A stretch of DNA of 64,000 nt, taken from NCBI GenBank assembly GCA_001662655.1, contig KV460212.1. One strand, given 5' to 3'. The notes beneath the pieces were generated by a model. That model was not told the DNA's origin and did not search any database. It worked only from the letters and a program-made list of their open reading frames with translations. Source of the DNA: Pseudogymnoascus verrucosus (lineage: Eukaryota). Shown here piece by piece: positions 1 through 64,000 of this stretch (position 1 is its first letter; each line of letters opens with the position of its first letter). The translations under genes were made by a program, and so were the position numbers.

Positions 1-258
1 TGTGGCACGGTTTAAGGGACTTAAGGAGGAGGGGGGTTTACTGAGGCCGGAACAGCCTGGGAATGTGCTTGGGCGACTGGCGGTAGAGGCGGAGAAAGAA
101 CTTGGAGGGAAGTTTCTCAGGTATGTGGATTCATTTGTCACGGCGGGGATTTCGAAGACAGGCAGTTTCTTTGGAAAGCTGATTTATTATGCTATGACTG
201 GGCTAACCTATGTAGCTGGAATGCACCTGAACTTGTCAAGTTCCAGGACAAGCAGTGA
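1..258 (+). CDS. 3' end of a short-chain dehydrogenase/reductase (YIR035C/IRC24-like); exons <1-120 and 216-258
   Basis: Reads ...LLRPEQPGNVLGRLAVEAEKELGGKFL. Intron GTATGT(121)..GCTAAC..TAG(215), then (S)WNAPELVKFQDKQ* with TGA at 256-258. This resembles a typical fungal SDR C-terminus. Partial gene. Confidence 0.65.
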
Positions 259-340
259 TGAGACCGTACAGAGAAATCACTTTTGGATATGTCAGCGAAT
301 TCCAAGGATATGACAATAGAATAGACATATAGTGGGGTTG

Positions 341-428
341 GGCTTCAGTTGAAAGATGAAAAGTCTCGAAGTTTATCAGCATCAGACGAATGTCTTCAGC
401 ATTAGCATGGAATGTTACATCATAAGCC
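341..428 (-). ncRNA. SNR53: C/D box snoRNA, snR53-like (18S Am796 guide)
   Basis: The minus strand reads GGCTT-ATGATGT(C)-AACATTCCATGCTAATG-CTGA(D')...CTGATGC(C')...CTTTTCATCTTTCAA-CTGA(D)-AGCC, with a GGCTT/AAGCC terminal stem. The D' guide is complementary to the conserved 18S segment CATTAGCATGGAAT. It lies inside a minus-strand intron (GTAAAT donor at 459, GCTGAC branch near 291-296). Confidence 0.85.
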
Positions 429-666
429 GGAATAGAAAGATGAAATGTTGAATATTTACCTTGTTGTATCGAGGTTAAGTGATTCGGCCTGACATGATCA
501 TGGCCGAATGGAAACTGGACAGTATACCGCTCCAGTGCACTTGCAAACTGGCCAATGCTGTCTTTCGAGTGGGATCCAACAGAGTCGACTTAAAACCTAA
601 TAATCTTTTGGCTAGTTAGCAAATGTATTCAGAAACACATATCAAGAAGCTAAGTAATATTGAAGT

Positions 667-760
667 ACGTTCAGACGGTCCGTTTGGTTAAGACAGGTTA
701 ATCACCATCTAGAGCCGAAGCTCATGTAAGATAGGGGCGACACGAAATTTCATCAGAGTA
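667..760 (-). ncRNA. SNR67: C/D box snoRNA, snR67-like (25S Gm2619 P-loop guide)
   Basis: The minus strand reads TGATGA(C)-AATTTC-GTGTCGCCCC-TAT-CTTA(degenerate D')...GAGC-TTCG-GCTC hairpin...TGATTA(C')...CTGA(D). The guide pairs with 25S GGGGCGGCAC with one G.U pair. It lies inside a minus-strand intron (GTAAGC donor at 795, GCTAAC branch 615-620). The order matches the yeast snR67-snR53 cluster. Confidence 0.82.
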
Positions 761-1283
761 AAAAGGTAGGATGTTTGAGGAGAAAATAAGCTTACCAGTG
801 ATGGCCATTGATCCACGATTTGTGCTCCAATGTTAGCCTGAAATAAAAGCAGTGTCATAGTAAAATAGATTCTCCAAAAGAGAACCCATTACGCTTGGAA
901 AGCTCGAGTGCTGAGGAGCGCAGCTTGTGATTGTATTGATGAAGAAGAAAAAGAGAAAGAGAAAGCAAAAGAGAAAAAGAACAAAATATCAAGAAGATTG
1001 TCGCGTAAAAAGCGGGAACTTCCGCCAAGCCTTTACCAGTTGTGCTAGCCGCAGCCTCGTGGGACTGAGACGCATAATTACGTTCGCGCGTGAGGCTACG
1101 ACTCTTAAATTTCTCTCTATTCACAGCTCATGATCGACTTCTAAAGGAACTCGCATCTTCCACGATCTTCTTTATTTCTGATCTTATTACTCACGCGTTT
1201 TTGACTTCACCTCCGAAATCGTTGAAAGAACAATAAGCTGATTCGCGTCGATACGCGGGGAACAAGGTCTCATCTCTGCCGTA

Positions 1284-2766
1284 ATGTCGGACAGAGAATT
1301 TGGAGGTATGCTCATTCTATTCTACCCACAGAAAGCGAACGGTGCCGCGCTGCGCTTGCGTCTCCTATTCGCGTCTCCTATCCACGTCAAATGGCGCCAT
1401 GGGGTAGCGCTGAGGGCTTGGAGACGCGGGCGATGAGCTGTTCCTTTCGCGTTGCCCCTCCATCGCTCCTGCCCTCTGGGTGTGACCCATGCTGACTCTA
1501 TCTTAGGAAACGATGATCTCTCTCTTCCCAAAGGTATAGCATACTACTTTCTTTATATTGCGAATATTGCGGGCTCAGCTTGAGCGAATACTATCACTAC
1601 CATCGTTTGTACCGGACAACCAGCGCTCTGGCTGCCGCTTATCTCATAACGATCGTTAAGAGCCAAAGAAATCATCACAACATGGCCTCGGTGAGGCGCC
1701 CCCTATCTCTCGAAACTCGAGTCTTTAGGATCCGAAGGGCGCATGCGAACCATTCGTATGGTCGACAATACAGTTCTCAACACGCCCGACAACTCCTTTC
1801 GCGTCTTGAGGCAGATATTACTTTGCCTCCAGGATTCCTGGTTCCAGTTGCTTTACCGAGAGTACGGTTATACGGTGAAGATGTCGCGCCCCCAAACCAA
1901 CACGCGACTGGCAATACTGGTCAACGAGATCTTGCGTCAGACCGAACTTTTAAAACCCGCGAAAAGGCCGATTTGGGTCCAGAAGGGAGACAGCGTCTAA
2001 AACAAAGGCCCAAGAAAACTCCACGGAGCATATCAAAGGACAAGCCACGACCCCTAAGCAGACTTCGAGTGTCATGGTCTCACGCATGCCCCGGGGAAGA
2101 TTGCGTCGAGTCTCTCTGCGATTTAGACGTTGAACCTACTTTGGAAGACACCATGCCCTGTGCCTCAACTGGACTGAGCACAGGCGCTTTCCTTGATTAC
2201 GAAGTCCCAGAGCTTGGATCCCATGCTCTTCCATCACTTCAACTGGTCGACACGCTTTATACTTCTGCTTTGAACGCTGGTTTAGATGATTGTTGGAATT
2301 TACTTACAGAACTATTGGTGGACGTTGGCTAACTTTTCATTCATAGCAACCGTCCAGAAAATCGTAACTGAAATTCTTCCGCCCTCATCAGGCGTTGCAT
2401 TTGGGAAAGATGCTCGCGACCTTCTCATAGAATGCTGCGTCGAATTCATCACGCTCATCTCGTCAGAGGCGAACGAGATTTCAGAGAAAGAGGCCAAGAA
2501 GACCATCGCATGCGAACACATCACGAAGGCATTGGAACAGCTTGGATTTAGCGAGTATGTGGCCGACATTTTAGATGTGGCGAATGATCACAAGGAGCAG
2601 TTGAAGGTTGGTTCCAGAAGCCTCACATTTCGTAGAATACACTGCTGACAGTATTTAGGGCCGCGAGAAGAAGGCGAATAAACTTGAGCAGAGTGGACTC
2701 TCGACTGAGCAGCTGCTTGCAATGCAAGAGGCTGCATTTAAGGAGGCAGCTGAGAGACACGGCTGA
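1284..2766 (+). CDS. NCB2: Negative cofactor 2 beta subunit (Dr1, histone fold), 138 aa; exons 1284-1305, 1507-1533, 2347-2606, 2659-2766
   Basis: The spliced product reads MSDREFGGNDDLSLPKATVQKIVTEIL...LLIECCVEFITLISSEANEISEKEAKKTIACEH...AAERHG*. All junctions are GT-AG and phase-consistent. Confidence 0.95.
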
Positions 2767-3286
2767 CCTGGATGTATAAAGATATGTCGTTGCATTATCA
2801 GGCGTTGGCGTTGGGTCTATGGCAATGGAGAACGGGAATGGTATGGGCATGGTGAACGGGGACTTTCTATGGTAATTATGGCACTAGATTGCCATTTGAG
2901 CAGTTTCATAAGAATCACCTCAGGTAGCATCGAGTACAGCTACCAGACAGCGATTAACTCGGGGGTCCTGTTCCGCGTTTGCTTCGTCTCACTGTATAAA
3001 TTTCTCTGTATTTGCGCCCTCCGTAATCGATGATATTGAATGTCGCAGACATACAAGGTATCAATAATTTAACTCACACGCCCATTTAAAGCTCTTCAAC
3101 TAGCCTTTTATATAGTTTCTCTGAGTATACCCTTATTTTTGCTGTGATATTGGTCCCGTAGCTCCGATAGCTACCCTGGAATCCTCGGTCCGAGCCCGTG
3201 CACTACCGACGTCATAAATTTGTTCCACGACGGATGTGCTCCAGAAACATTGGGCTTCTTTCCATCACAATCACAGACAACACAAA

Positions 3287-4560
3287 ATGCCGCCTATATC
3301 CGTCCGGCCAGCTTTTGCAAGCAGTGTCCGAGCTCTCACACACAATGCCACCCCGCGTGTTTCTCAACTGACACCTCGCGTGTCCCAAGCCATCTCGCGG
3401 CGCTTCAAGTCTGGACCATACGGGTACACCCAGGCCAAAGCGCTCGTCTACAGCCAAAACGGAGAGCCCTCCGATGTTCTCTCGTGCGAATCCCCTTCAT
3501 CTCCCATACCTGCGCCTAGCTAACCCATCCAAGCCTGCACACGCACTCGATCTCCCCCTCCCTGCCCTCCAACGCGCTCCTCCTCCGCAGTCTCGCCGCC
3601 CCCATCAACCCCGCGGACATAAACCAGATCCAGGGCGTGTACCCCTCGCGCCCGCCCTTCACGGCTCTTCTCGGAACCGCTGTCCCCTCCGCCATCGCTG
3701 GCAACGAGGCATGTTTCGAGGTCATGCGCGTCGGGTCCGGGGTGAAGGATTTTGCGCCTGGAGACTGGGCGATTGCGCGCGCGCCGTGTCTCGGGACCTG
3801 GCGCACGCATGTTGAGGCGCAGGAGGATTCTCTGCTTCGCGTTGAGAAGGAGGGGCTGACGCCTGTGCAAGTGGGGACGGTGGGGGTGAACCCAACCACG
3901 GCGTATAGGATGTTAAAGGATTTTGAGCATGTGGGAGAAGGGGAGTGGTTCATTCAGAATGGGGCGAATAGCGGGGTTGGGCGGGCGGCGATACAGTTGG
4001 GGAGGTTGTGGGGGATGAAGAGCATTAATATTATCCGTGAACGTGGAACGGAGGAGGAGACGGAGGCGATGAGGAACGAGTTGAGAGGATTGGGGGCCAC
4101 GCATGTGGTTACAGAAGGGGAGCTGATGGCACGGGGCTTTTCTGAGCAGGTCAAGGAGTGGACGGTTGGTGGGCGCCAGAAGGTGAAGCTGGGCCTCAAT
4201 TGCGTAGGGGGCAAGCCGACATCGGCAATGGTGAAGTGCCTGAGCGATGGCGGGCACCTGGTGACATATGGCGGGATGGCAAAGGCGCCACTGCAGGTGC
4301 CGACTGCGGCACTGATATTCAAAGATGTCAAGTTCAGCGGGTTCTGGGTTAGCCGCTGGAGCGAGAAGAACCTGGATGAAAAGCGCCGGACGGTGGGGGA
4401 GATTCTGGAGCTTACCCGCGCGGGGATGTTCGCTGATGTGCCGGTGCAGAAGGTGCAGTGGGATTGGGACACCAAGGAAGAGACGCTGAAGGAGGCGGTG
4501 ACGGGGACGCTGCAGGGGTTTAGGAAGGGGAAGGGAGTGTTCGTGTTTGGTGATACTTGA
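3287..4560 (+). CDS. ETR1: Mitochondrial 2-enoyl thioester reductase (MECR family); exons 3287-3483, 3534-4560
   Basis: Arg/Ser-rich presequence. Motifs LAAPINPADINQIQGVY, GNEA, VNPTTAYRML, IQNGANSGVG, LNCVGG and VTYGGM. Confidence 0.93.
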
Positions 4561-4911
4561 GGGCTGATGCAGAGCAAGATAGACTCGCGCATTGTAGTGT
4601 AAAAACTTGTATGACCATAAAGCAGAGAGTGAAAGGCTACCTTTGCAGGGAATAATCTAACCAAAAATATATATCCCATCAGGAGCTATCCTGGGAATAC
4701 AGTTTCCTAACCATGCGTATTGTTTTGGTCACGCCCTGACACAAAAATGCAATTCCCGGCAACAAATGGGCGCCAATCCAATTCCCAAAACTAGACACAT
4801 CGAACAAAAGGGTATAAGACCACAAATTTACCGAATCCCCCTCCTTAATCCACCCATCTCCCATTACGGCCTGTTCAAGCTAACTGCCTCCTCAACCAAC
4901 ACACCGTCCCC

Positions 4912-5481
4912 TCATTTGATATTCTTGAACATATCCCCATCTAGCCCCTCCTGCTCGCCACTCTTAACACCCAGCGCGCTGATCTCCGGCAAGCTCGGTG
5001 CAGCAGGCTCGTCCTTCTCTCTGCGTTCCTCGTACACAACGCTGGTGCGTTTCCTCTCGCGCTCCTCGCTGTCTCCCACAAAACGGCGCCACCAGCTCCC
5101 GCTGCGCTTCTGTCCGCTTGTCGGTGCCATGCTAAGACTGCTCAACGGACGCGCGGGCGGCGCACCCTCATCGGGCGCGGAGCCATTGAGGCTGCGTCGT
5201 GACAGGAAACGACGGATGCTGCCCGGGCGGCGCGGAGAGGTCATGCTCATGGGCGAAAGGAGGCCGTTTGTGGGCGAACCTGGCTCGCGGCCGCGCGATT
5301 GCTCGTCATCTGGTTTTGAGGTGGTGGAGATGGCGGAGGGCGCTTTAGCGGGTGGCGGGGGCGCCTCGGCGATGGGGGAGTCGGGAGGAGGAGGGATGTC
5401 GGTGCCTGCTGTGAGGGAGTCGAGGGGCGCGAGGACGGGAAGCTCGAATTTGCGCGACGGGGTGGTGGTGGTGGCTGGCAT
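4912..5481 (-). CDS. Hypothetical Pro/Ser-rich fungal protein, 189 aa
   Basis: Intact ATG-to-stop ORF with biased codon usage and motif-like segments (LTAGTDIPPPPDSP, SIRRFLSR, SWWRRF, DMFKNI). Confidence 0.75.
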   Translation of the reverse strand: MPATTTTPSRKFELPVLAPLDSLTAGTDIPPPPDSPIAEAPPPPAKAPSAISTTSKPDDEQSRGREPGSPTNGLLSPMSMTSPRRPGSIRRFLSRRSLNGSAPDEGAPPARPLSSLSMAPTSGQKRSGSWWRRFVGDSEERERKRTSVVYEERREKDEPAAPSLPEISALGVKSGEQEGLDGDMFKNIK

Positions 5482-6630
5482 TGTGGTGAGTGGTTGTTGT
5501 TGAAGATTTGGGTGTGGGTTCTAGTTGTGTGGGGAAGCTCTCATGCACTGTGATGTAAGGTTTCCGGAGATGCGGATGCGAGGGACAACGGTCGATATAT
5601 ATTTTTCTCCAGAGGATCGCAAGCCTGACGGCGTTCGTTTGCAACTGCGAGTTGGAAGGAGTTGGTCAATCGATCGGGTCTGCTTGTGCGAAGCCTGAGA
5701 TCTCAACGGAAGTCACACGAAGATCTACTTGCATGCGAGCGCGAGATGAGGAGGTTGCACAATAACCGCGATGGCATTGAGGGAGAGAATAGCGGTATAA
5801 CAGGGAGAGAGTATGAAGCGATTGTAAGAACTGTGAGAGAGCGCGACGCGCAAAATAGTTATGCTCGTGTGTGAAGTGAAGGCGATGGCTTGCCCGACAA
5901 TAATGTAAACGTTTTTGCCGTGAGTTAGTAATTATGTCCTGGTTATCCACGAAGTCTCCACGACTTCTGAGCCTCCGTTGGCTCAATGCAGAGGAGCTTG
6001 TGTTGTGGCGAGCGAATTGGCCAATCAAAGTGGGGCGCCGTTGTGGATAAGGGGCAGAAGTCGTAGCATCGCCCGTTTGTCTGTTGAGTCTCCGAGAAAC
6101 GTTGGCTTAACATGATGACCAAGATGAGAGAAATATCAGGTGTTCAGATACCTTCAGCTTCGCTTTTCTCTGTGTCCGCGCAGATACCGTTGATATTCCA
6201 CAGTGTCCAATCGAGGAAGGCATTCACTTTGCAGGATATCCTTCCAGAATCATGAGAATCATTCCCGCATAGGGGTGCTTTCCACGTGGCGTTCGACTCA
6301 GGGTCTCAAAAAAATCTCAACACAATCCCAAGGGTTCAATGGTAAGGGTTATCCAAAAAGTTCCTGGATATGCTGTAGAGCGGACGTCAAAATACGTCCC
6401 GAAAACTCCTCGAGGCGCCGTCAATGCTAGTCCCCTATATCATAATGGGTATCCTGTTCGCCCCGTGGTCCAGCCAGTCCATGCCCGCATGCCCAATATA
6501 TAAAACAAAGCATTATCCATTATCCATTACTCATCATCCATCATCCGTCATCCATATAGCGCAAAATCCCAACCTTCTAATATAACACGCCAACATGCGA
6601 AACCTGCAAATGCTATACATCAAAGATAAA

Positions 6631-7897
6631 TCAGTAAAAGGAGGGGCCATATGTTCCGTACGCCATAGGCCCTAGTAAGGCGTTCTCATCGTCCATCCAG
6701 GAGACTTCATCTGGCAGATAAAATTCTCCGTAGATATTCACCACCGGCTCCTGCTGTGATAAACACTGCGGATTCGGACAGATCCCAGAATTCGACCTCT
6801 CGGCGCAGAATGTCATACACGCCAGGCACACTAGTCTCATCGGGTCAAATGCCATCGGCCGGAAGCCGTGACAGTGGTGTGTATGATCAAGCAGCTGTTG
6901 TGATGAGCTAAAGGTGTTCTGGCAATTTTCTGGGTCGCAAAGACACATATAGTAGTGATATGGCCCGTTGGGGCCCAACATTTCTATCTCTGTCGCGAGG
7001 AGATACGTTCGATCTGTTTTGATGGTGCTGAATTGCCGTCGTGCAATAGACGGAGGATCGAAGGATTGGAATGGATTGCTGGGGTGGAGAGGGCTGCATT
7101 GAGCGACCTCCTCTGGTTCTAGTAGTGAGTCCTCGAAGTCACCTTCGTTGATTGTGCTTGGGTATATGCTATCTGGTATCGTGTGAATATCAAGCTTGTT
7201 TGCCGCATTATCGATGTTCTCCAAGATAGTCGACTTCTGCTCTTCCTTTATCGCATCTTCTTCAATTTGATGAAAGCCAGAAAGGGGATCAGATCCCTTT
7301 GCTTCAGAGTCGTAATCCAATGCCCACTGAACGTCCGATTCGTTCTGTTCATCGTGATTCCCGTCTAGGATATCCTCTAGGGCGTGATGGGACAAAGAAC
7401 ACTGCATGCGTGCATTAGTATTTGTATAGAAGACAAGAACGAGCTGATCGGATTATGCATACCTTCACTTTCCTCTTCCTGCAATCACCCAGGCAACTCC
7501 CAAGGTACCGGATCAGTGCCTTCTGGGCCTTCATCGCAGGGCAGAGTGCCTTCTTCGTTGGCTCCGACAAGAAATTCCCATCTTGCTGGCTCCATACAAC
7601 TGTGTAATCAGTGTGGCTCGTCGCGTAAGATGCCTCACTCAGTGGGGGCGGAAACGTTCGCGACGCAGATGACAAAGATCCCTGGGAGCTGTGGGATGCT
7701 TGGAAGGGAGAGCTGGACTCGAGGCTGGTAGGGACGGGGACGCCTTGTAGTTTCACAGCCATGCGATAACTGCGTAGTTTTTCGCGGGCCCCAATGACTT
7801 TGTGAGGTTCGATTCGCTTCGTTCCTGGGCGGTAAGGAAGATTTGAAGGCCTTGGACGAGGCAGAGGGACCGAGGCAACTCTCGAGCTATAAGACAT
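6631..7897 (-). CDS. Putative zinc-binding transcription factor, ~401 aa; exons 7897-7463, 7401-6631
   Basis: Intron GTATGC..TACTAAT..CAG joins a half-Zn-cluster-like motif CLGDCRKRKVK|CSLSHH. The C-terminus has a C2H2-like CDPENCQNTF..QLLDHTHHCH followed by CLAC..CPNPQC. Confidence 0.7.
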
Positions 7898-9367
7898 GAT
7901 GTCGTCGGCTGTGTTTCAACAGGTGTGTATATTATATCCAAACGGTTTCGCTGGGCTAGGGGATCCGGAGATGTGTGGAATCTGCGAGGGCGGGAAGCGG
8001 GATGTCTGGTCTTTCACTGAGGGGCAGGAAGGCGGCCAGAAGCAGAGGCGGAGCTGGATCGAGTGTGCTGGTTGCTAGTCCGACAAACGAAATGTGAATA
8101 TGGAGTGGAGAATAGATGGAAGAACTCGATTCAAGTGATGCTTCGAGGTAATCTGTGACGCGTTCATAAATTCGTGGCTTGTCAAAGGGAAAGTCGCATC
8201 GGAGTATCGTCTTGGGCCATCGGCGCGGCTGGAGGATGGATGGATTCGACGTTTAGTGTTCTTCGGACGAGATGTCGCACAATGATACTTGTTACGCGAG
8301 GTGTAGATGAAGTCGGACAGCGGATGCCGCAGAGATTTCTTGAGTTGCGAGAGAGTGGAGTGTGTTTGGTGGTTTGGGAAGGCTGTGTTGCACTTTCGCT
8401 CAGTGGGCTGCAGAGAGGACGAGGATGGCGGGGGAGGGAGAACAACAGAGAGTGAGAGAGGAAGGCAAGGAGATGGGATATATGTAGGAATGAGAGTTTG
8501 GGTTACCTTTGGGTGAATGAATATGTGTATGTCCAGTGTAAAGATGCGTGGCCACCGCTTTTTCGGAGTGAAATATGAGAGAGGAGGGAGGGGGGTCGAG
8601 GCGAACCACGCAGATAAATGTGTTCGACTTGGTTTTTGGTGGTGGTCCGCGCAATCGGGCGTCTTTGCGGTGGTTCGCAATCTGGGAGTGCGAGTACTCG
8701 CGAAACCAACTTTTTAGCCAGTGGGAACAGCGACGGGTGATCGACAAATACCTCGTCATCCCGCCCTTCACCCAGCGTTTCGCAGTAACAATTTTGTATT
8801 TCTAACAATCCGCGTTGGTGTATACAACTCCGTATAATAATTAAGTGCACATACTGTAATGTGAAAACTGCCAAATTAATCAGTCAGTCAGCTGTGCAGG
8901 GCATACTTCATTCCTCATCTTCACATAAACACAGAGAACAGTACACTGCCTTTCTTGCCAGTACGGCGTGAACGAGCGGAGTATACGATGACGATGGCGA
9001 GCACCGCTCATGATGCACAGTCCAAGGCACAGAGTGCAACGGCATAGACCACAGTTCGCAGCTCTAGACCCTCGGATTCTGCACCATGTAGGGACAGCAA
9101 ATCCTCCGTCATCATTCACCGGCTGGTTGCCCTCACAAAATATCTTCATAATCACCAGCTGCCTTGACCGGTGACATGGATATAGTACAAGACACTGCCC
9201 TGGGCCTGCCAGCTGGAACCCGACAAAGGGATCAATGACATGTGTGGCTGCAATGCTTATTATTATTATGTAGAAGCTAAAGCCCGTCTCCTGTTCCAGA
9301 CCCAAAATCATGATGATCGTAATTCGTAGCTGTGTCTCCGCACCAGTCCAGGCCAGTCCATATGGTT

Positions 9368-11980
9368 TCAGCCAATCTCATCAGGTCTCCAATCAAACAG
9401 ATCAAACGCCTCGCGACTCCACGGTCCAGAATCACTGCGCACTGGAGGAACCCCGCTCTCCGCCACCTTCCCCGCGCTCTTGCGCGCAATCGGCGGTCTT
9501 CGTCGCAATGAGACATCCTCCAGCGGCTGCGCCTTCGCAGAGACAAACCGCGGCGTTTCAACGTCCTGTGCAGCAACCCTATGCTGCGCCATGCCCCCCA
9601 TGCCCCAACTGACGTCGCTTACTTCACGTCTCTGTGGCACCTGGACTGGGAGGGTTTGAATCACAACCGGCTCTTTGGGAGCACCTACCCAGCCTACGAC
9701 TATCTTGCTACGAGCTGTTTTGCTGGTCTTGAGTAGTTGGGGTTTTGTAATCTGGGTTCTTTTGGGAGGAGCATCCACGGGAAGATCCTTCGGCGAAGAT
9801 GTGGTCGCCGTTAACGTATTAGTTGCAATTGGAGAGACCTCCGACCGTCTCCTGCCACTCGTCCTGGTCTGAGGAACTTTCGCGTCTGCTGTCCTAGTCT
9901 GGGGAGCTGTCACTTCTGCTGTCCTAGTTTGGGGAACCTTAGTTTCTGCCGTCGTCTCTGGTACCATTGGAGCATATGGCTTAATGGAAGTAGTTTCTAA
10001 TGCCACACCCTCTCTCGATGCGAGTCTATCAGCGACACTTCTCAGCAGTTCGAAGGCTGGCTCCGAGGATTGAGGTGCTGGTTCCGGCGATCGACGTGAG
10101 ATTCGACTCGTAGTGCCTTTGGTTGGAAGAGGGAGAAGCTCTTCAGCCACAGTCGGGTGATCCTGATGTGCCCTTCGTTCCGATTGTGGCTGCCGAGATG
10201 GGGGTTCTTTGGAGACTTTGGGGACTGACATATCTGGCTTGGGTGGTAAAGAGTCGACAACTTTACCGGCAAAGCCTCTAATATCGTCAAATGCATCGTC
10301 AGCTTCAGATGCAACATCGTCATCCTGTTCAACAGCAGCTTTACGTCTCACAGCCCGTGATCTCAGCTGTTCTTTCTGTTGTGCATGGAATTTATCCAAT
10401 TTCTTCGTTGCCTGTGACTGCTCTGGAACAACATCTTCCGCTGGCGAAATTGGCCTGGGGTTGGTCTGAGCGGGAGATGGTTGTGGCTGTCTGCTATCAT
10501 TTAAAACCAACATCTTCCTTTTTGGTCTGGATTTGAGACGAATGGAGCCGACTGTCTCAGGCGGGCCATTCGTCACATCTGGGTCAGGCTCGGAAGCTTT
10601 GATAGGCACTATAGGTACTGGCCTCCGAGGTTCTTTTGGCGGAGGCACTTCGGGAGATGGGGAGATATTTATCGCATGCAGGCCGTCGTCGCCTTCGAGA
10701 ACAGCATTATTGTTGCTTATTGGAGAATGTTGGGGACGACAGGCCTGTTCTATGTCGTCCATGTCGATGAAGTCGTCATCAATAGCTGCGAACTCATCAG
10801 AGGCGTTAACACTATCTTGTTGCTGTGCTGTGCCAGACATGGTCTGCCCCGCTTTGGTAGCACCGACTGACGAATTTCTGTCTGGAGCTTTATCGAGATG
10901 TCCCGCGCTCTTGGCTTTCACTTGATATTTACTTTGCTTTTCAACGACGGGCGTTTGCAACACGTTTGGCCGGACCGTTTCATTTCTAGACCGCTGATGC
11001 CTTCCTCTATCGTGGATGCTCTCCGAAGGTGCTCCCCTCTCCACGTTTCGTGTGGGTGGGAGATGGCGCAGAAAAGCATTCGTATTTTGAGTTGACGATA
11101 GGTCTAAAACAGCTCCGGTCAAGGTTTGGGCAAAGCCAGACTTAACCTTCTTTTCCGGCGGCTGCCATTGTCTTCGTTCCTGTCTAGGCGGTTCCTGAAA
11201 TTCCTTCGAAACAAGGTTTATTTCATGGGATTCTTCTTTCGAACCCTCAACTCCCTCCTGTCGTCTCGAAGTCCTGGACCATAGCGGCTCCCGCCGAAGA
11301 GGAGCAGTACTGTGGGGCGTCGAAGATAGGTCGAGCATGGCTCCCGTTAAATTCTGCGCATAGCCTGCTTTCGAATACGTAGACTCGGCTTTCCTACGCT
11401 TGGATGGCCGTTCCTGTGTGTCTCTCTCTTGACGTTGTTCTTTTTGCCTGTCTTCGAACGGCGAAGTAGTCGGAAGCAATGCTCTTCCATGGTGGCCAGT
11501 TGGGGTCCCGAGCAGAGCGCTTAGCGGTTTCTGCGATAGTTTAGAGTAGCCGGTGGGTTGTCTTGCGATCCGTAAGTTGTCAAACGGCACCTCAGCTGGC
11601 GATGAACTTGGTCTTCTCACTGCCGCCCTCTCTTCCCTCTGCTTTGTGCGATGGTCTAGTAGCTCGGTCAAATCTTGATCCCTACTCCCCAAACAATCTG
11701 CAACTTGAACCAGTATCGCGGCCCGATCCAGCTCTAGCTCCTCGCCCTCATCAATATGGTAGTCGTGCCAGTGCGTATCGCCCACAAAGTTCAGTCTTTC
11801 GTCATACACCATCACCCGTTTGTTGAATGTGTGAAATTTGAGGCGACCATCTTGCCAGCGTTTTTGCTTTCGTCGGATATCTGACGTGAATAGGCAGCGA
11901 AACTCAATCACGGGCGCAGTGTTCTGTGTGAGGGGTATTGCTGTGGGCGCCGCGGGGGTGTGCTGGACAAGCGATGCCAT
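9368..11980 (-). CDS. DUF2439-domain protein (Mte1/Dbl2/ZGRF1 N-terminal-like; DNA repair), 870 aa
   Basis: N-terminal EFRCLFTSDIRRKQKRWQDGRLKFHTFNKRVMVYDE...GEELELDRAAILVQV, then a long disordered tail ending GPWSREAFDLFDWRP. Confidence 0.85.
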   Translation of the reverse strand: MASLVQHTPAAPTAIPLTQNTAPVIEFRCLFTSDIRRKQKRWQDGRLKFHTFNKRVMVYDERLNFVGDTHWHDYHIDEGEELELDRAAILVQVADCLGSRDQDLTELLDHRTKQREERAAVRRPSSSPAEVPFDNLRIARQPTGYSKLSQKPLSALLGTPTGHHGRALLPTTSPFEDRQKEQRQERDTQERPSKRRKAESTYSKAGYAQNLTGAMLDLSSTPHSTAPLRREPLWSRTSRRQEGVEGSKEESHEINLVSKEFQEPPRQERRQWQPPEKKVKSGFAQTLTGAVLDLSSTQNTNAFLRHLPPTRNVERGAPSESIHDRGRHQRSRNETVRPNVLQTPVVEKQSKYQVKAKSAGHLDKAPDRNSSVGATKAGQTMSGTAQQQDSVNASDEFAAIDDDFIDMDDIEQACRPQHSPISNNNAVLEGDDGLHAINISPSPEVPPPKEPRRPVPIVPIKASEPDPDVTNGPPETVGSIRLKSRPKRKMLVLNDSRQPQPSPAQTNPRPISPAEDVVPEQSQATKKLDKFHAQQKEQLRSRAVRRKAAVEQDDDVASEADDAFDDIRGFAGKVVDSLPPKPDMSVPKVSKEPPSRQPQSERRAHQDHPTVAEELLPLPTKGTTSRISRRSPEPAPQSSEPAFELLRSVADRLASREGVALETTSIKPYAPMVPETTAETKVPQTRTAEVTAPQTRTADAKVPQTRTSGRRRSEVSPIATNTLTATTSSPKDLPVDAPPKRTQITKPQLLKTSKTARSKIVVGWVGAPKEPVVIQTLPVQVPQRREVSDVSWGMGGMAQHRVAAQDVETPRFVSAKAQPLEDVSLRRRPPIARKSAGKVAESGVPPVRSDSGPWSREAFDLFDWRPDEIG

Positions 11981-12148
11981 AGCTTTGCAGGATTTTGCCC
12001 GACAGCATCAATTTCGAGGGTAATATATTAAAGAACGCATTTCCATTTCATGACTTCGTAAGCTGCGGTTGTTCGTTGTGGCCTGCAAATAAAACAATGC
12101 AGTGGAGTTGTCCTGGACCCGCGACGATATACCACTTGCACTCTAAAT

Positions 12149-12169
12149 TACGCGTTTCCAACGCGAATG
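12149..12169. promoter_or_regulatory. Paired MCB-like elements (ACGCGT, ACGCGA) upstream of the DUF2439 gene
   Basis: TTACGCGTTTCCAACGCGAAT lies ~170-190 nt upstream of the ATG of a probable DNA-repair gene. MBF-type regulation is inferred. Confidence 0.4.
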
Positions 12170-12364
12170 CACGTGACACATCAAATGAGAAATACGATAT
12201 TGAGGCCAACGAATTTATCACCAGAAATTCCTCATAGTACAGATATCTACGTGTACATTTGCCTATTGTTCTAATTCAACTAACCGAGCTATGTCTATCT
12301 TCTTCCGCTGCAGATCACATTCTCAAAACCAGCCTCTGCGACATGCCTATTACGCCTCCTCAGT

Positions 12365-13033
12365 CTACATCATGCCGCATCCACCCATCCCATATGACCC
12401 ATAATACTCTCTGCCACGCCTTCCACCCGCTCTCTTCCGTGGTCCTCTAGACTTTGTTCCAGCCATTGGCCCAGTCTCCCGCTTCATTGTGAACTCCTCT
12501 ACGTTTTCCACGGTTTCAACCATCACTGGCGGCCAGAGATAGTCATAGTAGCTCGGCGTGTAGTAACCAGTCGATGACATATCAACCGCACAACAGCCGC
12601 CGCCGCAACTGTCAAAATCTTGATAGCTGCAACCATATTGCTGCGCGTATTGTCTAGGGGGTTCCGGGTACGGGCTCCCATACTGCTCGTACTGCTGAGG
12701 ATATCCATAAGAATGGCCATATGATGAGTAGCCGTCAAAGTCTTGTCCAAAGCTTGGATATCCATATGAACCTGTGCCATCGACGAAGGAGTGGTAGGCG
12801 TTTGCTTGGTAGTTGGCGTCGTCACCGAAGGATTGGTAGGCATTCGAATGGAAGTTGGTCTCGTCGCCGTAGGATAGATTGATATTCGAGTGGGAGTCTG
12901 AGCCGTCACCATACGACCTACGGGCATTTGAATAATAGCCAGTATTGTAGGGTTCGAAACTTTCGTATTCTTGTTGTGATAGATTCGGATCGCATGCACA
13001 GCTGGCCCCATGAGGTTGAAAATGGCAAGACAT
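12365..13033 (-). CDS. Hypothetical Tyr/Gly/Ser/Gln-rich low-complexity protein, ~222 aa
   Basis: Open frame from the ATG at 13033. Internal ~14-aa repeats (SYGDGSDSHSNINL / SYGDETNFHSNAYQ / SFGDDANYQANAYH). Confidence 0.55.
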   Translation of the reverse strand: MSCHFQPHGASCACDPNLSQQEYESFEPYNTGYYSNARRSYGDGSDSHSNINLSYGDETNFHSNAYQSFGDDANYQANAYHSFVDGTGSYGYPSFGQDFDGYSSYGHSYGYPQQYEQYGSPYPEPPRQYAQQYGCSYQDFDSCGGGCCAVDMSSTGYYTPSYYDYLWPPVMVETVENVEEFTMKRETGPMAGTKSRGPRKRAGGRRGREYYGSYGMGGCGMM

Positions 13034-13936
13034 TGCGGTACAGAGATATGTTGAGGGGCAATGCACAGTTGGCTGGAACGGAGTGGATCTGACCTTGGTA
13101 ATCTGTGATGAGTACTGGATATTTGCCAGATTGGAATCTGGAGGAGATGTGGTGGGCTTTAATGGAAGTGAAGGCCTGGCTTGCTTCTATGATGGGTGAC
13201 GGGCATGGCATTTTTGTAATCCGTGCTGGTAAGGCAACTGCAACAGTTTGATGTGGAAATATCATGATGTGACTCTGTTGCCATAGACACTCCAAACTTT
13301 GGTCCTACCCGGCGTGTGGTCAGTTTCAAGCGGATTATTTGCGTCAACGACCACAAACATATTGGTATTTCTCAAAAGACTCATAAAGCAGCGAAGTTGG
13401 AGAGGCGTTTGGAATATTTGAATTGGCACATGTTAAACTGAAAACCTGCGGCATGTAGGAAATCATGACTATGTTTTGCAAGACCCTATGGCTCTGGATC
13501 TTATACCTATTTCCAAGGCTAATCTTCCTGTATGCCCCACTAAACAACGAGAACCTGAAATTCTAAAGAGTGCCGTTTCTTGAATATTGTTGAGTTTCTC
13601 ATCCAGCCTCGAGAAGATATTGAGGGGCCTTACAGTTATTACGCATCATCCTTGAGTTTGCCATGTTCACCCCTCAGGTCTCCCGATGCTATGCCTTGGC
13701 GCCATTTCGAAACCACCGTCCTATCCTTTTGAATATGGATTGATTTTTCGTGTGCTCGTTTCATCATGCAACCCAGACACCCTGACCTGTATTCCCACAC
13801 TTATATGACCCTCTGTTGGCGCGTGTCTGTCGAAGCTTAAGCAGAAAATGGACGTTTCCACAACAGAATACTGCGAACCTTTAAAAGTTCCAGACCCTAT
13901 CCCATCAAACAGATGAAGTTTCTGCTTGTTCGCCGC

Positions 13937-14537
13937 CTAGTACCTATAACGCGTGGAGTAGTCTTTCGGGCTGACCACCAATCCTCGACCCTTCTTGGCT
14001 CCCCGGTAGATGGTCTCTATGATGTCGATGAGCTCCTGCTTATCCTCAAGCACCCAGTTGAGTTTGTTGTTGTTTCCCGTCCCAAAATCACACATCATAT
14101 GTTTGTTTCGGAAGAAAAACATGATTGTCATTGGGTCGTATAGCTCTGTAAAGGCACTTGTCAGCTGTGAAAGTCTACAGCACAAGAGCTCATAAGGGCT
14201 ACCCACCATACATCTGCTTGAAGTCGGGCACTTCTTCTAAAAAACACACCTGAGTTAGATTATATCTGCATGTCAAGTTGGAGACACTTACCCAAGTCGC
14301 AAACTGTAATATGGTTAGCAAATCTCAGCGAGTGCGATAGTATTGAAGTGACTGACCATAGACGACAGCAAAGTTCTTCACTCGGTCTGCAATCTTAAAT
14401 AGCACTTCATCTTGCCGCATGCAATCCTCGGAGTAGTCACGCCCAAAGCGGATGACGACGAGACGTTCGTCCTCGTTCATGATAGCTTGGTCGACATGCC
14501 ACCCAGTGCGCAAGTGGGGAAGTACGACGGAACCCAT
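13937..14537 (-). CDS. DIB1: U5 snRNP Dim1/U5-15K thioredoxin-like protein; exons 14537-14357, 14303-14292, 14236-14207, 14145-13937
   Basis: MGSVVLPHLRTGWHVDQAIM...VKNFAVVY|VCDL|EEVPDFKQMY|ELYDPMTIMFFFRNKHMMCDFGTGNNNK...KDYSTRYRY*. All junctions are in phase. Confidence 0.96.
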
Positions 14538-14906
14538 GGCAAGCTGTGGGGTGGTTTGGGATTTTAAAGTTCGTTGGTAGGATCTGAAATATAATACAGC
14601 GTAGCTGTGATGCTGAAGTGGACTCGAAGTCTTTAATTTGGATAGGTGGCGGGCTGTTGTGAGGTGAGAAGTTGGTTTGCCAGCGGCGTTATCGTCACCG
14701 CCTTTGGATTTCGCTGCCACCTGAGGGGCAGACACGTGATCACGCGTTGGTAGTGGGCGTTCAACGTGATGCTTCGACCGCGATTTCTCACCACATGAAT
14801 CACCGATGAATTAACACCATTATTTTTCACATTATAAAATTGAGGGCGAGAAATATAATATATAATTCTTGGTTTGTCTACATATGTATTCATCGACTGC
14901 AATAAT

Positions 14907-15566
14907 TCAACTTGCCGCCGAGTGAGATGGACGGAGGTCTTTGTAGAAGAACGTCTCACTCTTCAACACGAGTCCATCAGGACTCACCGAGTAATCCGGA
15001 ATTGTGCCATACTCGACATATCCAAGCTTGGGATACACCTTCTCGGCCTTACTCCCCTTCTCAGTATCAAGCAGCTTTATCCTATCAGTATACTGCAAAT
15101 CTGTGATAGCCAGAGGACTTACCAAAATCCATTTCCCCTTCTCAATTGCAATCCTCTCCAGTTCGTCCATCAGCCGCCGTGCAATACCCCGCTGTCGAAG
15201 GCGTCCGTCAACCATCAACTTCTCCACCCACGCCCGATGATTCCCCGTCTGACTCCATGGAAGTAACAAACTTGCTACACCGCTGATGGCGCCGTCCTCC
15301 GCTAGGTATACGATCACTTTTTCCCCAGTCTCCGGTGTGCCAGATCGACATTGCTGGATCAGCCCTAGCCAAAAATCTCTCATCTTGTTGTCATCGAGGG
15401 GAGGTAGGAATGTTGCGATCGTGGCATCCTCCATGATGCATCTTCGATGAAGCGCCGTGAATCCAGTGACCAATTCATTTCTGGATGCGTCGTCGATACT
15501 CGGCGCCGTGGACGAGATGATCGAGAGTGGTTCTGTTCGATGCATAGAGACGGTAGATTTCATCAT
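14907..15566 (-). CDS. GNAT-family acetyltransferase; probable intron 15122-15075
   Basis: Acetyl-CoA motif VEKLMVDGRLRQRGIARRLM, then L|LLDTEKGSKAEKVYPKLGY. The 48-nt in-frame intron reads GTAAGT..TACTGAT..AAG. Confidence 0.85.
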   Translation of the reverse strand: MMKSTVSMHRTEPLSIISSTAPSIDDASRNELVTGFTALHRRCIMEDATIATFLPPLDDNKMRDFWLGLIQQCRSGTPETGEKVIVYLAEDGAISGVASLLLPWSQTGNHRAWVEKLMVDGRLRQRGIARRLMDELERIAIEKGKWILVSPLAITDLQYTDRIKLLDTEKGSKAEKVYPKLGYVEYGTIPDYSVSPDGLVLKSETFFYKDLRPSHSAAS

Positions 15567-16037
15567 TCTTGCGTATTATCAAAGTATGTGTAATGAATGG
15601 AGAGGCAGAATGTAAATAAATGCCGTATATACCATATCTAGGCAGCAGGGTCGAAATTACCCCACCCTCTGCTACTAGAGTTCTTGAAAAAAGTTGGACG
15701 CTTGAAAACCCCGCGTGTATTTGTAAGACCGATCAACACCCCTGCGACGCCGCCGATTTAAAAATGTCACACGAGGAAGATGTAGTTCAACAAAATCTTG
15801 GTTTGCCTCTATCCTGGGTATATTATAGGCATATTATGGATATTTCCTGCTTGGAGCCATAAATGATGGAGCAGGGTTTGGCTTATCAGCCACCTCAAGG
15901 CCGCTGTGGCACTCTGGGGATTCAATAACAGAGACATTCCGTCTCGTTTCCTAATAGACAGGCTCGCTCGTTCTCGGCGTGCCTTCGCTGCTCTGGATCT
16001 CGGCGGTATGCAGACAATGTCATGTCCGTGTCCCTCT

Positions 16038-16455
16038 TCAAATGATGCCGTCATGCTCTCCCTTCAATCTCTTGACTCGTTTTTGCTCCCAATCATCCAG
16101 GTCCTTCGCGGCCAATTTCTGTAAACGAATCAGTATGAGCTTCTGACTAGCAATTCTTCCTTCTAAGGGCATCCTTTGGGAACCTTACATAGTACTCCTC
16201 CTTCATATCGACTTTCCTTGCATTCTTCCCAATTCCCAACTCCTCATCCTTGGTAACCCTCTGCACTCGTCTATCGTGTTTCTCGTATCTGATCGCCGTA
16301 GCGGGGGTCAAAAAGAATGACCCAGCGACCATGGTTGCTATGAAAGGGAGTCCAAAGAGCGCAAATGGGTGCTTTGCCAGGGCACTCCGGTACCTGGCTG
16401 CGATTGTGTTTGCTTGGGCTGAGGGTCGGAACTTCTTAGACTGGAAGATGGCCAT
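16038..16455 (-). CDS. COX16: Cytochrome c oxidase assembly protein Cox16; exons 16455-16189, 16118-16038
   Basis: KHPFALFGLPFIATMVAGSFFLTPATAIRYEKHD...DMKEEYY|KLAAKDLDDWEQKRVKRLKGEHDGII*. Confidence 0.93.
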
Positions 16456-16838
16456 TTTGCCGACTTGCCAATATGAAACCTCTTTATGGCGCGGACTGAT
16501 ATGCAGGAAAGCGATAATTGGAAATGTCAATGGGAGAGAGATAGATATTATCGCCGTCAAGGTCCGGCCTCAATGGAAAAGTCGCCGCACAGACCAAGTC
16601 CTTCAACTCCGAGGCCATTAAAATCACGTGCTTTCGCGACTCTCTGAGAGCACGTCCGCGTCCCCCACATATGACAAGCAACGACAGGTGAAGAACCCAT
16701 AACAGCTTTTTTGGTAGTATTACACGACACAGCCTGACCAACGGCACCAACCAGTCGTTTCCCCAATGGATCTTGGGCCGTTATCGATATTGGGGTCTCC
16801 TATCCCGCGTCTGTTTTAGAGCCCGGGAAAAATATATC

Positions 16839-19800
16839 ATGGGGAACCCATCACGAATGCCGCCAGGACAGCACGCTACAAATGGCGACAGTATCGACAC
16901 TGGCCCAGGTGCCTTCGAACCGCCTCCCTCGACTCTTGCTGCTAAACTTGTCAACAAACTCTCGGGGAGTCATAAACCCTCCCTCCAAGGCTCCCAAGAC
17001 AGTTTCGGACTTCTCGTCTCTGAAGTCTCCAAGTTCGACAAAACTCGAAATGAGCATACATCGCCCGAAGAGATCAGAGAAAACAACTATCGGGTTGTAT
17101 ACGTGCTGACAAAAGCACGCTTGGGTCCAGTATGCAGCGATGAAAGCGATCCGTTTGCGAAGAAGGAGAGGGTCCTTGACGATGCTGCCCAAGTTCTCGA
17201 CTTGTTCATTACATCTATAAAAGAGACGCCGGAAATCCTCACAAAGGTTGGGGCACAGAATGACTTGGTCCGGACGGGGAGAGGGGTGCCTCTATGGATA
17301 TGGTTATGGCCAAGGCTGCTTCGACTTCTTGGAAACGAAGGCTGCGAACCGCTGTGGTCGAAAGTGAAAGAGCTCTTCCATACCGCATTCGATGTGTCTA
17401 GGGCCCTGGATGTTGAGTTTTGGGGAGTCGGTCTGCAATTCCTTAACTATTTGAGACATTGTGCAGATGCTTCGCTGCACAATGTTGCGGCGATTTCGAC
17501 TTCGACTATAGCGCTGCCCCTGGCGACGATCGAGGACGACCTCTCCTTTCAAAGTCGATTGGGGTTTGTCGAGAATGGATGCACATATAATTTACGGAGG
17601 GGGTCAGATTCATTCCACCATACTCAGCAGCTATTGACCCTCGTGGCCGAATTGTCATTATCATCCTTTGTTGACGGCCAGCTTTACGAGAGCACTTCGC
17701 ACAGATACATGGCATGGGTTTTTGATAGTTTTCTCGAGCTTCGAACAACTGCTGCGAGGTCAGCGGCGTACAAAACCGAACAAGATGAGATCCATTCGTG
17801 CTCCATCTCCGTCGATGCAGTCCACAGACTTGTGTCGTCTCAAGCCCAGCACATTGACGCCCCAGCCCACCGCAAAGGCTACCGAGTTTTGGCTCATCTC
17901 TGTTCAGAGCTTGTTGCCTATCCAGCCCCATTTTCTGATGTAATCGATCGAGTCAAATTAGCAGCCATTCTGCTGGATCTGGCGTCGGCCTGTGAAGCTT
18001 CCGGATCTGTATCACAAGTAGTCGCCATTAACCTGCTTCCGGTTTTAGACAAGGCTATTGTGCTTGCAGCTCCCACTGACGACGACTTGAAGGTGAGCCT
18101 ATATGCTAGTTGCAATAATATGATACTAATGTTGGTTTTGTAGAGCTGTATTCTTCTACTACGCCAAAAGTGCCAAAACATACCCCCTCAGACTGCCCCT
18201 ATAACCCTAGAGAACAAGGCACTAGAATTGCAGTTTCGGAGTCTCTGCTTCAAAGATTTACCTAGCGTCGACAATTATAATGATGGTGGCCCTCAAACCA
18301 AGCGTCGCAAAATTGCGCCGCACAGCTTATTAGAAGAAATCACAGAAGAGGCATACATCCTCCTAGGCGCCCAGAAAGCAACGGATTTGGATGGATTGAG
18401 TCATATCGCAGCGTCGGTATTCCTTCCATAAAACTATTTGTATATTCTGACAATGAACAGAGACTGCTTCTCTCACCTCGAAGATACAAATCGCTGCAAA
18501 GCATTGAAACTTTTGGGCATGATACCGTGCGCAAGCGCTCATACCTTGACGGTATTCCGTGACAAGAATGGAGAGTTTGGCGAGCCTGAATGCACCGTAT
18601 GCGGCTCCAGCAGCAAGGCCGAACCCACCATCGACACCGCCAGCGACCGCACCGTCCCTGCTCCGGTATCAGTATCTGAGCCCAACAGCACCGCGCAGGC
18701 TGATCCCATAATACACCAAGGCCCGCAGTCTGCTGATATGGCGAAGGTGGAAGCACAGGCTGTCGCCATATTGTCTGCCCTCCTCAAAGTCGGCGACTTC
18801 GAGTTGTCAAGGAAGCCAAGGATATTGGCAATGGTAGTCGTGCGAAAATTTGCCCTCCATTTCGAAGGGGCTCAGTTCATGGATCTTGAGTCGTCGGTGT
18901 TGGGCCAATGGTGCCTGACTTCACTCCGTAGCTCGGTTCGAGAGCTTCGGATTGCTGCTGGACGAACCGTACCGGCCTTTCTCAGGGATGGAAACAATGT
19001 CGACGTTGAAGTAACGCGAAGAAACAGAGTGAATGCAATCAATATACTGAGGCAGTTCTCTGGAGAAACTCCACCTCACCTTACCGAGACTTGGGTGGTG
19101 ACATGGGGACAAATAGCCAGAGTTTCGAAAGACCGAGAGCTAAACCTGACTCTCTTGAGGCTGATAGAATACTTGGGACATACGAATCAGATAATCTCTG
19201 GACTTGCATTTACCGAAATACTCAGTACCGCAGAAGTGCATGGCGTTCCTGTTGGGCAAATGTTTAGTCCATTTTGGCGCACTATTGCCCATACTGCTGT
19301 TAGTGATTTGCAAAATCGGCCACAGACCGTGCAATTGATGGCAGAATTGCTGTCCATAAGCGTGCCGGAATTTCTGGTAGAAACCCAGGCCTATACTCTT
19401 CCATGGCTAGTCCTGGCTAAGAAAACAGACATCATCACAAAGATATCCCAGGCTCGTGAAGATGATGACCCGAGCAAGGCCATTATTTCGAATATGGTTG
19501 CAATCATGCCTCTCCTACTTGTGCAAGCAGTCCCCGATATTGAGACGTTCATTATGGGACTTCTTCGAGGCGTATCGACAGCATTTGACAAAATTGACCT
19601 TGTACAGTGCCTTGGGATAGGCGCAATAGAGATAGCGGTGGAACTACTGAAGAACGCGGGTGACGAAGATGACAGCAAGAAATCCAGAGTAAGTTCATTA
19701 TTTTATAACCCTAATCGTCACAAAATCCCCTTCTTTCGCCGGCCTGGTTATCGTCGCCTCAACGTATCGCTGACTAGTGATAGCAGGTTCGACACGCTCT

Positions 19801-22800
19801 CAATATTTTAGCGGCACACTGCGATATAATTCCAAGTGATGGCGAGCAAAGTAAGGACAAAATTGGCGCGTTTCTGGAACAATACAGCTTAGGTATAATG
19901 TCCCATTTCTCAGAACTTGTCAACGATACGCGAGTTTGGCAGTCGCCGAACGAGAAGAAGCGGTCCTTGAGAGGAATAGAGGAATTGGTAAAGGTAGGCA
20001 AGAGTCATACTAGGTCTGCTTTGCCTCAGATTCATGCTTGCTTACAATCGGCTTTATCAAATGACCACCTCCGCACTGCCGCTTTTCAGGCATGGGGGAC
20101 TATGATCAGGAGCTTCGACGATGAAGAAGTTTCAGTCATGCTTGAAACAACCTTTGCCATCATTATTCAGCATTGGCAGTTCTTCGACAGCTCTACACGA
20201 GAGTACGCCCGTAAGCTGATCGAATATCTATTGACCAAGCGCTTTCAAACTCTGGGAGTCAATGCTGATCTTCTCCCGTCTCTTGCTCAAATCCCTGAAC
20301 TGCAGTCGTGCGAGGAACGGCTTGTCAAGATGAGATCAAAACCAGATGTGAAGCAAGAATATCAGATATTCAGCCGGAGAATCAGCCACGAGCATGCCAG
20401 TGTGGTAACTCAAGGCTTGACAGAGCTTGCGAGTTATCTCAAGAAGAATCAGGAATTTCTACAAGCGTCAGCTGTCAGTGAGCAGCCAGAGAAGGTAGTG
20501 GGGGAACTACTCCGAGCAATCCTCGATGCTTGCGTGCAATTCAATGACAGCAACACTGATGTCGCACGGCTCGCAGGTGAATGTTTAGGTATGATCGGCT
20601 GTGTAGATTCGAACAGAGTCGAAACAGTTCGGAAACGGAAAGAAATCGTTGTCCTCAGCAATTTCGATGGCTCAGCTGACACGACTGATTTCGTCCTGTT
20701 CATCCTCCAAGAAGTCCTTGTGAAGGCCTTTGCTTCTGCTACGAACCCAAGAGCTCAAGGATTCTTCTCTTACGCCATGCAAGAATTACTAAGAAGATGC
20801 GATTTTTCCGTGGTAGTTTCTCAATATCGAAGCCATCAGATCAATACAGGCGATGCGGAAAAGCTACATAAGAAGTGGCTTGGTTTGCCTGAAAGCGTTC
20901 AAATGACGCTATCGCCGTTTCTAAGTTCAAAGTATACAGTTACGGCCATGGCAACGAATCCCGTTCAGTACCCGATATTTCAGTCAACCAAGAGCTACAA
21001 CGTCTGGCTTAGGGCATTCGTATTAGATCTACTTCAGAAACCACAGAACGCCAATGCGTCACTTATTTTCGATCCTCTCAGCCGTGTCATCAGGATTCAG
21101 GATACATCAGTTGCCAATTTCCTCCTTCCTTACACTGTTTTGCACAGCGTCGCCCTTGGGTCTGACCAAGACAGGAGCTATATCCTCGGCGAAATTCTGG
21201 CAATATTAGAACACGACACATCAACTGATTCGCACAATGATCTCAATAATGTCAAGCTCTGTAGCGAGGTAACTTCCTTGTCTCTCATTTCCCACGTCAA
21301 CTAACAATCGGTAGGCAATATTCAGGGTGTTGGACTACCTGGCTCGCTGGGCACAAGAGGAAAAAGCGGCTCTCGGCTTGCTGTCGACCAGAACAAATTC
21401 CGACACGGAAGAGAAATCTAGGCGACATCTTAGGCTTCAATTGGTAGCCAAGCTACTCTCTGCTATCCCGGCCCAAATAATATCACGCCGTGCCGTCGAG
21501 TGCAAGTCGTATGCGCGAGCCCTCTTCCATTGGGAAGCACACATACGAAAAGTCAGAAAAAATAACGAGCCGATTCCTAAATCAATGCTTCTGCGCCTCC
21601 AGGATATCTATACTCAAATCGATGAGCCAGATGGTATCGAAGGCATCTCGGCTCATCTTTATGTGCTTGATATTGACCAGCAGGTTCTTGGCCACCGCAA
21701 GGCCGGCCGTTGGACAGCCGCGCAGAGTTGGTACGAAATAAAATTGGCTGAGAATCCCAGCGACACTGAGGCGCAAGTGAACCTGCTTGACTGTATGAAG
21801 GAGTCTGGCCAGTATGATGCTCTATTGAACTACGTTGAAGGCATAGAGCAATCCAGCTCAATTGTATCAAAGATTCTTCCTTTTGCAACAGAAGCATCGT
21901 GGTCAACAAGCCGGTGGAATATGCTGGAAAAGTATGTTGCCAAAGCCCCTGTTGAAATCGCGGGCGATTTCAATGTGAACATTGGCCGCGTCTTACTTGC
22001 ATTTCGTGATCGGGATTTCAATGTCTTCGATGCTGCAATAAAATCACTACGAGAGCATATTGCCGGCTCGTTATCAGCGGATACAACCTCGTCTCTAGGA
22101 TCTTGCCATGATTCCATGTTGCGGCTACACGTGCTGACGGAGCTGGATATGATTGCTCATTCTTCTGACGATGCCTCTCAGCGCCAACAGGTCCTATCAT
22201 CGCTTGACAGACGGCTTGAAGTAGTAGGTGCCTACCTCAATGACAAGCAGTATCTACTTGGCCTGCGTCGAGCCGCAATGCAGCTGTCAAGGAATACATT
22301 CACCGAGGCCAACATAGCCTCCGCATGGCTGACAAGTGCCCGTGTCGCCCGCAAAGGGAACTCCGTTCACCATTCCTTCAATGCGGTCCTTCACGCATCT
22401 AAGCTTGGCGACGACTCTGCTATGATCGAGCATGCTCGGCTGATATGGAGAGAAGGCCATCACCGCAAAGCCATTCAGAGCCTCCAAGGAGCTATCGACA
22501 ACAATGCGTTTATCTCTCATAACCAAGCGCCATCGGAACTGGAAACTGGTCAAGAGGGGAACCGAGACCACCAAAATCTCCTCGCTGCACGTGCACATCT
22601 ACTGTTAGCTAAATGGCAAGATGACGCTGGACAGACACACTCTACCGCGTTGCGTTCGCAGTATCAGTTTGCTGCAAAACTTTCTATGACTTGGGAGAGA
22701 GGCCATTATTACCTTGGCCGGCATTACAACAAATTACTTGAATCAGAGAAAACAATGGCTTCGGACCAGCAAATCGTACCGTATCTCACAGGAGAGATGG

Positions 22801-24554
22801 CAAGACTGGTTATCGAAAACTATCTCCGTTCTTTGAGCTACGGCACCAAGTATGTCTATCAAACCTTACCGCGTATTCTCACGCTCTGGTTAGACCTCGG
22901 GATGCAGATCACACAGCCCGTGGATGCCAAATATGGAACGAAAGAGTTCGCCGCAACTTTGAAAATTAAGCAAAAAGAGCAAATTGCCTCTATTCATCTT
23001 CGGTTTGACAAATATGTCCAAAAGATGCCCGCGTACATTTTCTATACGGCACTGCCACAGATTGTCGCAAGAATCGCCCATCCAAATCAAGAAGTTTATC
23101 AGTATCTACACCAGATTATTGTGAAGGTAGTTTCAACACATCCCCAACAGGCACTGTGGACTCTCCTTGCAGTGACTACATCGACGCAAACCGAGCGAAA
23201 AACCCGCGGCGCAAGCATTCTGCAGACCCTATTCTCAGCGTCGAGGAAATTAAGTCCAGCTGGGGTGGACCTAAAATCAATGATCCAGAAAGGGCAGAAA
23301 CTGTCACAGCAACTACTCGTCGCTTGTACAGCAGGCGACTTTCCTACGAATCGGACAACTTTCGTCAGCATCACGAAACATCTCGGTTTCAACCCAAAAC
23401 AGTGCTGTCCCAGTCCACTCGCCGTCCCTATTGAGAGCGCGCTGACTGCTACGCTGCCTACTCTTGCGGACAGCGTAGGATCACACAAGGCTTTCTCAAG
23501 AGACGTCATTACAATTGATGGGTTTGCAGATGAAGTCATGGTGCTCAGTTCTCTCCAGCGACCTCGAAAGCTGACAACAAGAGGCTCGGATGGAAAGCTA
23601 TATGGGCTGCTTTGCAAGCCAAAGGATGACCTCCGAAAAGATCAGCGCCTTATGGAGTTCAATAGCATGATCAACCGCTCTCTGAAGCGAGATGCAGAAG
23701 CAAGCAAACGCCAACTGTACATAAAGACATATGCAGTAACGCCCCTCAATGAAGAATGCGGCATAATCGAATGGGTAGATGGCCTTAAAACACTCCGCGA
23801 TATTCTTCTCGGGTTCTACAAGTCAATTGGGGTCGCTCCAAATTATACGGAACTCCGAGTTCTTCTCAAAGACGCCAGCGAAAATGATGACAAGCTATTT
23901 CTCTTCAAGGACAAGATACTTGCACAACTACCTCCCGTATTCCATCAGTGGTTCGTCCAGCAGTTTCCTGAGCCTTCATCGTGGTTCACTGCCAGGCTCA
24001 AGTACACACGCTCATGCGCCGTGATGTCAATGGTGGGCACAATCCTAGGTTTGGGTGATCGTCATGGCGAGAACATCCTATTCGAGGAAGGAAACGGCGG
24101 GACCTTTCACGTCGACTTCAATTGCCTCTTCGATAAAGGCCTTACTTTCCAGCAGCCTGAGAGGGTGCCATTCCGGTTAACGCATAATATGGTTGATGCT
24201 ATGGGCGTCTACGGCTATGAGGGGCCCTTCCGCACTTCCTCGGAGATCTCGCTCAGGCTTCTTCGCCAGCACGAAGAGACACTGATGACGATATTGGAAG
24301 CGTTCGTATATGACCCAACGCTCGACTTATTGGAGAACAAGAATAAGAAAAGGAGAGAGCGTGATCCCGCCCTGCAGAAGGTGCCAAATACGCCGCAGGG
24401 TGTTCTAAAGAGCATTCGGAGGAAGATGAGGGGGCTGTTGGAGGGCGATAGTGTTCCGTTAGGGGTGGAGGGACAGGTGGACGAGTTGATCAAGCAAGCT
24501 ACAAGCACGAAGAATTTGGTGGGCATGTATATCGGATGGTGCGCCTTCTTTTAG
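16839..24554 (+). CDS. MEC1: ATR/Mec1/Rad3 PIKK checkpoint kinase; exons 16839-18092, 18144-18412, 18461-19688, 19787-21268, 21315-24554
   Basis: HEAT/UME region, FAT region (SYARALFHWE, IDEPDGIEG), kinase motifs KPKDDLRKDQRLMEF, GLGDRHGENI and HVDFNCLF, and FATC MYIGWCAFF*. Four phase-consistent introns. Confidence 0.96.
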
Positions 24555-24793
24555 GCCTTACGATAGATAATATATTTGAGAATATATAATTACGAGCAGC
24601 ATGGTGGCGAGTTCGTTTTGCGCGCGCGAGGGCGTCATCGTGGACCGCCCGTAAAAAGCCGCGAACTTTACACCTACGTCTTCACTCCAATATGGGCGGT
24701 CACTGCCAAGTTTATCAAGACTCTCACGCTGTTGAGGCAATTTGGATTAACGACTGTATTAATAATAGTGCGGTAAGTTTAGTTACTCATGGC

Positions 24794-27700
24794 CTATAAG
24801 CCTGTCAAACGGTCGATCTCTTCTTTCACCTGAGATGAGCGCCAATCTATGTTCATATCCCGAATGATTCTCCCATCGTTGTCTGTGATACTGAGGTCTG
24901 CTCCTCCTTCCTCAACCAAGATTCGAACTAAGTCTGCCCTTCCTGCAGAAACAGCGTAGGATAAAGGCGTTCGGCCATTTAAAGCCTTCTGGTTCACGTC
25001 AACCAACTGTGTTTGAAGCAATGTGCGGACAGTTTCTTCATTGCCGGGGCTACCCCACATGGCACAGGACAGAGGCGTTCGTCCAGTTTCCTCAGGCCAG
25101 TCGATTCCTTCGGGGTAGTATTTAGCCAACACCTTGATAATTTCGGCATGACTGCTAATGAAACTGCATTTTGGCCTCTCCTGTCGACGCTAGCAAGTTG
25201 CGCACCAGCCTTCCCACCCTTGCAAAGAACTTCTACTACCTTATCGTGTCCATTAAATGCGGCCCATGATAATGGCGACCAACCTTTAGAGTCCCCAGTA
25301 TCAGAGAGCAGTATTCGGACACCTGAGCGTTGCGACTGTATAATAATGCTGACGGCTTCTAGTGCACCCATTTCAGCCGCCCAAGAAAGTACGGTCCGCC
25401 CACTGCGATCGCGCTGAGATATATCGACTCGAGGTTCCGAGACCAAGACTTCTAGCACCGCTAGATCCTGCCCCTGCGGTTTACTTCCAACTGCCCAAAA
25501 GAGTGGCGGAGATCCAGCCCAGTCAGCGATGCTAACGTCGATATCTTCTCTGGAAAGTAGTAATTGAACAATTTGAAGGTGACTAGACCCAACCGCCCAT
25601 GACAACGGCGTGCGTCCATTTTCGTCCCCCCTGTTAACTTGTGGTCGATTTGATTTGTGTAATAGCACTCTTGCTATCTCCAAATGGCCACCAGCACAAA
25701 CCCAGGATAAGGGTGAGCCGCCTTCAAGCGATTTGCCACTTGGAGAAGTCCCATGTTCAAGCAATGCCTTAACGGCATCAATGTGGCCCATTCGACAAGC
25801 CCAAGTTAGTGCGAGTGACTTGTTGGGGTCTTGAAGGGGAGACGAATAGTTTTCCAAAATCTCATTTGTGAGATGAGCGAGGCCAAAGAAAGCTGACACG
25901 AGTAGTGGATCAAGATCCTTTGGTAGTGCCGCGAATTCAACTGATGATAGTCTATATTGACTAGACCAATTTTCAAGGCAGTTTGTACCACGATGTAAAA
26001 ATCGAATTGCCGATATTATAAAACTCTTTGGTATAGATTCGCCTGACATTGAAAGGTGCGAGGTCCAGTAGCGAGCCGAATACTCAAAAAATCTAGGCAC
26101 TTGAGCAGTCTCTGATGACTCTATAGAGTCCACTTGTGACGAGTTGTCATTGAACCGCAGGATGTCCTCTGTAGCCCCTGGAAGTTCTTTGAACGCTAAC
26201 ATGTTCTCATTGATAAGATGCGTCTCGCTAAACTCATCGAGTCCTAGAAATGCAATGCAGACAGTAGCAAGTTCTAGATTTGCTGTACGTTGGTTGACAC
26301 CATATATGTTCCGTAGGTCGGACTTAATCGACTCTAAATTAGCTACGGAACCGGTCGAAAGTCGCAACAGGAACTCTTTGGCAGATTGGTGAGTAAGTTG
26401 GACTTTCGAATCATAAATCCCAACGAACGCCCCCAAGGCAAGTCGTACTGTTCTTTCGATAGCCATGTCACTGTCTTCTTCTACCAATTTCAATGTCCGA
26501 TGGTCTAGGCTGATTGCTAGGGCCAACTGTAACTCCGCCGTCGTCAAAGGCCTCAATGAGGTAACCAAAACCCGAAGAACCTTTGATGCGAGGGTCTGAT
26601 ACTCAATGTCGATATCAGAAAGAATGCAGCAGTACATTCCATCAAGGTCCTTTGGATTTTCGTTGACAATTCGCTCCAAGAATTTCTTGTTCTGTGGGCC
26701 GTGCTTCAAGCGTTGGATCACAAGTCTAACCCAGAGAAAATTTCGCTCGGCTTTTCTCACTATACTTCTTTCCAAGGATTCTCTTGTCTTTGCCGGCCAT
26801 TAAATGTCCCCTGCCAGTCTGTTTAGTTGGTATTTAACTACTAACGGAATATCTCTGTTCTTGATACCGTCTTCATTGTCAAGCGAGATAGACGTTGAAT
26901 ATTGCTGGATTTCTTCCGTAAGGTCGACGCTAGGTCTGCTTGAGATTAAGAATTTAATGCAGTTGTTTTCTGGGTTTAGCCCTTGAGTTAAAAGCTTCCT
27001 TGTCATTGCCAAAATCCTGTCTCTAGAGTCGATCTCGCATTCATCGATTGCATCGATAATGACGACGATGGTGCCAGCCATAGGGTTGAGTGTGATGTCG
27101 CTGAGCGTCTCCCAGAGAGCATTGAGGGACCATTGATTCGACGGAATCTGAGAAAACCTTGTAGTTGCATGTTGTATCAAATCATGACGTTGCTGGAGGA
27201 TCTGGTATAGGAGGCTGCGAAGTATTTCCCTGCCATTCTTTCGGCCAATGTCCTTATCGTCGCAGAAGAACGAGCACATCGTGACATCGCATGGAGCCAT
27301 GGCTGTTTCTATGAGTGGCTTAATGCGGTCGGCCAAAAATGAAGTAAGAATAGATTTTCCGGTTCCCATCCCTCCTGTAATATGCAGTAGGGTTGAGTTT
27401 TTATCAGATATCCATTTGCGGAATGCCATATTCGACAGGATCCATTCGCAAGAACCAGGTGTCCGTGGACGGAGCTGAGCTCTGCATTCTTTCATATCGA
27501 TCATATTAAGCGCACTTAGGCACTCCTGCTCCAGAATATCGAGAGCTAAGAGGCGAAAGAGTCAGCTCTGTTTTAGATTCTTCGAACTTTATGCTTGTAC
27601 TTACGACGAGATTGGCCTTGCTTGTAACTCGCTGCTCCATGTCTTTGGCAAACTTCAACTATTTTCCGATATGCGAAAGTGTGTTCATTATCAAGACGAC

Positions 27701-28851
27701 ACATGTCTCTATGATTGTCGGATAGTGGAATCAAGTCCTCGTTTGGAACGCCAATTCGAGCAGAACTTCGCTCTACAATCTAAAAGAAAACTGTTAATAA
27801 AATTATCAACGTTGATTTTGATATAGGGGTATATAAAAGTAATATAACTAACCTGAGTTTTAAAGGGTGGCATTGCATTCTCTTCATAAAACGAGATGAT
27901 ATCAAGGTCCTTAGTTCGTTCTGTAAACGACGTAGAAATATCTATCAGTTCTTTAGAGCGAGGACGAAGCAGGTGTATAAGATCCTTTCTTATTTTGCCA
28001 AACAAACGGTGAGCCATGGATACATATCCAAAGGCATTTATGACACCGGCGAGTACAGATACGAAGTCGGCATGCTCCGATCCCCTATGAGGAGTACCAA
28101 AAAAGACAATTGCTTTAGTTGACTGTAGTATGTTGAGATATATCGAGTTTTCATGAGAAAGAACTAAAGCCTACTGTCTGTTAGTATTGTTTTATAATTG
28201 AATCAAATGGTAGCATACGTTTTTGCAGACGATCCCTCCAAGGCTGTGGCAGATGAATCTGATCCTGCGTCGTTGATCCTGAATATAGTTAGGTTCTCAG
28301 CTGGCATTTCCGAAGAATGGCAGCTACACACCGTTTCTGACTGTCGCACTAAACTCAGCTCTGATAGTAATTTGAGGGCATAATCTCTAATGCCGGCCTT
28401 TGACTGACTGAATATTGAAGAGTCGTACCCGAAGGTATAAATCCTTGATTTGGGGAGCGAACGTGGCAGAAATTCTCGTAGCCATAATTGGTTTTGCCTA
28501 TTTGTCCACGTAGTGAATGCATTTCCGTTTAAGCCATGCAATGCAATAACATCAACATCAACATCAATAGGCAAATGCGCATCAACAGGCTCATGTAATA
28601 AGCTTGAGTCAAGCCTAGATAGCCCAAGAGGTTGGCTCTTTCCTGTTAAGGCATTATGAGAAGAGGCTGAGGGATCATAGAGCGTGTACGCTAGAATGGT
28701 CAAAAGTTAGCTACGTCCTATTCCATGTACTCTTATTTCGAATCATTAAAAACAGAAACAACAGAATTACCTTGATGTTCTCTAGTACTATGTTTTATGC
28801 TCTGTTTGCCTGCCACGGGTTTGGACTAGCATCTTTGCCACGACTAGACAT
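24794..28851 (-). pseudogene. Disabled fungal NLR: SesB-like alpha/beta hydrolase + NACHT-type NTPase + ankyrin repeats (5' end uncertain)
   Basis: Hydrolase motifs DVIALHGLNG, IYTFGYDS, FICHSLGGIVCK and VFFGTPHRGS. P-loop GGMGTGKS, Walker B VIIDAIDEC, FLISSRP and FLWVRL. Ankyrin repeats with GRTPLSWA-type motifs. Lesions are an in-frame TAA at 26802-26800 and a frameshift near 25150. Confidence 0.88.
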
Positions 28852-28959
28852 GGCGAGGAACTAATTAGAACCAAGTCAGAGAAAGGAACTAACAGCGAAG
28901 AGGGCCGCAGAAAGGGTATGAGGATCGCAGAGGGTCATAGAGGGCGCATCTCGATGTGG

Positions 28960-29396
28960 TAAACTGCAGAATATCCTCTTGATCTAAGAAACTGCAGTAT
29001 GTAGTCTTAATATAGGAAACTGTAGTATGTGGTCTCGATGTAGGAGACTATAGTATATTGTCTTGATATAGGAAACTGTAACACATGGTCTCGGTATAAG
29101 AAACTGTAACACATGGTCTCGGTATAAGAAACTGTAAAACATAGTCTCGGTATAAGAAACTGTAGCATATGGTCTTAGTATAAGAAACTGTAGCATATGG
29201 TCTTAATGTAAGAGACTATAGCTTATGTTTTTAATGTAAGAAACTATAGTAGATAGTCTTAATATAAGAGACTATGGCATATAGTCGTACTATAAGAGAC
29301 CATAGTTTATGTTCTAGACGTGAGAACCTATAATACATGGTCTTATTGTAGGATGCTCTAGCATATGGTCTCAACATGAGGGACTCAAGTATATGG
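28960..29396. repeat. 28-bp minisatellite, ~15 diverged copies
   Basis: The unit AAACTGTAACACATGGTCTCGGTATAAG is exact at 29073-29100 and 29101-29128, and flanking copies are progressively diverged. Confidence 0.9.
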
Positions 29397-29871
29397 CGAG
29401 TGTTTGCAGGACCGGTGAGGAACGGAATACCCGATGAGGAACGGCATATCTACTGACACTTTCATAGATAGTTGTACTCGGCTGGTTGCAGAAGTTACTC
29501 ATATAGGCTTCAATGTCTCAACTCCTGTCTCTAGTTGCCGACGGCAAGAAGAGATTATATTGACTTCATTATCCCGCTTTTACGTGTATTATGAGTATCC
29601 TATAAATAAAGTTTGGTAGGGTGGTTTACCCTTTCAAATTAAACACTGTTATGAGAACCGTACCATGCGAAGCGTCGTACGGTTTAGTGTACACGATGGC
29701 ACGGGTGGCCCTGATTGGCTACAACCCATGAAACTTATGACCATCTGCCTTCCATCGCAACCACGACCGGCGACTTAAACCCCGGGATAATCAGCCGTTT
29801 AATTTTTCTTTGTTGCCATACCACAGCATATCATTTTTTTTTGTCTATTCACATCAAAAACTTCATTTGAG

Positions 29872-30765
29872 ATGGCCAGAGATGAGGAGCTCGCTGAGCT
29901 TGCTCATCCTGATTACTGGAACGAGCGTTATTCTTTAGAGAAAACGATCAAGCAAGGCGAGACACAAGAAGTCCTTGGTTCCTTCGAATGGTTTGGCGAC
30001 TTCGCAAAGCTTCGCGCTTTCTTCGTGAAACATCTCCCGGCTTCTTCATGCGGAAGTCATATTTTGCAACTGGGTTGTGGAAATAGCGTGTGTTTCCCTT
30101 CCACCCCACCCAACAAGACTTTTTATTGGCCCGGACAGAGAAACTCAAACGACTAACATGTGCATCCAACTATAGACCCTGACGGCAGATATCTACAACC
30201 TGGGATACACAAACCAGACCAGTGTTGACTTTTCTCAAGTGGTCATCGATGCTATGCAATCGAAGTATTCGAGCTTAGAAACTCAATGGCGTGTCATGGA
30301 CGTCCGTCAGCTGGAATTGCCAGATGGGTCGGTTGATGTGGCCGTCGACAAAGGGACACTGGATGCCATGATCCACGGTTCGTTATGGGACCCGCCTGAT
30401 GATGTCCGGAGCAATGTAGGCCAGTATGTAGATGAGGTAGAGTCAAAATGTTCCAGTCACCACAGCCAAGTAGCTAATTACAGCAGGTTGCGCGGGTGTT
30501 GAAACCTGGAGGACAGTGGCTCTACATCACATATCGGCAACCACACTTTATGAAACCACTACTCACACGGGAAGGCTCGTGGGATTTATCAGTCGAAGTT
30601 CTAGCTGAAGACGCCGGCGCATTTGAATACTTCGGTTTCATAATGAAGAAGCATCCAAATGTAGACTTAGGTCATGTGACAGCACCGATTATTGGCAAGG
30701 ATAAAGCAACTCTACATGTGGACAGCAGTCCGAAGATACTAGAGATGATACTGGCAAACATATGA
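29872..30765 (+). CDS. Class I SAM-dependent methyltransferase (EEF1AKMT4/ECE2-like); exons 29872-30087, 30176-30436, 30487-30765
   Basis: DYWNERY, FEWF, ILQLGCGNS|TL, VDFSQVVI, MDVRQL, AVDKGTLDA, E|VARVLKPGGQWLYITYRQPHF. Confidence 0.9.
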
Positions 30766-30993
30766 TGATGCGGAGTAGGTGGGGCAACAACTTTTCGCGT
30801 TGTTGGTGCGAAACTGGTATATCATCGTCTTGTGGTCGGCTTTGTTGTCAGGCGTGCTTTTGTAGCCGCTGTAGTGTTGCACACACAACCTTCGATTTGA
30901 AAGCTTAGTCGAATTACTCCCGTCGTTCATTAATGAAGCCAATACATATGATAATGTCTTATATCTATGTACGCTGCCCCATAGCTAAGACTT

Positions 30994-32219
30994 TTAGTCC
31001 TCCCCATTTAAGCTTTCCAAGGCCTTGGCTGTATCCAAAATACTCTGGGGAAAGCCGATCCATTCCTTCCCAGTCGCCTCCACCGCCTTCTGCCCCGAAA
31101 TACGCGATGTGCCAGGAACGTGCGAAATCTCGACAATCCTGCCATTCGCATCCTTCTTGAACAAATAACCCGTCTCAGGGTCGCCGATCGGGATATTCTT
31201 GCGTTCGGGGTACTGCGCGCGCAGGATGTCGGCGATGCCTTGGTTTGGGCCGATGCCACTGCTCGCGATGTACTTCTCGCCGTTTGCGATGGTGTGATTC
31301 TCGTAGGCCCAAAGGTGAACTCGGGAGACGTCGCGGACATCGATCGTGGCGCCCGAACCGTATCTTGTTGGAAGAACACCGGTTAGGCCGGCGAAAATGG
31401 AGTAGAGTGGCTTGAGAGTCTCGTTGAGCTTGGATGGCGATGAGGGGACGAGGACGGGAGGGCCTATGACGATGGAGGGGTGGATGGTGATGATGGAGAA
31501 TGGTGGCTAAGGCGATAATGTTAGTGGTGAACACCTGTAGCAGTTTATAAAATATAAGGGGCCCTACTTTACGAGTGTCTCTGAACTCTTGAACGGCACG
31601 TAGAGCTGCTGCTTTGGACGCCGCATACATTATGCCGCCCCGCTGTGCTTCTGGGATTCCGTCTGCATCTACATTCTTGGCTGCCTCAACAGCCCAGGTG
31701 TTCTCGTCGGCCTCCGTGGTGACATATCCTTCTGGGGACCCCCGGTTCCATAGTGCGGCGACGGACGATGTGATCACTACGGCTTCAAGCTGTGAGCCAG
31801 CCTGCTCCAAAGCAGAAGTGAGGAGGGTGTTTGTGCCGCCGATAGCTGGGACCACAACTGTATCCCACGTATTAAGGGCAAAGTTCACGGGGGAGGCAAC
31901 ATGGAAGATGCCATGGACGCCTGTGACTCAGTCAGTTTATGTCACGTGATATAATTTAAAAGAGTGAATGCTCCCACGAACCCTTGACTGCTGCATCGAA
32001 TGCTTTTGGCGCCGTTATATCAGGGACTTCAAATATTTCGATGCGGTCAGAATATGGAGCGAATGGCCCCGCGAGGAGGGCATGAGTGCTCGCAACAGAG
32101 CGAGAGGTTCCACGGATCGAATAGCCTTGATTCAGTGCGTCGAGGCCAATTTTCGAGCCAATGTAGCCATTAATCCCCGTAATGAGAACGACCTTGCCGT
32201 TGCTTGCTGGGATAGACAT
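30994..32219 (-). CDS. NAD(P)-dependent epimerase/aldehyde reductase (Gre2/Ari1-like extended SDR); exons 32219-31982, 31920-31568, 31506-30994
   Basis: VLITGINGYIG, IFHVASP, VITSSVAA, catalytic YAASK, IHPSIVIGP, IDVRDV. Confidence 0.9.
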
Positions 32220-32794
32220 TGTAACGTTGATATCTAAGGTCACGCGCGGGTAGTGCTTTATTGGGTAATTTGATCGTATGGTGGGATTGTGGTTTACACA
32301 GAACCCAAGGGATGTGGCCGCGTATTATTTATCTTCAGGATTGCTATTATTAATTAATTATACTCAGCAAAAAGTAATCCGAAATTGCCAGCGATTGTAA
32401 TCAAGACTGTTTGTAATCAAACTAGATTGTCTTTTGAGGGAATGTAGTAATGACGTTTCCCGTCGTCCGCCGGTGTTTCCCCGAGCTCCGTCGTCGCATG
32501 TGCGAACAAGCGCCCTGGAGTCTTAACCGCCAGGTCACAACCGCTGGAGAGCCTCCTGGTTTCAACATGTTGGTGTTGGACTCCACACAAGGCTGACTGC
32601 GCCACTAACTGCACCAACCGTTACGCCCATAATGGCTATCTTGTTGTATTTTAGGCTCCAGCCATGTCAACGCGCGGTAACAGACTTTCAGGTTTCATAC
32701 CGTCTTCATCTTATAGGCTGAGTATCCAACGGGCAAGGCATGTCTGTTTGGTAGCTAAGTTACAACACTCCCTTCTCAGGTCCTGTAATTAGCC

Positions 32795-33370
32795 TGGTCA
32801 CTGTTCTCGGCTCATTGCTTGTTGGATTCTCGTTGCAAAGATTTGGGTATATATTCCAGGTAAATCATCCTGTAAAATAGTTTCCGTATCACACTCAGCC
32901 TCCTTGTCCTCAATTATCATATAATCATATCTGTCAGCTTCTACGTTGTCTGTCACCTGTTCACAAAGACCCTGTTCTCTCTAAATTTGCATAGCAACGG
33001 AGATAAAATAAGAATAGTAAGGATCTTTTATCAAAATAATCATATAACAGAGGCCTAACGAGAAGCTCGAACGAATATCGCGATGGCAGCCACGGATAAG
33101 ATAACATCCGGCTTACTATCATGGTTTTCACTGGTCAGCCCGCAGACTATATGAAATTTCGACACGTGGGCATTGAGTGTTTCTTTGTTGGACAGTCTTA
33201 TCGCAGGTTCTTCCATTCGAAGGGGGAGAAACGGCCAGATATACACTTGAGGAGAGGCCACACTACAATGGCGCAACAAGCCTTCGGTCTGCAAAATCGG
33301 TCAGAGTTGGGCAGCTCCAGACACAAATGACCAGAGCAGAGGTTTAGACACTCATGTTTGGCGTAGAACC
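32795..33370 (-). pseudogene. Possible decayed spliced gene fragment with a C2H2-like remnant
   Basis: Acceptor-like CTGAC..CAG near 33370. A frameshifted ..NGRTCDK/SNKETLNAHVSKFH segment, a GTAAGC donor near 33116, and a final acidic exon-like stretch (EQVTDNVEADRYDYMIIEDKEAECD...QQAMSREQ*). Internal stops are present. Confidence 0.3.
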
Positions 33371-33655
33371 TGACAATATGGATGGAGAGCAATGTCAGGC
33401 TTGGGTTGGGAGAGTTTTAATGATACTTGCGGACCGGGGCCTTCTCACAGCGAGCGAGGCAGACATTGCTATAGATGGAATGGTTGAAGCAATCGCTGAG
33501 GCTAGAGATGAGGATCAGGCGGAGTGATTGTATTTACAAACGAGTATTTTTCCTTTCTTGCAATTCGGACGGATTAAATTATCTGACACTCATTTGTATG
33601 TCGATTTCTCATTTATGCTCATTTTATTCTGTTCATATTCCTAAAACTACTCGCA

Positions 33656-34831
33656 TTAAGGACGAAGCCATTTAGAGAGGCCTTGGAAATTTATAAGATC
33701 TTCCGTGTATGGCTGCGAAAATATATCCGATGCGTAGTCATACCAGTCGTTGTGTAGACATGGTCGATGGAAGAATTTAACGTATTCCCAGTACTCGGGG
33801 AACCACCCAGCAACTTCTCAGTCAATGAGCCCAGTAATCTTATTTTCCTGCACCATTATGTTACGCGGTGATAAATCGCCATGTGTTAAGACCACCCGAT
33901 TGTTGCAGCAGAGGCGCGCCCTTAGCCCATCCCGTATTTGCCTTGGGAGTAGATTTCGGGATATCCATAACGAAGTCATTAAAGCTCTCCTCATCAATGG
34001 CCCGCCAGTGAAGATATTATGGGCTAATTGGCGACCGTTAGTAGTGCAAAAAGTGAGGAGCGGAACGATTCTAGAAATGAACCCCAAGCAAACCAACAAG
34101 GAGAGGGAAGCGGGTGATGTTAAATGAATGCAAAACAACTTACTTCGCAAGTCTCGTACCATGCCACCACTGCATGAGCAGAAGATGTTATCATCCGATG
34201 GGATGGAGCGCATCTTGTCAACAATAGCGCGCAGCTGAAGCGCAATATCGTGCTTCTGATCAGGAGTCATAGTCGGCCAAACTTTTTCCAAAGTCTCTCC
34301 AGGCATATAGCTCATATTGATACTGGCTCCCCTGTTTGGCAGCGGGTGAGCCTCATAAACTTCAGGTACGGGAAGTTGATGCTCTCTTGCGAGGCGAAGG
34401 GCGTGGATTTCATCAATTTCGATGCCTTCCCCAGACTTGATGACCGTATTATCATCTGCAAGATTTATTAGCCGGATTTTACATAAAACTTGGGCATGGG
34501 CCAGCCATAGGTGAGACAATAACAAAATATATAGTCTGTTGAATGCATACCGCAAAGCTCAACTATGCGCCCGCCAAGTTGATGAAGGATAGTGGAGTCT
34601 ATAATAGCAAATTTGTTAGTAGGCAATATAATCAAGAGCGGGCTGGGATATATACTGGGTTTCTGAGGCTGCGCCGTATACTCCGGAGGGTACTTACCCC
34701 CATTTTTTATCAGGTCTTTAAGTGGGGGACGATTTTTGGGGACGCGTATAGAAATCCCTAGTGGAGGAGGGTAGGCATCCCCGGCGAAGGAGTGAAGGGG
34801 AATCCGCAGTAGGAGTGGGAGAGGTTCCCAT
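33656..34831 (-). pseudogene. Disabled aminoglycoside-phosphotransferase-like (APH/choline kinase family) kinase
   Basis: VIKSG, EIHALRL, LPVPEVY, MSYMPGETLEKVW, LTHGDLSPRNIMV and GLID*EVAGWFPEYWEY. The conserved Trp codon is TGA (33820-33818), and two frameshifts bracket DEESFNDFVMDIPKSTPKA. Three recognisable introns. Confidence 0.85.
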
Positions 34832-35321
34832 TTTGGTACAGAATCGTGATGCAGTTGATAGTCCAAACAGAGGTGAAGTGTTAGATCGATAGCTGAAAAC
34901 AGAAAAATGAAAATGAATGTAGGTTAATGAATGATCATAAGTTCTCGGGATGTCTACGACGAAAGGGTTGCAAGTTAAGCGCCCATATATTCCAACATGT
35001 TGGAAGGAGTCCACGTGATATCAGAATCTGGCCAGTGACGGCGGGGGCGGGGTCAACAATTGGTCGTCTATGCGCTAAATTATTTAAAGCACTAGCGCGT
35101 AATGGGCAGGCACACCGCCCTGGAGATTGCCTAGCCCCATCCGATAATGCGCCATATGCGCCGATAAGAAAAATATCCAACGGCACTGCACTGAAGCTAA
35201 GACTCATCGACTTCGGAGCCCAACCACGGTGAAGCCGACTCTCAATCTTACAAGCTGCGAACATTGCGGCATACCGCCGATTAATTCCAGCCCGAGATTT
35301 TCTTCTCTTTCTGACTTTACG

Positions 35322-37144
35322 ATGCTGTCAACTCCTTCGGTGGGCGTGCTTGGTGGGGGGCAACTGGGACGGATGATGATGGAAGCTGCAAACCGATTGA
35401 ACATCCAACTCAACGTGCTCGATGCGCCCAATTCCCCGGCGAAACAGATCAGCGCCCACGATGGTCATGCCAATGGATCATTCACTGACCCCCCGTCGAT
35501 GCGGAGGCTTGCGGAAACCTGCGACATCCTGACGACAGAGATTGAGCACGTTGATACCTACGCCCTCGAGGAGGTCTGCTCGAAGGTCAAGGTTGAGCCG
35601 ACCTGGCGGACAATTCGTACGATTCAGGACAAGTTCAATCAGAAGGAGCATTTGTCGAAATTCGACATCCCAATGGCCGACTACCGTGAGCTGAGCAACA
35701 ACACCGCTGAAGAGCTGGCCGCGATCGGAGAGGAACTTGGCTTCCCCATGATGCTCAAGTCGAAAACGCAAGCATACGACGGAAGAGGTAAGAGGCTCAC
35801 GAATATATATTAGCACTTGTAACTAACCTGGTATCCCACTACAGGAAACTACTCGGTCAAGACCAAAGCAGACATCCCCGCAGCCCTCAAAGCTCTCGAG
35901 AACCGCCCACTATACGCCGAGAAATGGGCAAACTTCACAATGGAAGTAGCCGTCATCGTCGTCAAGACCAAAGACGGCGTCCTCTCCTACCCAACCGTCG
36001 AAACCGTCCAAGAAGATTCCATCTGCAAGCTCGTCTACGCCCCCGCCCGCAACATCTCCGACGAAATCAACCAGCAAGCCCAAGCCCTGGCCCGAAAAAC
36101 CGTCGCCGCCTTCGACGGCCTCGGCGTCTTCGGCGTCGAAATGTTCCTCCTCCCCGATAATTCGCTCCTCCTCTGCGAGCTAGCGTGCCGCATCCACAAC
36201 TCAGGCCACTACACCATCGAAGCCTGTTCGATCTCGCAATTCGAGGCCCACCTCCGCGCCATCCTTGACCTGCCCATCCCCGCACAGAGCCTCGAGATCC
36301 GCGAGCCGGCAATCATGCTGAATATCCTTGGTGGCGCAACACCAGAGGCCCATCTCCAGGTCGCTGAGCGTGCCCTCTCAATCCCGAACGCGAGCGTTCA
36401 CCTCTACGGCAAGGGCGCAGGGCGTCCAGGCCGAAAGATGGGTCATGTCACCGTGACAGCCCGCACGATGGAGGAGGCGGAGCGCACCATCGCGCCACTA
36501 CTTGAGTTCGTCGGCGGTGCCAACCCAGAATCCAACATCCTCTACACGCAGACCCTTCCGCGTCTCAACGTCCGCCCTACAGTGGGCGTAATAATGGGCT
36601 CCGACAGCGACCTCAAGACGCTGATTCCCGGTCTCAGGTTGCTGCGCGACTACTTCGGTATCAACCCAGAGGTAGAGATCACCTCCGCTCACAGGACACC
36701 GGAGTACATGGCTACATACAGCTCGACCGCTGCGAGCCGGGGGATTAAGGTTATCATTGCCGCGGCGGGAGGTGCAGCGCATTTACCTGGAATGGCAGCG
36801 GCATATACGGCATTGCCTGTTATTGGCGTGCCGGTGAAGGGCAGCGCGTTGGATGGGGTGGATAGTTTGTATAGCATTGTGCAGATGCCACGAGGTGCGT
36901 ATTTGATCCGGTGATGAGTGAGGGGCTTTGCTAACGGTGAATAATAGGCGTCCCTGTTGCGACTGTGGGGATTAATAATAGTATTAATGCGGCGTTGTTG
37001 GCGGCGAGGATTTTGGGGGCGTTTGATGCGGGTGTACAGGCTAAGGTGGAGGCGTATGCGAAGACGGCGAAGGAGGAGAATCTCGACCTTAAGGGCGTGA
37101 AGATGAAGGAGCTGGGGTGGGATGCATATCATCAGCAGATGTAG
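35322..37144 (+). CDS. ADE2: Phosphoribosylaminoimidazole carboxylase (PurK-PurE fusion); exons 35322-35787, 35845-36894, 36948-37144
   Basis: [74 protein letters not shown]. Confidence 0.97.
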
Positions 37145-37937
37145 AAGAAATGACTGCGCAGATAGATGGGAATAATACTTCCAATTGGTTCATTGTTATG
37201 TTTTATAACCTTCCACTACACGGCACAACAGCATGAGTTTAGTGGTATGGGGTGATGACGCTCAATGTTGGAGGAATATAACATCATTAGAATACAATCC
37301 CATAATTCACGATAATATATTTATACCCACAACAGGACCATCAAGACAACGTCACTATACCAGTCACATTTAGTGCACACTTTCAGAAGCCATAACATCA
37401 AATTCCTCGCTGAAAATATTTAGCAACTCCCATTCGGCAACTGATCAAAGCACATCGCAAAGCATCCACTCCAAGATTCATCCTTCCATTCCCTGCCCCA
37501 TTTTCGATAAAACATATTGTAAGCAACCACGCAAATATAAAGGAGCCCTGGTCAATGAGAATTATAAAGCGACTTGCCATCCCTTCCCTTCCTTTCTCCC
37601 AAAAACTCAAAATATAAGCATAAGTGTCCATCCCCTCCCTATCGTTGCAAACCCCCGAAAAGCAGAAAATTGGTCGTAAACTCGCCTGTAGTATATGCTA
37701 ATGTATAATCAGGATCAATGCAGTTCATATCATCGCGCCGGCAATTGATTGAATTGTAGTCTTTGACGGCAATGCCCAGAGCCCTCCATGAAAGTGCGTA
37801 AAGCCGGAAGATGTGCCGAGAGTATATCGATCTTCGTAAACTTGAGCAAACTGGATATAAAATAATGAAGTAATAAATAGTGGTTGCATCAAGGCCTGCC
37901 AAAAGCTGAATATGGTTCAAACGGCTCGTGAAAGCGG

Positions 37938-40900
37938 TTAGAAAGCACTGGCCATTGGAACATCGACTTCCTCCAGGTTCTCCTTTCTGCATATGGCCTC
38001 GCCAACCTCTTCAGGAGCGAGAACTCCGTTTCCACATGCAGACATAAGGTCGGGCATCTCATCACCCATAAAGCCCCGTATATGCTCGCCCAGAATGTTT
38101 CGCATCTGGCAAAGCTCATCATCGTCGCCTTGAGACTCGATAGCCTTGCGTATTGCCGTAGATTCGTTTACTGAGCGCATCAACGCATGTATCCTCGCCT
38201 CCTTCTCGGCCTTCTTCATTTCTTCTGGTGAGAATATAACATTCTCATCTCCATCATACTTGTACTGCTCATGACCTTCAGGTAACGCGCCCTTGATCCT
38301 AGCTTCCTCTCTGACGGCATCGCTTCCAAGTTCCGCAGGTTGGATATAGCGGCTGGTTAACGCAAACCGAAGAGTCCCATGTGGTACAACCTCATGCTCG
38401 TAGTACGTTTGAACTCCAGAACCATGCATTATAACCATGTCACCATGCTCAAGAGTCACGCGAATAACAGGAGCTTTAGTACCCTTGGCATTCTTCGAAG
38501 TAACACCCACCGCTGCCTTTGCTTTGGGGCGAAGAGACATGGTGGCCGAGGCGCCGAGTGAGAGTGTGGCTACTGTTGGGCCCAGTGTCGACTCGCCATC
38601 GTCGTGGTATCCGATGCTGCAGTCTTGAAAATACCCAATCGAAAGAAGCTCATTGAAGGGATGGAAGGGCTCTCCAACGTCAGTAAGAGTCTGTTCGCCA
38701 GCCCACGTCAATCTTTTCAAAGCCTTGACAATTACTATTGGGGCTTCACTGAATCCCCTGGATGACTGTGCGACGACAAATTTATACGGTGCACCCCAGT
38801 TGGTTGCGAAGTGATTGGTGAGAACCTCCCCACTGGAATTTGGTTGTCGTACAGGTCGCCTCTGGAGATCGAAGTCACTCTCTTGCATCAATCGGAAGAG
38901 GTCGTTGGGGCCGTCGGGCTTTCTATTGATGGCATCGCTTGACTTGAAAAGCCGGAGAACGCCTACAATGTTACCCTTAGGACCTGGCACCCCATACTCA
39001 AAGACGTTATAGGCGCCCATTGTCTTTTCCTCAAGTTTAATTCCAAATTTGGGCTCAAAGTTTTGTTGACGGTGATTCCGTGCAATATCCGACATTGTGT
39101 CCTTAACACTCATTATTTGGATAGGCAAAGAGTGAGTAAAGCCACAGCCCACCGTCTCGCAAATCCATTTTGACCATTGCTTCCGACGACTGCAGCCTTT
39201 GCACAGCGGGCACACAATACCTTGTTTGAAGGCGAATTCGGTCCCACGTTTCCCAGTTATGATCATATCGGCTTCGGTCATGAGAGGAGGCGCCAATGGC
39301 CCTGGTGCATTCCCAGTATAAGCGGTACGCTCCTTCAGAAACGTCTCTGTATATATAAGTTTTCGATCGTCAATAGGCGAATCGAAAACAAAGAACTTAT
39401 CACAGGATGCCTTCAAGCAAACCCATCCCTGTTCAAATATAGCTTTGCTAATGTCACCACAAACACAGCATTTCCCCGACGCTGCTTTGATGGCACCCAG
39501 GTCGCGGTATGGACTCGGGAGAGTAGAGCCAGCTTTGGCCCACCAAGATTTCTCATCGAGGCGAATCTTCTCGATTCTCACGCACCATGTCTTGTATCCT
39601 TCTACCTTCTCCACCCAGACGTCAGTAACATGGAACCAATCGAGAATGTTATAATAGTGTGGAAGCTTTGAGGGACTTTTGGAGTTTCCTTGACCTAAAT
39701 AATGGTTAGTTTATCTTCATACCAGTTACTACGAGGAGTCTGAGACTTGCCAGCAATGATTGCGACAGGACTATGCATATCCCTAGCCCGTTCGAACCCA
39801 AGACCATACGCACTTCTCTCCTGGTCTGTTGTTTGAACCATCTTGTTAGTTGCTTCATCCAGCTTTCGTCCTCCACCACTATGTAAGTCAGTTTCTTGGC
39901 ATTAATTACGAATTGCAGTAGACAACTTACCATCGAGTTATGACAACTTCTTCCTCGAAAACATCGCGTTCTCTGATTTCCTTGTCAATTAAAATTGCAC
40001 GGACGAGGCCATCGTGCAGATACCCCCCGGACATATATGCTCTGTAATATGGCAAAGTTTCACATAGTTGTTGTCGCTTCGATGCCCACACGGGCGGCTG
40101 GCCATATGGGGCGGGCAAGTTCTCCTGTTCTGATTGATGGTAATGGTTATACGCCCGCGGGCCCTTTTTAGAACGAACCAGGGCTTGTCCAGGCTTGGCG
40201 GGATCTTCAACGTAGGTCTCTTCGCAGCTTGAATATCCCGATGCAGGTGATCTGTGTTGCTTCTTGGCTGACAAATTACCAGAAGCGCCAGCATATTTGC
40301 GCTTTTGTTTCAAGGGGTTGCTTGCATGACCCGCCTGCTCCGTTAAATTCCATGTTGCATCGCCGTTCTGTACAATGTGGGGTGCCTTCAAGTGCTGGGA
40401 GATTTCACCAGAACGGCCCGTCATGTTGCTCAATCGTTTGTCACGAGCTGTAGTAACTGCACGTCGGCCCTTGCTATTTGCAGTGTCTTTGCTTGAATCT
40501 CCCCACTTTCGTTTTTGGGGGCGAATCGTAGTAGGCGACTGTTTTATTGAACTCCAAGTTCCATCGCCACTTTGAGAAACCATGGGTGCATTTAAATGCA
40601 GCGGGGTTATAGCCAAATTATATTCTGGATTTTTGTTGCACGCCGTTCTCATCATCACGGTTCTTATATTGCAATCTCTGCCCTTCTTGACACACGAAGA
40701 GCAGGGAAATGCTCTATCACAATTATCGTGTGTACCAGCCCGGCAGCTATATAACGTCAGAAAGCGGGTATAGGAGAGGCGCAGGAGATATACCTATCAC
40801 ACATAGCCGGGGCCATCCATATCCCGTCTACAAATCGGGCAACTTCAGGATTCCATCTTTTTGAAATATGACCGTCAAGCCGTGCCTTTTGGGCCAGTTC

Positions 40901-41485
40901 GGACAGCTCAGGGCCAATGGGAGGGTCAGTCCTGGAATCTGCATCCTCCACGGTAATATCGGTAGCAAAGTGGCCGCTAGCTCTTTTAGCTCTCTGGGGG
41001 GGGACCTAAGTAAGAAAATTATTAAATGTCACAGAAATAAACAAGCTAGAATCTATAGACTCAAATGGAGTCAAGGATGATTTATGAATGCTAACCTCCG
41101 GTGAAGAAGGGTCGACGATGTCCTCCTCGGCGTCTTCTTCGGGCGAAGACGGTGATATGACAGAAGACTCTTGCGGCGAATCAGACGAGGAGATTGAGGG
41201 AGGTGTGAAGTCGCTCAGCACTTGCTCGTCATCTGTAGAAGCAACCTCACTGAATCCAGAGTCATGGGGTGAGGGCCTTGGTTCGGCGTACTTGGAGCTG
41301 TTTGGAGGGGCTTTCTTTGACACTCCTGGAGTACGAGGTGCCGATGGAGTAGCCTTCTTTCGCGAAGGAGTCCGAACGTTGGATGGGGTTGCGGAAGCCC
41401 TTGTAGCTGTGCGTCTCGGATTATTATTCATCACTTTTTGTAGCTGCCGTGCAAACTCCTCGTCGCCCTCAAAGTAAGACATCAT
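37938..41485 (-). CDS. ~1100-aa Zn2Cys6-like + SRA/SAD-like + Cys-cluster + AlkB-type 2OG-Fe(II) dioxygenase; exons 41485-41096, 41005-40794, 40746-39931, 39878-39751, 39694-37938
   Basis: The exons total 3303 nt and are in phase, with a GC-AG last intron. Motifs are CDSCRAGTHDNCDRAFPCSSCVKKGRDC, GQPPVWA..RQQLCETLPYYRAY.SG...YNILDWFHVTDVW, CCVC..GWVCLKASC, CPLCKGC..WICETVGC, and catalytic HDD, EHEV and RFALTSR. Confidence 0.85.
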
Positions 41486-42377
41486 TGAAGATTGCACGAA
41501 CGCAAAACTGAGAGACGAGGAAATAAAGATCACAGATCATGAAAAATAATAAGAAGAGACAAACGGCAGATATTTGAAGACGTGTAAGGAAAGTCAAGGT
41601 TCAAAGATATCTGTTAAGACTAGTACGATTTTAGATTGGTTATGGGCCCCAATGCAAGGTGCCAACCACCATATGGCAAAAGAATTGGAGAGGTGAGAAG
41701 GTGAGAAGGTGAATAGGCATTACATCTATACAGTGGTACAGATATGAACCACATTCACTTTATGAGAGATGAGAGGATATGAGAGAGTGAGTATGGAATG
41801 TGTTCAAACTGGTCAGAAACCAGGAGGATATGAAAGATGAAGGACGAAGAGAAGAAGGGAAAGAGAGAAAAGCGAACAAAATAGTGGCGAGAAGGTGGGA
41901 TACACGAGAAATGGACGAGAAGGTGGGGGTGTGATACCCTCGATGTGTGAGGGTCTGGGATTAAGGCAGGTACAGGGTACACCGCATCCCGCTTGGGCTG
42001 TCCGCCTGCCGTTCTGCCGGTTTATCAACCCGTTGAGGGGTTAGTGGGGTGGTGGCCCGTGCAACCCCCGGCAAAATTATTCGCCCGAGCACGTTACTCG
42101 AATGGGACACGCCGATCGCAGAGCCTAGTCCTAAAAGGGACAACCGGATTCTTGAGGCATATGAGACTTTTGTCCAAGTGGCATCGAGAGTAGAACTTCG
42201 CACTTGCTTCATTCTTTCCCAATGCCACTCATGCACGCAGAATCTGGGCGCAATGCAGATGCAGGCCTGTACATACACCAACCTGATACAAAACGAGAAA
42301 GATGTAACTGCGAGAACGAGGAACGACACGATGTATAACGACGAGAACCTGAAAAAAATAAGGGCAAGACAACTTAC

Positions 42378-44193
42378 CACGCGCTTTCCCAGTCTTCTTC
42401 CTAGAGACAACCAGCTCCAACTCAGTCTTGTCACCTGGCCTTTGCATCAAGTCCGCAATGGCAGCAACCTGGTCGTCATACGTAACCGGTGCCTTGAGTT
42501 TCGACCTGTCTCGAAGGCCCTGTATCCAATGTCAGCCAGAGTCAGATGTCAAGGACATCAAATTGTTACTTACCACTCCCGGCTCCGCTGTAGCAGACCC
42601 CAAGTCCTTTTCTGGCTGGAAATCATCTGTCTCATCCTCTCCGCCCACTTTTTTCTTCCTTCCAGTTGCTCGGCTGGCCCCCTTCAGTGGCTTGGGTCTC
42701 GCGGGTGACTTTTTTGTGACAGCTTTCGCATGGTCCGCCGCTTTTTGCGATACATTCTTCTCTTTAGGAGGTCTTCCACGAGGCCTCTTTGGCGTTTGAT
42801 TCTTCTGGCGTGCCTCCCGAGACTTGGCGGGTGGGGCATTCACCTCCTGCTCCGCAGCCAGCTCCAGCTGATGTGAATTCAAAATCAAGGCGGCTTCTTC
42901 TTCGGTGAAGTCATCCGAGTCGAGATCTGAGAGCACTGAACTATTGTCACTATCCAGCTCTTCGGCGCTGCTTGGTCGAGTACCAGCTTCCGCCATAGCT
43001 CCGATGTTCGTCATCAACGGATTGTGAGTTTGTTGATCTTGTTGGATAGTTGTAGATGTATTGACTTGGGAAGTTGCAATGAACTTTGAGTTAGATAAAT
43101 GGGGTGTGTTATCTGACGAACCAAGCGGGGTGGTGCTGCTCAAAGCAGGTGTTGGTGGCAGAATAATGGAAGATTCTTGTGTCTGCGGTATAATAGACTT
43201 GTCATTCAAGCTATTCGTCGATTGGAGAAAGGAAGATTGAAGCTGAGGATGTGGAGTTGTTTGATGAACGGAAGGTCGAAGCTGCTGCTGTGGAATTTGA
43301 TCTAAAAGAAGTGAAGTAGATCGTGAATCATCAAGACTGCTTTGATCGTGGAAGCCGATAGAGGGTGAAGTCGGTCCAGGCCTTTGTAGTATAGACGCTG
43401 TCAAATTGTTCTGGGTGAGTTCTTCATTGAAAGACTTTGTGGATATGCTTAAATCCGTCGCAGGAGTACTCGACGAACTGTTGACCACCACGCCACACAC
43501 AGAACCCTCCTGAGGCCGAGCAGTGAGGGCCTTGGAGGCGTTTATAAGCCCGTCACCTACGGTTCCTGTAGGAGACTGGTGGCAAGAAGCCTTATTTGGC
43601 CGCCGGGTTGATCTACGAGTAGATCCGAGGTTTGCTTGACTGAAGCTGAGAGAAGAGGTCTCAGCAGAACTAACGTCCGTCGCAGTAGTATCTACTCCCG
43701 TTTCAACGTAGCAATTGGACCTTTCAAGTTCGTTAACTCCAGAGGCATTAAAACTAAGTCTCGAGACTGAATTCGCTGCTTCACTGAGACTGCTCTCTGT
43801 TTTGGCCCGCTTTGGTGTTCTCTGAACCACAATCACGGATTCGACCTCTTCTGGAATTGCGGGCTGCTCGCTGTCAGAAACCCCGTCCATCATAGGCGTG
43901 TCTGAGTGGAAACCAGAGGTTTTCTTTCCAATAGAGCGTGTGTCCGTTGAGCACTCTGCCGTGGTACTTTCAATACCAGCCTGGAGGTCATTCTTTCCCT
44001 TCACAAGCTGCTCATGGCGTCTCAGCCCATGCTCGGTGTGGTTGGACTCGCTCTTTTGAACCAGTGTACTACCGGAGACTCCGCCCGGTGGCCTCCTTCT
44101 CCTCGGGGATTTGAGGATATTGTCTGTGGATATCTCATTTTCCGGTGTATCTTCCACTAGCTTGGCTTCATAGTACCAGCTGCCCGGCGCCAT
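42378..44193 (-). CDS. Ser/Thr-rich AT-hook chromatin protein; exons 44193-42574, 42519-42378, 3' end unresolved
   Basis: 540-codon first exon with the AT-hook KRPRGRPPK and an acidic patch (SSVLSDLDSDDFTEEE). A GTAAGT..GCTGAC..CAG intron leads in frame to GLRDRSKLKAPVTYDD..., followed by another GTAAGT donor at 42377. Confidence 0.7.
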
Positions 44194-45797
44194 TTTTGGT
44201 ACTGGGCCGCTCTCCCAATCTATACCTGGGAAACTGGTATTGGTATCTTCTCCAGCATACAGTCAGTATAAACATCCCATGCTGGAATAAGCTAACAAAC
44301 CTGACAGAGACCCGGTATTTGGCAACGGGCCAACAGCCGGATACAGTTTGAAGCCTGCTAGTATCAATTACTCCTGCAGAGAGGACTGTAACAACAGGAG
44401 GACAGTGGCCGGCGGTCTCTTGAAATCTGGTTCCTCGCTGTCCTACCTTCATAAATGACAGGCACGCCAGGAATGGCCCTGAGTCATCCCCAAGGTGGCA
44501 CCACTACTGTGTAATTGAGATTTGGCACATACAAGCACACAGGGGAATATAAGAGGTACACAGGGACAGGAAAGATGGAAGGAACAAAGCCGGACACTGA
44601 GAGAAAGAAGGGTAAATATCCTCTGAAGGTAAAAGTCTCTCACTGCTCTTGGATACTGTACTATACTATGGACATTCGGCCTCAATGATGGCGTGGTTTT
44701 TGATTCTAACCAAACTATTGTAGACTATTGTAGTCTATCGCAAGTGTCCCAAGTGCGTAACTCCTCCGGTGGAAGCCGGGACCGGATGAACCTTTGACCC
44801 GAGATATAGTAGTCAGTAGAGGTACGTACTTATCTCCGGAGTTAAAGTGGTGGTGGTCCAGGGAAGGTCCGGTGGTCCGTGCTTTCTAATATTCTATGAA
44901 CACTCTGGACATTCAGCTCTTAATGATATTGAGCTTTTAATGATATTTAATGATGTTTAAATGATGGCGTGATTTTCAATTCCAACTAGGAGATAGTGAT
45001 ACGTATAAAATAATACAATACAATACAATACAATACAGTGCGACTCGGGATATAAAGTGCGACTCGCACTTGTATAACTCTCCGTACGCCGGTGGAGCAG
45101 TATGGTGGTCCTTGCCCCGTGCTCCGTCCTCCGTGCTTCTCCGTGCTTTCTGGGGTGTGCCTAGGGTGCTCATATCTCGGAATCCCGAGCGGCAGATGTA
45201 AGGAAACCATGAAGCATTCTTGCCTTACATCAACTCCATATCATAATATCATAACTTGTAACCCAGATTATATAGCATACATGCATATGATATGTATATA
45301 TACGTCATTTGAAAGCTGAAGAGTGTTTCTACAAATAAAATCTGCTTGATATATTAGTTGGATCTTGTCTCACTAAGCACCTCGGCACGGGCTACTCGAG
45401 ATTTCCCAATCAATGGGCTGCGGCAACCTGGATCGGGTAGCTCAGAAACCTGTGGGGATCCTGTGGGGATCCTTTGGGGATCCTCCCAAGAACCCCGCAT
45501 TCCCCCATCTCCTCCACAATATGTATATATGTATATATATGTCCTATCCTGCCATGGCCGCCACTTGATCTTTCAGCTTCCTTCTCTCTGTCTTTCTACG
45601 GCATCTGTCTGTCTGTTTCACCGGTTTCTACTTGTACCTGTCTTGCTCTGAAGATCTCTATTCATATCAAAAGACCACCAACGCGCCCATCGTGTGTGCT
45701 GTGCGTGCTGTGCGTGCTGTGCTGCCGCTGTGTTTCTGCTTTGCGACATTGCCATCCATAAAATACCCTTATTAGATCTCTTTATTTATCGCCCAAG

Positions 45798-47918
45798 ATG
45801 GTCTTCATACCGCCAGCAAGCTCCCCGGCAATGCTTGGTATACCCCCCGGGAGACCTATCCACCCAGCTTGAGCCAATGGCTAACCCAGGACATGACAGA
45901 CATTCCCGACACTGTGTCGCTGCCGGATTTCGTACTGGACAACAAATACCGATCAGTGCCCCATGAGCAGGCGAGGAATCCATTCACGTGCGGCTTGTCA
46001 GGGAAGACATATACGTCATTGGAGTGGAAAGACAGGATCGGCTGGCTTGCCAGAGCATTCCAGAAAGAGCTGGGGTTCCAGGTCAATCAGGGGACAGAGT
46101 GGGAGAAAGTCATTGGCATCTATACTTTAAATACTGTGCGCTATACACCGACTCTGCCCGGACGTGCTCGCTACGCCGGCCGCAAAATTCCTAAGGAACG
46201 ATAACTAACCATACCACTCTCCAGGTCGATACTCTAACAGTATCATTCGCAGTTCAATACCTTAACGGAGTTGCCTCACCGGCCAATGCAGCGTACTCAG
46301 CTACCGAGCTTGCATACCAGTTGAAAGCCGCTGGCGCAAAGGCCATTTTTGTGAGTTACCGCAGGTCTCACCGCAATTGGATCCCTGGGCTAATCCAAGA
46401 CCCAGACCTGCATTCCTCTCATCGAAAATGCTCTCCAGGCTGCAAAAATCGTTGGAATCCCAGAAAAGCATGTCTACATACTGGAAATGGCAGATTCCTT
46501 CACAGGTGGCAAGAAGGTACCATTCAAGACGGTAGGGGAGCTCATCGAACAGGGCAAGAATTTGCCAGCTCTTGAGCCCTCGAAATGGACCCAGGGTCAA
46601 GGTGAGAGACAAACCGCGTTCCTGTGCTTCTCAAGTGGCACATCCGGATTACCAGTAAGTAGGCACTTTTGTTTCACACCACCCATGCCTAACCAAGCCA
46701 TAGAAAGCAGTCATGATCTCCCACCGGAACTGCATCACGAACATCATCCAGATAACCCTTCACGAGCAATTCGCTCGCGCCGGAAAGGGGTCTAAAGGAG
46801 GACCACGCCAAGACGTAGCCCTGGGTCTTCTCCCATTCTCCCACATCTACGGCCTCGTAATCATTTGCTTGACTGGCGCATTCCGCGGCGACGAGACCAT
46901 CGTACTCCCCAAGTTCGAGCTGGCGACCTTCCTCCAAGCTATCCAAGAGTACGCACCGCCCCCACCCACGCTACAACTGAACATCCCAGCTAACCCAACC
47001 TAGATACAAGATCAGCGTCCTCTTCATCGTCCCCCCCATCGTCATTGGCCTCATCAACGCCCACCAAATCTCCTCCCGCTACGACCTCACCTCCGTAGAA
47101 TCACTCTTCACTGGCGCCGCCCCCCTCGGCGAGTCCACGGCCCGCGACCTCGCCAAACTACACCCAACATGGCTCATCCGCCAAGGGTACGGCATGACCG
47201 AGACCTGCACCGGCGTGTGCCTCACGACAGAAGAGGACGTCTGGTTCGGTTCCTCAGGCCACCTACTCCCCGGCTTCAAGGTTAAGATCGTGCGCCCCGA
47301 CGGTTCCGAGGTGACAGCCCACGACGAGGAAGGAGAGCTGCTCGTGCAATCCCACTCCGTCGTCCTGGGGTACCTCAATAATCCCGAAGCGAACGCGGAG
47401 ACTTTCCTCCCTGACACGGATGGGAATGGGCGCTGGATTCGCACGGGGGATGTGGCGATCGTGTCTGTGGCGCCGAGTGGGAATGAGCATATTACTATTA
47501 CGGAGCGGATTAAGGAGCTCATCAAGGTCAATGTAAGTCCCCTTTACGTGCTGGTCTATATGTCCCAGTCTAACGAGATTAGGGCCACCAAGTCGCTCCA
47601 GCTGAGCTGGAGGCTCTTCTCCTCTCGCATCCGTCGGTTGCGGATGCGGCTGTGATTCCTGTGCCGAATGATCGTGCTGGTGAGGTTCCTCGCGCGTATG
47701 TGGTTAAGTCGGCGAAGGTGTCGGTCGAGGACAATGATAAGATTGTTAAGCGTGATATTGCCAAGTATGTGGAGGCGAATAAGAGTCGGTATAAGTGGTT
47801 GGCGGGGGGGATTGAGTTTATTGATGTTATTCCCAAGAGTCCGAGTGGGAAGATTTTGAGGAGGTTGCTGAGGGATAAGGAGAAGGAGGATAGGAGGAAG
47901 GCGGGGGTAAAGTTGTAG
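45798..47918 (+). CDS. 4-coumarate/phenylacetate-CoA ligase-like adenylating enzyme; exons 45798-45837, 45900-46135, 46225-46350, 46406-46654, 46704-46948, 47004-47532, 47583-47918
   Basis: FSSGTSGLP|KAVMISH, LPFSHIYGL, GAAPL, QGYGMTE, RTGD, KELIKVN|GHQVAPAELE, IPKSPSGKILRR. The C-terminal -VKL is PTS1-like. Confidence 0.93.
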
Positions 47919-48289
47919 GGGAGGGGATGATATATTGAAAAGATATGTGAGAAGAAAGATTTTATAAATGAATATATATTAGTTTATACTCACCGGAGGA
48001 TAATCCGTCAACAAACCTGGCATATACGTCAACTATGTCGTCGACAGTACGGGTAGCTATCTTACTAAATATGACCTCTCGAGAACAATTGAGGTTATGG
48101 GTTTGAAAGTGAGGAGGAATAGCCATTACATATAAGTCAGGAAATGCGCGCTTTGATAGATCGAACATTCCAGATCGACATGTCTGCATTCGCGAGTCTA
48201 AGCCTACTCGAGAACATGAGAGAGAGATGATTTCTCATTCTTTTGCTTCGTTTTGATTTGAGGGTTATGGGTGGATACCGCTATACTCC

Positions 48290-48376
48290 CCGTCGCCGTT
48301 TGCCCCTTTGTCACCGTTGCCCTCCTGTCACCGCCGTCCCCCTGTCACCGTTGCCCTGCTGTCACTATCGCCCCTC
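48290..48376. repeat. Short tandem repeat, ~17-bp unit (TGTCACCGTTGCCCTCC-like), ~5 copies
   Basis: TGTCACCG/TGTCACTA recurs at ~16-17 nt spacing. Confidence 0.6.
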
Positions 48377-49915
48377 AAAAGACTATACCGCGATTGGGCT
48401 GTTCATCCAAGCGGCAATGTATCCTTCGACTGCGTACGTCCTGGAAACAGATGTTGGCTGCATGCTTCGAATAGTTCATGACACACGTACTGGATGTGTG
48501 GTTCTTGTGGTTCTTGTTGTTATTGATATCTCTAGTTCCGCTTTATTATATATACTATCCAGTATAGTCAGGCTTCTCGATATCTGGTTAGAGAATCCCA
48601 CCTCACTGAGTCCACATAGAAGCTGCCCCTCTGCCTTGTGCAAGACGCGGCCACCACCCATTATAATGATATACCGTAGCCAGTCGTCGTCCGAGCTGGG
48701 GATCTCGCAGTTACAAGTGGGACGCATAACGTTTTACAATAAAGACAACAATGCTGTTAATACTCCCCCCCTCACAAAATCCCACACACCTTTCATACCC
48801 TAATCACTGAAAACCTTCCATATATTTCACATCTCAATTCCCAAGTCTATCTCAATATACCTCATTACCCTCCTCCCACCATCTCCTCCTCCTCTTCCCC
48901 TTCCCACCCCCCCCCACCCCCCTATCCACACACCACACCAACAAACAAAGGCACACACACAATCTATACAAAAAAAAAAGTCCCCTTCCCCCTCCGCCCA
49001 AACCACACCGTCGCCCAAACACCAATCCCCGCACTCGGACCAGCAAACGGGGGAGCAAACGAGACCATACAAGACCAGACAAGACAAAGACATGACCAAC
49101 CCTCCTCCTCCCCCGCCCTCCCTCCCAAACGCCATCAACAAATGCCGCAGAACAAACAGACGGGAATAGAAATGCACACTTACGACATAAGACATAGGCC
49201 AGTCCCAAAAAGACAAACCAAACAACCCCCGGGCAAAAATAAAACTAAAAACACCCAGCCCATTTTTTGGTACCCGCCCGCCCTGTATTTGGAAGGAAGA
49301 AGAAGAACAAAAAGTCCCCTCCAACGTACCGCGCGCGTGCTAGACTTTGGTCTCGTTTCATTCTTAAAAAATCGAAGGAAAAAAACAGGAGACGAGTGAG
49401 TGCTCTCTGTCCCTTTTCTCTCCTTTCCTCATTTCTGTTCTGATTTCTGATCTGTGACTTGTGATTTTTTTGGTGCGAATTTCATTTCCTGTTTTTTCTC
49501 TTCATATGCTGTACTAAAAAACCTGGGCGGTGGCTTATACGTCCCGAGTCAAGAGGCGCCGCTACCGAACTCCCCCTAACCCCCCCGCACCATTTCCCTA
49601 TAACGCTCCATTTATCTTTTTCCCCAATTCCAATTCTAGTACAAAGGTGGAGGGAAGTGTCTCCCATTTCCCATTCCCGCCACCACCACCACCACCACCA
49701 CCAACCACCCGCGCGGCTCGTGGGCGCGCGCAGGGGAGGCGGGGGGGGATCGATTTTCCTACCTACTCACACAAAGCGACGCGAGGGGCTCGCATGGCCC
49801 CGCATCCTATTCCCCCATCTGGAAAGCCGCAGCAAGCGAGCAGTCCGGGTCCGTCCCATGACATCCAGAGGAGCCCATATACATCGCATCACAACCAAAC
49901 AGCACGTCTATAAAA

Positions 49916-52900
49916 CTACCCCCCCTTCCTATCGGCCTCGAACCTCGGCAGCTCCTCCGCCTCTGCATTACCGCCGCCCTTTCCTGTCCCGTCCTGACCT
50001 CTCCGCTTCCCCTTCTGTATCTGCTGCCAGGTCCCTACGCCGCCGCCCTCGCTCTTGGCGCCGCGTGTATGCCCATTCGGCATCCCGATCCCCTTATTCC
50101 CATTCGCGAGTGGCGACGGATTGCGCCCCGCGTTCCCCAACGACCCCGCGCTCTCGCGCAGTGGTGACGGCGGCGGCGCAAACGCAGAAGAATCGGTTTT
50201 GCGGCTCGCGGTCGGCGAGGGCGAGCGCGTCTCGAAGACGGGGGAGAGATGCGGGACGTCACGTAGAGCGTCCGCCTTCTGCGGGCCTAGGTCCAGTGGC
50301 GACATCCCCGTTCCCTGGGACCGGGATGGTCGGTTGCGGACACTCGGTGAGGAGGGTTGAGCAGGAGTTGACGTGCCCGGGGATATAGCGCCGGTCTGGG
50401 TTGCGTGGCTATAGCTTTGGGCCGAGGATGGCGCAAAGTTAGAAGTCGACGGTGGCCCGAGATGGGTCTCCACGGCAGGTCTTTGCCTCTGCCGAGAGGA
50501 CGGCGATGGTTCTCTCTCGGACCTATTTCTAGGTGGCAGCGACACTGCGAGTCCCGAATTCTGCGGGGGTTGCATGTTCCTACTATCGGCGTCTTGAGGT
50601 GTCAGATACAATGAATCAACAGAAGCACCTAATGCATCATGATATTGATCCTCTGAAGAGCTTCCACTGGCAGATGACGGTGCCCCCGATGCGCGGGAGT
50701 GAGGTATCGAGAAGGATCCATTCACGATTAGAGGCGATAGCTCATTCAGACTCCGGACATTGGTATTCGATACCGCATGGGGAACTCCTCCATACGCAGC
50801 AGGTATGGCTCTCGCCCCCGTAGTGTAACCGCGATCCCGCCCAAGTGGAGATGGTGACCTTGAAGTACGGCGCAAGCGCTCGAGTATAGCCTGAGGGAAC
50901 TGCTCTGTGGATAACCTGCGGTGACCCGGTGACGCGGAGACCGTGGAATGGAAATTGGACTCTATAGGGTTCTGGTAAATTATCGACCCGTTCAATCCAT
51001 AGCCCTTGTAGTCCTTTTCAAACCCGCCAGCTGGCAGCGAATCCGCTCGGCTAGCCACCGAGTCGGTGTCGAACCCGGGTCTGCCGTTCTCATTCGCACT
51101 TGGGGGATGCGATGTTATGTCACCAGGATGCAACGGCGAATACGATTGCTGACCTTCCATCCCATACTGCGTGAGAATGGGCGACAGGGTCGTGCGAGCA
51201 GCAGGCGTAGAGTGAGACCTGGCTGAGCTATTCGACACCGCACCACCGGGTCCCGATCCGCTGGTCACACTTGACCTGTGCAGACTGCGTCGCAATTCTG
51301 GCACAGCAGATGGGATTGCGGGGGATGAGGGGTAAGTGTTCGGGCCTTGTTGTGGTCCAAACCCGGCGGGGTACTGGAACGAGACAGAGGGATAGTAGTA
51401 CAGTGGTGCAGTTAACGGGGGGTTGTCGAACGACATCCCTCGATTCCTGTCGGCTGCTTGCTGCGATGTAACCGGAGCGTTCGGCTGTAACCTATGCGTT
51501 TGAGCAAACGCCTCCATACGCTGTTGGCCTTGCGCGTAGTTCTGCTCTTGGCTGTACAGCTGGAGCCTGAGGAGGTTGTCCTTTTGTGCCTCCAAAGTCA
51601 TGTACAACTCATGAAGCTGCAGCTGGGCTTGTTGATTCTGAATCCATGTTTCGCTGGGCGACATTCCTTGGGGAGTGGCCAACGGAGGATAGCCATTGCT
51701 GCCATCATACGTAGCACTTGAAGCCCGACGGCCTCCTTGGTTATTCCTGTTGTGGTTGGTGTTTCGACCACGTCCGCCATTACCCCCGCCACGGCCACCA
51801 CCTCTGGACTGAGACACACTCCGCACAACAACTGGGCGAGAAGCAGTCGGCTTCTCCCATACCCTCTCTTCCTCCTTGGGGAACACGTATTGCTCGCAGC
51901 ACTCATCCAGTTTCGTCTCGGCAATCAGATCGAAGGCTCGTCGTAACTCCAAATGTAGGCCTCGGAATGTGAAGTCGTCAGCCGTGTTCCCCAGATTGCG
52001 CCCGACGTTGAACGGCTCCTCGACACATAACCTGTTGTTATTTGCCAGGTTCCAGCCCTTCTCTTGTTTTGACACTAGCTTCCCATTTCTAACGGAAAGA
52101 ACGTGCTTGTCGTAGTCAAGCTCGTGAGCATAAAATCGAAAAAACCGGAACAAGAGCTCCCCTAAGCTCTGCTTGCTGGACTTGCCACATTCTCGTAATG
52201 CCTCCAAGTCGTCGGCAAATGCGCTTTCGTGTCCATCGGCCTGGGGCAATCGTTGGTGCTGTGGGTCATGAAGAACAGGAAGTACCGGCGGTTCTTGTAG
52301 TTGGAGGAAGTTGATGATCATGCATATCCATGTATACGAGCTGAGGGTTCCACCATAGGCTAGTTATTGTCAGCAAATATAACCCCCGCGATAGTCAGCC
52401 AGCAGCTCTTACCCGCATCATTAAGTATCCTCCTCTTCGTCCAGTGTTTTATAATCATCGCAAGAGGCCGTACTCGAGGGTCAACCTGTACGTAGGTCTT
52501 GATCATTCGCGTATTTTCCAACGCCAATGTGTTGTTTACGTTCATGTCGCATGCGAGGCCGAGTTCCGGGTCCCAGATCTTCACGATTGGTACCTTTGCT
52601 GTCGAGACGCAGTTGACTTTCGTCATTCCATCTGGGAAGATCAGCGGTGTCTCGCTACAGGGGGGGTCGGGTACAACTTACTTCGATACAGTAAATCAGC
52701 GAGCATGCAGACTCGTTCGAGCTCCTTCCACTCGGTTGTAATGCAGATGTCAACTGTTCCCGTTAGCCTTGCCATGCGTCGTAGTGGATTGGTGAATCGT
52801 AGACATACCGTCAGATTCATCGGTGCAAAGAAGATTGCCCGATGACCCAAAGACATGAACTTTTATATCGTGGCCCGGCCACTCCGTATTCAGCAGATGT

Positions 52901-53811
52901 TCCAATTTTTGTACAAATCGTTGCCTCTTCGCCTCGCTCTCGTCGGTGGGCAGCAGCTCGGCATACAGCTTCTCCATGTCCGCCGTGAGCTTCTTGTCTT
53001 CGTCTGGTGACAGTTTCGCCTTTATACTCGACTGCTTCGGCTGATCCAACCTCTCGCTACCCAGGCTGTAGGGCATTCGCCTCCTCGAGTGTGCCATCCC
53101 CGTCTCGTGTGTGCATCGAACCCATTTTGAGGGCAGCGATCGGTATGTGGGGTATGCAGAACTCGTCTCTGAGTAAGCAGATCGTGGGGAGTGGCTCGGT
53201 GCTGGGATCGGAGAGGGTTCTCTCGAGGCTGTCGAGAATTTCCGGGCGCGCTGGTGCGGCGTCGTGGGCACCGAGCTCGACTGCTGCGTGAGCGCCGAGT
53301 GCTGGTGTTGGGGCTGCGGTCTCGACAGCTGCGGCTTCGGGGCGTCTGCTTTCTTGGGACCCATGGTGGCGAGGGATTGTTCTGCTATGAGCGGGCGCTC
53401 GCCGTTTCCAGTAATGCTTGGTTTCTTATTCCCATGACCGAGTCTCGAGGTGCTTCGTCTTCTTTGCCTGTTTTCGTAGCCAGACGTCGTGCCGGAACGC
53501 GGCACGGCCTGGATGTGCTGTGTGGACAGCAGTGGGGGCAGAGGTGAAGATTGCACCCTCGTGGCACGGCCAGACGTGATGAGCTTGTTGTATTGTGCAA
53601 GCTGTGCCTGGTACGACGACGTCTGTTGTGGGAGAAGGTCAGGGAAAGTTTCGATTGTTGTCGAGAGTTGTGGAGACGGCTGGATCAGTGTCGCAGGAGA
53701 GAGAGGTGGTGGTGCAGCGGAGATTGCCAGAGTGTTTCGCCGGACAAGCCTTGACCACTGCGAAGAATGATATTGATGTTGAGATTGGCCCTTGTTGGAC
53801 TGACCCTCCAT
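49916..53811 (-). CDS. Non-canonical poly(A)/poly(U) RNA nucleotidyltransferase (Cid1/Cid13/CutA family); exons 53811-52809, 52753-52682, 52631-52413, 52359-49916
   Basis: VFGSSGNLLCTDESD|VDICI, AKVPIVKIWD, CDMNVNN, IKHWTKRR, GGTLSSYTW, and PAP-associated LGELLFRFFRFY..LCVEEPFN. Long disordered N- and C-termini. Confidence 0.92.
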
Positions 53812-56800
53812 CAAATTGGAGTTCCCCCTGGGCAGACCGAGTATGAGGGTTCCTGTGGAGAAAAGAGAGGTCGTTCGCAGAGATGTGAATTATTTCGAGG
53901 ACCAGGATTCGAGATTGAGGATCGGGGAGGCGGGACGGAGGGATTGGGGGGTGGAATTTGAGTGGAGGGAGGTGAGGTAGGGACGACAGGTAAAAGGGTA
54001 CGCGACCAGCGACAAAAAGGGCGTATAAAGGGTGAAGAGGAAGTGAGGTGTAGGTCAAGCCAGATTCGTGAATTATCGGCGGAACTAATTGTCGATGCGG
54101 GTGTATGGATTGTTGGAGTAGTCGGGAGTAGTCGAGAGTAGTGGGAGGGTAGTTGAGGGTTGTCGAGAGTAGTCGAGGATAGTCGAGAGTAGAGTGGTTT
54201 CCGTTCTGGCGCGGATTGATTGCAGGAGCTGGGGGGCTGAATACGGGACGATCAACAAAGTGGCCCTTCTAGGAAAGAGAGAGGCACAAAAAAAGGGTGT
54301 GGGTATGGGTAGTAGGGTGGTAGTGTAGTAGAGTAGTAGAGTAGTAGGAAACGGGTAGGGTGGTAGGTTAGGTAGGTACGGTACATACAGTAGTAGGAGT
54401 TGTAGTAGGAGTAGTAGTAGGAGTAGTAGAGTAGTAGAGTAGTAGTAGTGGTGGTGGATTGGTATGTAGAAGAAGGGAAAGATCCCTTGTCCGCTGTCCG
54501 TTGTCCGTTCCCTTGTGCGTCCGTCTCTGGCAGCTGTGAGGCTCGAGGCTCCCTTTTTTTGAGTGGATCGGCGAAAGGAAATATTATTGTTTTTTTGGTG
54601 GAGGGGGGGTATAATTTCGGGGCAAGTAAGAGGAAAAGGAGGGAAAGGTAGAGAGAGAGCAGGAGGAATCAATCAATGAGTATTATCCCCGACGCAACGA
54701 CTATGGAGCAGAGTAGAGCAGAGGAGACTGGAATCAGACTATAGTGAGGTGGAAGTGGTTGTTTAGGAAACTGGCATGGGGGGGTAAGTAATTAGGTGGG
54801 AGAGACGGGCGAGGCTTCCCTTTGTTCGAGTCGCGATGATGATCGATGGCCCTGTGTGGTGGGTTGGGATTAGTAGTGGTGGTAGAAGGTTAGTTGTGGT
54901 GGTGGATGTAACTTCTCTAAAAAGGTACAAGTAGCTACAGTAGTGTTTAATATGGGAGGGGAAGTCACTTTGCTAGATTCGGGACTCGGAAGAACTCTAT
55001 TCTGCTATTGCAGCACACTACCAGTACCACTACCACTCACTGCCAGTACCACCACTATACCACTACAACCGCCACTGCATTACCACGACGAATAACCACT
55101 AATACCACCACTACTGCACATAAATTACAGCACTTCCACTTCCACTTCCACTTCACTCCTGCTGCTGCACTCCTGCTGCTGCACTCCTACTACTCTAAAG
55201 TGTGGTAGTAGAGTACTGACAGCGGCGGCTATACTCTCTCGAAGTACCTGTCCTCTACGCCCGTGTCCTGTGCAATACGATGTACTGTCCTATATATACC
55301 TCTCCCCTTTATGCGTGTCTGTCTTTATCTCAGCTACGCCATACAAGGTCGTCCAGAGTGTGGAGTGCAGCATACATATAGCTTACATAGCATAGCATAC
55401 ACATACATATACATATAGCACACAGACGGCGTACATCCAGCTCACAGACAACCTACATCCATACAGCAAGAAATATGCTCACATCTGGAACACAGCTGAG
55501 TGCTGTCTATCCATCGCTGCACCGTACTGTGCATACTGTACTGTACTGTACCGTGCCGTGCCGTGCCGTGAGATGAGCTGTGTTCTGCAGTGTGCTCTGC
55601 TCTCAGCTGATATATATGCATCTCTGACTCGCTATTTATCGATCCATATAATACTCGGGGTCCAGCATCGATCATCCCTCGCATTCTTTTGCCCAGATTA
55701 TCGGTGGACCCCTTCCTTGACTAGATGTACCTTATTTTTAACCCTTATCCCCCCCTTATCCACTCTGCCGCCCCTTCCATCGCTCCTTCCATCGCTCCTT
55801 CCACCCCTTCTTTCGTTCCACACCATACCACAGTAATATACGACAACATACGACATACGACAAATATACGGCACCAACCAAATTACCCCTAAAACTGTCT
55901 ATATTCTATATTAAACACATCAATTCCCCTCAACTCTTTATTCGCCTTTGATTATCTCTATTCTTGTTAACACCACCACTCACGACTATCTCTTTCTCTT
56001 TATCTCTCTCTTTCTCTCTCTCTCTCTCTTTCAGACATCTCTTTCAACCACCAATCCACCCTCTCATGCGCCAGTCAGACCACCCGCACATCGTGTCTGA
56101 GTGAGTTTTGACTGCACCATCCACCATCCAACATCCACGGGTGACCCTTACCTCCGGGTCTCCCTCTCCTAACTCCTGCTTTCATGTCTCCCCCAAATTC
56201 TTTGTAACCCAGACGACATATATCCTTTCTCCGCCCACTCACACACGCATACACATACACATACATCTATCCCGCGCACGCCAAAACCATCATGTGCCTA
56301 CCCTCTACGTGCCGCCTACCCTCTCTCCCCGGGAAGGCGCACCGCATCGCATCGCAGCTCCCCTCCTTATTGCCCACTCACTCGCAGCACTAGCCGCCCC
56401 CCTCATCCCATATCCCCAATCCCGTCTAGGCCTCTCTTTTCCCCGATCTGCCTGAACTGAACCTCGAAAGAAAAAAAACGAGCTGTCAACTTTCTGCCCC
56501 GCCAAATCGCTCACATATCAATCAGCCTGAACCCCTCCCCACAAATACCCGCATTCCTGCCGCGCTGCACTGTATGACGGAGTGAACGAATGGAGAAAGC
56601 GGGATAGGTGCTCCACAGGCACAGGCGGCTTTGCGGTTTTGACTTCCTAGACCTAGACAGCATGGACGGCATGTCATGTCTGTTCTTGATGCACAGTATG
56701 TTGACGTGAAAGGAATGATCCCTAGCTCGCCGGCTTGGCTAGCGAATCATCTCCTAGTCGCCTCGAACTGTTTATTAACCATCAAGTCTCTATGGACAGA

Positions 56801-58046
56801 GAGCAGATGTCAGTCGTGAGAAAGCTGAGTGAGCTGAAGGAGGAGCTGCCGGTACCGACCTCTTCCCCCCGCCGTAACAGCAAAGTCGGACCTTCAATCC
56901 ATCCATATTACCGCATCACATCGCATCACATCGCCCATCAACAACACACGTGGCCTCAGCATCGCATCGACGCTGTACTCTACTCTACTCTAGTCTATTC
57001 TACTCTATATCCCTCCCTCTCCTTGCATGACACTTCCCCCTCCTTGGCGTGTGTACACCACCCCCCGTCCGTCCCTCCCGCTGTCTCTCCGCAACCAGCT
57101 GGCGGCACCACGAACTATCCCTTACCTCATCCGTGCGACTGATCTCCCGTCCTATCCGCACTCGCAGGTTATACCCAAAATCCCCGTCTCGTCTAGCACA
57201 TAGCATATCCTATTCGTCCTGTTCCCCATCGCTAACCCCAGACTCACCCGCGCCTCTCCAAGTCCTGCCGTCTCTCATCCCAACCCAGCCCCCATCCCTC
57301 TCAAGGCTAAACACCACAGAACCTCCACAGCGTAACCATACACATACTCACAATATAAGCAATCCCACGCCAGCCACCATCTCATCTCATCGCACGGTCC
57401 CGACACGGCCAACCACCACGCCAATCCCCTCGCCCCCAAACCGTCCTCCCTCGCTCATCCCCGCTCCGATCCCCCGTCCTGACGGCAGTGGCGTCAAGCT
57501 AGGTCTGCTAGGCTACTCACTTCTCGTTTCTAAATATTCGCTTCCTGGCTTTGGCATATCATCCATTTCTTCCTGATCAGTTATCACTCCTTCAACCACT
57601 CTTGCCTTCTCAACTTCCCCCCTCCTTCCCTTCCCTTCCATTCCTTCGGCGGCTCCGTCAGACCAGGTAGAGGGTGTAAGCGAATCCGCTTGTCCTCGTA
57701 CTGGGCTGGGTCTGAGGCGCTTAGGAATACGACGGGAATTCCCGCACCGGGTTGCTGCATTGTGTTTTTTTGGTCCCCCGAGCGAGTCCGGTTGGGTCAT
57801 TCTCGTACTCTGATGTACGAGGAGGATGGGATGCAAGGGGGTATGTATGGGTTGGTTGGTTGGTTGGGTGGACAGAGAGGGTATCACGTGTTACCTTCTA
57901 CATGGAGTCACGTGGTGTTTTGACCTAGATGCATCTGCATAAAACATAGTGCATATATGCAGGTTATGAAACCTAAAGTAATATATGTGATCTATACCTA
58001 GCTTTATAGCATAGTGCAAGAGAGCCTTAGCTAAATAGGGTACTAG

Positions 58047-58299
58047 AAAGGAAGGAACATTTCATCCCTATAGAGTCGATCGTTCCTTCCTTAGTTTGTC
58101 GGTCGTTCCTTCCTTAGTTTGTCGGTCGTTCCTTCCTTAGTTTATCGGTCGTTCTTTCCTCACGACGTCGGTCGTGCCTTCCCTTAGTAACTGTAAAACC
58201 CAAGGTGAGAAGGAACATTCCTTCTTTAAATAGTCGGTCGTTCCTTCCCTAACAAATGTAAAGTTTAAGGAAGGAAGGAACGCCCCTTCCCCTCTAGAG
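58047..58299. repeat. Nested repeat: 23-bp tandem unit (x~5) with inverted AAGGAAGGAAC copies
   Basis: TCGGTCGTTCCTTCCTTAGTTTG repeats between 58076 and 58187. Complementary (G)GAAGGAAC copies lie near 58050, 58210 and 58270. Confidence 0.8.
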
Positions 58300-58421
58300 G
58301 TGGTAGGAGACCTAGAAAATTAGGTTCAGACAGCTCATTTACTAGCATATTCACCGTGCTAACGGACCCTCTAGTTTCCTCATATTTCTCACCTAAGCTG
58401 TCTACGTACTATAGTAGTATG

Positions 58422-58548
58422 CTCTTTCTCTATAATGTGGGGTAGACTAGTGGTTTCCTCTTTTCTCTACAATGTGGGGTAGTATCCTCTCTTTCTCTAT
58501 AATGCGGGGAGACTGGTAGCTTCCTCTTTCTCTACAATGTGGGGTAGA
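58422..58548. repeat. ~30-36-bp tandem repeat (x4) in the P450 upstream region
   Basis: The core CTCTTTCTCTAYAATGYGGGG occurs four times, with one mismatch in the second copy. Confidence 0.8.
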
Positions 58549-58702
58549 TGAGGTTCCCCATAAACTCGTCTGCCGCAGCAGTAACGTGAGCAGGTATCGA
58601 CCATTGATAAACATCACCTATACTTCAACTTCGCACTAAGTGTCTATTGCACAAAGCGATCTTTTGTAGCCGTATATCACTTAGGCAGATCAAAGTTTAA
58701 CC

Positions 58703-60684
58703 ATGCTGTCTCATACTCTCTACACCCAGCTCTCGACAGCATTGCAAAAGCCGCTGCCATGCATTCTCATTGCTACTTCCAGCATCATAGCAGTACTCGT
58801 TCTCAGGTCCTTATTGCGAGATATCACTTCACCATTGAGAGATATCCCTGGGCCTTTTATAGCACGGTACACTCGTTTGTGGAAGCTCCGCGAGATATAC
58901 AAGGGAGCTTTTCAGGAGACCAACATTGAGCTTCATAGAAAACACGGTGATTATTCTTTCCATAAGCTAGATAGCTCAGGTTAACATAAAACTCCCTGCT
59001 GACAGAGATCCAGGGCCTATTGTTCGTATTGCACCGAATGAATACAGTATCGATGATCCGGATGCGGTCAAAATTATCTATGGTCTAGGATCTCAATTCA
59101 TAAAGGTGCCTACTACATTGCTCTCATAACGCTCCAAGCTGCCTGTTCAGAATCCGTATTCCATTTACATTGTTAATTCTTAACCCCACATTCAGAGCCC
59201 ATGGTACACCGCCAGCGGCGACCCAGATCCTCATGGTACTCCTGACCTCTTCAGTGATCGTAATCCGACTCGCCACGCAGCCTCACGCCGTAAGGTAGCG
59301 TCAGCATATTCGATGACGGCATTGGCTCAATTAGAACCCCTCGTTGACGAATGTTATGTGGTTCTGCGCGACAGGTTTATGGAGTTCGCGGACCGCGGCA
59401 AAGTGGTCGATATGGCACACTGGATGCAATGTTATGCCTTTGATGTTATCGGAGAAATCACCGTAGGTTACTTATTTCCACTAGTACTCCCTCCCTTGTG
59501 AACCTCTCCTCTCTCTAATTCCGAAAATGAAATAGGTGGGAAAGCGCTTTGGATTCCTCGACCAAGGAGATGATATCGACGGCATCATGGCCGCAATCTC
59601 CCAATACCTCTCGTACGGTGCCATGGTTGGCGTCTACGCGGAATTCCACCGCTTTGCCGCAAAGCTGCTTTCTTTCCTTCCTCAGAAGCAGGGTGGTGGG
59701 ATGGCCGCTATGGGTAAATTTGCAAACGCGCAGGTCCAGCAGAGGCTCTCGACGACGACAGCAGTCGACGGAGGTGATGACAAACAGCCCAATCAGAAAG
59801 GAGACTTTCTCAGCAAGATGCTAAACCTCCATCACGAAAACCCTGAAAAGATCACATTGAAAGATGTTTTCCTAACCTGCATCACCAACATCGGTGCTGG
59901 GTCCGATACCACATCCATCAGTCTCTGTTCTGTCTTCTATCATCTCTGCAAATACCCAGAAGTAGCACAAAAGCTACAGGCAGAGATCGACCAGAAAGCC
60001 GCGGCTGGCGAACTCGACGACCCGATCACATTCAAGCAAGCGCAGTCAATGCCATATCTCCAAGCCGTACTAAAAGAGGCATTGCGGATGCACCCAGCGA
60101 CCGGGTTGCCGCTCGGCAGAGTCGTTCCCAGTGGCGGTGCGGAAATCGCTGGGAGGGCGTTTCCAGCAGGGGTTAGTTTTTTCTGCTCATAGTCTTCCCA
60201 CCATGTTTGGGAAGTTTCCCTCAGGCTGACTGTTAACATTGATTGCAGAGCATCGTCGGTGTCAATTCCTGGGTTGCCCACGCCAACCAAGATGTCTGGG
60301 GTCCTGATGCGGCTGTGTTTCGCCCGGAGCGATGGCTGGTCGGCAAAGAGCAATATAACCTGCTCGATAGATACTATTTCACGGTTAGTTCAGACTTCAG
60401 ACTTTCCCCACCCATTCCCTCCCCAGCTGCAGCGCTTGTTGGAAACCTGTAAGTGGTTGGAAGAGCTGACCTGGCGATATGATTAGTTTGGGATGGGCTC
60501 TCGGACATGCATTGGTAGGAATATTAGTCTCCTCGAGATGTCCAAGCTGGTACCGCAACTGATTCGCGAATTTGACGTTGAGCTTGAGCACCCGGGCGAG
60601 AAATGGCAAAAGATAAATAGGTGGTTTGTTAAACAAGAGAAATTCGGCTGTAGTATCAAGCGGAGGCAGCTTGTAGAACAATGA
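58703..60684 (+). CDS. Cytochrome P450 (pisatin-demethylase/CYP57-like clan); exons 58703-58946, 59014-59105, 59196-59462, 59536-60171, 60249-60383, 60487-60684
   Basis: N-terminal anchor plus IPGP, HG|PIVRIAPNEYS, AFDVIGEIT, AGSDTT, KEALRMHP, FRPERW, and heme motif FGMGSRTCIG. Confidence 0.94.
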
Positions 60685-62816
60685 TAGAAATTAGCTACAT
60701 CTTGGTCAGCGATATGCATCGTGACCACCAAATTTTACAAGTACTTTTACATAGTAAATTATATGTAAAGTGACTAAAGGTAACAAAAATGGTAGAAATG
60801 TAGTAGAGATATTTTAATAAAGGCATATATACTATATACGTAATGACTTTGTACCAGCCCTCATACATCTTGCTCCTCGGTATGGTTGACTTTCACTATT
60901 CCTTATTCACTAGTCAATTCCCAAGAGCTCTCCTCTCGGGGCTGCTAGCCTAGTACCTATAGTCATCTCATCACACACTACTTCCGTCACAACCCGAGTG
61001 ATTAACGTTACTCTCCGTGGATAGACCGAACAAACCATACTCAAAGCCTTGAGCCAGCTAGTCCGATTCGACCGCTCAACCGCTGTGCCGCTAGCTAGTA
61101 GGTACGAAGTAGGTCTCCGGATGCGCGGGAGTCGGCCGGCACTCAAGAGGGGCGAGGTGGGGTTAGGATGCATGCATGCACAGTATGGACGCGCTGGCTG
61201 GCTGGATGGGCACGGGCGGGATGGAGGGGATGCAAGAGAGAGATATGGTATGCGTGGGAGTACGGAAGTTTGCCGGCTGAGTGAGGGGAGGGGGAGTGAG
61301 TGAGACATCTAGGCATGCAGACAGACGGAATGGCTGATTGACTGACTGATAGGTAGCCAGTGTCGGCGCGCACGGGATGTGTGGTTGGCTGGTCGCTGTC
61401 GGTGGCGGCTTTCGGGGATGTAGGGAGGAGGGAATATGTAAGGCGCGGCGGTGACGGTGAGGTAAGTAAGTAGGTGAGGTGAGGTGAGGATGCTGACACT
61501 ACACCGCAGGGAGGATTGGTCATCTACGGTGGTTGGTGGATGATTCACGCGGTGTAGGGGGATGTGATGGGGTTAGTGTTACTGTGTAGCACTCTAACTG
61601 AGCTGTAAGTAGACCGCCGGGCCGCCGAGATGCGCGTAGGACACGGTGCATGAGACCACGTCGTCGTTTGACTCAAAGAGGGGAAGTTGGAGTTAGATGT
61701 TGGGGGTATTTAGACGCCCGGTTGCCGCTCACTGCTGGAGTAGTTGAGTTGAGTTGATCTTGACGGCGGGACGGAGACGGACTGGGTCTTTTTGATAGCC
61801 GGTATGCATACATACATACAAACATATTGGACTCATAGGGCTGTGTACTCTTCTCGATTGATCCACCTACCAACGACCAACGACGACGGCAGTACCAACG
61901 GAAACGAGAACGCACGCACGCAGAAAGTGGGAGCGGATACGAGAGAGATATTGCGACGATCGACGGTACTGGATTTGTTAATGTCGCCTTACCTTACATA
62001 CAATTACTAAATCCTTCGATCTCCAATCCATTCCGGAGATCCCGGCAGCGCGGTTCGGACGGTTGCTGTACGTACTGTACTGTACTGTACTGTACTGTGT
62101 GTGGTACTGTATGACCATATCTCGATCGACCTCCGCCAGTGCCGCCCTCCCATCCCTCTCTCCGGCTGTCGGATCCCCGGTTCCTCTTCTCTCTCTCTCT
62201 TTCTCTCTCGCAAGCTACTGCTGCTGAGATTTAAGTAATCACGTTCGTCCGGGACGGCGCTGGGAGCTTCCATCTTCATCATCATCTCTGTCCGATTCAT
62301 TCTCACTTCGTCGGATTAGCGATTAGCTAGAGAACACAAACCACCTACCAACCTACCCACCTACCTACAGTACCTACAGCTCTCTCTAATCACCAGCGAT
62401 CTCGGATCAACCACTCAGTTCAGTGACCTGCGACGAAAACGGTCGTTCGCAGTTTCAAAGACTCACACCTCCCCCGCTACGTCACTGACGACTCAACCCC
62501 AACCACGCCGCGACGAGCAAACGTCCGTGGCGGGTGTCTCACCCGCGCCAACCACCCCGCGCGAAAGCTTATAACGGGGTGTGTGTCCGTCTCCGCCCGC
62601 GAGCGTTGGGCGAGGTCACAAGAGTTTCATCTCTCTTTTTTCCATTTGCGAATCGTCGTGCCAAGAGAGGTGATAGCTGTTGAACGGCTCCTGCATTGTT
62701 GGAAGTGAGAAGAGAGTAAAGATTCAAGCGAGGAGAGAGTTGGATCTCGAATGAGGTTTGACGATACGACGCAACAACTACGATACCCAACCTCAATAGA
62801 GGGACGCAAGAATACC

Positions 62817-63610
62817 ATGGCATCACGAGACACATCACCATCCCCGTCGCCATGGCGCTGGCCTTCACTTTCTAAAGATCGGTTCGTCTTCCTCCTCTGC
62901 CCTCCCCATCCACAACACACCCATATGAGCCCCCTCTCAAGATAAAAACACGACTAACACCCCCATCCAGCCTCATCACCCTCCTCGCCGCCGACCTGCT
63001 ACTCCTCACCAGCGTCCTCACCACGCTACTCCTCCCGCACATCCCCTCACCACTACTATACCCAGTCTGGGGTCTCGCAAAGACCTACGCGATCTACCTC
63101 CAACTTCTGATCCTACCGTGCCTCCTCGGAATCTGGGGTGCCGTAAAGGTATGTACTCATTCCCTCCACTCTCACACGCCCTACCTCCTTCTCCGATCCC
63201 TCTCCCGACCCCTCCACCCTCCACCACCCCCCAGCCAAAAACAAGACCACCAAACTAACCCCCCCCCCCAGGAATCCCCCCTCCCAACCCACATCCTCGC
63301 CTCCACCCTCCTCCTCGACGCCCTCCTCTCCCTCCCCCCCCGCCTCCTCCTCCTCGCCTCCCTCGCCCGCGCCCCCGCCGGCTGCGGCGCCCCCGGCACG
63401 CCCGCACAGGGTATAATCTGGACGCGCTGTGCGGACGCGGCGATAGGGCCGATTGTTGTTGTTGTTGTGGTGGTGCTCGGGAGTGGGCTGGAGGCGTGGG
63501 GGGGGTGGTGGGTTAGGGGGTGGGGGAGACGGTTGGGGGTTGAGCAGAGGAGGGGGAGGAGGGAGAGGGAGGAGGAGGGGGGGAAGGAGATGTTTTGTGA
63601 TGAGGTTTAG
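62817..63610 (+). CDS. Hypothetical multi-pass membrane protein, ~193 aa; exons 62817-62881, 62971-63148, 63272-63610
   Basis: Introns GTTCGT..ACTAAC..CAG and GTATGT..ACTAAC..CAG give one open frame, MASRDTSP...DR|LITLLAADLLLLTSVL...IWGAVK|ESPLPTHILAS...EMFCDEV*, with about four hydrophobic segments. Confidence 0.75.
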
Positions 63611-64000
63611 GGTTGGGGAATGAGTATGAGGGTGGTGGGTGAGGGGAGGTTGAAAATTGCTTGGACTTGGGAATTTGGCGTGAGATTTGGGGGTGAGCTT
63701 GAGGCGTGGGATAGGACTGGACTGAAGGGGATGGGATGGGGCGTTATTTTTGCCGAGATATACTTGCTGCTGGCTGCTTATGAATTATGATACCCTTCTC
63801 TGTCGCGAGTTCTCCGCAGTGTTTGTGTGCCTGATGGCGATGCGTGTGGTGGTCTGGTGATACTTACTCACCTCCTACCTTACATACTCACGCTGTTCTC
63901 ACATCCACAGTATCATCCCAGCCATCATCGCGTATCGTCCCAGCGTCCTCCATCACATCACCTCACTCCATACCCACATACCTCACCCCATACCCAGCCA

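What the first reader, a model, noticed from the sequence alone, without database searches (positions are those of the whole stretch)
1534..2346. Hidden alternative exons in the oversized NCB2 intron could encode a second, non-histone-fold protein
Seen in sequence: NCB2 intron 2 is 813 nt, while most coding-gene introns here are ~45-125 nt. It contains a 30-nt candidate exon at 1661-1690 (CATAAC..TAAG acceptor, strong GTGAGG donor) and a second acceptor, ACAG, ending at 1773. Both match the phase-1 junction of exon 2. Joining 1284-1305, 1507-1533, 1661-1690 and 1774-2000 gives one open 101-aa frame: MSDREFGGNDDLSLPK-EPKKSSQHGL-VLNTPDNSFRVLRQILLCLQDSWFQLLYREYGYTVKMSRPQTNTRLAILVNEILRQTELLKPAKRPIWVQKGDSV*. 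The new part reads like two amphipathic helices rather than intron DNA. The internal branch sites (CATAAC, GTCGAC) are weak compared with the canonical GCTAAC near 2328. Inference: this is a regulated splice switch that either makes an unrelated microprotein from the NC2-beta locus or acts as a poison or alternative terminal exon controlling this general repressor. The 30-nt exon alone would insert 10 aa at the start of the histone fold. I do not know of a description of this.
Basis: partly seen in the sequence, partly recalled or inferred. Interest (0 to 1): 0.82.

Follow-up and report, generated by a model that had tools for sequence, protein, structure and literature searches.

The report
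Hidden conserved coding exon in NCB2 intron

Summary
But a 101-codon open stretch is what chance gives in this intron. Its frame evolves neutrally (dN/dS 1.07), stops early in a relative, and its GTGAGG donor is absent there. One RNA-like contig shows only the canonical junctions.

From ATG 1682 it encodes a 216-aa protein. It has relatives (5 clusters among 1.84 billion representatives; 14 proteins in the 90% library), a gapless invariant Cys/His-rich C-terminal domain, and dN/dS 0.45 (0.31-0.66). In 3 of 3 DNA loci it lies in NCB2 intron 2 and ends 55-56 nt before exon 3.

Right after the conserved domain sits a GT in the phase that fits exon 3. Two NCBI Pseudogymnoascus gene models use it to fuse the ORF to the histone fold.

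Best reading (about 0.5): an alternative first exon giving a 325-aa NC2-beta isoform. Rival (about 0.3): a stand-alone 216-aa product. No transcript evidence for either. No known domain, no confident fold.

The parts
1284..1305 (+). NCB2 exon 1 (MSDREFG-, canonical start)
   Evidence: Joint 1303/5^1505/7 in RNA-like contig X1; the canonical join translates to a 138-aa NC2-beta
1507..1533 (+). NCB2 exon 2 (-GNDDLSLPK-), ends in phase 1
1534..2346 (+). Canonical intron 2, 813 nt, GTATAG..CATAG; removed whole in the X1 contig
   Evidence: Joint 'skips 813, GT..AG'; orthologous intron is 894 nt in L002
1590..1681 (+). Stretch upstream of the ORF start. It has no ATG (none in 1534-1681) and is 86% identical to L001, against 73-75% for intron 3 and downstream DNA. 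Possible 5'UTR or core promoter of the alternative transcript (inferred).
1682..2291 (+). Proposed alternative first coding exon: ATG in context CACAACATGG, 203 codons plus 1 base, frame mod3=2
   Evidence: Homologues; dN/dS 0.45; NCBI models P0006 and P0011 end this exon after GLDD
1718..1843 (+). Conserved basic N-segment (RVFRIRRAHAN..LLSRLEAD..PGFLVP)
   Evidence: Alignment A2; segment dN/dS 0.32
1844..2056 (+). Variable basic linker with in-frame indels between species
   Evidence: (dN/dS 0.59)
2057..2290 (+). Conserved C-domain (SRLRVSWSHxCPxExCxExLCD..PCASTG..GLGS..GLD), 78 codons. It is gapless between the window, L001 and L002 and holds all 22 invariant columns of A2.
   Evidence: 57% DNA identity to L002 against about 40-50% in introns; dN/dS 0.37; 87% to L001
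2292..2346 (+). Proposed 55-nt mini-intron (GTTGGA..GCTAAC..CATAG) sharing branch site and acceptor with intron 2. If unspliced, it is the 13-codon ORF tail plus stop TAA at 2330-2332.
   Evidence: Donor in phase with exon 3 in 3 of 3 DNA loci; protein conservation collapses after GLD; 93% nucleotide identity to L001 with no gaps; intron 3 of the same gene uses GTTGGT
2328..2333 (+). Branch-site consensus GCTAAC; its TAA is the stop of the long frame
   Evidence: A is 15 nt from the 3' splice site
2347..2606 (+). NCB2 exon 3, histone fold (PF00808)
2607..2658 (+). Intron 3, 52 nt, GTTGGT..TTTAG
   Evidence: Joint seen in X1 and X2 contigs
2659..2766 (+). NCB2 exon 4 with stop
1661..1690 (+).
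   Evidence: Donor not conserved in L001; no joint seen
1774..2000 (+).
   Evidence: dN/dS 1.07; truncated in L001

Best explanation
NCB2 intron 2 contains a real, conserved, lineage-restricted protein-coding sequence on the gene's own strand: ATG 1682, frame mod3=2. I read it as an alternative first coding exon (1682-2291). A transcript that starts inside the intron, or fails to use the 1534 donor, would splice from a weak proximal donor (T|GTTGGA at 2292) to the same branch site and acceptor as the canonical intron. That removes 55 nt and joins the ORF in frame to exon 3. The product is a 325-aa NC2-beta whose conserved N-terminal peptide (MSDREFGGNDDLSLPKA) is replaced by a 204-residue extension: a basic segment, a disordered basic linker and a Cys/His-rich domain directly before helix 1 of the histone fold. 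Shown: the ORF, its conservation, purifying selection, its fixed position 55-56 nt before exon 3, and the phase-compatible GT in two divergent lineages. Inferred: that the mini-intron is spliced, that there is an internal start of transcription, and any function (for example a modified or regulated form of the NC2 repressor). My odds that the ORF is genuinely coding are about 0.9. My odds that it is expressed as the fused long isoform are about 0.5.
For: Open frame. There is 1 stop in the intron in this frame, against 9-16 in the other five frames. 0 of 20,000 mononucleotide and 3 of 20,000 Markov shuffles reach 250 open codons.

Homologues. 5 of 1.84 billion representatives match (E 3e-125 to 3e-16), and 14 proteins match in the 90% library.

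Alignment A2 (14 sequences). All 22 invariant columns lie in residues 128-202, including H134, C136, C141, C146 and C160.

Purifying selection. dN/dS against L001 is 0.45 (bootstrap 0.31-0.66; 0 of 2000 replicates reach 1), against 1.07 and 0.74 in the shifted frames. Differences by codon position are 31/39/53 against L001 and 84/77/126 against L002.

Synteny. 3 of 3 DNA loci (window, L001, L002) have the ORF inside NCB2 intron 2. Between the window and L002, introns and UTRs are at background similarity, while the C-domain aligns without gaps over 234 nt.

Evidence for the fusion:
- Conservation stops right after GLD.
- The second residue after GLD is Cys or Ser in 14 of 14 sequences. It is TGT, TGT and AGT in the 3 DNAs, so GT sits at codon positions 2-3, the phase that exon 3 needs.
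- The distance to the acceptor is 55, 55 and 56 nt.
- This is the only phase-1 GT shared in position among the three loci, and it has G at +5.
- Intron 3 of the same gene uses the near-identical donor GTTGGT.
- The tail/mini-intron is 93% identical to L001 at nucleotide level, with 1 synonymous change where the ORF's dS predicts about 3. That looks like RNA-level rather than protein-level constraint.
- Two NCBI gene models (P0006, 325 aa; P0011, 333 aa) make exactly this join. They are predictions, not evidence of expression.
Against: No transcript shows the 2291^2347 junction. The only spanning RNA-like contig (X1) has the canonical 1533^2347 join.

In the protein libraries, only the 2 NCBI predictions carry the fused junction. 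That is 2 of 14 and 2 of the 120 listed. None of the 26 proteins I read has it.

Both donors are weak (GTTGGA, GTCTGC). Cys/Ser after GLDx could simply be a conserved small residue. The frame stays open to a stop inside the mini-intron in all 14 sequences, and the tail is length-conserved within Pseudogymnoascus, which also fits a stand-alone protein.

Constraint is only moderate (0.45). Close strains (X22, X23) show 5 nonsynonymous and 2 synonymous differences inside the ORF. One is Pro to Leu at a Pro that is invariant in A2; P0006 carries the same change.

AlphaFold gives no confident fold: pLDDT 35 for the ORF alone, and below 50 for most of the extension in the fused form.

Most annotated Pseudogymnoascus genomes carry the short 138-aa model (P0128, a cluster of 14 members).
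Confidence: 0.5

Rival explanations
1. Stand-alone intron-nested product. The same conserved ORF is translated as a separate 216-aa protein ending at the TAA in the branch site (2330-2332). The message would be an intron-retaining or internally initiated transcript in which the last 55 nt are not spliced out. NC2-beta itself would be made only in the short form.
For: All 14 ORFs run to a stop within 10-13 codons after GLDx. 12 of the 14 database proteins are the unfused form, but these are ORF calls on contigs, which cannot splice. The tail CWNFLTELLVDVG is retained without indels in the 9 Pseudogymnoascus-type sequences of A2. A low-depth X1 contig (depth 2.3 against 11.1 for the mRNA contig) covers 2003-2140, so some RNA-like material may carry intron sequence.
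Against: The stop lies 14 nt before a strong acceptor. There is no room for a terminator, so the message would run on through exon 3, intron 3 and exon 4. The stop would then sit far upstream of a splice junction, which is expected to trigger nonsense-mediated decay (general knowledge). The tail sequence is not conserved between lineages (DCWNFLTELLVDVG versus TSLLSSSQTT). Its nucleotide conservation exceeds its protein-level constraint. The phase match with exon 3 in both lineages would be a coincidence.
Confidence: 0.3
2. The ORF is a relic or is conserved for non-protein reasons. Examples: a formerly coding exon now decaying, or intron sequence constrained as RNA or DNA such as an enhancer or promoter of NCB2. 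It would not be translated today.
For: Only moderate constraint (dN/dS 0.45; linker 0.59). 5 nonsynonymous and 2 synonymous differences among close strains, including loss of an otherwise invariant Pro. No fold, no Pfam, PDB or Atlas relative. No expression evidence.
Against: A frame kept open over 190-240 codons in 14 sequences as divergent as 33-39% identity, with many in-frame indels. Excess of third-position changes and saturated synonymous sites against L002 (pS 0.80 versus pN 0.42). Rfam finds no RNA family in 1100-3000 (0 matches at E up to 1). The intron has no other copy in the 64-kb window, so it is not a repeat there.
Confidence: 0.1
3. One reading: a regulated splice switch using a 30-nt exon (1661-1690) and/or an alternative terminal exon (1774-2000) joined to exons 1-2. 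It would give a 101-aa microprotein or a poison isoform.
For: The sites and the open joined frame exist as described.
Against: The open stretch is of chance length. dN/dS is 1.07 in that frame, and the frame is cut short in L001. The donor at 1691 is absent in L001. In L002 this part has no detectable DNA similarity to the window. No joint at these sites was seen in the 4 runs laid.
Confidence: 0.03

Closest known systems
NC2-beta / Dr1 / Ncb2 (NctB in Aspergillus), histone-fold subunit of Negative cofactor 2
   Same: Exons 1-4 encode a canonical 138-aa NC2-beta. Its protein is identical to L001's over exons 3-4 (0 aa differences, 20 nt differences). PF00808 hit. The canonical splice form is seen in an RNA-like contig.
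   Different: The described protein starts with a short conserved peptide (..DDLSLPKA) just before helix 1. Here a second, 204-residue N-terminal module is encoded inside the intron at exactly that point. I found no paper describing such an isoform (searches; listings and abstracts only).
Alternative first exons / intronic alternative promoters that give N-terminally different isoforms (general eukaryotic mechanism)
   Same: A coding exon with its own ATG lies inside the upstream intron. It has a donor in phase with the shared downstream exon and shares that exon's acceptor and branch site.
   Different: The transcript start and the junction are unproven here. The exon fills 75% of the host intron and leaves a minimal 55-nt intron. 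The module it encodes has no known family.
Same-strand genes nested in introns
   Same: A complete ORF with start and stop lies inside an intron and is conserved across species.
   Different: There is no space for its own 3' end (14 nt from stop to acceptor) and only 148 nt upstream. The position and phase relative to exon 3 are conserved, which a free-standing nested gene would not need.
Earlier scan finding e1-7559320: a second start exon hidden in the long intron of fungal HAP3/HapC (another PF00808 histone-fold factor)
   Same: Same gene architecture as reported there: an oversized intron just before the histone fold holds an alternative coding start exon that is conserved in related fungi (AI note, unchecked).
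   Different: Different gene and genome. I did not examine that locus. No sequence relation is claimed.
NC2-beta gene models with long N-terminal extensions in other Leotiomycetes (Botrytis galanthina P0024, B. cinerea P0028, Phlyctema vagabunda P0027, Coleophoma crateriformis P0031)
   Same: The extensions join at the same exon-3 boundary (x-TVQKIV) and are conserved within each pair: 67% over 146 aa, and 46% over 84 aa.
   Different: No detectable similarity to the Pseudogymnoascus-type ORF (blastp; hhalign probability below 1%). Their DNA was not examined. The two Lachnellula models (P0018, P0019) look like read-through of the intron's 3' end and share no similarity with each other.

Membership tests
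NC2-beta (Ncb2/Dr1) gene | Histone-fold domain of the CBFD_NFYB_HMF type | tested here: met
   PF00808, E 1.2e-14, 54.7 bits (cut-off 21.4) on exon 3
NC2-beta (Ncb2/Dr1) gene | Canonical mRNA with intron 2 removed whole | tested here: met
   X1 contig (696 nt) joins all four exons; 813 nt skipped, GT..AG
Protein-coding exon (the hidden ORF 1682-2291) | Frame kept open in orthologues despite indels | tested here: met
   14 of 14 sequences are open; the indels between the window and L001 (6 codons and 1 codon) are in frame
Protein-coding exon (the hidden ORF 1682-2291) | dN/dS below 1 in this frame only | tested here: met
   0.45 (0.31-0.66) against 1.07 and 0.74 in the shifted frames
Protein-coding exon (the hidden ORF 1682-2291) | Evidence of translation (ribosome footprints, peptides) | not testable with these tools
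   No such data available
Alternative first exon joined to exon 3 | Donor GT in the phase required by exon 3, conserved in position | tested here: met
   T|GTTGGA (window, L001) and A|GTCTGC (L002), 55-56 nt before the acceptor; Cys/Ser in 14 of 14 at that codon
Alternative first exon joined to exon 3 | Transcript carrying the 2291^2347 junction | tested here: inconclusive
   Not seen in the contigs of 4 runs. No transcript-derived fused protein. Contigs drop rare forms, and no listed run is on record as RNA.
Alternative first exon joined to exon 3 | Own transcription start inside intron 1 or 2 | not testable with these tools
   Only indirect: no ATG in 1534-1681, and 86% identity to L001 in 1590-1681
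Stand-alone nested gene | Own 3' end / polyadenylation site before the host's next exon | not testable with these tools
   Only 14 nt lie between the stop and the acceptor
   Donor at 1691 absent in L001; frame truncated; dN/dS 1.07
Any known protein domain for the ORF | Significant match to Pfam, PDB sequences or ESM Atlas clusters | tested here: not met
   0 Pfam families at E up to 1; 0 PDB chains at E up to 10 with profile A2; no usable Atlas hit
Intron-hosted structured RNA (e.g. snoRNA) as the reason for the long intron | Rfam covariance-model match | tested here: not met
   0 matches at E up to 1 in 1100-3000

The most novel reading that the evidence does not exclude
NC2-beta, a general repressor and regulator at the TATA-binding protein, exists in Pseudogymnoascus and its relatives in two forms chosen by promoter or donor use. 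The long form swaps the universally conserved DDLSLPKA lead-in of the histone fold for a fast-evolving, Cys/His-rich (possibly metal-binding) 204-residue module. Together with the unrelated extensions at the same boundary in Botrytis and Dermateaceae gene models, and the earlier HAP3 note, this would point to a recurrent and undescribed trick in fungi. Under it, the oversized intron just before helix 1 of histone-fold transcription factors is a docking site for lineage-specific alternative start exons.
Probability: 0.3. Interest if true: 0.7.

Novelty: new member of a known kind. Interest (0 to 1): 0.5.

Why it matters
NC2 is a core regulator of RNA polymerase II initiation. A second, lineage-specific isoform of NC2-beta would mean its activity can be re-targeted or regulated in a way not considered in current models. 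It would also mean that most Pseudogymnoascus annotations (138-aa short form only) miss a conserved coding exon. More generally, a 'long intron' in a compact fungal genome can be a sign of hidden coding sequence, and an open-frame scan plus homologue search finds it even when splice-site guessing picks the wrong frame.

Tried and rejected
RNA runs:
- The look-up of sequencing runs listed no holder on record as RNA.
- The four runs laid are contigs. They cannot show rare junctions, starts or levels.
- Parts of the intron without cover in X1 and X2 say nothing.

Whole genome: none is held (error).

Structure:
- AlphaFold2 on A2 gave mean pLDDT 34.7.
- On the fused form with 26 sequences it gave 56.4 overall, with the extension mostly below 50.
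- I ran no fold search because the models are too poor.

Domain searches all came back empty: Pfam, the PDB sequence profile and the ESM Atlas.

Remote homology between the Pseudogymnoascus-type ORF and the Botrytis or Dermateaceae extensions: none.

Search for transcript-derived fused proteins:
- In one search, 160 proteins passed E 0.001 among 290 candidates, and 120 were listed. Only the 2 NCBI predictions cover the junction region fully.
- In one search (shorter lengths), 1044 passed among 1082 candidates, and 120 were listed.
- I read 15 proteins and 11. All were either canonical NC2-beta or read-through of intron ends on genomic contigs.

The 30-letter loose end of X1's second contig is not in the window (0 matches with up to 3 mismatches), so it stays unexplained.

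Literature: three searches gave nothing on an NC2-beta long isoform or an intronic ORF. I read only listings and abstracts, and opened no paper.

Earlier scan notes: nothing near this place or by sequence.

The metagenome scan returned only 2 loci from 111 pattern matches. DNA for the P0002, P0004, P0014 and P0010 lineages could therefore not be examined.
Full report
**1. The locus.**
The window's + strand carries an NC2-beta (NCB2/Dr1) gene. Exon 3 (2347-2606) matches PF00808 at E 1.2e-14. Joining 1284-1305, 1507-1533, 2347-2606 and 2659-2766 gives a 138-aa protein. It matches the short form annotated in Pseudogymnoascus genomes except for two residues near the C-terminus (P0128).

An RNA-like contig of run X1 (696 nt, depth 11) joins these four exons and skips 201, 813 and 52 nt, each GT..AG. 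A contig of X2 confirms intron 3.

**2.
The sites named are present: TAAG|1661, GTGAGG at 1691, ACAG|1774. The four-piece join translates exactly as quoted. But the frame used (mod3=0) has 9 stops in the intron. Its 101-codon open stretch (1695-2000) is no longer than the longest open run that shuffled versions of the intron give on average, 94-100 codons.

In the related locus L001, the GTGAGG donor is absent and the frame ends at ..GMARP*. On a codon alignment, that frame has dN/dS 1.07, with 7 stops in the window and 8 in L001 (shift 1). No contig in the four runs laid uses 1661, 1690 or 1774. This last point is weak, because contigs drop rare forms. The specific splice-switch model is not supported.

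**3.
The third + frame (mod3=2) has a single stop in the whole intron, the TAA inside the branch-site GCTAAC at 2330-2332. It is open for 271 codons, 1517-2332. The other five frames have 9-16 stops. None of 20,000 mononucleotide shuffles and 3 of 20,000 first-order Markov shuffles reach 250 open codons.

The first ATG of the frame is at 1682, in the context CACAACATGG, with no other ATG anywhere in 1534-1681. The part upstream of this ATG is open in the window and in P0001 but closed in L001, so I place the start at 1682.

**4. It is a conserved coding sequence.**
- *Homologues.* A full HMMER scan of 1.84 billion representatives found 5 relatives, E 3e-125 to 3e-16. A profile search of the 90% library found 14.
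- *Architecture.* The alignment of 14 sequences (A2) shows a conserved basic N-segment, a variable basic linker with in-frame indels, and a 78-residue C-domain. The C-domain motif is S-x-L-R-x-S-x-S-H-x-C-P-x-E-x-C-x-E-x-L-C-D ... P-C-x-S-T-G ... G-L-G-S ... G-L-D. It holds all 22 invariant columns.
- *Against L001 (73% aa identity).* dN/dS is 0.45 (bootstrap 0.31-0.66; 0 of 2000 replicates reach 1). By segment it is 0.32 (N-segment), 0.59 (linker) and 0.37 (C-domain).
- *Control.* NC2-beta exons 3-4 of the same pair show 20 nucleotide differences and no amino-acid differences.
- *Against L002 (41% identity over the aligned codons).* Synonymous sites are saturated (pS 0.80 versus pN 0.42), and third positions carry 126 differences against 84 and 77.
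- *Other explanations for the long intron.* Rfam finds no RNA family in 1100-3000. The intron has no second copy in the window.

**5. Where it lies.**
In all 3 loci for which I have DNA, the ORF sits inside NCB2 intron 2 on the gene's strand:
- window: intron of 813 nt;
- L001: contig starts within the intron;
- L002: intron of 894 nt.

L002 comes from a more distant fungus. Its exons are 80-88% identical to the window in DNA, while introns and UTRs are at background (0.40-0.51 of aligned positions, many gaps). Yet the C-domain aligns without a gap over 234 nt at 57%. Names in the libraries place the family in Pseudogymnoascus. The window's ORF is 98% identical to the N-terminal part of P0006 from Pseudogymnoascus sp. 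24MN13.

**6. How it may be expressed.**
Two NCBI gene models (P0006, 325 aa; P0011, 333 aa) start at this ATG. They end the exon after GLDD plus one base and join it to exon 3 (...NAGLDD-S-TVQKIV...). In the window this means donor T|GTTGGA at 2292 and a 55-nt intron that reuses the GCTAAC branch site and the CATAG acceptor. These models are predictions, but several independent features fit them.
- Protein conservation collapses immediately after GLD.
- The second residue after GLD is Cys or Ser in 14 of 14 sequences. In the three DNAs it is TGT, TGT and AGT, so GT sits at codon positions 2-3, which is the phase exon 3 requires.
- The distance from this GT to the acceptor is 55, 55 and 56 nt. 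It is the only phase-1 GT shared in position among the three loci, and it has G at +5 in all three.
- Intron 3 of the same gene, whose removal is seen in two runs, uses the near-identical donor GTTGGT.
- Between the window and L001, the 55 nt are 93% identical with no indel, against 75% for intron 3 and 73% for downstream DNA. They show 1 synonymous change where the ORF's dS would predict about 3. That points to constraint on the RNA signals rather than on a peptide tail.
- The stop lies 14 nt before a strong acceptor, so a separate 3' end for a stand-alone gene has no room.

I therefore favour an alternative first exon that gives a long NC2-beta. Its universal ..DDLSLPKA lead-in would be replaced by a 204-residue module abutting helix 1 of the histone fold.

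**7. What speaks against it.**
- No transcript or transcript-derived protein shows the 2291^2347 junction. The only fused proteins in the libraries are the two NCBI predictions: 2 of 14, and 2 of the 120 listed. None of the 26 sequences I read has it.
- The donors are weak.
- Cys/Ser could be a protein-level preference.
- All 14 ORFs keep an in-frame stop shortly after GLDx, and the tail is length-conserved within Pseudogymnoascus.
- Constraint is moderate.
- Close strains (X22, X23) differ from the window at 9 intron positions, 7 of them in the ORF: 5 nonsynonymous and 2 synonymous. One is Pro to Leu at a Pro invariant in A2, which P0006 shares.
- AlphaFold2 gives no confident structure for the module, alone or fused.
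- Pfam, PDB and the ESM Atlas give no relative.

The stand-alone 216-aa product remains a serious rival (about 0.3). A non-translated relic is unlikely (about 0.1).

**8. Context.**
Gene models of NC2-beta in other Leotiomycetes also carry long N-terminal extensions joined at the same exon-3 boundary. They are conserved within the Botrytis pair (67% over 146 aa) and between Phlyctema and Coleophoma (46% over 84 aa). They are unrelated to the Pseudogymnoascus-type module. I did not see their DNA.

That is a parallel lead, not evidence. Three literature searches found no description of an NC2-beta long isoform or an intronic ORF (listings and abstracts only).

**9. Verdict.**
There is hidden coding sequence, but in another frame and probably as an alternative first exon rather than a cassette or terminal exon after exons 1-2.
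- It is a new instance of a known kind of gene architecture, and it encodes an uncharacterised, lineage-restricted module on a core transcription regulator.
- Expression is unproven, and the decisive data are transcript starts and junctions.

Noticed in passing
window 2003-2140: A second, low-depth (2.3) contig of the RNA-like run X1 covers 2003-2140 with 1 difference, then continues upstream for 111 letters that match nothing in the window (30-letter consensus: 0 matches with up to 3 mismatches). Read in the ORF frame, those letters contain stops. It could be a strain-specific insertion or rearrangement in the variable linker, an unknown upstream exon, or an assembly chimera.
   Followed up: partly
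L001 1-29 and 1693-1721: Both ends of this public metagenome contig read like Illumina adapter sequence (recognised from memory). The contig ends are therefore library artefacts, not genome sequence.
   Followed up: no
window 1224-1533 (run X22): X22 holds two versions of the 5' part of the gene: a second set of contigs with 6 differences each, and a joint skipping 1325-1446 within intron 1. This suggests two related genomes or haplotypes in that run.
   Followed up: no
window 1590-1681: The intron stretch just upstream of the ORF's ATG is 86% identical to L001, against 73-75% for intron 3 and downstream DNA. The whole of 1534-1681 lacks ATG. It may be a 5'UTR or core promoter.
   Followed up: partly
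proteins P0024, P0028, P0027, P0031 (other Leotiomycetes): NC2-beta gene models in Botrytis, Phlyctema and Coleophoma carry long N-terminal extensions joined at the same exon-3 boundary. They are conserved within each group but unrelated to the ORF here. The Lachnellula models (P0018, P0019) look like read-through of the intron's 3' end.
   Followed up: partly
window 2157 (codon for Pro159 of the ORF): X22, X23 and the NCBI protein P0006 have Leu where all 14 sequences of A2 have Pro (..V/M-P-C-A-S-T-G). A close strain therefore tolerates loss of an otherwise invariant residue.
   Followed up: partly
window 1306-1506; L002 4440-4670: Intron 1 of NCB2 is also longer than the gene's third intron (201 nt here, 231 nt in L002). 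It shows no similarity between the two lineages and was not examined for function.
   Followed up: no
window 3287-4560: The next gene downstream on the + strand has a long GC-rich open frame (346 codons, 3520-4560) after a short first exon and an intron of about 50 nt. I did not run it against any family library.
   Followed up: no
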